Positions 1 through 32,000 of a stretch of DNA of 32,000 bases are shown here, piece after piece. Position 1 is the stretch's first letter. Each line of letters opens with the position of its first letter. Both the position numbers and the translations under genes were made by a program. Source of the DNA: Geotalea daltonii FRC-32 (GTDB lineage Bacteria > Desulfobacterota > Desulfuromonadia > Geobacterales > Geobacteraceae); NCBI RefSeq assembly GCF_000022265.1, contig NC_011979.1, forward strand, positions 780,001-812,000, written 5' to 3'. The notes below the pieces were generated by a model. That model ran no database searches. It was not told the DNA's origin and saw only the letters and a list, made by a program, of their open reading frames with translations.

Positions 1-412
1 GGAAGATATTATATTCCAAGGCGTCCAGATGTTCTTTTGCAACCTTTTTCGCGGCTTTGTCGTTCTTTCCGATTTCCTGAAACTGCGGCAAGGGCCATAC
101 TTCGATATAGCACACTTCAAATGGGTCGAGAACGTTCATCGCTACTGCGTCAGTTCGCTGGTTGGTTAGATGGCGGCGGATGCGCGTTCTAAGCTGTTCG
201 TTGGTTTGCCCGACATAAATCGGTTCCCCATCATAGTCATAGAAGGCATACACGCCCCATATATAATTTCCTAGCTTGGCCGGAGTTTCACCAGAGACGT
301 CAACCACTTTATCGAGAAAACTGGTAAGCGCTTCGCGAAGATGTTTAGTCTCAAAAGGTAATTCAGCTATATCTAAGGTAGGTGGTCTGAAATCATGTTG
401 TTCTTCTGGCAT
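1..412 (-). CDS. GIY-YIG domain nuclease, N-terminal 137 aa (C-terminus cut by window edge); candidate restriction or mismatch endonuclease
   Basis: My own translation of the reverse strand gives MPEEQHDFRPPTLDIAELPFETKHLREALTSFLDKVVDVSGETPAKLGNYIWGVYAFYDYDGEPIYVGQTNEQLRTRIRRHLTNQ...EHLDALEYNIF. GVYAFY...IYVGQT...RTRIRRH...E..N matches the GIY / YVG / Arg / Glu pattern of GIY-YIG nucleases. The ATG at 410-412 overlaps the methyltransferase stop at 412-414 (ATGA). It is absent from the ORF track only because it is open at the window edge. Confidence 0.75.
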   Translation of the reverse strand, partial: MPEEQHDFRPPTLDIAELPFETKHLREALTSFLDKVVDVSGETPAKLGNYIWGVYAFYDYDGEPIYVGQTNEQLRTRIRRHLTNQRTDAVAMNVLDPFEVCYIEVWPLPQFQEIGKNDKAAKKVAKEHLDALEYNIF

Positions 413-1557
413 CAGGCAGCGCACCTCATAGCGGATTTATTTGCATTCAAAACTTGCTCAATGATGTTTTTTGCGATATGGCGCACCACTGGAACCGCTA
501 CACCGTCTCCGGCAAGGTGATACGCATCGTTATATTTCTCAGGCAAATGGTAACTTTCTGGCAAACCCATCAACCTGGCTGCCTCTCTGGGTGAGAGCAA
601 GCGTGTCTTGACTTTATTGCCTTCGACCAAGATGATGATTTGCCGACTCGAACCGCCTGAAGGAGTTCTCAGGCATCCCGCGATATCATCGAAACGTACT
701 TCTGCGCGCTGCCGTTTTATGCCTTCCTTGTCCTTTCGAGTGCGTTTATAGATGGTGCCGACAACGCGCTTTCCAGCTTTCTTCGCTTGGCTGAGCTTTT
801 CAAGATTGATTGGCGACATCATACCGATTATGCGATTCGTTTCAAAAGGTGTGTGCCATTCAACGCCTTTCGGCTCATTCTCTACCATGTCCGAAAATGT
901 CGTCGTGCGCGGTTTGGGAACAGGCAGATTCCACCATAACCATGATGCCCTGGCAGTCTCGGAAAGTAAATCGTAAGAAAGCCCGAGTGCGTCTGGATGC
1001 CAGCGTGGATCAGGAGCCCCAACAAGACGTTTTGGTACTTCTAACGTATTATGTATTGCAATTATGAATAGGCGAGGACGGCTATGCGGAAGAAAAAGAA
1101 CCGCGTCTATCACCATGGGACCACACCTATACCCGGCTTTAACCAGTTCTTCAATGATAATGGATAAGTCTTTTCCGTCGTGGCTCGTTACGGTACCGTA
1201 GACGTTTTCAAGGATAATTGTTTTCGGTGCGCGGCCTTCTTTCCGCAGCTTAGTTATCACATTCCAAAACGGCCAAAACGCTCCTGAACGTTCCCCGGCA
1301 ATACCTGCACCGTTACCGGCAAGTGACAAGTCTTGGCAAGGGAATGACGCCCAAGTTAAATCAGCCGTGCCTAGAAGCTGGGAGGTTTGGATTTTTGCGA
1401 CGTCTTCCACGACAAAATGATCATTTCCACGAAAATAAGTGCGGTAAGAAATAGCTTTTTTCGGGTCAAAGTCGTTGGCAAAAACGCACTCCCACCCCTT
1501 TCCAAGCCCAATTCTTGCCATTCCTCCGCCTGCAAAAAATTCATAAAAGGTTTTCAT
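412..1557 (-). CDS. DNA (cytosine-5)-methyltransferase
   Basis: 381 aa. Motif I FFAGGGM, motif IV SFPCQDLS, motif VI ENVYG, motif VIII HSRPRLFIIA, motif IX RLLSPREAARLMGLP, motif X-like GDGVAVPVV. RBS AGGGGTGG lies upstream of the ATG. Confidence 0.95.
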   Translation of the reverse strand: MKTFYEFFAGGGMARIGLGKGWECVFANDFDPKKAISYRTYFRGNDHFVVEDVAKIQTSQLLGTADLTWASFPCQDLSLAGNGAGIAGERSGAFWPFWNVITKLRKEGRAPKTIILENVYGTVTSHDGKDLSIIIEELVKAGYRCGPMVIDAVLFLPHSRPRLFIIAIHNTLEVPKRLVGAPDPRWHPDALGLSYDLLSETARASWLWWNLPVPKPRTTTFSDMVENEPKGVEWHTPFETNRIIGMMSPINLEKLSQAKKAGKRVVGTIYKRTRKDKEGIKRQRAEVRFDDIAGCLRTPSGGSSRQIIILVEGNKVKTRLLSPREAARLMGLPESYHLPEKYNDAYHLAGDGVAVPVVRHIAKNIIEQVLNANKSAMRCAA

Positions 1558-1627
1558 ACACGGCCACCCCTTTTAAAGCGAATAATATACCAAAAAACCA
1601 AATGAAATGGTATCCAATTTAGTTGTG

Positions 1628-2449
1628 TTATAATTCCAGCCCTAGTTTTTCGGCCTCTTTATTCGGCAACCATTTCATAAACTTGCCACATTCTGTGCAA
1701 ACTACCTTGTAGCGTTTGATTTTTTCAAAGTTGGGAACGTAATTTATAGTTTGATGTTTGCATTCGATTTTTGGCGGGGGTACATATACAGCATCAATGA
1801 GAAAATCTGTAAGCGACACTCGCTGCTCTAATCTTCTCATAGAAATGAATCTATTTGTGCAATCTCCTCCGCCACGAGCCCATTTTTCTTGGAAATAAGG
1901 CAATAAAACAGTTCCAGACGGGAGAAGATACCCGGCATATACACAACCCGGAAAATCTTTTTTCACAAACAGGCGCTTTTCGATTTCTTTCAGAGAGTAT
2001 ACGAACGACTTCGTTTCTTTGCGGAAATTGTCGCCAACTAGCAGATAAATAACCACCATTCCCTTTCTAGCATATTCATATATCTTGTCTTCAAAATAGG
2101 AAATATTGTAATTGGATGCCTGAATCTCGATAGCGGCGGTTATCCAAGTTCCTTCCCAATACACATCTGCCCGTAACGAATCTATGGGATGTTCAAGTTC
2201 GACGATCCCGTGGTTTTTCATCGCCTGTATCGTTTGGTATACAAGCTGTTTCCCCCATACATGGTCTTCGGTTTCTGGTTCCGATTCGCAATCACACTTA
2301 GTAAGGTGTCGGAAGTGCTTAATTTTTAAGGTACAGTCCATAAAAGAAAGACGGCCACCACAACCCTTGCAGGTATATAATGGCTTTCTTTCCGTAACTT
2401 CCCACGCGAACACTTTTGTTCCATCTTCATCAAGGGCTACAAGTGGCAT
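1628..2449 (-). CDS. CoiA-like (PD-(D/E)xK type) nuclease family protein with N-terminal Cys/His zinc ribbon
   Basis: YTCKGCGGRLSF...KIKHFRHL, then ETEDHVWGKQLV...VELEHPI..LRADVYW....AAIEIQASNYN...ARKGMVVIYLL matches the CoiA pattern: zinc ribbon-HFxH, E..H..K, hElE, RADV, AIEIQxS. I moved the start to the internal ATG at 2449, which is preceded by AGGAGG with a 7-nt spacer; the track start at 2506 has no RBS. Confidence 0.7.
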   Translation of the reverse strand: MPLVALDEDGTKVFAWEVTERKPLYTCKGCGGRLSFMDCTLKIKHFRHLTKCDCESEPETEDHVWGKQLVYQTIQAMKNHGIVELEHPIDSLRADVYWEGTWITAAIEIQASNYNISYFEDKIYEYARKGMVVIYLLVGDNFRKETKSFVYSLKEIEKRLFVKKDFPGCVYAGYLLPSGTVLLPYFQEKWARGGGDCTNRFISMRRLEQRVSLTDFLIDAVYVPPPKIECKHQTINYVPNFEKIKRYKVVCTECGKFMKWLPNKEAEKLGLEL

Positions 2450-2494
2450 GCAAGAACCTCCTGTTTTCCCAATAATATACACTGGCAATACGAC

Positions 2495-2523
2495 ATAATA
2501 CGTCATTTACTTTATTTTGCCAA
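2495..2523 (-). promoter_or_regulatory. Sigma70-like promoter for the CoiA-like / methyltransferase / GIY-YIG genes
   Basis: On the minus strand: TTGGCA (2518-2523), 17-nt spacer, TATTAT (2495-2500). It sits about 45 nt upstream of the 2449 start. Confidence 0.4.
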
Positions 2524-2602
2524 TTTCGGCGTAACTGCTTGCCCTACATCTCCAGCGAGATAAATGTTGTAACCACCCGGTTTATTGAATTAATTATTAC
2601 GC

Positions 2603-3214
2603 TTACCGCTTTATATTCCGTGACATCATAAAATTATATACCGTTCCGCGTGACACGGTGAAAATCTTGGATATTGAGGCTAACGAAACTTTTTTGTGAA
2701 GCAGTTCACTTATCTGGCTCTCCATCCCGTCGAGTTTACTTGCGCTTGTCCGCCCTTTTGGCCTTCCAATCTTAACCCCTGCCGCTTTTTTGGCCTCTAA
2801 TGCCCTCCTTGTCCGTTCCGAGATCAAGTCCCGTTCCAGTTCAGCAAAGAGAGAAAACATCGTCAACATCACTTTAGACTGCATATCTTCGTTTCCATTG
2901 GTTACTATATTCTGCTTAATAGCAACAAACCGCACGCTTTTGTCATGTAACCATTTAATAATATTCAATACCTCTACTGTACTCCTGCCGATTCGAGATA
3001 GTTCGGACACGATAACGGTGTCGCCAGCCCCCAATCGCCCCATCAGAAGGTCAATCAACCTTTCTCTTGTTCCTTTCCGACTGGAAACTTCCGCCTCGAT
3101 AAAATCATCAACCTGCCATCCGTTCCGCTGGGCGTAATTCAGTATCTCATACCGTTGATTTTGAAGATCCTGTTGGCTGGTACTGACTCTCAAATATGCG
3201 ATTGTTCGGCTCAT
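2603..3214 (-). CDS. Small serine recombinase (resolvase/invertase family) with C-terminal HTH
   Basis: 203 aa. AYLRVSTSQQD catalytic-serine motif, VSELSRIGRS, C-terminal SKIFTVSRGTVYNF helix-turn-helix. The start ATG at 3212-3214 overlaps the stop of the upstream gene (ATGA). Confidence 0.93.
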   Translation of the reverse strand: MSRTIAYLRVSTSQQDLQNQRYEILNYAQRNGWQVDDFIEAEVSSRKGTRERLIDLLMGRLGAGDTVIVSELSRIGRSTVEVLNIIKWLHDKSVRFVAIKQNIVTNGNEDMQSKVMLTMFSLFAELERDLISERTRRALEAKKAAGVKIGRPKGRTSASKLDGMESQISELLHKKVSLASISKIFTVSRGTVYNFMMSRNIKR

Positions 3215-3609
3215 TCATTACCTCCTGCCAGCAGTGTTGTTGTTTTTATGCCTTTATCTACTGATATAATTGAAATATTTTTCAATCCCTTCGCCTTCGC
3301 ACATTCGATCATGTGTAGAGTACCTGGAGACTTGCCATCCCAAACGGCAATGAGTGCGTCAGCAATTTCAGCCATTTGTTCATTTCGTAATATCCCCGCG
3401 CCTTTGCCGTACCGTTTCCAATCCGCCGCAACCCGAATATTATCAATACCGTTCTCAGTAGCGTAGCGAGACGCTAGGCAATCAATACCCCTTGCCATTC
3501 CATCAACGATGGCGGTTATATTCAGCCCACGGTTCCGCGCCTCATCAAGCGCAGTACGGATAAGCTCATAATCAGTTATTCCTCTGCTACCAGCAACGAT
3601 GACCTTCAT
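3211..3609 (-). CDS. DUF2493-type SLOG-fold protein (Smf/DprA-LOG superfamily)
   Basis: MKVIVAGSRGITDYELI....IVDGMARGIDCLASRYA....ADWKRYGKGAGILRNEQMAEIADALIAVWDGKSPGT.HMI resembles the DUF2493/SLOG signature: a Rossmann-like GSR start, a G.A.G.D loop, and an RN..M tail. The start is set at the ATG at 3609, preceded by GGAGG with a 9-nt spacer. Confidence 0.72.
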   Translation of the reverse strand: MKVIVAGSRGITDYELIRTALDEARNRGLNITAIVDGMARGIDCLASRYATENGIDNIRVAADWKRYGKGAGILRNEQMAEIADALIAVWDGKSPGTLHMIECAKAKGLKNISIISVDKGIKTTTLLAGGNE

Positions 3610-3795
3610 GCTGTCCTGCCTCCAATTTACCGCCGAAAAATCCGTCACAATTCGTAAGTGTCTAGGAATACTATCAAATTGTAATTTTAATGGTCAGCAG
3701 ATGTCAATGGTTTCACCTGTTTTATTGGAGCATGCCAACCATTGAAACTGTTGGTTTTCTTGGTTAATAATTTTGGCTCAATTGGTGTTTTTTTG

Positions 3796-3823
3796 TTGAC
3801 ATGGATTATTTTTAGTGTATTGT
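3796..3823 (+). promoter_or_regulatory. Sigma70-like promoter for the plus-strand island operon (3955-5893)
   Basis: TTGACA (3796-3801), 16-nt spacer, TATTGT (3818-3823). Confidence 0.35.
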
Positions 3824-3835
3824 GCTGCCCCCTGA

Positions 3836-3885
3836 AATTGGAGGGCCAAACAACAGTGTCTTGTTGTGGCCAATATAACCCCATA
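3836..3885. repeat. Site X: imperfect-palindromic recombination-site-like sequence (attL-like)
   Basis: The right arm TGGCCAATATAACCCCA (3867-3883) is 16/17 identical to, and in the same orientation as, 9029-9045. TTGTGGCCAATATA (3864-3877) equals the reverse complement of 9004-9017. The left arm ATTGGAGGGCCAAACAAC is a degenerate copy of the partner arm. Confidence 0.65.
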
Positions 3886-3954
3886 ATTTTAATGCTGACG
3901 GCGCCGTCACACACATGCAGTGCAACGCTGTAACCCACTAAAAGGAGAAGAAAA

Positions 3955-4371
3955 ATGATAACTCAACATTTGCAATCAGGCACTATCAACCCATTACCAC
4001 CTGAAATAATTGGGACGGCGGACCTCTGGCCGCAAGCTGCACAGGAGCAACTTGCCAAGTTTATTCTGGAAGTATGCAAGCTACAGCCGCGCCTTGCGCG
4101 GACTGCACCGCTCCGAACAAGTAAAAAGAAGGCTCATAACAATAATATTCCATCGCTGAAGGAGACATACCCAATGAAAAAACGCACTAAAAGCAGAATC
4201 GCATCTTACCCGCTGCCACCTGAATTGCTCGGCTCAGTGGACCCGTGGCCAGCAGCAATTCAGGAACAGCTTGTTTCGTTTGTCCTTGTAAAAAGGAAAA
4301 GGACATACCGTTACGAGCCGAATAACCTTTTTGACGCCTTTCTAATGTCAGGGCTTACCGTCGGCAATTGA
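3955..4371 (+). CDS. Hypothetical protein with an internal tandem duplication (two ~30-aa repeats)
   Basis: Strong RBS AAGGAGAAG lies before the ATG. The repeats are PLPPEIIGTADLWPQAAQEQLAKFILEV and PLPPELLGSVDPWPAAIQEQLVSFVLVK. No family recognised. Confidence 0.6.
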   Translation: MITQHLQSGTINPLPPEIIGTADLWPQAAQEQLAKFILEVCKLQPRLARTAPLRTSKKKAHNNNIPSLKETYPMKKRTKSRIASYPLPPELLGSVDPWPAAIQEQLVSFVLVKRKRTYRYEPNNLFDAFLMSGLTVGN

Positions 4372-4374
4372 GCT

Positions 4375-4410
4375 TGACCGGCAGGACGGTTCATACCGTC
4401 CTGCCGGTCA
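4375..4410. other. Perfect 15-bp GC-rich stem / 6-nt loop hairpin
   Basis: TGACCGGCAGGACGG-TTCATA-CCGTCCTGCCGGTCA lies directly after the stop at 4371. No T-tract follows, so it is not a canonical intrinsic terminator. Confidence 0.7.
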
Positions 4411-4470
4411 GATGAAATGCGAGTTAGAAACGCACAAACAAATTATCAGCAAATTAAAAGGAGAAAGACA

Positions 4471-5007
4471 ATGGCAACAAACAAAAGTGAAATATCCACG
4501 ACACCAACACGAGTAGAAGTAAGGAAAACCGCAGAAGCACAGACACTTATAGGTTTGAAGGAACGTTGGGATGCTGGTGACAACGACTTGTACTATTCCG
4601 CTGAAATCAACGAATATCTGTTTGTCACTGACGAAAACATAATCAGCGTCTGGAAAGAGGCTAAGGGATCTCATGGACGTACATACGAGTATGTAAGCAC
4701 ATATTACTGGCGTGAAATTGAATCCTTGTCTGTTGCCAACCTACCAGCATTTAATAAGGATTCAGACCAACGGTATTTTGCTGAGTTCTATCACTACAAA
4801 ATAGACATGCTTTTCAAGCTGCTTGCTGGGGCCAGTAATTATGCATATTCGTATGATTGCAAGCCAAAACATATTTGGCGGATGAATGACATGTTGAGGG
4901 GAAAGGATTTTAAGGGAGCAGCAGAAGCTATCATCTCGGATTTTATTAGAGAATTCAATTACAATGATGGTGGAGACCCTGCGGTGATGGACGAGCTATG
5001 GATATAA
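4471..5007 (+). CDS. Hypothetical protein (178 aa), no recognisable family
   Basis: The ORF has RBS AAAGGAGAAAG 7 nt before the ATG at 4471. The track start at 4417 lacks an RBS. It runs in the same direction as its neighbours. Confidence 0.55.
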   Translation: MATNKSEISTTPTRVEVRKTAEAQTLIGLKERWDAGDNDLYYSAEINEYLFVTDENIISVWKEAKGSHGRTYEYVSTYYWREIESLSVANLPAFNKDSDQRYFAEFYHYKIDMLFKLLAGASNYAYSYDCKPKHIWRMNDMLRGKDFKGAAEAIISDFIREFNYNDGGDPAVMDELWI

Positions 5008-5027
5008 TGTCGTGCCAGTAACTCATG

Positions 5028-5079
5028 GCAGCTCAAAATGGGTTTTTGATGGCCTCGAACAATTTTGAGCTGCTTTTGG
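5028..5079 (+). terminator. 12-bp stem hairpin with large loop followed by TTTT; terminator or Rep-recognised origin hairpin
   Basis: GCAGCTCAAAAT (5028-5039) pairs with ATTTTGAGCTGC (5062-5073), followed by TTTTGG. It lies between the hypothetical gene and the HUH gene. Confidence 0.45.
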
Positions 5080-5208
5080 AATCAATTTTATAAATAGTAA
5101 CGAACCACAGTTCCATCAGCAATGCCTATGGGATTTCCAGAGCTGAATTTAAGCCCGTTGTTTGCCTTGATGGCAGAATATTATCTAATTCAATACGAAG
5201 GTAACTAT

Positions 5209-5715
5209 ATGATATTACAACACAACCCATCGCATAGAACCATATATGCCGACTTTATTAAACTCAACGGTCCCTTTGCGTACTTCATAACTCTGACATT
5301 TCAGAGACTCCAAACTATTGAAACATGCACTCAACAGATTAATTACCTGATTTACCTTCTGAATAATAAAATCTGTGGCAGAAACAATAATGCTGAATTT
5401 CTTCAAGGCTTCTGCTTTTTTGAAAAGCATAAGACATCAGCGAATAATCCTTTACACAGTCACATTATCATTAAAGATGACAGTAAACTTGATCTGGAGT
5501 CAAAGGCATCTTTTGCTGACCACTTCTGGACCATGATAAATAAAGTCCGGGCAGTAAAAAGCAATTGTGTTACCGATAAGAAAGCCTTTAACCCGAAATG
5601 CTGCGATATTAGACGCGCACATGATCAAGACGGCCTCATAAAGTACGTGACAAAGATATTTGAGAAACCTATTGATTACAACTACTTCAGGCCAATTGGA
5701 AAAAATGGGATATGA
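5209..5715 (+). CDS. HUH-superfamily endonuclease, rolling-circle Rep-like (pC194/pUB110-type motif set)
   Basis: Motif I FITLTF, motif II (HUH) HSHIIIK, motif III LIKYVTK, in the canonical order and spacing. The start is set at the ATG at 5209 (GAAGG 7 nt upstream); the alternative at 5122 has no RBS. Confidence 0.62.
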   Translation: MILQHNPSHRTIYADFIKLNGPFAYFITLTFQRLQTIETCTQQINYLIYLLNNKICGRNNNAEFLQGFCFFEKHKTSANNPLHSHIIIKDDSKLDLESKASFADHFWTMINKVRAVKSNCVTDKKAFNPKCCDIRRAHDQDGLIKYVTKIFEKPIDYNYFRPIGKNGI

Positions 5716-5725
5716 GAGGCATGAG

Positions 5726-5893
5726 ATGATTAAATCTATCTACGTTTCAAAAAAGACTGGCCGACGACAGTACCGCATCTGCCTTTACCTACCGGAAGAA
5801 CTGATCAGAAAGCTCGACCGCTGGACAGTTCAGCACCGATTTGCAGGGACAACTGGTCAGTCCATTACTACAATGCTGAATATGCTGCTGTGA
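5726..5893 (+). CDS. Ribbon-helix-helix (CopG/Arc-like) small DNA-binding protein
   Basis: 55 aa: MIKSIYVSKKTGRRQYRICLYLPEELIRKLDRWTVQHRFAGTTGQSITTMLNMLL. A beta-strand (RICLYLPEEL) followed by two helices fits the RHH layout. RBS GAGG lies 7 nt upstream, directly after the Rep-like stop. Confidence 0.5.
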   Translation: MIKSIYVSKKTGRRQYRICLYLPEELIRKLDRWTVQHRFAGTTGQSITTMLNMLL

Positions 5894-5897
5894 GTCG

Positions 5898-5907
5898 ATC
5901 TTGATAC
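5898..5907 (+). promoter_or_regulatory. Candidate double-strand-origin nick site ATCTTGATAC
   Basis: It contains the CTTGATA core of the pC194/pUB110-family (and phiX174-like) nick sequence. It lies in the intergenic gap right after the Rep-like/RHH pair. I found no other copy of this motif by eye in the island. A short motif like this can occur by chance. Confidence 0.35.
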
Positions 5908-5966
5908 CAAATGATTTTATCTCGGTTTTGAAGATGCAAAGACGATGCATGGCATGCTGGCTTCAC

Positions 5967-6287
5967 TTATTTGACGAAAGCTTTCACGATTCGATGAAGA
6001 ATTTTCAACTGATCGTCGGTCACGGTTTCCAGCACGCTGTCAATCTGGTCAATGCTGGCTGGTCGCGCCTCGTGATGCGAAAACTCGAATAAATCCTTTA
6101 TTTCCACGTCCAGAGCCTGCGATATATTTTCCAGTGCTTCCAGTGACGGCGAACTCCTGCCAACCTCAATAAAACTCACATATTTCGGATCTACACCGAT
6201 CTTCTCCGCAAGCTTCTCTTGAGTCACCTTCCTGAGCTTGCGGAGTTCTTTTATCCGCGCTCCAAGCAATTCCTTTGTCGTTTTCAT
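5967..6287 (-). CDS. XRE-family helix-turn-helix transcriptional regulator
   Basis: LGARIKELRKLRKVTQEKLAEKIGVDPKYVSFIEVGRSSPSLEALENISQAL is a classic Cro/C1 HTH. The start is at 6287, preceded by GGGGGAG. Confidence 0.9.
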   Translation of the reverse strand: MKTTKELLGARIKELRKLRKVTQEKLAEKIGVDPKYVSFIEVGRSSPSLEALENISQALDVEIKDLFEFSHHEARPASIDQIDSVLETVTDDQLKILHRIVKAFVK

Positions 6288-6340
6288 GGCTCCCCCAGTT
6301 CCGGTGATGATCGGACTTATCAGAGCCAAAAAGAACTAAC

Positions 6341-6434
6341 CTAGTATTAGCATATAATTGACATTACTAATTATTTGTTATAGTCATCTAACAGCAAATT
6401 AGTCATTTCCGTCTTTGTCAAACATTCAATTAGT
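6341..6434. promoter_or_regulatory. Divergent promoter/operator region between the XRE gene and the lipoprotein gene
   Basis: TTGACA (6358-6363), 15-nt spacer, TATAGT (6379-6384) on the plus strand. ACTAAT (6366-6371) and its complement ATTAGT (6398-6403, 6429-6434) recur in related contexts: ACTAATTATTTG and AATTAGTTATTTG. Confidence 0.4.
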
Positions 6435-6488
6435 TATTTGAGTACATCCGGTTATACCGGACACATCACCCCATCGGAGGTATCTACA

Positions 6489-6929
6489 ATGCAGCAGAAT
6501 GTCGAGAGCGGCCGTTGTTCATCCAACCTACTGAAAATCCTGTTCATTGCTATGTCGATCACTGCCTTGCTCATCACCGGTTGTTCTGCTGCACCGCCGG
6601 ACAAAATGATGCAGGAATACGTTACGATCCAGTCCAATGACGGGAAAGTTCTTTACAAGTCAAACGGGTCGCTCAAGGATGTGATGGATAATTATTGGGC
6701 TCCGCTGGCAAAATCAAAGATCAAGACCAGCAAATCGGGTGGGGCATACGTGTTTAGCTTCAAATCTAAGAACTACGATAAAGTTGAGTTCACGATTGCC
6801 GAGAATGGCAGCTTGAAGAAGGTTTTGATGAAAGGTGGGTCGGATTCAATCGAAATCGCTGATGATAAACCGGATGCGATGCACAATATTGCAATGGGAA
6901 TGTTCCAGTTTGACGCCGTAAATCAATAA
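6489..6929 (+). CDS. Lipoprotein, unknown function
   Basis: Signal peptide with lipobox LLITGC. RBS GGAGG lies 9 nt before the ATG at 6489. Confidence 0.7.
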   Translation: MQQNVESGRCSSNLLKILFIAMSITALLITGCSAAPPDKMMQEYVTIQSNDGKVLYKSNGSLKDVMDNYWAPLAKSKIKTSKSGGAYVFSFKSKNYDKVEFTIAENGSLKKVLMKGGSDSIEIADDKPDAMHNIAMGMFQFDAVNQ

Positions 6930-6961
6930 CCTACTGAATTATATGTACTGTTTCAAAATGG

Positions 6962-6990
6962 TGGGCTGGCGGCAGTATGCCGCCAGCCCA
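6962..6990. terminator. Bidirectional intrinsic terminator between convergent genes
   Basis: TGGGCTGGCGGC-AGTAT-GCCGCCAGCCCA forms a 12-bp GC-rich stem with T-rich flanks on both strands. Confidence 0.7.
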
Positions 6991-7090
6991 TTAGTATTTC
7001 CTCGTTGTATGGCTGTTTCCTCAACCAAATTCTGGATCTTGTCGCAGGATCATCCCTTTTGAACCGTGTAACTGCCTTTAACTGCGTATG

Positions 7091-8932
7091 CTAGGGCTGA
7101 AAGTCACCGATATCTGATTTGCCAACAAATGCAAAAAAATTCTCGTCACCCTGCTTATCAACCCAAAGCTTGTATTTGGCGGCCTCGTTCGGCGAAGGCG
7201 TGATCATGCGATAATTGCCATTTTTAAAACGTATAATGAAAAATCTATTGTTCCGATCCTTCAAGTTGTTGAAATAATCAGTAAGCCTTGTAGCAGATTG
7301 ATCGGCAGCTTCAATACTTAAACCGCCAGCTTTTTGGGCGGCAAAATCTACCTCCATTTCGTATGCGGTATTAATCGTGCTGTTCGATGGCATATATCCT
7401 ACCGGATAAACATCTATCCGCTCAACAAGCTGCCTAATCTCGCCACGTAATTTCATTCTGACATCAATTGCCTGCTCTGCTGGAACAGAACCTATAAACT
7501 GATAAAGCTCCTTCAACCCCTGTATTGATTGTTCGATTGTTGTTTGCTTGTGTGACAGTTGGTTTATTTCCTGATTTATAATTGATCGTTCAGCAGGAAT
7601 GGCGGTTTGCCTTGTAACTAATTTGTTAATTTCAGCCATGGTTCTATCTCGTACAGCTTGGTTCTCAGCTTGACTGAGTGTTTCATACAAGACATTTATT
7701 CTGCGTTCAAGTTGTTTAAATTCATCATTTATAACGGCCAAACGTCCTTGTAAACCCGCAATCTTGGATTCCTTTTGTATTGCATCGTCAGTCAACAGGT
7801 CAGCGATATTAAGGCCAGAACAGAAGCTCAAGAATGCATCTTCAAATTCTGGGTATCGGAAACTATGATACTCACATCCCATTTTTCTTCTGGCGTTGTC
7901 ACATACCAAATACATTCCTGCTTTTGTTTGATTCCCTTTGTTGACAAACTGCATAGGTTTCCCGCAGTATCCGCATTTAGCAAGTCCACCAAACAAATTA
8001 CTCAACTTACCGTTTTTACCGCCAAAGTCTTTGTTACTCTTGCAGCGCTCTTGAACTCTATAAAACACTTCGTCTGCAATGATACGCGGATAGTAATCGC
8101 TGAATACCTCGCCGGTTGGTTTTCGTACCTTTTCCCCTGCTTCCTCATCTGTTACCATTATATGTGGCTCAAATTCCCCTAATACGGCCTTATTGTGTAA
8201 GATCTTCTTGACGTAACTTGGAAACCAACCGTTATCGCCTTTCCAAGCAGGAATTTTTTCCGTGTTCAATTTTTTAGCAATTGAAGCCGCACCGATTCCT
8301 TGAAGTGCCATATTAAAAATACGCCTGACAATTGCAACCCTGTATTCTATTCCATTAAATTTGATCTTGCTTTCATCGAGTTTTAGCCACGCAGGGGCGC
8401 GAGCAGTAAGTTTTTTTTCAGCGATGTTTTCCCGTTTAGCTTTCCAATTGTCAATATGTCTGATAGATTTAGTCAAACTTTCGTCATAAGAACGCGCCAT
8501 TATTCCAAGACTTGTAAAAACTTGGGAAATATTGTCATTCCATGTTTCATGGCGATACTCACTGCGATCAATCAAGGTTACAACTATAATGCCATAACTT
8601 GTTATTTCTCTTAACTGGTCAAATGCAGTCATGATTTTCTGACGGCTTAAACGATCCAGTGATTCAACTAGTAATATAGAGTTTTTAGGTATTTTACCTC
8701 TTTTGGCAAGTTCCAAGAACTCACCCAATGCTCCACGAGTCCGGTGTTTTCCGGAAAATGCTGAAAGCCCCAAATCTTTTAACGTCAGTGATTCATCTAA
8801 TACCAAACCTTTTTCTTGAGCGTACAGCCGCGATTTTTCCATTTGACGCGCAAGGCTGTACCCTTTAAGTTGCTCAAGTGTGGAAAAACGAATGTATGAA
8901 TAGCAGCGTGGAGTGTTATAGTCTTGGGTCAT
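7091..8932 (-). CDS. Large serine recombinase (integrase)
   Basis: 613 aa. N-terminal resolvase domain ([11 protein letters not shown] catalytic Ser, [10 protein letters not shown]), a recombinase domain, a zinc ribbon (CGYCGKPM...YLVC....C) and a long coiled-coil region. It lies directly next to the island/comM junction. Confidence 0.95.
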
Positions 8933-8999
8933 TATAAGCCTTTACATACATTGGATAACTTAGCGTTATTTTCAGCTAAAAAGCGAATTAATGTCAAGG

Positions 9000-9045
9000 G
9001 GTATATTGGCCACAATATACTAATATTATGGCCAATAAAACCCCA
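9000..9045. repeat. Site A: near-perfect palindromic recombination site (attP-like, two P-type arms)
   Basis: TATTGGCCACAATAT-ACTA-ATATTATGGCCAATA (9004-9037) has 15-nt arms with one mismatch. Both arms belong to the same half-site family as site X right arm and site B left arm. A TTGACA box on the minus strand (8992-8997) abuts it. Confidence 0.7.
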
Positions 9046-9070
9046 ACTACAACGAGACAAATATTCAGTA

Positions 9071-9105
9071 GGTTATATTAGCCATAATATATTGATGATC
9101 GGTCC
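9071..9105. repeat. Site B: island/chromosome junction (attR-like hybrid: island-type arm + comM arm)
   Basis: The left arm GGTTATATTAGCCATAATAT is AT-rich, and its reverse complement matches the site X right arm (TGGCTAATATAACC versus TGGCCAATATAACC). The right arm ATGATCGGTCCTCCCGGG is GC-rich and encodes the genuine MIGPPG of the ComM P-loop. Confidence 0.65.
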
Positions 9106-9970
9106 TCCCGGGTCGGGCAAGACCATGCTGGCCCGGCGGATTCCTTCCATTCTCCCCACCATGTCCTTCAACGAGGCGATAGAAACTTCGAAAATCTACA
9201 GTGTCATGGGGCTACTAGATCGTGACCGGGCGCTGGTTTCCGGCCGTCCCTTCCGCAGCCCACACCATACCATCTCCGATATCGGTCTGATTGGCGGCGG
9301 GAATACGCCAAAACCTGGTGAAGTGAGCCTCTCCCACAATGGTGTGCTGTTCCTCGACGAACTGCCCGAGTTTAAAAAGCATGTGCTGGAAGTGCTGCGC
9401 CAGCCCCTTGAGGACGGTCGGGTCACCATTTCCCGCGCCCTGACCTCACTTACCTATCCGTCCCGGATCATGCTCGTCACTGCCATGAATCCCTGTCCCT
9501 GTGGATACCTGGGGGATCCCCTCCACCAGTGTTCATGCACCCCGGTAATGATCCACCGTTACCGCTCCCGCATCTCAGGGCCCCTCCTGGACCGCATTGA
9601 CATCCACATCGAGGTGCCAGCCGTCAAATACCGAGATCTGGCTGACCGCAGCGAGGGCGAAGGCTCTGCAGCCATAGCAGGCAGGGTAGAGCAGTCGAGA
9701 AACCTGCAGCTGGAGCGTTTCAAGGGAAGCAAAGTTCACTGCAACGCGCAGATGACGCCACGCTTTATCAAGAAATTCTGCGAACCGGACGCAGCCGGTC
9801 AGCGTATGCTGGAGATGGTCACTGACCGTCTCGGCCTCTCCGCGCGGACCTATACCCGCATTCTCAAGGTCGCCCGCACCATCGCCGATCTGGAGGGGAG
9901 CGACGGGATCAGGGAAAATCATATCTCGGAAGCAATCCAATATCGCAGCCTGGATCGGAAGATGGTTTGA
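9083..9970 (+). pseudogene. comM: comM/yifB (Mg-chelatase-like AAA+ ATPase), 3-prime ~296 codons only; the N-terminal ~40 percent is split off by the island
   Basis: [19 protein letters not shown] (Walker A), [11 protein letters not shown] (Walker B), [23 protein letters not shown] and the C-terminal [20 protein letters not shown] are all ComM/YifB hallmarks. Upstream of 9083 the open frame (track TTG start at 8924) is island sequence with no ComM N-terminal domain. Confidence 0.88.
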
Positions 9971-10250
9971 AAAATAAATTGCCACAGAGCCCCGCGGGGC
10001 AGGGCAGTTTCTCCAAACTCACCCGGCTGATAGCTGTAATATCAAAATATTCCTATCTTTAAACTTGAAATAGCGTAAAATTAAATTTGGGACTTCCTCA
10101 AAACACGACACTCATTCATCAGTGCCCCCTCTGTTTTCCATCTATAGTCTCAATCCAATCTCTGGAGCAATTTAGCATTGGTAGCATTTCCCGAGTGATT
10201 CCTCTGTTGAGTCGCCACTCTTAACCGCATGAAAAGAAAACAGGGCAAAA

Positions 10251-10757
10251 ATGGATAGAGTTAGAATCGGCTGCAACTATTCGAGGCAACCCTTCTGGAA
10301 GGTATGCCTCGGTGTTCCGCTCATATATCTGCCGATTATTACAACCGTGCCTTTCGTGGTTGCCGGTGTTTTTTTGATTAAGACCCACTTGAGATACGTC
10401 GGCGGCATGGACATCAAATCCTACTGGGATTTTGTACCTGCCTGGATTTCTCATCGGTATGGAAATTCGGAGCAACCCACCATCAATGTTTCCCAGCTTC
10501 ATTTTGCCCACTACAGGTTTTTCTGGATATTTAACTGTAAGCTCTACTGTCCGTTGAGCGTTGCACTCTTCAGGTATGCCGTATACCTGGTGAAAATAGT
10601 GGAAAACTGGTGGTGTCCCTTTGCCCACGACCAGAAACAGGATTATGTAGAAGGCGCTATCGACAAGTCCTTTTGGCATGTGGACCCGGATGAACTAAAC
10701 AAGTTGCATCCCGACGACAAGGAGAACCGGATCTGGAATGAGAAAAGGGCGCAGTAG
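10251..10757 (+). CDS. Hypothetical membrane protein, Cys/Trp-rich (168 aa)
   Basis: One clear TM segment (LGVPLIYLPIITTVPFVVAGVFLI), then NCKLYCP...ENWWCPFAH. It is preferred over the fully overlapping minus-strand ORF 10221-10679 on protein-likeness only. The RBS is weak. Confidence 0.4.
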   Translation: MDRVRIGCNYSRQPFWKVCLGVPLIYLPIITTVPFVVAGVFLIKTHLRYVGGMDIKSYWDFVPAWISHRYGNSEQPTINVSQLHFAHYRFFWIFNCKLYCPLSVALFRYAVYLVKIVENWWCPFAHDQKQDYVEGAIDKSFWHVDPDELNKLHPDDKENRIWNEKRAQ

Positions 10758-10870
10758 CTCGTTTCAGTTCAGAACGGCTATTACGGGTTGAGCATCAGGC
10801 TTGGATATGTTGGATACAAGATCCATACAGTCAAGCCATGAGCCAGGCCCTTTAAAAGAGGTGTAAAACA

Positions 10871-11128
10871 ATGACGATCAAATGCGGTAAGGTTGTAAGT
10901 CACACAGTAGCCCAGGCGTGGGGTACCGGAAAGGTGGTAGAGGTTGGTCCCGTCAGTGCGACGATTCTATTCAGTGACGGAGTTACCAGGAAAATTGCCT
11001 CCTCCCATTACACTAACCTTTTACCGGCCGATCCGGCTTCATTCGTGCCGATTCCCGAAGTTATCCCCGTTGCCAAGGTGCGGGTGGCGGCCAAACGGGT
11101 GAAAAAAGTGAAACAAGTGGAAATCTGA
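10871..11128 (+). CDS. Small hypothetical protein (85 aa), possibly DUF3553-like
   Basis: RBS AGAGGTG lies 7 nt upstream. GKVVSH..AQAWGTGKVVEV.....ILFSDG resembles a small SH3/Tudor-like fold, and the tail is basic. Confidence 0.45.
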   Translation: MTIKCGKVVSHTVAQAWGTGKVVEVGPVSATILFSDGVTRKIASSHYTNLLPADPASFVPIPEVIPVAKVRVAAKRVKKVKQVEI

Positions 11129-11199
11129 AATTGATGCGCTTGTTTGCAAGACCTCTTCGCCTCGTTTCTCTGTTTTGATGGTGAAGCGGGGCTGGAGGG

Positions 11200-11510
11200 G
11201 CCAACAGCCCCGCTACAGGCGAGCAGTGACTGATAGAGAAACGCTACCCCGAACCACTTCCAGGAGCCGAATTCCTGGCGCATGGCGACGGTTACCACTA
11301 CACAGGGCGGCCGTAGCGGGCATCGGCCATCAAGGACTCGATATCTTCGCCGTGGGCCCGCCGCCGTTGGTGAGCATCTCCATCATTTTGCCGGAATCCC
11401 ATGTCTTCCACCCGGCATTCGCTCCTGTAAGCTGTCCCTTCCGCAGGTGGCAAACGTACCGCCACAATTTCCCCTTTTTCACCTATGCTCAACAGGGCCA
11501 GTGGTACCAT
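11200..11510 (-). pseudogene. feoA: feoA-feoB remnant: feoA 5-prime part with a frame break, joined to a feoB C-terminal fragment
   Basis: Good RBS (GGAGA) and ATG at 11510. MVPLALLSIGEKGEIVAV....RVEDMGFR is FeoA-like. The expected continuation KMMEMLTNGGGP appears only in another frame. A third frame then gives PCVVVTVAMRQEFGSWKWFGVAFLYQSLLA, which resembles the extreme C-terminus of FeoB. No FeoB G-domain is present. Confidence 0.45.
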
Positions 11511-11521
11511 CAGTTATCTCC

Positions 11522-12310
11522 TTAAAACCTGTAAGCAATTCCTGCCAGGTATGCAACATCAGCTTCGGGGCCATTCAGGCCTCCTTTGATACCCAGATCC
11601 AGATCCAGATCCTCAGTCACCGAATAGATCACTCCTCCGAGCAGGAAGGCTGGCCAGGCGTGGGAGCCACGATTACCGTTTGTTTCCACCCCAATATTGG
11701 CCACCAGCTGCAGGTCCTTGACAACTTCACAGGATGCTGCTGCCGAGGCATGCCAGATGTTGTTGCGGTTGCTCTCCTTGTCTGCATCAAGCTTGAACTC
11801 GGTTCTGGTATAGGCGGCGTTTACGTGGAAGGTGAACGGCTCAAGTTCCTGAGAGGCGATCATGGTTACCCCGTAAGAGACTTTGCCATTGCCCAGCCCA
11901 CGGTTCTCGTTGCCGGAGGGAATTGTCAACCCAGGCTTTACCGCCATGCTGAAGCCCTTGTAGTTCAGAAAACGCCATTTGAGCTCCAGCGAGACGTCGC
12001 CCGCGCCGTTCTCGTCACCGGTCAAGATGCCGTCTTCCTTGACCCGGCTCCAGACCCATGGAGCGCCGATGACCAGATCCACGTTATCGAAGATGCCGGC
12101 AGAAAATGCCGCTGCCAGTTCTGCGCCGGTCTCCCTGGTCTCCACTCCGTCGAACCCTTCCTTGTCCCGGCTTACTTCGCCGTTCATTTCCAGTTGAAAT
12201 TTACCCTTCCCCTGGGTTCCAGTGTCATCAGTAATCAACGGGTGTGCCGCGAATGCTGAACCGCTCAAGCCAACGACAAGACCACCAATTACCGCCAATT
12301 TTCTGATCAT
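11522..12310 (-). CDS. Outer-membrane beta-barrel transporter, MetA-pathway/phenol-degradation-like family
   Basis: Signal peptide ending AFA-AHPLITDDTGTQGKGKFQLE (family signature), alternating beta pattern, and a C-terminal AYRF. Confidence 0.82.
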   Translation of the reverse strand: MIRKLAVIGGLVVGLSGSAFAAHPLITDDTGTQGKGKFQLEMNGEVSRDKEGFDGVETRETGAELAAAFSAGIFDNVDLVIGAPWVWSRVKEDGILTGDENGAGDVSLELKWRFLNYKGFSMAVKPGLTIPSGNENRGLGNGKVSYGVTMIASQELEPFTFHVNAAYTRTEFKLDADKESNRNNIWHASAAASCEVVKDLQLVANIGVETNGNRGSHAWPAFLLGGVIYSVTEDLDLDLGIKGGLNGPEADVAYLAGIAYRF

Positions 12311-12385
12311 ACCGGGACTACCCCCACTGATTATTATTTTTAACTCTTGGCTGCCGCGTTACGTCTGAGCGATGCCTGGCAAAGG

Positions 12386-13171
12386 TTATACAATGCGAAG
12401 GCTGCGAAGCTGCCGGTGATCTTGAATATTATTTTCAGTCAATGAAGAGAAAGGCAGCCTGTTGGAAGAAGAACTGCCGGTCAGGCATACGGACGGTGAT
12501 GCGCCTTTGGACAAATCAGCAGCCATCCGGCTGCGGCAACAGCGGAAGGTTTCGGCAAGGCAAAGGCTGGCCTGGGGCTCGCCGTAGATCTTCCACGGGC
12601 CTTGGCAGGTGAAGGGAATTCGCGCCAATCCCATGAATCCGACCACATCCTTCAGGGGATATCCGAGGAAAATACCGATCTCATGGGGAAACGCGCCGGC
12701 AGCAAGACACCTGGCAAATCGATCGAGAACCTGTGGGAGAGCCACCCCAGACGCATAACCTGCACGGGCCAGGATGGCACGAACAGCGGGTTTTTCGAGG
12801 AGATTGGCGAGCGCATCGGGGCGATAAAGGAGAAGCAGCACAGAATCTCCCCGGTCTGTCAGCTCGTAGGCCTCCAGGGGGGTGGTCGCCACGACAGTTT
12901 TCCCCCACTTTTTCCAAAGCTGGTACGGATTTCTGCCGCATGCGTACGTGCGGTTCGGAATGGGAAAGAGGTTTGCCGGCTTGATGCCGGCGACTACCTC
13001 TGCCGATTCAAGGGCCAGAAAAGAAGCAAGGCATTCCCTGGGCTCAATAAAACGCGTGGCTATATCTCTCCAGACCGTCCGGCGAGAGCTCGGTTCTTTT
13101 GCCGGAACATCTTTGCCGGCATTGGCCCCAGTATGGAAAACATGATCGCTTAAAAGCTGTGATTGCCCCAC
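12386..13171 (-). CDS. DUF3793 family protein
   Basis: AGIKPANLF, FPHEIGIFLGYPLKDVVGF and GPWKIYGEP match the DUF3793 signature. The track start at 13228 is a TTG without an RBS. I prefer the GTG at 13171, preceded by GGAGG with a 5-nt spacer; the start remains uncertain. Confidence 0.72.
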   Translation of the reverse strand: MGQSQLLSDHVFHTGANAGKDVPAKEPSSRRTVWRDIATRFIEPRECLASFLALESAEVVAGIKPANLFPIPNRTYACGRNPYQLWKKWGKTVVATTPLEAYELTDRGDSVLLLLYRPDALANLLEKPAVRAILARAGYASGVALPQVLDRFARCLAAGAFPHEIGIFLGYPLKDVVGFMGLARIPFTCQGPWKIYGEPQASLCLAETFRCCRSRMAADLSKGASPSVCLTGSSSSNRLPFSSLTENNIQDHRQLRSLRIV

Positions 13172-13320
13172 TTTCTCCTCCAAAGAAAAATATAAGGTGA
13201 ATTTACGGAAATTGAAAATCAATGTCAATCAAAATTTGCTATTGGAGCCTTGATGTCTCTGAGGAGGCATGGAAATAAAAAATCTAACCAATTGTCAATT
13301 ATAAATAAGGGGTTTGTATA

Positions 13321-13342
13321 AAGCCGCAAAAGAGCGGCTTCA
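13321..13342 (-). terminator. Weak hairpin downstream of the FUSC gene
   Basis: AGCCGC-AAAAGA-GCGGCT. The T-run on the minus strand is short. Confidence 0.35.
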
Positions 13343-13377
13343 GCAGCCTGGGCTGAGTGTCATCCAACTTTTCGGCA

Positions 13378-15345
13378 TCAGCCAGGGCACTGGCTTGTCC
13401 GGCCTTTCCCCAAGACGACATTCCCGCGGAATAAAGCTGCTGCGTCGCCCATGGTCTCGGCGGCAAGCCTTGCAGGAGATTCATAACTCTCATCCTTCGG
13501 ACCAAGTGCGTGGAGTACCCTTGAAGTCTCCTGCAAGACCGGGATCACATCGTCGGGCTGTTGCAACGAATGGGCTAATGTCTGCAGCGTTTGGCGAATG
13601 ATCTGTGCGGTAGCTGGTGGGATATCCTCATGCTTATGTGCCTCATGCAGGTGCAGAAGGCATTTGCCGATGGCAAGGGTTGACAGTGCGCCTTCGACCA
13701 CGGCAAGATGGTCGGCATCTGATTTTTTGGCTAAGACTACCAGGCGGATGACACGATGTTGCAGCCTTGCCCGCAGTCGTTCCAAAACCGTGGCGGAAGT
13801 ACTTGCGGCCATGATTTCCAGGTCGCCGACAATGGCGGTCAATATGGAGCGAAAGCGTATAGTCGGATCGATGGGCAACAGGTAGCGGAAGGAGGCCCAG
13901 GCGATGCCGATGCCGATGACGGTAGCCATGGCGCCCTCCAACTGGATCGGGGCCGGAGCCGTGACTACCACCCCCGGCTGCTCAACGAACATGAAGATAA
14001 GGGTGGCGTCGGTGGCAGCGGCAACCGTTTTTCTGTACTGCATGAGAAAAACGCCGATCAGGATCAATGGCGCAATTACAAGGCCTTCGATCAGCGGATC
14101 GTTCAAACCCTGCAGCAATACCAACCGGCAGAAAAGACCCAATGCAGCTCCTGTGGATGCGCCGATCAAGACCTGGGTCAGGGTGGCGGAAGGATGCTCT
14201 CTGGTTGAAAAGAGGCTGACCATGATGGATGTCACCATCAGCATCGGTAATGATTGTTCCCATCCGCTTACCTGCCAGATCAGGGCGACGGCAAGTATGG
14301 CTGCTGCAGCACGCAACGCGGCTCGTCGGGCTTCTTGCCAGTCACGGTGGCCGATAAGCCTGTGCACTGGTTCCGTTTCCGGGGCATTGGTCTCGGTGGA
14401 CAAAGCGGCCTTCAGGGATTTCACTAACTCACCAAGGGACTCGCCAAGAAAGGGCAGATGAACAGTTGCCTCGGCTGAAACCGTCTGCAATTCGGCTACT
14501 CCGCTTTCTTTTATTTTTCCGGAAACATGCTCCAGATGGAGGGCGAGTGTCTCTCGCCAGGATACATCTTGGAATTCAGCGCCATCATGCCTGTAGAACC
14601 GCTCTCCTGCCAGTCTGCCGGCAGCCAGCAAAGACAGAAGAGAGGCTATGAGGCTTCTGATCTGCCGCTTTTTCTTCTTGAAACGCAGTGAACCCGCTCC
14701 AACCATGTCCAGCATGCCTTCGATCTCGGCAATTTCCAACAGGATTTCCTGCTCCTGCCTGACCAGCCTTTCTCCATCCCCCTGGCGCAGGAGTTGGGCC
14801 AGCCATGCCACGGTTTCCCCCGCAGCCGTCTGCAGTCGGTTCAGATATTCTCCCCTGGATTGCCGGGGGGTAAAGAGCAAGGTCGTTGTCGTGGCGACGA
14901 TGATGCCGACGATGGTACCGGCAATCCTGCCGAAGGCCAGGTCCTGCAGATGGTGCGGGTTCTGCAAGGTCCGCACGGCAATGATGGCACAGGTACAGCC
15001 TGCCAGCAGGCAGGCATAGGAACGAAGACCGGAAAGCAGATTGCCGATGCCGACGCAAACTGCCAGCCAACAAGCAAGAGCGATGGTCACAAGAAGCGGT
15101 GAACCGGCGTTCAGCATGAGCAACAGTCCTGCCACCGAGCCGATGGCTGTGCCGACCAATCGGTAGTAGCCTTTCTCCAGCAAAAGCCCCTGTGTAGGCT
15201 GGATGACGATGATTGCCGTCATTGCCGCCCAGTACGGACATTCGAGTTTGAGGATTTCGGCGATGGCAAGGGCGGCAAGAGCTGCTGCCGTGCCACGTAG
15301 TGCGATGTTTATTTTCCGGTTCCTGCCTTGAGAATGATTTTTCAT
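13378..15345 (-). CDS. FUSC / aromatic-acid exporter (AaeB/YccS-like) family inner-membrane protein
   Basis: 655 aa. N-terminal CPYWAAMTAIIVIQPT..G....G..R..GT.IG signature, two multi-TM blocks separated by a soluble coiled region. The ATG overlaps the MarR stop (ATGA, 15342-15345). Confidence 0.88.
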   Translation of the reverse strand: MKNHSQGRNRKINIALRGTAAALAALAIAEILKLECPYWAAMTAIIVIQPTQGLLLEKGYYRLVGTAIGSVAGLLLMLNAGSPLLVTIALACWLAVCVGIGNLLSGLRSYACLLAGCTCAIIAVRTLQNPHHLQDLAFGRIAGTIVGIIVATTTTLLFTPRQSRGEYLNRLQTAAGETVAWLAQLLRQGDGERLVRQEQEILLEIAEIEGMLDMVGAGSLRFKKKKRQIRSLIASLLSLLAAGRLAGERFYRHDGAEFQDVSWRETLALHLEHVSGKIKESGVAELQTVSAEATVHLPFLGESLGELVKSLKAALSTETNAPETEPVHRLIGHRDWQEARRAALRAAAAILAVALIWQVSGWEQSLPMLMVTSIMVSLFSTREHPSATLTQVLIGASTGAALGLFCRLVLLQGLNDPLIEGLVIAPLILIGVFLMQYRKTVAAATDATLIFMFVEQPGVVVTAPAPIQLEGAMATVIGIGIAWASFRYLLPIDPTIRFRSILTAIVGDLEIMAASTSATVLERLRARLQHRVIRLVVLAKKSDADHLAVVEGALSTLAIGKCLLHLHEAHKHEDIPPATAQIIRQTLQTLAHSLQQPDDVIPVLQETSRVLHALGPKDESYESPARLAAETMGDAAALFRGNVVLGKGRTSQCPG

Positions 15346-15818
15346 TGTTTTCCATTATTCAGTTGCCGGTGCAAGTTTCCCAGGTTGTCTTCCAGGCGCA
15401 GAATCAATCTCGCCATCTGTGAAACATCGCTTTCGGTGAATTCCGTGAGCAGCTTGTTTTCAAGGGTGGTAACAGTTTTTTGTATCCGGGCAACCAATGA
15501 CTTTCCCTCAGCAGTCAGACTCAACAACTTGGCGCGGCGGTCGGTCGCGTCTTCCACCCTCTGAATCAGGCCTTTGGCAATTAGAGTATCCAGGAGTCTG
15601 ACAATGGAAGGTCCCTCGATGCCGATGGAAGCCGCCAGATCCTTTTGACGGGTCCCATCTCCAAGGAGCCGAAGATGTAGAAGAGGCCTCCAGGTGGCAT
15701 CGGTCAGTCCCACGGCCTGTATTTCCATGTCCAATGTCTTTCGCCAGCGTCTTGTCAGGCGGGAGAGATGGAAGAGCAGGTTGCTACGGTCAATGGCTTT
15801 TGAGTGTAAGGTATGCAT
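15342..15818 (-). CDS. MarR-family transcriptional regulator
   Basis: Winged-HTH pattern: GLTDATWRPLLHL.....TRQKDLAASIGIEGPSIVRLLDTLIAKGLIQRVEDATDRRAKLLSLT.EGK. Confidence 0.92.
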   Translation of the reverse strand: MHTLHSKAIDRSNLLFHLSRLTRRWRKTLDMEIQAVGLTDATWRPLLHLRLLGDGTRQKDLAASIGIEGPSIVRLLDTLIAKGLIQRVEDATDRRAKLLSLTAEGKSLVARIQKTVTTLENKLLTEFTESDVSQMARLILRLEDNLGNLHRQLNNGKQ

Positions 15819-16039
15819 TATTAATTGATAGCATACAATCTATTTGTTTGCTATGTTTTTGTGCGAGCGCAATTTTCTAAAGGTTCATTGCATCGGTCAT
15901 TTTCGCATTTTCTGCGGGGACTGCGCCCCCATCTCCGATTGATAGAGATGCTTGAGCGGTTAGAGCGGCAGTGTCATGACCGGAGATAAATGCTTATTGT
16001 GACATGGACCACAATGGTGGCCCTTTTTGCAATTTCATC

Positions 16040-16086
16040 TTGACCGGTTATCTATCACCGATTAATATGCGAATTAATATTCGCAT
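16040..16086 (+). promoter_or_regulatory. Sigma70-like promoter overlapped by a palindromic TetR-type operator
   Basis: TTGACC (16040-16045), 17-nt spacer, TAATAT (16063-16068). The inverted repeat ATGCGAAT-TAAT-ATTCGCAT (16067-16086) has perfect 8-bp arms and ends 10 nt before the tetR-like start. Confidence 0.6.
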
Positions 16087-16096
16087 GAGGTGGTTG

Positions 16097-16687
16097 ATGT
16101 TACAAAAAAAAAGTACTCGCGTCCGCAAGGAAGAGATCGTTCAGGCTGCCCTTGAGGTGATCGGCCGTAAGGGGGTACGTGCACTTACCATCTCCGCCAT
16201 TGCCGATGCAGCTGGCATGAGTGAGGCCAACATTTATCGTCATTTTGCCGGCAAGGATGAGATTTTCTCTGCGCTTGGGGAATTCATCGGCAGTGCGGTC
16301 ATGGGCAAGGCAGCTACCATTGCCGGAGGAAGCCGAAAGCCGCTGGAAAAACTGGAAATCATCTTCTTCTCCCATATTGCTCTTCTAGCAGACCATCCGG
16401 GGATACCACGTTTCGTTTTTTCCGACGATATTCATCTTGGAAACCGCAATCTGGCGGACATGCTGGCAGTGCGCATCAATAGCTACATTGAAACCATAAC
16501 CGGCGTCATTGCTGCAGGGGTTGCCGAAGGCGAGCTGAGGCAGGGGCTTGCTCCCCGGCAAACCGCCCTGACCCTCCTCGGCATGATCCAGTTCACCGCC
16601 ATGCGATGGAATATGAGCAATGCATCCTTTGATATTCAAGCAGAGGCGGAAAAGCTCTGGCAAAATTTCATTTCTCTGGTCGGCTGA
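16097..16687 (+). CDS. TetR/AcrR-family transcriptional repressor
   Basis: N-terminal HTH RKEEIVQAALEVIGRKGVRALTISAIADAAGMSEANIYRHFAGKDEIF. The start at 16097 is preceded by GAGGTGG. Confidence 0.92.
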   Translation: MLQKKSTRVRKEEIVQAALEVIGRKGVRALTISAIADAAGMSEANIYRHFAGKDEIFSALGEFIGSAVMGKAATIAGGSRKPLEKLEIIFFSHIALLADHPGIPRFVFSDDIHLGNRNLADMLAVRINSYIETITGVIAAGVAEGELRQGLAPRQTALTLLGMIQFTAMRWNMSNASFDIQAEAEKLWQNFISLVG

Positions 16688-16822
16688 TTTTTTTTCGCAT
16701 ATATGTGAGCAGATAATCACTTTACATTGCATTTACTATATAAATCGATTATAGAGATTATGTCGGGAAATGAAATGAAGGTGAAGAACCAGCAGCAAAA
16801 ATTATCAAGGAGGAATTGCCCG

Positions 16823-18124
16823 ATGAGTGATTCCCGAGCAGAGAACAATGACGTCCAGATAAGAAAATCGATCCGGTTGCTTTTCCTTTTGTTGTTAGCG
16901 GTTTCCCCTTCGCCGCTCTTTGCTGCTTCACCTCTGTCCCTTGATGAAGCATTGGTGATGGCTCTAAAAAAACACCCCCAGCTGATCGAGGCAAGAGAAA
17001 ACGTGAATGGCTCCGAGGCCAGGACAGGTCAGGCTCTGGCTAACTACTATCCCCAGATCAGTGTCGTTGCCGATTGGAGCAAGGGGCGCTCCTTTTTTGG
17101 TCCTCTTGAAAGAGCGATATCAACAGAGGTACACACGGAAGCCATGTACCTGAAGCAGACCATATATGATTTCGGTCGCACAAAGGGATCAGTTGACGCA
17201 GCGCAGAGCGCTCGTGAGGCTGCAGCTGAAACTGTGGCCATTGCGCGGCAAGACGTAGCTCTCAGGGTGCGCATTGCATTCTATCTTCTGCTGGCCGCTG
17301 AGAAACAGGTTCTGGCCACCGGGGAAACAGTCCGGGCGCGGGAGGCAGTCTTTCAGCAGGCTCAGGAATTCTTCATTCAGGGAATCAGGGCAAAGGTTGA
17401 GGTGTCCAGGGCAGAAGCAAATCTGTATGCAGCCAAGACCGCCCTGATCCGGGCGGAGAACAACAGGGACCTTGCCAAGGTCGAACTGGCCAACTCCATC
17501 GGCATTCCATCATTGGCCGACCGCCAACCTGTGGCACCGGCGATTGGTTCAGCACCTTTACCCGATGAGAGCCAGGTGCTGCAGGAGGCAATCAGCCGCA
17601 GGTCAGAGCTGAAGCAACTGGATTCCTTGGGATCGGTGGCAGCGGCAAATCTCAAAACGGCAAGAAGCGGGTATCTCCCAATCCTGTCAGGTACCGCCAG
17701 TGTCGGCTACGCCGACCGGAGTTTTCCTCCTGGAGACAATGTCTGGGGAGTTGGTTTGAACCTGACAATGCCGCTCTTCAGCGGGTTTTCCACCAGGGAG
17801 CAGGAAAAGGAGTCCTTGGCGGCACTGCGGGGGGTTGAAGCCCGGAAAAATAGCGTGAAGTTGCAAGTAGTAAAGGATGTTAAATTCGCCTGGCTCGGGG
17901 TCAGGGAGGCAACCGACCGTATTGTCTCGACGAAAAAGGAAGTGGCGGCGGCCGGGGAGAATCAGGCTCTGGCCATGGGCCGCTACCAGGAAGGAGTCGG
18001 CACTATCGTCGAGGTAACCGATGCTCAAGCTCAGGCACTGGATGCGGACACGGCCCACATCCAGGCGGTATATGATTACCAGATCGCCCTGGCCCGTCTT
18101 GACCGGGCTGTGGGAAAAGAGTGA
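16823..18124 (+). CDS. TolC-family outer-membrane efflux protein
   Basis: Signal peptide, then LSLDEALVMALKKHPQL, two tandem OEP repeats, and a C-terminal YDYQIALARLDRAVG. The start at 16823 follows AAGGAGGA. Confidence 0.9.
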   Translation: MSDSRAENNDVQIRKSIRLLFLLLLAVSPSPLFAASPLSLDEALVMALKKHPQLIEARENVNGSEARTGQALANYYPQISVVADWSKGRSFFGPLERAISTEVHTEAMYLKQTIYDFGRTKGSVDAAQSAREAAAETVAIARQDVALRVRIAFYLLLAAEKQVLATGETVRAREAVFQQAQEFFIQGIRAKVEVSRAEANLYAAKTALIRAENNRDLAKVELANSIGIPSLADRQPVAPAIGSAPLPDESQVLQEAISRRSELKQLDSLGSVAAANLKTARSGYLPILSGTASVGYADRSFPPGDNVWGVGLNLTMPLFSGFSTREQEKESLAALRGVEARKNSVKLQVVKDVKFAWLGVREATDRIVSTKKEVAAAGENQALAMGRYQEGVGTIVEVTDAQAQALDADTAHIQAVYDYQIALARLDRAVGKE

Positions 18125-18148
18125 GAAGCATTTTCAAAGGGGTGGAGT

Positions 18149-19318
18149 ATGGAACTGTTCAAAACATTGAAGCAGAAGAAGTACCTGATCTGGGTCGTGA
18201 CCCTGGTAGCTGTAGTCATCCTGCTTAAAGTCACTCTTCTTGCACCGAAGCGGGTCAAGGTGGTCAGGGTTGAAAAACGTGACCTGACGGCTGAAGTATA
18301 TGGCAACGGCACCGTGGAGGCCAAGGTGGTGGTTGGCGTCTCGAGCAAGATCACCGGCCGGATTGTTGAGCTTTATGCCGATCAGGGTGATCGGGTGAAA
18401 CGGGGACAGCTTCTGGCCAAACTGGATAATGACGATTTTCTGCAGCAGGAGCAGCAATCTTTGGCAGGGCTCAATCGATCAGCAGCCAGCTTAAATGTCG
18501 TACAGGCGAACCTGCAGAAGGCAAAAGCCAGTCTGGTTCTTGCTGAAAAAAATGCCAACCGCTTCAAAAATCTGGCTGAAAAAAATCTTGTCTCAAAACT
18601 GGAGGCAGAGCAGTACGATACTGCTTGCCGGGTGGCCAGGGAAGAGGTGGCCCGAAGTCAGGCGGAGGTGAAGGCCATGCATATGGAGCAGCGGGCAAGT
18701 CGCGCCAATCTGGGCTTTGCCCGGAGCAAAGCGAGCGACACCCTTATTTATGCCCCCCAGGACGGCATTATTATCACCCGTGATCTGGAACAGGGGGCGA
18801 CGGTCACTCCAGGTGTGTCGATCTTTACCATGGCCGATCCCCGAGTCGTCTGGGTCAAGGCAAACGTGGATGAGTCGCAGCTCAAAGGAGTGGCAATCGG
18901 CAAAAAAGCCATGATCACCTTGCGTTCTTCAGCGGCTGAACCGGTTCCCGGCCGGGTGGCCCGACTGGGGCATCAGAGCGACCGGGTGACTGAAGAGCTG
19001 GAAGTTGACGTGGCCTTTACCGACACCTTAAAAGACTTCCGGTTGGGTGAACAGGCGGATGTTTATATCGTCACCGGGACGAAAAAAGACGCTCCTTCAC
19101 TCCCCTCAGCCGCCATTGTTACCAAGGAAAAAAAGCGGGGAGTCTGGGTCATTGTCGAGGGGAGGCTTGCCTTCAGACCGGTGACTGTTGGCATCGAAGA
19201 TCGCCGAAATTCCAGTGAAATTCTTGCCGGGCTTGACGGAACCGATCAGGTTGCCTTAATACACCCCTCAAACATGGCAAAGTTCAAGGATGGCATGCGG
19301 GTGAGGCAGTCGCCATGA
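18149..19318 (+). CDS. Efflux periplasmic adaptor (HlyD/MacA-type membrane fusion protein)
   Basis: N-terminal TM anchor, a lipoyl-like segment (SKITGRIVELYADQGDRVKRGQLLAKLD), a coiled-coil hairpin, and a beta-barrel domain. Confidence 0.9.
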   Translation: MELFKTLKQKKYLIWVVTLVAVVILLKVTLLAPKRVKVVRVEKRDLTAEVYGNGTVEAKVVVGVSSKITGRIVELYADQGDRVKRGQLLAKLDNDDFLQQEQQSLAGLNRSAASLNVVQANLQKAKASLVLAEKNANRFKNLAEKNLVSKLEAEQYDTACRVAREEVARSQAEVKAMHMEQRASRANLGFARSKASDTLIYAPQDGIIITRDLEQGATVTPGVSIFTMADPRVVWVKANVDESQLKGVAIGKKAMITLRSSAAEPVPGRVARLGHQSDRVTEELEVDVAFTDTLKDFRLGEQADVYIVTGTKKDAPSLPSAAIVTKEKKRGVWVIVEGRLAFRPVTVGIEDRRNSSEILAGLDGTDQVALIHPSNMAKFKDGMRVRQSP

Positions 19319-20517
19319 ATCTGGCCATCAGGGATATACGTTATCACCGGGGGAGGTTCATTCTCACCTCCATCGGACTGGGACTGCTCCTAGGGATAGT
19401 AATGAGCATGGGGGGGATCTACCGCGGTCTGGTAGCCGATGCCCTTGAGATAATGACTGCCACCGGAGCTGACCTGTGGGTAGTGCAGGCGCATACGAAC
19501 GGCCCCTTTGCCGAAAGCTCGAGGATTCCCGAAGACGTCAAATATCGCATACAGGCAGTGCCTGGAGTAGAAAAAGCATCTCCCCTTTCATTTCAAACCA
19601 TCCAGATCGAGAGAAAGGGGAAACAGTTCCGATTCTTTCTCATCGGCTATAACCTCAGTGGCTTGGGGGGGCCGCCGAATATCATCGCCGGCCGGGATAT
19701 CCGGCAAAAGCATTATGAGATGGTGGCGGCCAAAGGAATGAAGATGAAGGTGGGCGAGAAAATTCACCTGGGGCTCCACGATTACACGGTCGTGGGTATT
19801 ACGGACAGGATCGTTTCATCCGGCGGTGACCCGGCAGCTTACGTGAGTCTGGCTGACGCCCAGGAAATACAGTTCAAGAAAGACAACAATGCCATCAGAA
19901 ACAATCGGGCACGGATCGGAGCAAGTCTGGCCGGCAATCAGTCACTCCCTCCGGCTCAGGCAGGATCCCTCCTGCAGGACGTTACCAACATAGCCGAATC
20001 TACCCACACTGTAAACGCGGTGGTGGCACGACTGACTCCCGGGGCGAACCTTCATGAGGTGCAGGAGCGGATCAGCCGTTGGAATCACTTTCGTCCCATT
20101 TCGGCGGAAGAACAGACAAAGATCCTCACCAAGGGCATGATTGAGCAGGCGCGGATGCAACTGGGGCTTTTCCGGGTCATGCTGCTGGTAATATCAGGGG
20201 TCATCATTGCCCTTATCATCTATACTTCGACCATGGACAAGATCAAGGTTATAGCTACCCTGAAGCTGATCGGCGCCCAAAACCGGGTCATCATCGGCAT
20301 GATCCTCGAGCAGTCACTTTTGATGGGTCTGATCGCCTATGGCATCGGCTACCTGCTGATCAACCTCACCTATGATAATTTTCCGCGCCGTGTTGTCCTG
20401 CAATCATTTGACCTGCAGGTTCTCTTCGTCATAGTTCTCGTAATCTGTACCATTTCAAGCTTTGTCGGCATACGCAAGGCGTTCAAGGTCGAGCCGGCTG
20501 AGGCCCTGGGGGGGTAA
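19315..20517 (+). CDS. ABC transporter permease, FtsX/MacB-like
   Basis: N-terminal TM, a large periplasmic domain, and a C-terminal FtsX-type 3-TM block (LKLIGAQNRVIIGMILEQS). The ATG overlaps the upstream stop (ATGA at 19315-19318). Confidence 0.9.
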   Translation: MNLAIRDIRYHRGRFILTSIGLGLLLGIVMSMGGIYRGLVADALEIMTATGADLWVVQAHTNGPFAESSRIPEDVKYRIQAVPGVEKASPLSFQTIQIERKGKQFRFFLIGYNLSGLGGPPNIIAGRDIRQKHYEMVAAKGMKMKVGEKIHLGLHDYTVVGITDRIVSSGGDPAAYVSLADAQEIQFKKDNNAIRNNRARIGASLAGNQSLPPAQAGSLLQDVTNIAESTHTVNAVVARLTPGANLHEVQERISRWNHFRPISAEEQTKILTKGMIEQARMQLGLFRVMLLVISGVIIALIIYTSTMDKIKVIATLKLIGAQNRVIIGMILEQSLLMGLIAYGIGYLLINLTYDNFPRRVVLQSFDLQVLFVIVLVICTISSFVGIRKAFKVEPAEALGG

Positions 20518-20522
20518 ATACC

Positions 20523-21251
20523 ATGTATGCCGTTGAAGTGGAACAACTGACAAAAAGGTACGGCAAGGGTGATACCCTGGTGACCGCCATTGCCGACGCC
20601 ACCTTTCAGGTCAGGCCGGGGGAGCTGGTCGCCATTCTTGGTCCCTCCGGGTCGGGGAAGACTACCCTCCTTACTTCGATCGGTCTGATCAATGAGCCGA
20701 CCCATGGCAAGGTTGTCATTGACGGAGAAAAGGTGGCCGACGAAGGATGGCTGCCGGGACTGGATCTGAAGAAGCTGCGTCGGGAAAAGCTGGGTTTCAT
20801 CTTCCAGGCCCACAACCTGATCCCCTTTCTCACCGCCCTGGAAAACGTCATGATCGCCCTGGAAATCAACGATCTGCCAAGGAAGGAAGCTAAAGCCAGG
20901 GCCATCGAACTGTTCCATGCACTTAACCTCGGCCATCGCCTCAACAGCTACCCCATGTCCCTTTCCGGTGGGGAAGCACAGCGCGTAGCCATTGCCCGAG
21001 CCATGGCCAACAAGCCGAAGGTAATCCTGGCCGATGAACCGACCGCGGCATTGGATACGGAAAACGGGAAAAACGTCATGACTCTTCTGAAAAAGCTGGC
21101 TGTGGAAAATCAGTCGGCCATTCTCGTCGTTACCCATGACCATCGTATGGTGGAAGGCTTCGACCGTATTTTCCATGTGAGCGACGGCAGGATTGCCGCC
21201 AGGCTCACCGCTCGGGGGAGTGAATTATTCTCGACGCCGACCGGCGACTGA
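20523..21251 (+). CDS. ABC transporter ATP-binding protein (MacB/LolD-type)
   Basis: Walker A GPSGSGKTT, signature LSGGEAQRVAIARA, Walker B ILADEPTAALD, H-loop VTHD. Confidence 0.95.
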   Translation: MYAVEVEQLTKRYGKGDTLVTAIADATFQVRPGELVAILGPSGSGKTTLLTSIGLINEPTHGKVVIDGEKVADEGWLPGLDLKKLRREKLGFIFQAHNLIPFLTALENVMIALEINDLPRKEAKARAIELFHALNLGHRLNSYPMSLSGGEAQRVAIARAMANKPKVILADEPTAALDTENGKNVMTLLKKLAVENQSAILVVTHDHRMVEGFDRIFHVSDGRIAARLTARGSELFSTPTGD

Positions 21252-21284
21252 ACGTGCTGCGGCCGTTACCAAGGTGATGAAACA

Positions 21285-21503
21285 ATGAACAGACTGCTCG
21301 ACTACCGGTTTCTTATCCCGATGGCGCTGCTCCTGGGCTTAGCGCCATTTTTTCCCAAACCGCATCTGGTGGAGAAACTCAGCATGCTGCTGGCCGGCAC
21401 GTTGAAAAGGCCCATCGATGTCTTTGACCTGCTTTGGCATATTTGGCCTTTTGTTTCGCTTGGTTACCGGGTATTCCTGGATTTGAGGGCGCGAAAACAA
21501 TAA
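21285..21503 (+). CDS. Small membrane protein (72 aa), unknown function
   Basis: RBS AAGGTGA lies 7 nt upstream. There are two hydrophobic segments, and the gene directly follows the efflux operon. Confidence 0.5.
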   Translation: MNRLLDYRFLIPMALLLGLAPFFPKPHLVEKLSMLLAGTLKRPIDVFDLLWHIWPFVSLGYRVFLDLRARKQ

Positions 21504-21574
21504 TCGCAACTACCGCTCGGTTTCGTCGGCACCACCATGGACGGGTCTTCGCGCTCTGCCCAATCCCCTGATCG

Positions 21575-22222
21575 TCAGTCGTGGCAGCTGCAGCTGCATG
21601 AGCAGGCAAGGCCGGCGGCCTTGCCGAAGGCTTCCTTTCCTTCCTTCCACGATAAATATGCGATGATCAATGCTCCGATTGCATCGAGACTGCCGATGCC
21701 GGTCAACTCATAGCCGACGCTGGCAGCCATCAGCACCAGGGATAGATAGAGACATGCCCTGGAGCAGGCGGCGTCGGCCAGGATGGCAGGGGACGAGAGC
21801 GCCTTGCCGACCTTCATTTTCTGCCGGATCAGCAGCCACATGAAAGAGATGGAAACACTGGAGATGACAATTCCCCAGAGGGTGGTTTCCGGCTTGTGAT
21901 GTTGCACCATATTGATGACAGCCGACGCTATCAGGCCGGCTGTCAGGATGTAAAACGCCCCACCGGTGATCCTGAGGGCGGTCTGCTCGAACCTGTCCCG
22001 CTCTTCTTCACCATTGATCCTTATCCTGCCGAGCATGTGCCACACCCCTACCGCAGAAATGACCTCGATGAAAGAATCGACTCCGAAGCCGAAGAGCGCC
22101 AGGGTTTCATCTGCAGCACCGAGTCCCATGGAGGCGACTCCTTCCACAAGATTGTAGATAATGGTAATAACTGCGAGTAGATGCGCCTTCCCATAGAGAT
22201 CCTTTATTCCTTTTCCACCCAT
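21575..22222 (-). CDS. Cation-efflux (CDF-like) membrane-domain protein with a Cys-rich C-terminal tail
   Basis: Six predicted TM segments with GFGVDSFIEVISA and LADAACS motifs typical of cation-efflux TMDs. There is no cytoplasmic CTD; the tail is ACSCSCSCHD. RBS AAGGAG. Confidence 0.75.
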   Translation of the reverse strand: MGGKGIKDLYGKAHLLAVITIIYNLVEGVASMGLGAADETLALFGFGVDSFIEVISAVGVWHMLGRIRINGEEERDRFEQTALRITGGAFYILTAGLIASAVINMVQHHKPETTLWGIVISSVSISFMWLLIRQKMKVGKALSSPAILADAACSRACLYLSLVLMAASVGYELTGIGSLDAIGALIIAYLSWKEGKEAFGKAAGLACSCSCSCHD

Positions 22223-22339
22223 ACTGGCCGCACTCCTTTTTGCTTATTCTGCAGCTACCTTTTACGAAACAATTACAGAAACAATCCTTTAAGAACTTAC
22301 AATAGTAGATAAGTACTTAATTTACAACGGGAGATCCTC

Positions 22340-23833
22340 ATGAAAATTTTGCTGGTTTATCCGCACTATCCGGATACTTTCTGGAGTTTTCGCCATGCAT
22401 TGAAGTTCATCGGCAGGAAGGCCAGTTTTCCCCCCTTGGGTCTTCTTACTGTGGCTGCCATGCTCCCGGCCCAATGGGAAAAGAAGCTTGTGGATATGAA
22501 CGTAGCCGAGCTGACCGACAGGGATATCAAGTGGGCTGACCTTGTCTTCATCAGTGCCATGAGTATTCAACGGGAGTCGGCAGAAACGGTTATCAGTCGT
22601 TGTCGTAATCTGGGGGTGAAAACCGTTGCCGGTGGTCCCCTTTTCATCGCCTTCCACGATCAATTTTCCCAAGTGGATCATCTGGTGCTGGGAGAGGCAG
22701 AGATAACCCTCCAGAGATTTCTTGACGATCTGGAAATGGGCGTGCCCGGCCACATTTATCAAGACGAACGCCGCGCCGATCTGGCCGACACCCCTGTGCC
22801 ACTTTGGGAACTGGCAGATCTGCGCAAATATGCGGGAATGAACATTCAGTATTCCAGGGGGTGCCCCTTCGACTGCGAGTTTTGCGACATCACAGGGCTG
22901 TTTGGGCGCAAACCCCGGACCAAGCAAACTGCTCAGCTGCTGGTGGAACTGGAAAGTCTGTATTCAAGAGGTTGGCGTGGATCAATCTTTTTTGTAGACG
23001 ATAATTTCATCGGCGACAAGCAAAAACTTAAAAGGGAAATTCTGCCTGCCATAAGGGGCTGGATGGAGAAGAGAAACCATCCTTTCTATTTTTACACGGA
23101 GGCGTCCATAGACCTTGCCGATGACGGGGAATTGATGCGGATGATGGTCGAGGCCGGTTTCCAGGAGGTCTTCATCGGCATAGAAACCCCCCATGGCGAG
23201 GTGCTGACCGAGATTGGAAAAGTACAGAATAAGAACCGGGACCTTCTTGTTTCGGTAAAACGCATACAGCAGGCCGGCCTGCAGGTGCATGGCGGTTTTA
23301 TCGTCGGTTTCGACAGTGACCCGCCAACGATCTTCGACAGCCAGATCAGGTTTATACAGGAGAGCGGCATTGCCACGGCTATGGTCGGGATACTCACCGC
23401 CCTTCGCGGCACAAGGCTTTATCAGCGTCTGCGCCAGGAGGGAAGGCTTATTGGCGATGCTACCGGCAATAATATGGCCGTCTCCCTCAACTTCGTGCCG
23501 AGGATGGAAAGGTCTGCCCTGATAGGCGGCTATCGTGCCTTGCTCGATCATATCTACTCTCCGGATAATTATTACAAGCGGGTGAAGAAGCTTCTCAAGG
23601 AATACCGGCCGCTATACACCGGCAGATTCAATGTTCAACGGGGCTACCTGCCAGCTCTCTGGAAGTCAATTTTTTTTCTGGGTGTCCTGGGCAAGGAGCG
23701 GGTCCAATTCTGGAACCTTTTCTTCTGGTCGCTTTTGCGCAAGCCTCGGCTTTTCCCGTTGGCCATCACCTATGCCATATATGGTTTTCATTTCAGAAAA
23801 ATCACAGAAAAGCTCAGAGAAAATGTGGCCTAA
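22340..23833 (+). CDS. B12-binding-domain radical SAM protein (DUF4070-type C-terminus)
   Basis: The N-terminal MKILLVYPHYP....PPLGLLTVAAML is a cobalamin-binding Rossmann start. The radical SAM cluster motif is GCPFDCEFCD (CxxxCxxC). Confidence 0.88.
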   Translation: MKILLVYPHYPDTFWSFRHALKFIGRKASFPPLGLLTVAAMLPAQWEKKLVDMNVAELTDRDIKWADLVFISAMSIQRESAETVISRCRNLGVKTVAGGPLFIAFHDQFSQVDHLVLGEAEITLQRFLDDLEMGVPGHIYQDERRADLADTPVPLWELADLRKYAGMNIQYSRGCPFDCEFCDITGLFGRKPRTKQTAQLLVELESLYSRGWRGSIFFVDDNFIGDKQKLKREILPAIRGWMEKRNHPFYFYTEASIDLADDGELMRMMVEAGFQEVFIGIETPHGEVLTEIGKVQNKNRDLLVSVKRIQQAGLQVHGGFIVGFDSDPPTIFDSQIRFIQESGIATAMVGILTALRGTRLYQRLRQEGRLIGDATGNNMAVSLNFVPRMERSALIGGYRALLDHIYSPDNYYKRVKKLLKEYRPLYTGRFNVQRGYLPALWKSIFFLGVLGKERVQFWNLFFWSLLRKPRLFPLAITYAIYGFHFRKITEKLRENVA

Positions 23834-23875
23834 AATAGTTAGTAAAATTTTAATAACAAATTACAATTAAAAATG

Positions 23876-23903
23876 TTGACATTGATGTTGGTTAGATTAA
23901 AAT
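23876..23903 (+). promoter_or_regulatory. Sigma70-like promoter in the rSAM / histidine-kinase intergenic region
   Basis: TTGACA (23876-23881), 16-nt spacer, TAAAAT (23898-23903), with AT-rich upstream flanks. Confidence 0.4.
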
Positions 23904-24005
23904 AAGTTTAAATTTTGTGGGCCGACAGGAACCTGTTTACAGGCAACTGCAACGATATCTGGCGGAATCGAATGGGAAAAAATAGAAAATGCATCTGATG
24001 CTTTG

Positions 24006-24047
24006 GCCGGGGCGCTGCTCCTCCTTCGGGCACCCGGCTCTTTTTTT
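24006..24047 (+). terminator. Intrinsic terminator-like hairpin plus T7 run
   Basis: GCCGGG (24006-24011) pairs with CCCGGC (24033-24038), with extra G-C pairs inside. TCTTTTTTT follows (T-run 24041-24047). Confidence 0.55.
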
Positions 24048-24239
24048 CTCTGAAAAACCCTTCCAATTTAACCTGAGCAGGGAAGATTCCATGCAGAAAA
24101 TTTGCTGTTTGTCCTGATGCTGACCAATACGTTCATTCATCAACTTCCCGCAGGATCTGCAGCTCCGCCTGCCGTTGAAAATCCCCTTATACGGCCCGAT
24201 GAAGATTAGCTCCTGTAGTTACCGTACCACGAGGAAATT

Positions 24240-25805
24240 ATGGATAAAGCTTTACGGCTTTTGATTGTAGACGATTCAAGGGATGATGCAGAGCTGATGC
24301 TTCATACCCTTAATCAGAATGGATATGAAACCAAATACCAGGTTGTCGACACTTTGGAGGCAATGCGCGCTGCTCTGGAAACGGAAGAGTGGGACATCAT
24401 CTTTTCAGATCATGCCATGCCACATTTCAGCGCTCCTGAAGCCCTTGCCGTGGCAAAGGAGTTGCATCCCGAGCTGCCGTTCATAATACTTTCCGGCGAA
24501 ATCGATCTCAATCTGGCTGTTTCCCTGATGAAGGGGGGAGCGCAGGATTATATTCAGAAGAGGGAAATGGCCCGCATCGTTCCGGCAATAGAGAGGGAGC
24601 TGCGGGAAGTTGAAGCCTGCCGCCAGCGCAGGCGCATGGAAACGGCACTATTGGCATCGGAAATCCGTTACCGCCGTCTTTTTGAAACAGCCAAGGATGG
24701 CATTCTGATACTGGATGCCGACACCGGGAAGATTACCGACGCCAATCCATCGCTGATGGAGATGCTTGGCTGTTCCAGCGATGAGTTGATCGGCAAGAAG
24801 TTATGGAAGACGGACATTTTCGCCGATACCTTTGCCAGCAAAAGGGCATTTAACGAGCTGGAAAAGAAGGGCTACATCCGATATGACGATATGAGTCTGA
24901 AAACTCGCGAGGGCCAGCAGATAGATGTGGAGTTCATCAGCAACGTCTATCCGGTTGACGACATGAAGGTGATCCAATGCAACATGCGCAATATCACCGA
25001 CCGCAAAAGGGCCGAAGGCCAGGTTAAAATCCTGGATACCTATCTGGAAGCCAGGGCGGCCGAGCTGGAAGCCGCCAACAGTCAGCTTGAGGCTTTCAAC
25101 TACACTGTATCCCACGACCTCCGGGCACCGTTGACCAACATCAACGGTTACTGCCAGTTGCTGATGGAGCTGTGCCGCAACATCCTGGAACCGAGGTTCA
25201 TGGGTTACCTGCAGGAAATAAACAACGGCGTTTTGCGGATGAACAGACTTATCGACAGCCTTCTCAACCTTTCGCTCGTATCACGGGCTGAATTGCACCG
25301 GGAAAAGGTAAATCTTTCCCAAACGGCAAAGGCGGTGGCAGCGGAGCTCAAGTTGATGGAGCCGCAACGGAAGGTGACCTTTAAAATAGCTGACGATGTG
25401 ATGGTGTACGGAGATGTAAGCCTGCTGCAAGTGGTAATGGAGAACCTGTTTGGCAATGCATGGAAATACACCAGCAAAAGGGATTTGGCGCACATTGAAT
25501 TCGGCGTTACGGATCATGGCGGGACGCGCGCCTGTTATGTCCGGGATAATGGTGCAGGCTTTGATATGACCAATGCAGAAAAACTTTTTAATGTCTTTCA
25601 GCGCCTGGATGACACTGGGGAATTTGAAGGATTCGGCATCGGGCTGGCAACGGTGAAAAGGATCATTCAGAGTCATGGCGGCTGGATAATCGGTGAGGGT
25701 GAAGCAGGCAAAGGTGCAACCTTTTACTTTACCCTGGATGATCAGCTTCAGTACGAGACCATAAATATAGAGAAGAAAGGAGAAGTCATCATGGCGCAGA
25801 CCTAA
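24240..25805 (+). CDS. Hybrid sensor: N-terminal receiver (REC) + PAS + histidine kinase (HisKA + HATPase_c)
   Basis: REC LLIVDDSRDD...SDHAMP; PAS YRRLFETAKDGILILD; H-box SHDLRAPL; N-box GNAWKYT; G-boxes DNGAGF and GFGIGLATVKRI. Confidence 0.92.
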   Translation: MDKALRLLIVDDSRDDAELMLHTLNQNGYETKYQVVDTLEAMRAALETEEWDIIFSDHAMPHFSAPEALAVAKELHPELPFIILSGEIDLNLAVSLMKGGAQDYIQKREMARIVPAIERELREVEACRQRRRMETALLASEIRYRRLFETAKDGILILDADTGKITDANPSLMEMLGCSSDELIGKKLWKTDIFADTFASKRAFNELEKKGYIRYDDMSLKTREGQQIDVEFISNVYPVDDMKVIQCNMRNITDRKRAEGQVKILDTYLEARAAELEAANSQLEAFNYTVSHDLRAPLTNINGYCQLLMELCRNILEPRFMGYLQEINNGVLRMNRLIDSLLNLSLVSRAELHREKVNLSQTAKAVAAELKLMEPQRKVTFKIADDVMVYGDVSLLQVVMENLFGNAWKYTSKRDLAHIEFGVTDHGGTRACYVRDNGAGFDMTNAEKLFNVFQRLDDTGEFEGFGIGLATVKRIIQSHGGWIIGEGEAGKGATFYFTLDDQLQYETINIEKKGEVIMAQT

Positions 25806-25862
25806 TCCATTGGAGCTGACAGGTTGTGTACGAAGTACATCCAATATTGCAAGGAGGAATAA

Positions 25863-26477
25863 ATGAAAAAGCTTATCCTTTTTTCCCTGGTCATTGCATT
25901 TCTTCTTAGCGTAAGCCTCTCATGGGCTGCAGATGAAGCTGACAAGCCGGCTAATTATCTTGCTATCAAGGGTGGTATTTACTCTCCCAGCAATGATTTT
26001 GACGTACAGCACATTCCTGGTGACAGCACCTTTAGCCGCCTTGACAACAAAATCGGGTTTGCTGGAGAGGTTGCTTTTGGTCGTTATATCATGCCGGCGG
26101 TTGCCATGGAGCTTGGAGCCGGATACTTTGAGAGCAAAGGCTCCGGGGAAGCTGTTGCAGGTCAAGACGCCAGGCTGAGGGTCGTGCCAGTGGTCCTTAC
26201 AGCAAAGGTACTACTTCCTCTTGGGCCGGTCGAACCCTATGGTGAGTTTGGCGTAGGAGGTTATTTTTCCAAGGTTCGCGATTTCAAAATTGATGAAAGT
26301 ACAAATACGAAGGCAATGTTCGGTCTTCATGCCGGGGCGGGGCTCAATTTCAACATTACCGACGGTTTCTTTTTGGGCCTTGAGGGAAGATACCTGTGGA
26401 CGGACGACTCATGGGGCAGTTCGGATGCAAAGCTGGACGGCTTTATTACCATGGCAGCTCTCGGTTTCCGTTACTGA
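25863..26477 (+). CDS. Outer-membrane beta-barrel protein (OmpW/OMP_b-brl-like)
   Basis: Signal peptide SLSWA-AD, alternating beta-strand pattern, C-terminal LGFRY. RBS AAGGAGGA. Confidence 0.8.
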   Translation: MKKLILFSLVIAFLLSVSLSWAADEADKPANYLAIKGGIYSPSNDFDVQHIPGDSTFSRLDNKIGFAGEVAFGRYIMPAVAMELGAGYFESKGSGEAVAGQDARLRVVPVVLTAKVLLPLGPVEPYGEFGVGGYFSKVRDFKIDESTNTKAMFGLHAGAGLNFNITDGFFLGLEGRYLWTDDSWGSSDAKLDGFITMAALGFRY

Positions 26478-26550
26478 GGCCATGCAGCTGTTGTCATGGG
26501 ATCATTCGGGGAGCTGACGGTGATGTTCAATAAAAGCATGAGCAAGATCT

Positions 26551-26580
26551 GATGGCAGGCATTTCACATTGCCTGCCATC
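26551..26580. terminator. Hairpin between convergent genes
   Basis: GATGGCAGGC-ATTTCACATT-GCCTGCCATC forms a 10-bp perfect stem. Confidence 0.55.
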
Positions 26581-26604
26581 AATGTTTTCTTGCTGTCGCA
26601 ATTG

Positions 26605-26910
26605 CTATTTGACTATGAGATTGTTTTTTACCTCTCTGACACCCTCCACGCTGCTGGCAACTTCGCCTGCCCTTTTCACGCTTTGCGGGGAATCGACAAA
26701 GCCGCTCAGCTGAACCTTGCCCTGGTAGGTCTCAACGGCAATCTGCATCACTTTCAAAGCAGGATCCCCCAGAATTGCCGATTTGACCTTCGTCGTGATC
26801 ACTGAATCGTCAAAGTATTGACCTGCGGTTTCATTCTTCTGGTGGGATGCGCATCCCCCCAGCATCAATATCAAACCGAAGGTAAGCATGGATCTTGTTA
26901 TGAGATTCAT
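26605..26910 (-). CDS. BON-domain lipoprotein (OsmY-like)
   Basis: Lipobox LMLGGC. BON pattern DDSVITTKVKSAI.........I.VETYQGKVQLSGFV.S......A.......GV..V.N.L.V. Confidence 0.85.
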   Translation of the reverse strand: MNLITRSMLTFGLILMLGGCASHQKNETAGQYFDDSVITTKVKSAILGDPALKVMQIAVETYQGKVQLSGFVDSPQSVKRAGEVASSVEGVREVKNNLIVK

Positions 26911-27027
26911 AACAGCCTCCTATATGGGTTTAAGTTAACTATAACTAATTGCACAGGTGTGTCAATTTATGTCTTACTGCTGAAAACCGGGGAGGAGAGG
27001 AGGCATCAAGGGTGGAGGGAGTGACAT

Positions 27028-27678
27028 TTAGAGCTTGTGCAGATCGATCATCTTTTCGTTGCAAAGATATTCGGTCTGGGAGATACGGGTTGTCCTTGCA
27101 AGTTTTGCTACAATATCACGGATTTTTCCCATCTCCTGTCGAATCTGCTGTAGAGCGGACGATGCATGCTCATGATGGGAATTATTGTCTTTTTCCAGCA
27201 TATAGAGGGAACCGTAAATAGATGTTAAGGGATTATTGATTTCATGGCTCAGGGCAATGGCCATTTCCTTGAACAGTTTCAGCTTTTCAAGTTCCATGGA
27301 CTGCCGGGCAAGGCTTTGGGCAGCCAGATGGGATCTTATCCTTGCCAGCAGTTCCTGGGGATAAAATGGTTTTACAATATAATCCACGGCACCGGCCTCA
27401 AAGCCCTTTACCTTTTCTCTTTCTGCATCCATGGCAGTGATGAAGATGATGGGGGTGTCTCTGGTTTGTTCAGCATGTTTGAGCTTTCTGCACACCTCGT
27501 AGCCGTTAAGTGCAGGGAGATGAACATCGAGCAAAATGAGGTCAGGAGGATTTTCCAGGGCAATGGCAATACCTTGCGCTCCGTCATCACTGAAATCGAG
27601 CACATAGCTGCCCGATAAAATATCTGCCAACTGGGCCTGTGCAACACTGCTGTCTTCTATAACCAGTATTCTTGCCAT
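27028..27678 (-). CDS. Response-regulator receiver fused to a DHp/HisKA-like domain, no ATPase domain
   Basis: REC RILVIEDS...LILLDVHLP..NGYEV...PIIFITA...DYIVKPF, then the H-box-like ALSHEINNPLTSI. The protein ends ~75 aa later without N/G1/G2 boxes. Confidence 0.85.
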   Translation of the reverse strand: MARILVIEDSSVAQAQLADILSGSYVLDFSDDGAQGIAIALENPPDLILLDVHLPALNGYEVCRKLKHAEQTRDTPIIFITAMDAEREKVKGFEAGAVDYIVKPFYPQELLARIRSHLAAQSLARQSMELEKLKLFKEMAIALSHEINNPLTSIYGSLYMLEKDNNSHHEHASSALQQIRQEMGKIRDIVAKLARTTRISQTEYLCNEKMIDLHKL

Positions 27679-27953
27679 GAATGAGCCCTTTATCTTCGCG
27701 AAAAAAACAATATTCTATCTATTTCATATACCTTGTCAACGTTGGAAAGAGAGATGAGGGCGGAAATATAAATGAAAAAGTTGAAATTTAGTTATAGTGA
27801 ACAAATTATGGTTGTATTAAAAAACACACAGTGGGGGTGGGTGATGGAAAAGTCCACCCAACGGCCTTGAAAATGCAGTTATTGCGTGAGTTGTGGTGGG
27901 CTGCGAAAATGATGTGCATGTGCCGGAAGTAGCTTTTTAAACCATTTTTTAAC

Positions 27954-27982
27954 TTGACTAGAAGAAGGTCCTTAAGTAGAAT
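27954..27982 (+). promoter_or_regulatory. Sigma70-like promoter for the CoA-transferase gene
   Basis: TTGACT (27954-27959), 17-nt spacer, TAGAAT (27977-27982), and an A/T-rich UP-like tract upstream. It implies a ~130-nt leader. Confidence 0.5.
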
Positions 27983-28121
27983 GCGGTTCTAATTTTTGCC
28001 GGAAGACGGTTCCTCCCACTGTCTTTAGCGGTCTGAATAATCAGATTTCAATGTCGTTCTTATTACAAAAGATCTTTGCTGATCTTGTTTGTAAACATCA
28101 AAACAAAACAGGAGGAAGAAA

Positions 28122-29717
28122 ATGTCTGAGTACGGCACCCTGCAAGACCGCGTCCGTTGTAAATCCCTCATGAACAAGGTCATGAAGGCTGAGGACACAA
28201 TCCAGTTTTTCAAAAACGGTATGAACTTGGGTTGGTCCGGCTTTACCCCTGCCGGTTATCCCAAAGAGGTCCCCATCGCTCTTGCCGAGCATGTTGAAAA
28301 GAACAACCTGCAGGGCAAGTTGAAATTCAACCTTTTCATTGGCGCCTCTGTTGGTGCCGAGACCGAAGACCGCTGGGCCATCAACGATATGATCGACCGC
28401 CGCTGGCCTTATCAGACCGGTAAGAATATTGCTGCAGGCATCAATGAAGGTCGCATCCGCATGGGGGACAAACACCTTTCCCTTTTCGCCCAGGACCTTG
28501 GCTACGGCTTCTACACCAAGGATACCGAGTCCGGAAAGCTGGACCTCGCCATAATCGAGGTTTCGGCCATAACCGAGGATGGCGGCCTGGTTCCCACCAC
28601 GTCATGCGGTGTCATTCCCGAGATACTTATGGTTTGTGACAAGATCATCGTCGAGGTAAATACCGGTGAGCCTTCTTTCGAGGGAATCCATGACATTATC
28701 TCCTGCAAGACCCCGCCTAATCGTGAAGTTTTCAATATCACCAAGGCCGGCAGCCGTATCGGGACCACCTACTGCCCCTGCGATCCGAGCAAGATCATAG
28801 CCGTTGTCGAATCGAAGCGGCGTGACAAAGGGCGTGCCTTTGCCGAGCAGGATGATACCTCCGAGGCCATTGCCAACCACATCATCGACTTCTTCAGCCA
28901 TGAAGTGAAAATGGGCAGACTGCCGAAAAACCTGCTGCCGCTCCAGTCCGGCGTCGGTTCCATTGCCAATGCCGTCATCGGCGGCCTGGCAAAGGGTCCT
29001 TTCTCCAACCTGACCGTCTATACCGAAGTACTTCAGGACACCATGCTCGACCTGTTCGACTCGGGCAAGCTTGATGCCGCTTCATCCTGCTCCCTGTCCC
29101 TTTCCGAGACCCCGGGTTTCCCCCGCTTCTTCGAGAACTGGGACAAGTACTTCGACAAGATCACCCTGCGTCCGCTTTCCATCTCCAACGCTCCTGAGCC
29201 GATCCGTCGCCTCGGGTGCATCGCCATGAATACTCCGGTCGAAATCGACATCTATGCCCATGCTAACTCTACCCTTGTTGGCGGTACCAGGATGATCAAC
29301 GGCCTCGGCGGTTCCGGCGACTTCCTCCGCAATGGCTTCCTCAAGATCATGCATACTCCATCGAGCCGTCCTTCCAAGACTGACCCGAACGGCATCTCCT
29401 GCGTAGTTCCGCATTGCTCGCACATCGACCACACCGAGCATGACCTGGACTGCGTCGTTACCGAGCAGGGTCTGGCAGACCTTCGTGGTATGGCTCCGAA
29501 AGACCGCGCCAAGCGGATCATCGAGAAGTGTGCCCACCCGGATTACAAGCCGATCCTCACCGAGTACCTCAGCATTGCCACAGCTGATTGTCTGAAGCGC
29601 AAGGTGGGGCATGAGCCCCAGTTGTGGGACCGCGCCTTCAAAATGCACCTCAACCTGGAGCGCAACGGCACCATGAAGATCAAGAACTGGGATGTGAAGG
29701 TCGACCTCTGCGAGTAG
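28122..29717 (+). CDS. Acetyl-CoA hydrolase/transferase family enzyme (succinyl-CoA:acetate CoA-transferase-like)
   Basis: 531 aa. N-terminal ...GWSGFTPAGYPK..P.ALA, central LQSGVGSIANAV, and C-terminal NGLGGSGDF are characteristic of the Ach1/AarC family. Strong RBS AGGAGGAAG. Confidence 0.92.
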   Translation: MSEYGTLQDRVRCKSLMNKVMKAEDTIQFFKNGMNLGWSGFTPAGYPKEVPIALAEHVEKNNLQGKLKFNLFIGASVGAETEDRWAINDMIDRRWPYQTGKNIAAGINEGRIRMGDKHLSLFAQDLGYGFYTKDTESGKLDLAIIEVSAITEDGGLVPTTSCGVIPEILMVCDKIIVEVNTGEPSFEGIHDIISCKTPPNREVFNITKAGSRIGTTYCPCDPSKIIAVVESKRRDKGRAFAEQDDTSEAIANHIIDFFSHEVKMGRLPKNLLPLQSGVGSIANAVIGGLAKGPFSNLTVYTEVLQDTMLDLFDSGKLDAASSCSLSLSETPGFPRFFENWDKYFDKITLRPLSISNAPEPIRRLGCIAMNTPVEIDIYAHANSTLVGGTRMINGLGGSGDFLRNGFLKIMHTPSSRPSKTDPNGISCVVPHCSHIDHTEHDLDCVVTEQGLADLRGMAPKDRAKRIIEKCAHPDYKPILTEYLSIATADCLKRKVGHEPQLWDRAFKMHLNLERNGTMKIKNWDVKVDLCE

Positions 29718-29747
29718 AGATCATTGAATTCATGTAATGCAATGCAG

Positions 29748-29779
29748 GCCCCGCGGATTTTCTCCGCGGGGCTTTTTTT
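29748..29779 (+). terminator. Rho-independent terminator
   Basis: GCCCCGCGGA-TTTCT-TCCGCGGGGC followed by T7. Confidence 0.9.
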
Positions 29780-29968
29780 GTTGGCGTGGCTTCGGGAATG
29801 AATGACCGAGCTGCTACGGCGACTGAACAAACGGACGAAGTCTCGGCAACCTGGCCCTTCAACTAAAATGTTTGGCGAAAGACACTTTTATTTATCCGGC
29901 AATTTCCCGGTTGCCTGGAATAATCCCTTCATCTTTAATGTCTGTGTTGTAGAAGCTGCCGGAGTCGT

Positions 29969-30910
29969 TCAGGAATCGATGACGGCAAACAACGCATCGA
30001 CGATCTCCGGATCGAGATAAGTGCCGCGCATGCCGTCGATTGTTTCAATGATCTGCTCCCGGGAAAGTTTGCTGCGGTATGGCCGGTCCACGGAGAGCGC
30101 ATCGTAGACGTCTGCGACAGCCACGATCCGGGCTTCCAACGGGATATCGTTTCCCTGCAAGCCTGAAGGATAGCCACGCCCGTCATAGCGTTCATGATGA
30201 TAGAGGACGATGTTCTGTACGGCCTCAGAAAGGTTTGCCTTGCGAACCACGGTGCATCCCCAGACCGAGTGATTCTTTACCAGCTCGAATTCCTCCTCTG
30301 TCAGTTGGCGGGGGGCATTCAGTACCGCCTCCGGAACGCCGATCTTGCCGCAGTCGTGGAGCCAGCTGCCGAATTTGATTTCTTCCTGTTTGTTCTCGCT
30401 CACACCTAGTTTTATCGCGATCTGCATGGCAATGGTGGCCACACGGTCGCAGTGCCCTTTGGTACAGGCATCTTTCAGCTCGATGGTCTGCGCCAGGGAA
30501 TGGAGGACGAATTCGTCCTCTCTCTTCAGGGATTGCAAGATGCGAAATCTGCGGATACCGTCCTTTACAGCCTTGACCATCTCCGTGTCTTTCCATGGTT
30601 TGACGACAAAGCGGAAAACTTCACCATTGTTGATTGCGGAAAGGGTTGTGGCCAAGTCGGCGCTGCCGGTCATCATGATCTTCACCGTATGTGGTGAAAT
30701 CTCCTTGATCTTTGCCAGCAGCTCAAGTCCGTTCATGCCGGGCATCTGGTTGTCGGCCACAACAACGGCAATTATATTCTGGTTGACAATCTGCAGCGCT
30801 TCAATCCCCGAACTGGCTGTCAGAACAGTGAGTCCCCTGTTTTCGAAGAGCCCGCGCGTGTAGTCAAGATAGACCTTCTCATCATCGACAAAAAGAATGG
30901 TTTCCGCCAT
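29969..30910 (-). CDS. Response regulator with HD-GYP domain (c-di-GMP phosphodiesterase type)
   Basis: REC ILFVDDE....VVADNQMPGMNG...VKPW, then HD-GYP: HCDRVA, WLHDCGKIGVP, HHERYDGRGYPSGL, VADVYDALSVDRPYR. The start at 30910 follows GAGGGG. Confidence 0.92.
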   Translation of the reverse strand: MAETILFVDDEKVYLDYTRGLFENRGLTVLTASSGIEALQIVNQNIIAVVVADNQMPGMNGLELLAKIKEISPHTVKIMMTGSADLATTLSAINNGEVFRFVVKPWKDTEMVKAVKDGIRRFRILQSLKREDEFVLHSLAQTIELKDACTKGHCDRVATIAMQIAIKLGVSENKQEEIKFGSWLHDCGKIGVPEAVLNAPRQLTEEEFELVKNHSVWGCTVVRKANLSEAVQNIVLYHHERYDGRGYPSGLQGNDIPLEARIVAVADVYDALSVDRPYRSKLSREQIIETIDGMRGTYLDPEIVDALFAVIDS

Positions 30911-31079
30911 TTTTACCCCTCGATACAGCAAAACGCACAGAGTATACTGTTGAACTATTCGGCGTTTATGGCGTAAAACTTAGCCTGAAATTCACCCCAC
31001 ACTTCTTTATTTGCCAATTTGGCGCAAACCGGCTATCCTTGCTGCTGCTTGAAACCACCACCAAAGAAATGGAGTCCGC

Positions 31080-31715
31080 ATGCTCACTATTTGCAGAAGC
31101 GCCGCAGTTATGCTCATTCTTTTTGCCTTTCCTTACCTTTCCCATGCCGAAGGCCCGGTATCGACAGCCGGTCCGGCTGATATACCTGCTGCACAGACGG
31201 CGGCTCCGGCTGTAATCGTCGAGCCGGCGCCAACCGGAGAGACAAAGGCGGAGCGGGCGATAAAGTTCGGCTACGTGGATATGGTTAAAATCGGTAACGA
31301 TTCCAGCCAGGGGAGGGCGGCCAAGGCCAAATTCGAGGCCAAGGCCGATAAATACAAAGGACAGATAGCTGCAAAACAGAAACAGCTTGAGAAGCAGAAG
31401 AATGCCATTCAGGCAAAACTGGCCACCATGAGCCCCGAACAGCGGGCAGCCAAGGCCAAAGAGTTCGACAAAAAGGTTAATGATTTCCAGAAATATGTGC
31501 AGAAAGCGGAAAAGGAGATGCAGGATCTGCAGGAGGAAGTTTCCCGCAAGCTCTTTCTTGACCTTGAACAGGCAGTGGACGCCTATGGCAAAGCTAACGG
31601 ATTCACTGCCATATGTGTCAAGAAGGATGTTCTTTATTTAGCCAGTGGCGTTGACGTCCAGGATGTTACAGACTCGATCCTGAAACTGGTGAATGAAAAA
31701 GGATCGAAACCTTGA
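31080..31715 (+). CDS. OmpH/Skp-family periplasmic chaperone
   Basis: Signal peptide, then KFGYVDM.KI.......G..A, a long Lys/Gln/Ala-rich coiled region, and a C-terminal globular end. Confidence 0.82.
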   Translation: MLTICRSAAVMLILFAFPYLSHAEGPVSTAGPADIPAAQTAAPAVIVEPAPTGETKAERAIKFGYVDMVKIGNDSSQGRAAKAKFEAKADKYKGQIAAKQKQLEKQKNAIQAKLATMSPEQRAAKAKEFDKKVNDFQKYVQKAEKEMQDLQEEVSRKLFLDLEQAVDAYGKANGFTAICVKKDVLYLASGVDVQDVTDSILKLVNEKGSKP

Positions 31716-31741
31716 ACCTTTGAATTTGGCTGAATGATAAA

Positions 31742-31767
31742 AGGCCTGCCGATGCAGGCTTTTTTTA
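31742..31767 (+). terminator. Rho-independent terminator
   Basis: GCCTGC-CGAT-GCAGGC followed by TTTTTTT. Confidence 0.85.
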
Positions 31768-31839
31768 TGTCATCCGCTACTAATGAACTGCTTCACTTGT
31801 ATTGATCCAAAACAATAAGAGTAAAGATGGAGAGAGAAG

Positions 31840-32000
31840 ATGATTCACCTGTCTAGCATCACAAAACAGCACGGTTCACAGCTGCTCTTCCGCGACGCTT
31901 CGTTCCAGATTCTGCCTGGCAGCCGCACCGGCCTGGTGGGCCCTAACGGTGCGGGCAAAACCAGCATCTTCCGCATCATTACCGGCGAAGAGGAGGTGGA
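31840..32000 (+). CDS. ABC-F family ATPase, N-terminal fragment (runs off the window)
   Basis: My translation gives MIHLSSITKQHGSQLLFRDASFQILPGSRTGLVGPNGAGKTSIFRIITGEEEV, with Walker A GPNGAGKT and no TM region. RBS GGAGAGAGAAG. Confidence 0.85.
   Translation, partial: MIHLSSITKQHGSQLLFRDASFQILPGSRTGLVGPNGAGKTSIFRIITGEEEV

What the first reader, a model, noticed from the sequence alone, without database searches (positions are those of the whole stretch)
1..2523. Nuclease - C5 methyltransferase - nuclease cassette: CoiA-like PD-(D/E)xK + Dcm-type MTase + ATGA-coupled GIY-YIG
Three co-directional genes sit behind their own promoter-like element (2495-2523). The MTase stop and the GIY-YIG start overlap (ATGA at 410-414), which argues for stoichiometric co-expression. 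There are two readings. (a) This is a Type II R-M in which the GIY-YIG protein is the restriction enzyme. GIY-YIG REases paired with C5 MTases exist (the Eco29kI/Cfr42I group). From memory, the N-terminal helix-GxxP-GVYAxY layout here resembles that group. On this reading the CoiA-like nuclease is an unexplained extra component. (b) The CoiA-like protein is the restriction enzyme, and the GIY-YIG protein is a Vsr-analogous T:G mismatch nickase that counters 5mC deamination, mirroring the overlapping dcm-vsr arrangement. I do not know of a described system with this three-part composition. It could be a two-nuclease defence module.
Basis: partly seen in the sequence, partly recalled or inferred. 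Interest (0 to 1): 0.7.

Follow-up and report, generated by a model that had tools for sequence, protein, structure and literature searches.

The report
Methylase–GIY-YIG restriction cassette plus unrelated nuclease
The three genes are real, but only the cytosine methylase and the GIY-YIG nuclease (plus a true Vsr repair gene just outside the window) form a widely conserved, probably ordinary restriction-modification cassette, and the CoiA-like nuclease is a neighbour carried on the same small mobile island.

Summary
On the minus strand lie a CoiA-like PD-(D/E)xK nuclease (1628-2449), a C5 cytosine methylase (412-1557) and the start of a GIY-YIG nuclease (412-1). The source is Geotalea daltonii FRC-32. 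The GIY-YIG gene is intact (240 aa). A bona fide vsr gene starts 1 nt after its stop, so the GIY-YIG protein is not a Vsr substitute.

In 80 genomes the methylase sits beside the GIY-YIG gene in 78, Vsr in 27 and the CoiA-like gene in none. Starting from the methylase, in the 47 metagenome loci with enough downstream sequence the slot right after it holds DUF4928 (22 loci), a 285-aa restriction-type protein (14) or GIY-YIG (9). Unrelated nucleases alternating behind one methylase family is the classic type II restriction-modification pattern.

The best reading is therefore a methylase + GIY-YIG restriction enzyme + Vsr cassette, probable target GGCGCC. This nuclease lineage is UvrC-like and has not been characterised; no Eco29kI similarity was detected.

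The CoiA-like gene is cargo of a roughly 10.5-kb serine-recombinase island inserted in comM. The cassette has its own conserved extended -10 element in the spacer. This is a new member of a known kind, of modest interest.

The parts
1..412 (-). 5' 137 codons of the GIY-YIG nuclease gene. The full gene is 240 aa and continues about 310 nt left of the window (L001 9479-10201). It is the candidate restriction endonuclease.
   Evidence: Pfam GIY-YIG 9e-9. Full ORF. Y55, Y66, G68, R77, R80, H81, E133 and N151 are invariant in 20 homologues. AF2 model pLDDT 81; best PDB fold match is the UvrC GIY-YIG domain.
410..414 (-). TGATG junction: methylase stop TGA (414-412) and GIY-YIG start ATG (412-410) share one base. 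A GAGG sequence lies about 10 nt upstream.
   Evidence: Read directly from the sequence. The same 1-nt overlap geometry occurs in L096-L099.
412..1557 (-). C5 cytosine DNA methyltransferase, 381 aa. Probable target GGCGCC.
   Evidence: Pfam PF00145 8e-48; TIGR00675 dcm 146 bits. FAGGGM, PCQ, ENV, SRPR and GDGVAVP motifs present. Target-recognition region is 53% identical to the Rhizobium pRL11 methylase, whose genome has GGCGCC about 98% methylated (PMC8709438).
1584..1592 (-). Extended -10-like element TGGTATATT in the 70-bp spacer. It is the likely own promoter of the methylase/GIY-YIG/Vsr operon. Homology with CoiA-less cassettes starts here.
   Evidence: Alignment of the upstream regions of L001, L097, L098 and L099.
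1628..2449 (-). CoiA-like PD-(D/E)xK nuclease with zinc-ribbon cysteines, 273 aa (the mechanical ORF extends to 2506). It is island cargo, not part of the conserved cassette.
   Evidence: Pfam CoiA_nuc 1e-9. HFRH, EPETxEH, D95 and E108-x-Q110 are invariant. AF2 pLDDT 84; Foldseek top hits are PD-(D/E)xK nucleases. Absent beside the methylase or GIY-YIG gene elsewhere.
2495..2523 (-). Sigma-70-like TTGGCA-17-TATTAT. A plausible promoter of the CoiA-like gene.
   Evidence: 10 of 12 matches, but such sites are not enriched over shuffles.
2603..3214 (-). Small serine recombinase (resolvase/invertase type), upstream neighbour. Similar small recombinases recur near this cassette elsewhere.
   Evidence: Pfam Resolvase 2e-39. 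Recombinase genes lie near the cassette.
7091..8932 (-). Large serine recombinase at the right end of the island that carries the cassette.
   Evidence: PHROG integrase 4.5e-70. Resolvase + Recombinase + Zn_ribbon_recom domains.
9083..9096 (+). Right attachment core CATAATATATTGAT. Its partner CACAATATTTTGAT lies about 1.45 kb left of the window. Together they bound an island of roughly 10.5 kb inside comM.

Best explanation
The functional unit is not the trio. It is a mobile three-gene operon: C5 cytosine methylase, then GIY-YIG nuclease, then Vsr. It works as a type II restriction-modification system with a built-in repair gene.

Proposed mechanism:
- The methylase modifies its short palindromic target in host DNA. 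The target is probably GGCGCC.
- The GIY-YIG protein cuts the same site when it is unmethylated. It has a UvrC-like catalytic core plus an N-terminal helix and a C-terminal helical hairpin, which may provide dimerisation and DNA contacts.
- Vsr nicks T:G mismatches created by deamination of the 5-methylcytosines.

The 1-nt overlap at the methylase/GIY-YIG junction and the 1-nt gap at the GIY-YIG/Vsr junction suggest translational coupling.

The CoiA-like nuclease is a separate gene with its own promoter-like site. It is carried on the same roughly 10.5-kb serine-recombinase island inserted in comM.

Shown: gene identities, intactness, co-conservation, slot equivalence and island borders. Inferred: cleavage activity, target sequence, dimerisation and coupling.
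For: - Methylase/GIY-YIG adjacency in 78 of 80 species genomes, and also on plasmids of Proteobacteria and Actinobacteria.
- Vsr lies next to the pair in 27 of 80 genome loci, and next to the methylase in 32 of 47 methylase-centred loci.
- Methylase-centred test. Of 47 loci with at least 1.8 kb downstream, the gene right after the methylase is DUF4928 in 22, the 285-aa protein X286 in 14, GIY-YIG in 9 and no nuclease in 5. DUF4928 matches PADLOC REase_II model PDLC03543 at 136 bits and X286 matches REase_II model PDLC03501 at 376 bits.
- GIY-YIG catalytic residues are invariant and the gene is intact.
- The G. daltonii GIY-YIG protein falls in a clade of loci where it is the only nuclease beside the methylase.
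- The homologous Arthrobacter pA40H2 pair was classified through REBASE as a type IIP system, probable site GGCGCC (PMC6305408).
- R. leguminosarum RCAM1026 carries the cluster methylase / X286-like / a second 'restriction enzyme' ORF (not checked here, presumably the GIY-YIG homologue) / Vsr, and has GGCGCC about 98% methylated (PMC8709438).
- Some actinobacterial homologues carry an N-terminal Xre-type HTH, and many operons start with a small, apparently ribbon-helix-helix ORF (inferred from its sequence; no family match), as expected for regulated toxic nucleases.
- CoiA-like gene as cargo.
Against: - No biochemical evidence for cleavage exists for any member of this GIY-YIG family in the literature searched. 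No PADLOC restriction-enzyme model matches it.
- In 23 of 80 GIY-centred loci a second restriction-type gene (X286) lies between the methylase and the GIY-YIG gene. One methylase then serves two nucleases, which is unusual.
- On Rhizobium pRL11 the GIY-YIG gene is degenerate, while the methylase and X286 persist.
- The fold is a minimal UvrC-type domain with no obvious sequence-reading module.
- The GGCGCC assignment rests on about 50% identity in the target-recognition region. No site avoidance is visible in 41 kb (10 observed against 11-16 expected).
- The trio does recur in one related island (L096/L097, 90% identity), so a local functional link with the CoiA-like gene cannot be excluded.
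Confidence: 0.65

Rival explanations
1. The GIY-YIG protein is not the restriction enzyme. It is a methylase-coupled accessory nickase, for example making a UvrC-like 3' incision that complements the 5' nick by Vsr in very-short-patch repair, or removing other methylase-induced lesions. On this view the G. daltonii methylase is effectively an orphan.
For: - UvrC N-terminal domains are the best structural match, and weak NCBIfam hits are to UvrC/Cho-type proteins.
- A separate restriction-type gene (X286) co-occurs with it in 23 of 80 loci.
- Vsr is usually the very next gene.
- The related C. crescentus methylase M.CcrNAIV is described as solitary (PMC12907096).
Against: - From the methylase side, GIY-YIG, DUF4928 and X286 mostly alternate in one slot: only 2 of 47 loci have both GIY-YIG and X286. 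That fits interchangeable restriction enzymes better than an accessory factor.
- GIY-YIG is present without an adjacent Vsr in about two thirds of loci.
- No Vsr or methylase fusions were found among 607 representative clusters.
Confidence: 0.15
2. The first reader's module: CoiA-like nuclease, methylase and GIY-YIG nuclease act together as a three-part, two-nuclease defence system.
For: - Co-directional genes with no minus-strand terminator predicted between them.
- The same order recurs in L096/L097, where the GIY-YIG protein is 90% identical.
- The CoiA-like protein has an intact PD-(D/E)xK site.
Against: - No CoiA-like gene in 80 GIY-centred loci, 80 methylase-centred loci, or the 80%-identical cassette L098/L099.
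- Three other CoiA-like genes sit in mobile elements or on a chromosome without any methylase.
- Homology between cassettes begins inside the 70-bp spacer, at the conserved extended -10 element.
- L096/L097 are the same island type, so the linkage there is inherited rather than independent.
Confidence: 0.05
3. Reading (b): the CoiA-like protein is the restriction enzyme for this methylase in G. daltonii. A variable nuclease sits upstream of the methylase, as with the Mrr-type gene in a Curtobacterium plasmid.
For: - In the Curtobacterium plasmid an Mrr_cat nuclease lies upstream of a methylase/GIY-YIG pair, so upstream nuclease genes do occur.
- The CoiA-like protein looks catalytically competent.
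Against: - CoiA-family proteins are structure-specific recombination nucleases (bioRxiv 10.1101/2024.02.06.579203).
- Homologues of this one never neighbour a methylase.
- No PADLOC match.
Confidence: 0.05
4. The methylase mainly protects the island, or its host, from foreign restriction enzymes of the same specificity. The GIY-YIG protein is a selfish, homing-type nuclease that promotes spread of the cassette.
For: - GIY-YIG domains are common in homing endonucleases.
- The cassette is highly mobile: it occurs on plasmids and islands, and small serine recombinases are often nearby.
Against: - No intron, intein or fixed insertion site.
- The protein lacks the long DNA-binding tail typical of homing enzymes.
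- Strict linkage to one methylase family.
Confidence: 0.07

Closest known systems
Eco29kI / Cfr42I (GIY-YIG type II restriction enzymes, CCGCGG) and Hpy188I
   Same: A GIY-YIG catalytic domain paired with a DNA methylase. With Eco29kI/Cfr42I the partner is also a C5 methylase (own knowledge; PMC4081073).
   Different: - No detectable sequence similarity.
- The fold search prefers UvrC; Hpy188I is only rank 48.
- The tyrosines of the GIY and YIG motifs are 11 residues apart, as in UvrC-type domains.
- The predicted target is GGCGCC, not CCGCGG.
- The gene order here is methylase then nuclease.
E. coli dcm-vsr operon
   Same: A C5 methylase with a downstream, tightly packed vsr gene. The Vsr here passes the TIGR00632 cut-off.
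   Different: A nuclease gene is inserted between the methylase and vsr. dcm itself has no cognate restriction enzyme on the chromosome.
GGCGCC systems: the Rhizobium leguminosarum RCAM1026 clusters (PMC8709438), the Arthrobacter pA40H2 p46-p47 pair (PMC6305408) and PluTI (PMC2875022)
   Same: - The same methylase family (55% identity to the pRL11 methylase).
- The pA40H2 pair consists of homologues of the window's methylase and GIY-YIG protein (51% identity for GIY-YIG).
- Those authors already list such genes, via REBASE, as putative type II systems.
   Different: - None has been tested biochemically.
- The Rhizobium clusters add the 285-aa X286 protein.
- PluTI uses an unrelated restriction enzyme and is linked to OLD/helicase genes.
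CoiA of Bacillota (D-loop resolvase of natural transformation)
   Same: CoiA_nuc domain, HF(R)H and D...ExQ motifs, N-terminal zinc ribbon, PD-(D/E)xK fold.
   Different: - Only 25-32% identical over the N-terminal half.
- Has an extra C-terminal zinc-ribbon region.
- Found on mobile elements of non-Bacillota.
- No competence context.

Membership tests
Type II restriction-modification system (m5C) | C5 methyltransferase with the conserved catalytic motifs | tested here: met
   PF00145 8e-48; TIGR00675 146 bits against a cut-off of 101. FxGxG, PCQ, ENV, RxR and GxGxxxP motifs seen in the alignment.
Type II restriction-modification system (m5C) | A nuclease gene genetically linked to the methylase across lineages | tested here: met
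   78 of 80 loci. The slot alternates with two other restriction-type families.
Type II restriction-modification system (m5C) | The nuclease cleaves the unmethylated recognition site and is blocked by the cognate methylation | not testable with these tools
   Needs cloning, toxicity and cleavage assays. No experimental report was found.
Type II restriction-modification system (m5C) | Defined recognition sequence | tested here: inconclusive
   GGCGCC is inferred from 45-58% identity in the target-recognition region to relatives, and from REBASE-based statements in PMC6305408 and PMC8709438. Site counts are uninformative.
Eco29kI/Cfr42I GIY-YIG restriction enzyme group | Detectable sequence or closest structural similarity to Eco29kI | tested here: not met
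   No PDB hit at E<=10 with the single sequence or the profile. Foldseek top hits are UvrC; Eco29kI is not in the top 50.
GIY-YIG nuclease superfamily | GIY and YIG motifs, plus the catalytic Arg, Glu and Asn | tested here: met
   GVY55, Y66-V-G68, R77/R80/H81, E133 and N151 are invariant. Pfam 1.6e-8.
Vsr-analogous mismatch nickase (reading b, for the GIY-YIG protein) | Takes the place of Vsr next to the methylase | tested here: not met
   A true Vsr (PF03852 3e-31; TIGR00632 157 bits) is encoded immediately downstream.
CoiA family | CoiA_nuc domain with the PD-(D/E)xK active site | tested here: met
   Pfam 1.1e-9 against a cut-off of 20.3 bits. D95 and E108-x-Q110 are invariant. PD-(D/E)xK fold matches.
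CoiA family | Role in natural transformation (competence regulon, partnership with RadA) | not testable with these tools
   The context is a mobile island, not a competence locus.
Druantia type II (raised by the DruM match) | DruM together with DruF, DruG and the large DruE helicase | tested here: not met
   The methylase scores 532 bits on PADLOC DruM model PDLC00028. However, no large helicase-like gene lies within the island or its flanks.

The most novel reading that the evidence does not exclude
The GIY-YIG protein is not a restriction enzyme but a methylase-coupled, UvrC-like nickase. It would work with Vsr (5' nick by Vsr, 3' nick by GIY-YIG) to excise deaminated 5-methylcytosine as a short oligonucleotide. 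That would be a self-contained dual-incision very-short-patch repair module travelling with the methylase.
Probability: 0.12. Interest if true: 0.7.

Novelty: new member of a known kind. Interest (0 to 1): 0.35.

Why it matters
- If the GIY-YIG protein is confirmed as the restriction enzyme, it would define a third lineage of GIY-YIG restriction enzymes, UvrC-like, after Eco29kI/Cfr42I and Hpy188I. The family has more than 7,000 protein clusters at 90% identity and occurs in at least 580 species genomes.
- It would show one methylase family served by three unrelated nucleases. That would be useful for enzyme discovery and for understanding how restriction systems swap parts.
- For genome annotation, the practical lesson is that the neighbouring CoiA-like nuclease should not be merged into the system.

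Tried and rejected
- Megablast of window 1-8000 against the plasmid and phage collections: no match.
- PDB sequence searches for the GIY-YIG, CoiA-like, X286 and DUF4928 proteins: nothing useful.
- PHROGs: no family for the GIY-YIG or CoiA-like protein.
- GGCGCC avoidance in 41 kb: no signal.
- Druantia type II, considered because of the strong DruM model hit: rejected because the partner genes are missing.
- 'GIY-YIG too conserved to be a restriction enzyme': rejected, because X286 is equally conserved (67-70% identity across classes).
- Vsr-GIY-YIG or methylase-GIY-YIG fusions as a functional clue: none found. There are only N-terminal HTH or coiled-coil extensions.
- The ScmA/VsrA paper on Caulobacter (PMC12907096): it concerns a different methylase (YGCCGGCR), so it is only indirectly relevant.
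- PluTI, the known GGCGCC system: a different restriction enzyme and different linked genes.
- The identity of X286 with a named enzyme could not be established; its homologues are unnamed.
Full report
**What is there.**
All genes of the finding lie on the minus strand.
- The CoiA-like ORF (1628-2506) most likely starts at 2449. That gives MPLVAL..., 273 aa, preceded by GGAGG. The gene caller of the public contig chose the same start.
- The methylase is 412-1557 (381 aa).
- The GIY-YIG ORF starts at 412 and runs off the window.
- Pfam confirms the three families: CoiA_nuc 1e-9, DNA_methylase 8e-48, GIY-YIG 9e-9.
- The methylase/GIY-YIG junction is TGATG, with one shared base, not ATGA.
- The promoter-like site at 2523->2495 exists but is no more than chance gives: 9 sites against 7.7 +/- 3.0 in shuffles.

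**Beyond the window.**
An exact-protein look-up returned a 19-kb contig (L001) that overlaps the window.
- The GIY-YIG gene is intact, at 240 aa.
- It is 100% identical to a protein of Geotalea daltonii FRC-32, as is the CoiA-like protein.
- One base after the GIY-YIG stop codon, an ORF of 135 aa carries the FVHGCFWHGH motif. It is a bona fide Vsr (PF03852 3e-31; TIGR00632 157 bits against a cut-off of 98).
- The cassette therefore has four genes in a row, and the GIY-YIG protein cannot be a stand-in for Vsr.

**Co-conservation, starting from the GIY-YIG protein.**
- The family is large: 7,047 hits, at least 580 species genomes, and 607 clusters at 50% identity. Members are 60-70% identical across proteobacterial classes, and the family also occurs in Actinobacteria.
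- In 80 genome loci, a methylase 51-62% identical to the window's (35% in one locus, L040) lies beside the GIY-YIG gene in 78. The other two loci are cut by contig ends.
- Vsr is adjacent in 27 loci. A small ORF that looks ribbon-helix-helix (judged from its sequence; no family match) precedes the methylase in 38 loci by ORF clustering.
- A 285-aa protein ('X286') lies between the methylase and the GIY-YIG gene in 23 loci. It matches PADLOC type II restriction enzyme model PDLC03501 at 376 bits over its full length.
- A CoiA-like gene is present in none.
- The CoiA-like family is small, with 30 hits. Three other members sit in an integrase island, in a conjugative element and in a chromosomal region, and none has a methylase next to it.
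- The closest cassettes tell the same story. The relative with 90% GIY-YIG identity (L096/L097) is the same island type and keeps the CoiA-like gene. The relative with 80% identity (L098/L099) has methylase, GIY-YIG and Vsr with the same 1-nt overlap but no CoiA-like gene.
- Homology between these upstream regions starts inside the 70-bp spacer, at a conserved extended -10-like TGGTATATT (window 1592-1584). The cassette thus has its own promoter-like element and its own left border.

**Is the GIY-YIG protein the restriction enzyme?**
Two observations argued against it at first.
- Its fold is closest to the UvrC N-terminal domain (probability 0.97). There is no sequence or structural link to Eco29kI, and Hpy188I is only rank 48.
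- In 23 loci a separate restriction-type gene (X286) is also present.

I therefore looked from the methylase side, using 80 metagenome loci with a methylase 55-62% identical to the window's. Among the 47 loci with at least 1.8 kb downstream, the gene directly after the methylase was:

| Gene after the methylase | Loci |
|---|---|
| DUF4928 (PADLOC REase_II PDLC03543, 136 bits) | 22 |
| X286 | 14 |
| GIY-YIG (2 of these also have X286) | 9 |
| No nuclease | 5 |

- Vsr follows in 32 of the 47 loci.
- DUF4928 also occupies the GIY-YIG position behind X286 in Xanthomonas and Castellaniella.
- Three unrelated nucleases alternating in one slot behind one methylase family is the textbook signature of type II systems. 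The loci with two nucleases look like mergers.
- On a tree of GIY-YIG proteins, the presence of X286 needs at least 10 gains or losses. The G. daltonii protein lies in a clade where GIY-YIG is the only nuclease beside the methylase.
- The catalytic residues Y55, Y66, R77, H81, E133 and N151 are invariant. So is an N84-Q85-R86-T87-D88 loop that is disordered in the model and could read bases; that last point is inference.
- Two papers, relying on REBASE, already list homologous pairs as putative type II systems with the site GGCGCC. In Rhizobium leguminosarum RCAM1026, which carries such clusters, GGCGCC is about 98% methylated (PMC6305408, PMC8709438). The window's methylase is 53% identical to the pRL11 enzyme in the target-recognition region, so GGCGCC is likely but not proven.

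**The setting.**
- comM is split. Its 5' part (ChlI domain) lies about 1.4-2.1 kb left of the window, and its 3' part is at window 8924-9970.
- The junctions share the cores CACAATATTTTGAT and CATAATATATTGAT within the codons GGHNIL|MIGPPGSGK.
- Between them lies an island of roughly 10.5 kb. Its contents, from left to right, are a PLD/Nuc-like gene, vsr, the GIY-YIG gene, the methylase, the CoiA-like gene, a small resolvase, a SLOG/YspA gene, several unknown genes, an HTH gene, and a large serine recombinase (7091-8932) at the right end.

**Verdict.**
- Reading (a) is right in substance but wrong about the Eco29kI kinship.
- Reading (b) and the three-part-system idea are not supported.
- What remains is a probable type II methylase / GIY-YIG restriction enzyme / Vsr cassette from a widespread, biochemically untested family, next to an unrelated CoiA-like nuclease on a comM-inserted island.
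- It is a new member of a known kind, of modest interest. The residual novel possibility is that the GIY-YIG protein is a repair nickase working with Vsr; I put this at about 0.12.

Noticed in passing
window about -1460 (outside, in L001) to 9096; recombinase 7091-8932 (-); comM 3' part 8924-9970 (+): An island of roughly 10.5 kb is inserted in comM by a large serine recombinase. The attachment cores are CACAATATTTTGAT (left) and CATAATATATTGAT (right), inside the Walker-A-proximal codons GGHNIL|MIGPPGSGK.
   Followed up: partly
window 9008-9045: A 38-bp copy of the left junction (30 of 38 identical, also coding [13 protein letters not shown]) lies 45 bp inside the right junction. It may be a scar of an earlier or tandem integration.
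   Followed up: no
window 1628-2449 (-) together with the split comM: The island that disrupts comM carries a CoiA-like nuclease. ComM is the helicase of the ComM/YraN D-loop system, and CoiA belongs to the other D-loop resolution system, RadA/CoiA (bioRxiv 10.1101/2024.02.06.579203). Relatives of the CoiA-like gene also sit on mobile elements, once near RadC. This may be interference with natural transformation, or coincidence.
   Followed up: partly
L100-L179, L093, L095 (methylase-centred loci): DUF4928, which has no described function, is the most frequent gene directly downstream of this methylase family (22 of 47 loci). It matches a PADLOC type II restriction enzyme model, so it is probably a restriction enzyme family. 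X286 (285 aa, 2,710 homologues, no Pfam or NCBIfam family) is another.
   Followed up: partly
L001 10689-11219 (-), just left of the window: A 176-aa PLD/Nuc-like protein sits at the left end of the island. Its N-terminus is hydrophobic and signal-like, and it gives weak PADLOC DrmC hits. A distant PLD-like gene also follows the GIY-YIG gene on Methylocystis plasmids.
   Followed up: partly
window 2603-3214 (-) and 3211-3648 (-): A SLOG/YspA-like gene (PF10686) overlaps the start of a small serine resolvase by 4 nt. Small serine recombinases recur next to the methylase/GIY-YIG cassette in Arthrobacter, Curtobacterium, Kozakia, Sphingomonas and Geomonas.
   Followed up: no
P0314, P0319, P0326, P0332, P0390 (GIY-YIG homologues from the representative library): Some homologues, apparently actinobacterial (judged from their sequences; the library carries no taxonomy), have an N-terminal Xre-type HTH domain. 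Others (P0318, P0321, P0328, P0340) have a coiled-coil extension of about 130 aa.
   Followed up: no
window 415-1557 (-): The methylase scores 532 bits, full length, on the PADLOC Druantia DruM model PDLC00028, although no Druantia partner genes are present. That model evidently covers an ordinary type II methylase family and could cause false Druantia calls.
   Followed up: partly
window 5122-5715 (+), 4417-5007 (+), 3955-4371 (+): These are island ORFs of unknown function. One has a weak hit to the replication-associated ORF2/G2P domain (E=5e-4, below the cut-off), which hints that the island may have a replicative or phage-satellite-like past.
   Followed up: no

Follow-up and report, generated by a model that had tools for sequence, protein, structure and literature searches.

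A large serine recombinase element in comM of Geotalea daltonii that probably carries two attP sites with different cores

Serine integrases are valued for specific, one-way recombination between attP and attB, and their need for an exact match at a 2-bp core has been seen as a constraint, which engineers use to obtain orthogonal sites. The locus examined here, a 32,000-nucleotide stretch of the Geotalea daltonii FRC-32 genome (NC_011979.1, positions 780,001 to 812,000; hereafter, the window), raises the question of why an integrated element should hold an intact attP-like site immediately beside its attR. The original prediction for this locus described four copies of one recombinase half-site, distributed over three sites (X, A, and B), and read them as the traces of a 5.2-kb module nested in, or in tandem with, a larger island.

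All four copies are present at the predicted positions, namely in X (3864–3882, + strand, no mismatches), in the left arm (8997–9015, – strand, two mismatches) and right arm (9026–9044, + strand, no mismatches) of site A, and in site B (9069–9087, – strand, three mismatches). In the window search for this 19-nt half-site, these four matches compare with 0.04 expected, and none of 100 shuffles reached four. A fifth copy, TTGTGGCCTATAAAACCCC, lies outside the window on the same contig (L001, 11318–11336), approximately 1.43 kb to the left of window position 1, where it is joined to the 5′ part of comM. The core of the half-site, TGGCCWATAWAACCCC, is confined to this element across the 2.3 Mb of fetched loci. 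The copies are, as had been proposed, recombinase sites, and belong to the large serine recombinase (LSR) described below. The further suggestion that the sites mimic their own target when translated in the comM frame is not supported, as the H-N-I seen in the translations follows from an inner motif, CA(C/T)AATAT, that the P arms and the B arm of comM both carry. Separately, a weak PWM hit at 6449–6469 (score 12.3) was taken as noise, and the window contains a 14-nt perfect inverted repeat (6926–6939 and 9063–9076) that shows no conservation in the related loci L004, L005, or L172.

The true attL lies outside the window, on L001, at the 5′ part of comM, and is marked by the fifth half-site copy. 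The role of attL had initially been assigned to X; however, what lies to the left of X is not comM but a conserved promoter block of the resolvase/YspA genes. The assignment of B (9070–9115) as an attR in comM, in turn, holds: it comprises the P arm of a site that we call site 2 (9070–9090), a centre ATTG with the central dinucleotide TT, and a B′ arm contributed by comM (9095–9115). Together with attL, it rebuilds both full-length comM and an attP (attP2), the latter being found intact in the relative L174. The 3′ part of comM (9092–9970, + strand) starts with the Leu codon in which the crossover lies, and joining the left part of attL to the right part of attR gives an in-frame YifB/ComM protein of 509 residues that matches TIGR00368 from end to end (positions 1–499 of 499, 652 bits). 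The hybrid attL and attR therefore yield an uninterrupted comM and a pseudo-palindromic attP that have a 2-bp core in common. The locus is one integrative island of ~10.5 kb in comM of G. daltonii FRC-32, driven by an LSR, and the window shows its right two-thirds. The G+C content rises from ~0.39 to 0.53–0.59 at ~9,000–9,500, which fits an island boundary at B.

The recombinase gene (7091–8932, – strand) encodes a protein of 613 residues that matches a G. daltonii FRC-32 protein with 100% identity and in which the Pfam domains Resolvase, Recombinase, and Zn_ribbon_recom score 58.6, 64.6, and 49.7 bits, respectively, each above its cut-off. It is accompanied by replication and regulation genes (3955–6929), comprising an orphan ORF adjoining X (3955–4371), for which a search for further relatives returned Geob_0715 only, followed by ORF 4417–5007, a Rep-like gene (5122–5715) whose 20.8-bit match to PF23343 falls below the cut-off of 27.8, an XRE gene (5967–6329, – strand), and ORF 6438–6929. 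To their left, and part of the same element, are cargo and maintenance genes (412–3648, – strand) for a C5 methylase (412–1557), a CoiA-like nuclease (1628–2506), a small serine recombinase (2603–3214), and a YspA/SLOG protein (3211–3648), followed beyond the window by GIY-YIG and PLD/Nuc genes and, after these, by attL. Several small ORFs of the element have no match in a family-profile search, and neither the recombinase nor the Rep-like protein had a close relative in the viral contigs, plasmids, and phage-family libraries searched; in a metagenome scan, the relatives among the matches listed reach at most 46% identity. The element looks plasmid-like, since one relative occurs as a circular contig.

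To the left of attR lies the site that prompts our question, A, which we also call site 1 (8998–9043). It is, as predicted, a complete attP-like palindrome, although larger than proposed: its arms (8998–9018 and 9023–9043), complementary at 18 of 21 positions, are 21 nt long rather than 15 and enclose a 4-nt centre, ACTA, with the central dinucleotide CT. A 26-bp spacer (9044–9069) separates it from site 2, for a centre-to-centre distance of 72 bp that recurs in L004 and L168 and that is 70 bp in the circular L005. The two sites have near-identical arms and different cores (CT in site 1, TT in site 2); as serine integrases require the central 2 bp to match, different cores make orthogonal sites (PMC3936721). 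In attB half-sites, the zinc-ribbon-domain motif is known to lie ~5 bp nearer the centre than it does in those of attP (PMC3783163); here, by eye, a C-run sits at positions ~19–22 of the P arms (CCCC) and ~10–15 of the comM arms (CC(T)CCC).

Relatives of the element provide insight into the use of the two sites. The circular contigs L005 and L006, which have 127-nt terminal overlaps and represent a 50%-identical relative, the only one with a circular contig, carry two intact palindromes adjoining the start of the LSR gene. In L174, which is ~92% identical over ~400 nt, comM is joined to an A-type P′ arm, followed by the spacer and then by an intact site 2 that agrees with the reconstructed attP2 at 44 of 46 positions; its comM allele has a CTA leucine codon, and entry was via site 1. 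Integration was likewise via site 1 in L175/176 and L168, where the TT site 2 is intact (for L168, this TT core was forecast before its sequence was read, and the forecast was borne out), and the homologue of site 1 is the crossover site in L168/L003 and in L004. L177, as the window, was entered via site 2. Judged directly from these natural junctions, both sites cross over in nature, and the site used agrees with the host allele in all five close relatives. The core dinucleotide corresponds to bases 1–2 of a conserved Leu codon of comM (CTN or TTR) and is CT in 30, TT in 13, AT in 4, and GT in 1 of the 48 comM contexts. The {CT, TT} pair is found in 12 dual-site comM or radC elements, which share descent, such that these counts are not independent events; examples include L059, L118, L131, L103, and L066 (comM) as well as L172 and L169 (radC). 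L004 pairs CT with AT, L109 and L130 show other core combinations, and most of the comM-targeting relatives sampled have a single recognisable site within 130 nt of the junction. The dual site is, that is, recurrent but not universal.

These observations bear directly on the possibility that the island consists of two tandem or nested elements, with A being the attP that remained once one copy of a double integration had been deleted, and with the 5.2 kb between X and A excising independently. The P′-type arms of X and A are indeed direct repeats, as had been claimed (18/20; 3864–3883 versus 9026–9045), and the left block, from the PLD gene to the resolvase gene, is 83% identical to that of L172, an element with a very different LSR and very different replication genes, such that the two halves have partly separate histories. 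The breakpoint of this mosaic, however, is at ~3758, in the conserved block close to the resolvase gene, and not at X, and the gene order LSR, Rep, YspA/resolvase, restriction-modification, PLD runs unbroken across X in L003/L168 and in L004, which has no X at all. The minimal circle L005 (7.5 kb) combines YspA/resolvase with Rep and LSR, and thus genes from both sides of X; the left gene set and the 3886–9003 module were not found apart. Neither does the arrangement of an attP, 26 bp, and an attR read as a scar, given that L005 also has two intact sites, that the 72-bp spacing is conserved, and that crossover in this lineage genuinely takes place at A-type sites, as L174 demonstrates. Finally, the cores of X (GT), A (CT), and B (TT) are mutually incompatible, and X lacks a proper left half-site. 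With a core at X that matches neither att site, and with the gene order unbroken in relatives, excision by X × A (or X × B) recombination and the two-element model are unsupported, and we regard this reading of the island as very improbable.

A different role for A, within a single element, is suggested by its position. The promoter-like site of the LSR gene (8968–8997, – strand; a 10/12 match, to the consensus only) has a –35 element, TTGACA (8997–8992), that directly adjoins the left arm of site 1, and the motif ATGTCAAGGG adjoining the P1 arm is kept in L003 and L004. In the res sites of Tn3 and gamma-delta, recombinase-binding palindromes lie side by side in the promoter region, with autoregulation, and only subsite I crosses over. 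Both A, at the LSR promoter, and X, at the replication-gene promoter, might be compared with this arrangement, and A could be an operator or architectural site similar to res subsites II/III, with no crossover in this element, as would also fit the intact palindrome that many relatives carry between the crossover site and the start of the LSR gene. We nevertheless consider this unlikely, as here both sites, and not one, cross over, site 1 in the ~92%-identical L174 and in L175/176, L168, and L004, and site 2 in the window and in L177; moreover, regulation by itself leaves the pairing of {CT, TT} with the Leu codon families unexplained. Regulatory and crossover roles of A may coexist, and because A sits against the –35 element of the recombinase promoter, it may additionally autoregulate the recombinase.

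Site X (3836–3885) has one good P′-type half-site (3861–3881), a centre TGTC with the dinucleotide GT, and, on the left, a degenerate part that lacks the inner CACAATAT motif. Some 13 nt upstream of X is a promoter-like site (3796–3823, + strand; TTGACA-16-TATTGT, a 10/12 match, to the consensus only) that faces X and the genes at 3955–5715. Further to the left is the conserved block upstream of YspA/resolvase (3654–3758), which includes a leftward promoter-like site (3707–3678), is a candidate res/promoter region, and coincides with the mosaic breakpoint with L172. Apart from the window, only L003/L168 have X (the L003 equivalent is at 16714–16734); L004, L005, and the radC-type L172 and L169 have no X-like sites. 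In our view, which we hold with low confidence, this conserved, solitary half-site is most likely either an operator bound by the recombinase or a vestige, rather than a boundary of the element. It is possible, if on the doubtful side, that X now serves no function and is decaying, as the remnant of an old element end or a duplicated P′ arm: its left arm is degenerate, its GGCC-to-GGCC spacing is 24 rather than 22, it occurs in two lineages only, and TGCTGAC stands both in its right flank and in that of the P′ arm of site 2. Its right arm, on the other hand, forms a sharp local conservation peak (15–16/21 against a background of 6–8/21) in an otherwise poorly conserved intergenic region, in a comparison of elements whose recombinases share only 61% identity. 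A working attL-like site, which with a directionality factor would free the replication-recombinase half from the restriction-modification half, or which would serve module exchange between co-resident relatives, would account for the P′-type arm of X tracking the att arms of its own element (18/21 in the window and in L003), and for a GGGGTATAA motif in the left part of the L003 site that, by eye, lies ~5 bp nearer the centre, as in B-type geometry. This is decidedly unlikely, in light of cores (GT in the window, GA in L003) that differ from the CT/TT of the att sites, the missing inner CACAATAT, the lack of a GT-core partner in the window, and the absence of X from L004, L005, L172, and L169.

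Taking these points together, we consider it highly probable, from sequence comparison, that the locus is a single LSR element of ~10.5 kb with paired attP sites (CT and TT), each of which would be able to enter its own class of comM alleles. The native attP region would adjoin the recombinase gene on its upstream side and comprise two complete sites at a distance of 72 bp. The integrase would join only sites with identical central dinucleotides, and the comM core would be set by the first two bases of the Leu codon, CTN or TTR; with a core match needed and a comM core of CT or TT, the element could enter either allele class. In G. daltonii, where comM reads ATT TTG, site 2 would have been used, giving rise to the true attL and attR (B) and leaving site 1 (A) intact. 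We infer that the pair exists to cover both target alleles. It is also somewhat probable that such a natural orthogonal pair, by spanning the CTN and TTR Leu codons, widens the host range at unrelaxed specificity, and that the recombinase may in addition exert repression via the spare attP and X. With two orthogonal attP sites on one element, a synonymous C/T change in the host target would no longer block integration, and CT and TT together cover 43 of the 48 sampled comM alleles, as compared to 30 or 13 if only one of the sites were present. If true, this would account for the way in which elements aimed at coding sequences cope with codon drift across hosts. It also calls for caution wherever annotation pipelines presuppose a single attP for each integrase, as an attR with an intact attP next to it is not necessarily a sign of tandem insertion.

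The element resembles phiC31, Bxb1, A118/LI, and SPbeta in its Resolvase-Recombinase-Zn-ribbon protein, in a pseudo-palindromic attP of ~46–50 bp beside the integrase gene, in a shorter attB in a host gene, and in the 2-bp crossover core and hybrid attL/attR. Those systems have one attP, whereas here two complete sites with different cores stand at a fixed distance and are both used in nature, and this natural pairing seems to set the element apart from them. Repeated recombinase sites are also found in SCCmec/Ccr composite islands, whose units have compatible ends and occur separately; here, the core of the internal site is unlike those of the end sites, and the units were not found separately. 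The same applies to the Dehalococcoides ssrA islands, which, as far as the available part of that report describes them, also have repeated recombinase sites within one island, with units that are flanked by compatible sites and are also found apart, unlike the incompatible X and the undivided units here (PMC3146451). According to the available part of Durrant et al. 2022 (PMC10083194), 12.4% of the site-specific LSRs predicted there target comM/YifB, which encodes a Mg-chelatase-like ATPase, and LSR targets show an enrichment for competence genes; their comM-targeting elements and ours have this target gene in common, and that part of the article makes no mention of paired attP sites or of a link between core and Leu codon. 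A non-exhaustive literature search for natural paired attP sites, or for comM with LSRs, yielded nothing relevant beyond that study. A parallel also exists with the engineered orthogonal pairs of phiC31 SIRA and the Bxb1 GT/GA landing pads (PMC3936721), in which one integrase likewise acts on pairs separated by the central dinucleotide (TT, CT, and others) alone; those pairs were made for ordered assembly, whereas the pair described here is natural, sits on one element, and apparently serves target-allele coverage.

The left end of the element was placed on L001, a 19-kb contig that has the element's genes and reaches 9.2 kb past the left edge of the window. On this contig, the GIY-YIG and PLD/Nuc genes are followed outward by the 5' part of comM, whose last bases, ...GGT GGG CAC AAT ATT TTG AT, run directly into ATTGTGGCCTATAAAACCCC, a fifth copy of the half-site; this junction, outside the window, is the true attL. 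Joined at the TT core, its left part and the right part of attR (site B, 9070–9115) encode, in frame, a 509-aa protein that matches TIGR00368 (YifB/ComM) over positions 1–499 of 499 with 652 bits (cut-off 362). Because the L001 attL and B together rebuild comM, the element is ~10.5 kb long, with only its right-hand ~9.1 kb in the window, and the solitary half-site X (3836–3885), taken as attL-like in the original prediction, is not its attL, while the reading of B as attR holds. The G+C content rises from ~0.39 to 0.53–0.59 at ~9.0–9.5 kb of the window; the surrounding host DNA (0.52–0.58) has local dips to ~0.42 at 23501–24000 and 27501–28000. The recombinase gene (7091–8932, minus strand) encodes a 613-aa product with Resolvase, Recombinase and Zn_ribbon_recom domains, identical to a Geotalea daltonii FRC-32 protein. 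We also note an open frame at 8924–9970 (+), with a TTG start, that reads through A, B and the spacer between them into the 3' part of comM; in principle, it could yield a truncated ComM without the N-terminal domain.

All four predicted copies of the half-site TTRTGGCCAATAWAACCCC are present exactly where they had been placed, at 3864–3882 (+), 8997–9015 (−), 9026–9044 (+) and 9069–9087 (−), compared with 0.04 expected by chance in the 32-kb window, and its 16-nt core is, within 2.3 Mb of fetched loci, confined to this element. Site A forms a 21+4+21 palindrome (8998–9018/ACTA/9023–9043, with 18 of 21 positions complementary). Read from P to P', this first site (attP1, 8998–9043) has the centre ACTA and thus core CT, and the reconstructed second site (attP2), TAGGTTATATTAGCCATAATAT-ATTG-ATATTGTGGCCTATAAAACCCC, has core TT; the comM attB-TT is GCCGGTGGGCACAATATTTTGATGATCGGTCCTCCCGGGTCG. 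P-type and B-type arms were told apart by eye from their geometry. Separately, a 14-nt perfect inverted repeat, ATAACCTACTGAAT, occurs at 6926–6939, just beyond the 6438–6929 ORF, and at 9063–9076, in the spacer and the outer edge of the B left arm; we looked for its conservation in relatives and found none.

The order attP–26 bp–attR had been interpreted as the scar of tandem integration, a reading on which the relatives of the element bear directly. L005/L006 (recombinase 50% identical) is a circular 7,474-bp contig, obtained as two rotated copies each with a 127-nt terminal overlap, in which two intact palindromes of the same half-site lie directly upstream of the recombinase gene with centres 70 bp apart (the A-to-B spacing in the window is 72 bp). 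Derived from groundwater metagenomes, this circle appears to be a minimal family member in its free form; besides both attP sites, it has genes for YspA, a small recombinase, an N4/N6 methylase and the large recombinase, and a Rep-like gene. In L004 (recombinase 57% identical, target other than comM), the hybrid attR is the recombinase-proximal site, and the far end shows attL and then, 72 bp on, an intact palindrome. Crossover was again at the proximal site in L003/L168 (61% identical, in comM), as identified by the common flank AATGTCAAGGG; the spare distal site of L168, for which a TT core was predicted before its attL end was read, is GGATTATATTAGACACAATAT-ATTA-ATAATGTAATCAATATAACC, 72 bp from the attL centre.

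Closer relatives were found among short contigs from read-archive assemblies (L174–L177). The deciding case is L174, which has a 94%-identical PLD protein and whose DNA is ~92% identical to the attP region reconstructed for the window element, from the site 1 centre through site 2 into the PLD gene. The sequence upstream of this centre is the comM of another host (...GGT CAC AAC CTC CT, followed directly by A ATATTATGGCCAATAAAACCCC), and therefore one lineage entered via site 2 in the window and, in another host, via site 1. L175/L176 are integrated through site 1, with site 2 intact (centre ATTA), and L177 through site 2. The two intact sites in the circle and the use of site 1 by L174 thus argue against the tandem-integration scar; these comparisons identify A as a second attP and not as the remnant of tandem or nested integration, and the natural junctions show that both sites cross over.

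The core in comM corresponds to bases 1–2 of a Leu codon, which is TTG in G. daltonii and L177, CTC in the L168 host and CTA in L174 and L175, and the site used agrees with the host comM allele in 5/5 close relatives. Serine integrases require a perfect match between attP and attB in the central 2 bp, and sites that are alike except at these two positions are orthogonal (PMC3936721). The fetched loci contain 48 distinct comM contexts, with core CT in 30, TT in 13, AT (Ile) in 4 and GT (Val) in 1, and intact comM of both main kinds occurs (L012, TT; L132, CT). The distant comM elements L059/L117, L118, L131 and L103 have a second full site beside the hybrid that carries the complementary member of the CT/TT pair (less clearly so in L066), at spacings of 43 to 105 bp. 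The pair recurs, with quite different half-sites, in two radC elements, of which L172 crossed over at CT, leaving the TT site intact, and L169 at TT, leaving the CT site intact. For other or unassigned targets, the cores are CT/TT (L112), CT/AT (L004) and CT/GC/GA (L109), differing in every case; the three sites of L109, a more distant relative, lie at 45-bp intervals at 4715–4805, as two intact palindromes and one hybrid. The dual-site examples share ancestry, so that these counts are not independent, and for most single-site relatives the check covered just the 130 nt next to a junction. Speaking against simple inheritance, however, arm sequences, spacing and the CT/TT order relative to the recombinase gene all vary, yet the pair stays. 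On our reading, the pair is an adaptation that allows an element targeting a coding sequence to tolerate synonymous C/T variation where crossover takes place, and we infer that it is kept for this coverage of target alleles.

Site X comprises a P'-type arm (3861–3881, 18/21 to the A arm) and a TGTC centre with core GT, and its left part has only the G-rich outer motif, without the inner CA(C/T)AATAT motif that every true arm and the comM B arm have in common. X is unlikely to be a working crossover site: recombination of X with A, the proposed route of excision, or with B is not expected, given that no two of the cores GT, CT and TT are compatible. An equivalent of X lies at the same place in L003/L168 (arm 18/21 to their own P arm, core GA), and between the window and these loci the X arm is a conservation peak (15–16/21, vs 6–8/21 in the rest of the intergenic region); no X-like site was found in L004, L005, L172 or L169. 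A promoter-like match (TTGACA-16-TATTGT, 3796–3823) that faces the 3955–5715 genes lies ~13 nt upstream of the start of X, and A adjoins the −35 of a promoter-like match for the recombinase gene (8968–8997), both promoters being consensus matches. We tentatively favor an operator as the most likely role of X, and a decaying relic, in keeping with its missing inner motif, is a somewhat doubtful alternative that comes nearly as high. The resemblance of the translated sites to the comM target, read as mimicry in the original prediction, is a by-product of the common inner motif, which reads H-N-I in the comM frame.

The proposal that two separate elements meet at X is contradicted by the gene order, which runs continuously in L003/L168 and L004 (recombinase, small ORFs, XRE, Rep-like, ORFs, YspA and/or small serine recombinase, restriction-modification, PLD), and by the 7.5-kb circle, which joins genes from both sides (YspA, small recombinase, Rep-like and large recombinase). 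The halves of the element nevertheless have partly separate histories. L172, with its different, unrelated recombinase, shares the PLD–GIY-YIG–methylase–CoiA–resolvase block at 83% nucleotide identity over 4.5 kb (window ~−1259 to 3215 and 3654–3758, vs L172 1059–5620), and the similarity stops at ~3758, not at X, with a break inside a second block, which all relatives conserve just upstream of the small recombinase operon. This sharing reflects mosaic exchange of the cargo half, and fits recombination, homologous or resolvase-mediated, between relatives residing in one host; G. daltonii appears to hold both a comM-type and a radC-type element. The related radC element is seen at L169 549–860 (also in L170 and L171), L169 coming from the G. 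daltonii sample, the Logan run that contains L001; its half-site family is GGTYAAAWGGTAYACT, its attL core is TT, and an intact CT-core palindrome lies 57 bp off. The 3654–3758 block (motifs TGTCTAAGAATAC, ATGTCAATGG and ACTGTTGGTTTT), which lies upstream of the genes for YspA and the small serine recombinase, is kept in the window, L003, L004, L005 and L172, and is a candidate res site and promoter of the small recombinase; the Mpi-type invertase model is the best NCBIfam match of this recombinase, below cut-off. The cargo at 412–2506 and L001 9479–10201 resembles a restriction-modification set of the C5-methylase type, accompanied by a CoiA-like nuclease and a GIY-YIG protein, to which a relative adds a Vsr mismatch endonuclease (L173 1609–2016). 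A 16-nt perfect inverted repeat with a 4-nt loop at 4375–4410, between the 3955–4371 and 4417–5007 ORFs, is likely a hairpin or protein-binding site.

Taken by itself, the island is an unremarkable representative of a known kind. Among site-specific large serine recombinases, comM/YifB is documented as the most frequent target (12.4%; PMC10083194). In the literature searched, a limited collection, we found no description of a natural element with two orthogonal attPs, or of a link between the core and a Leu codon family. Orthogonal cores are a standard engineering device (PMC3936721); however, those att sites are man-made, whereas in the present element two orthogonal attPs occur naturally.
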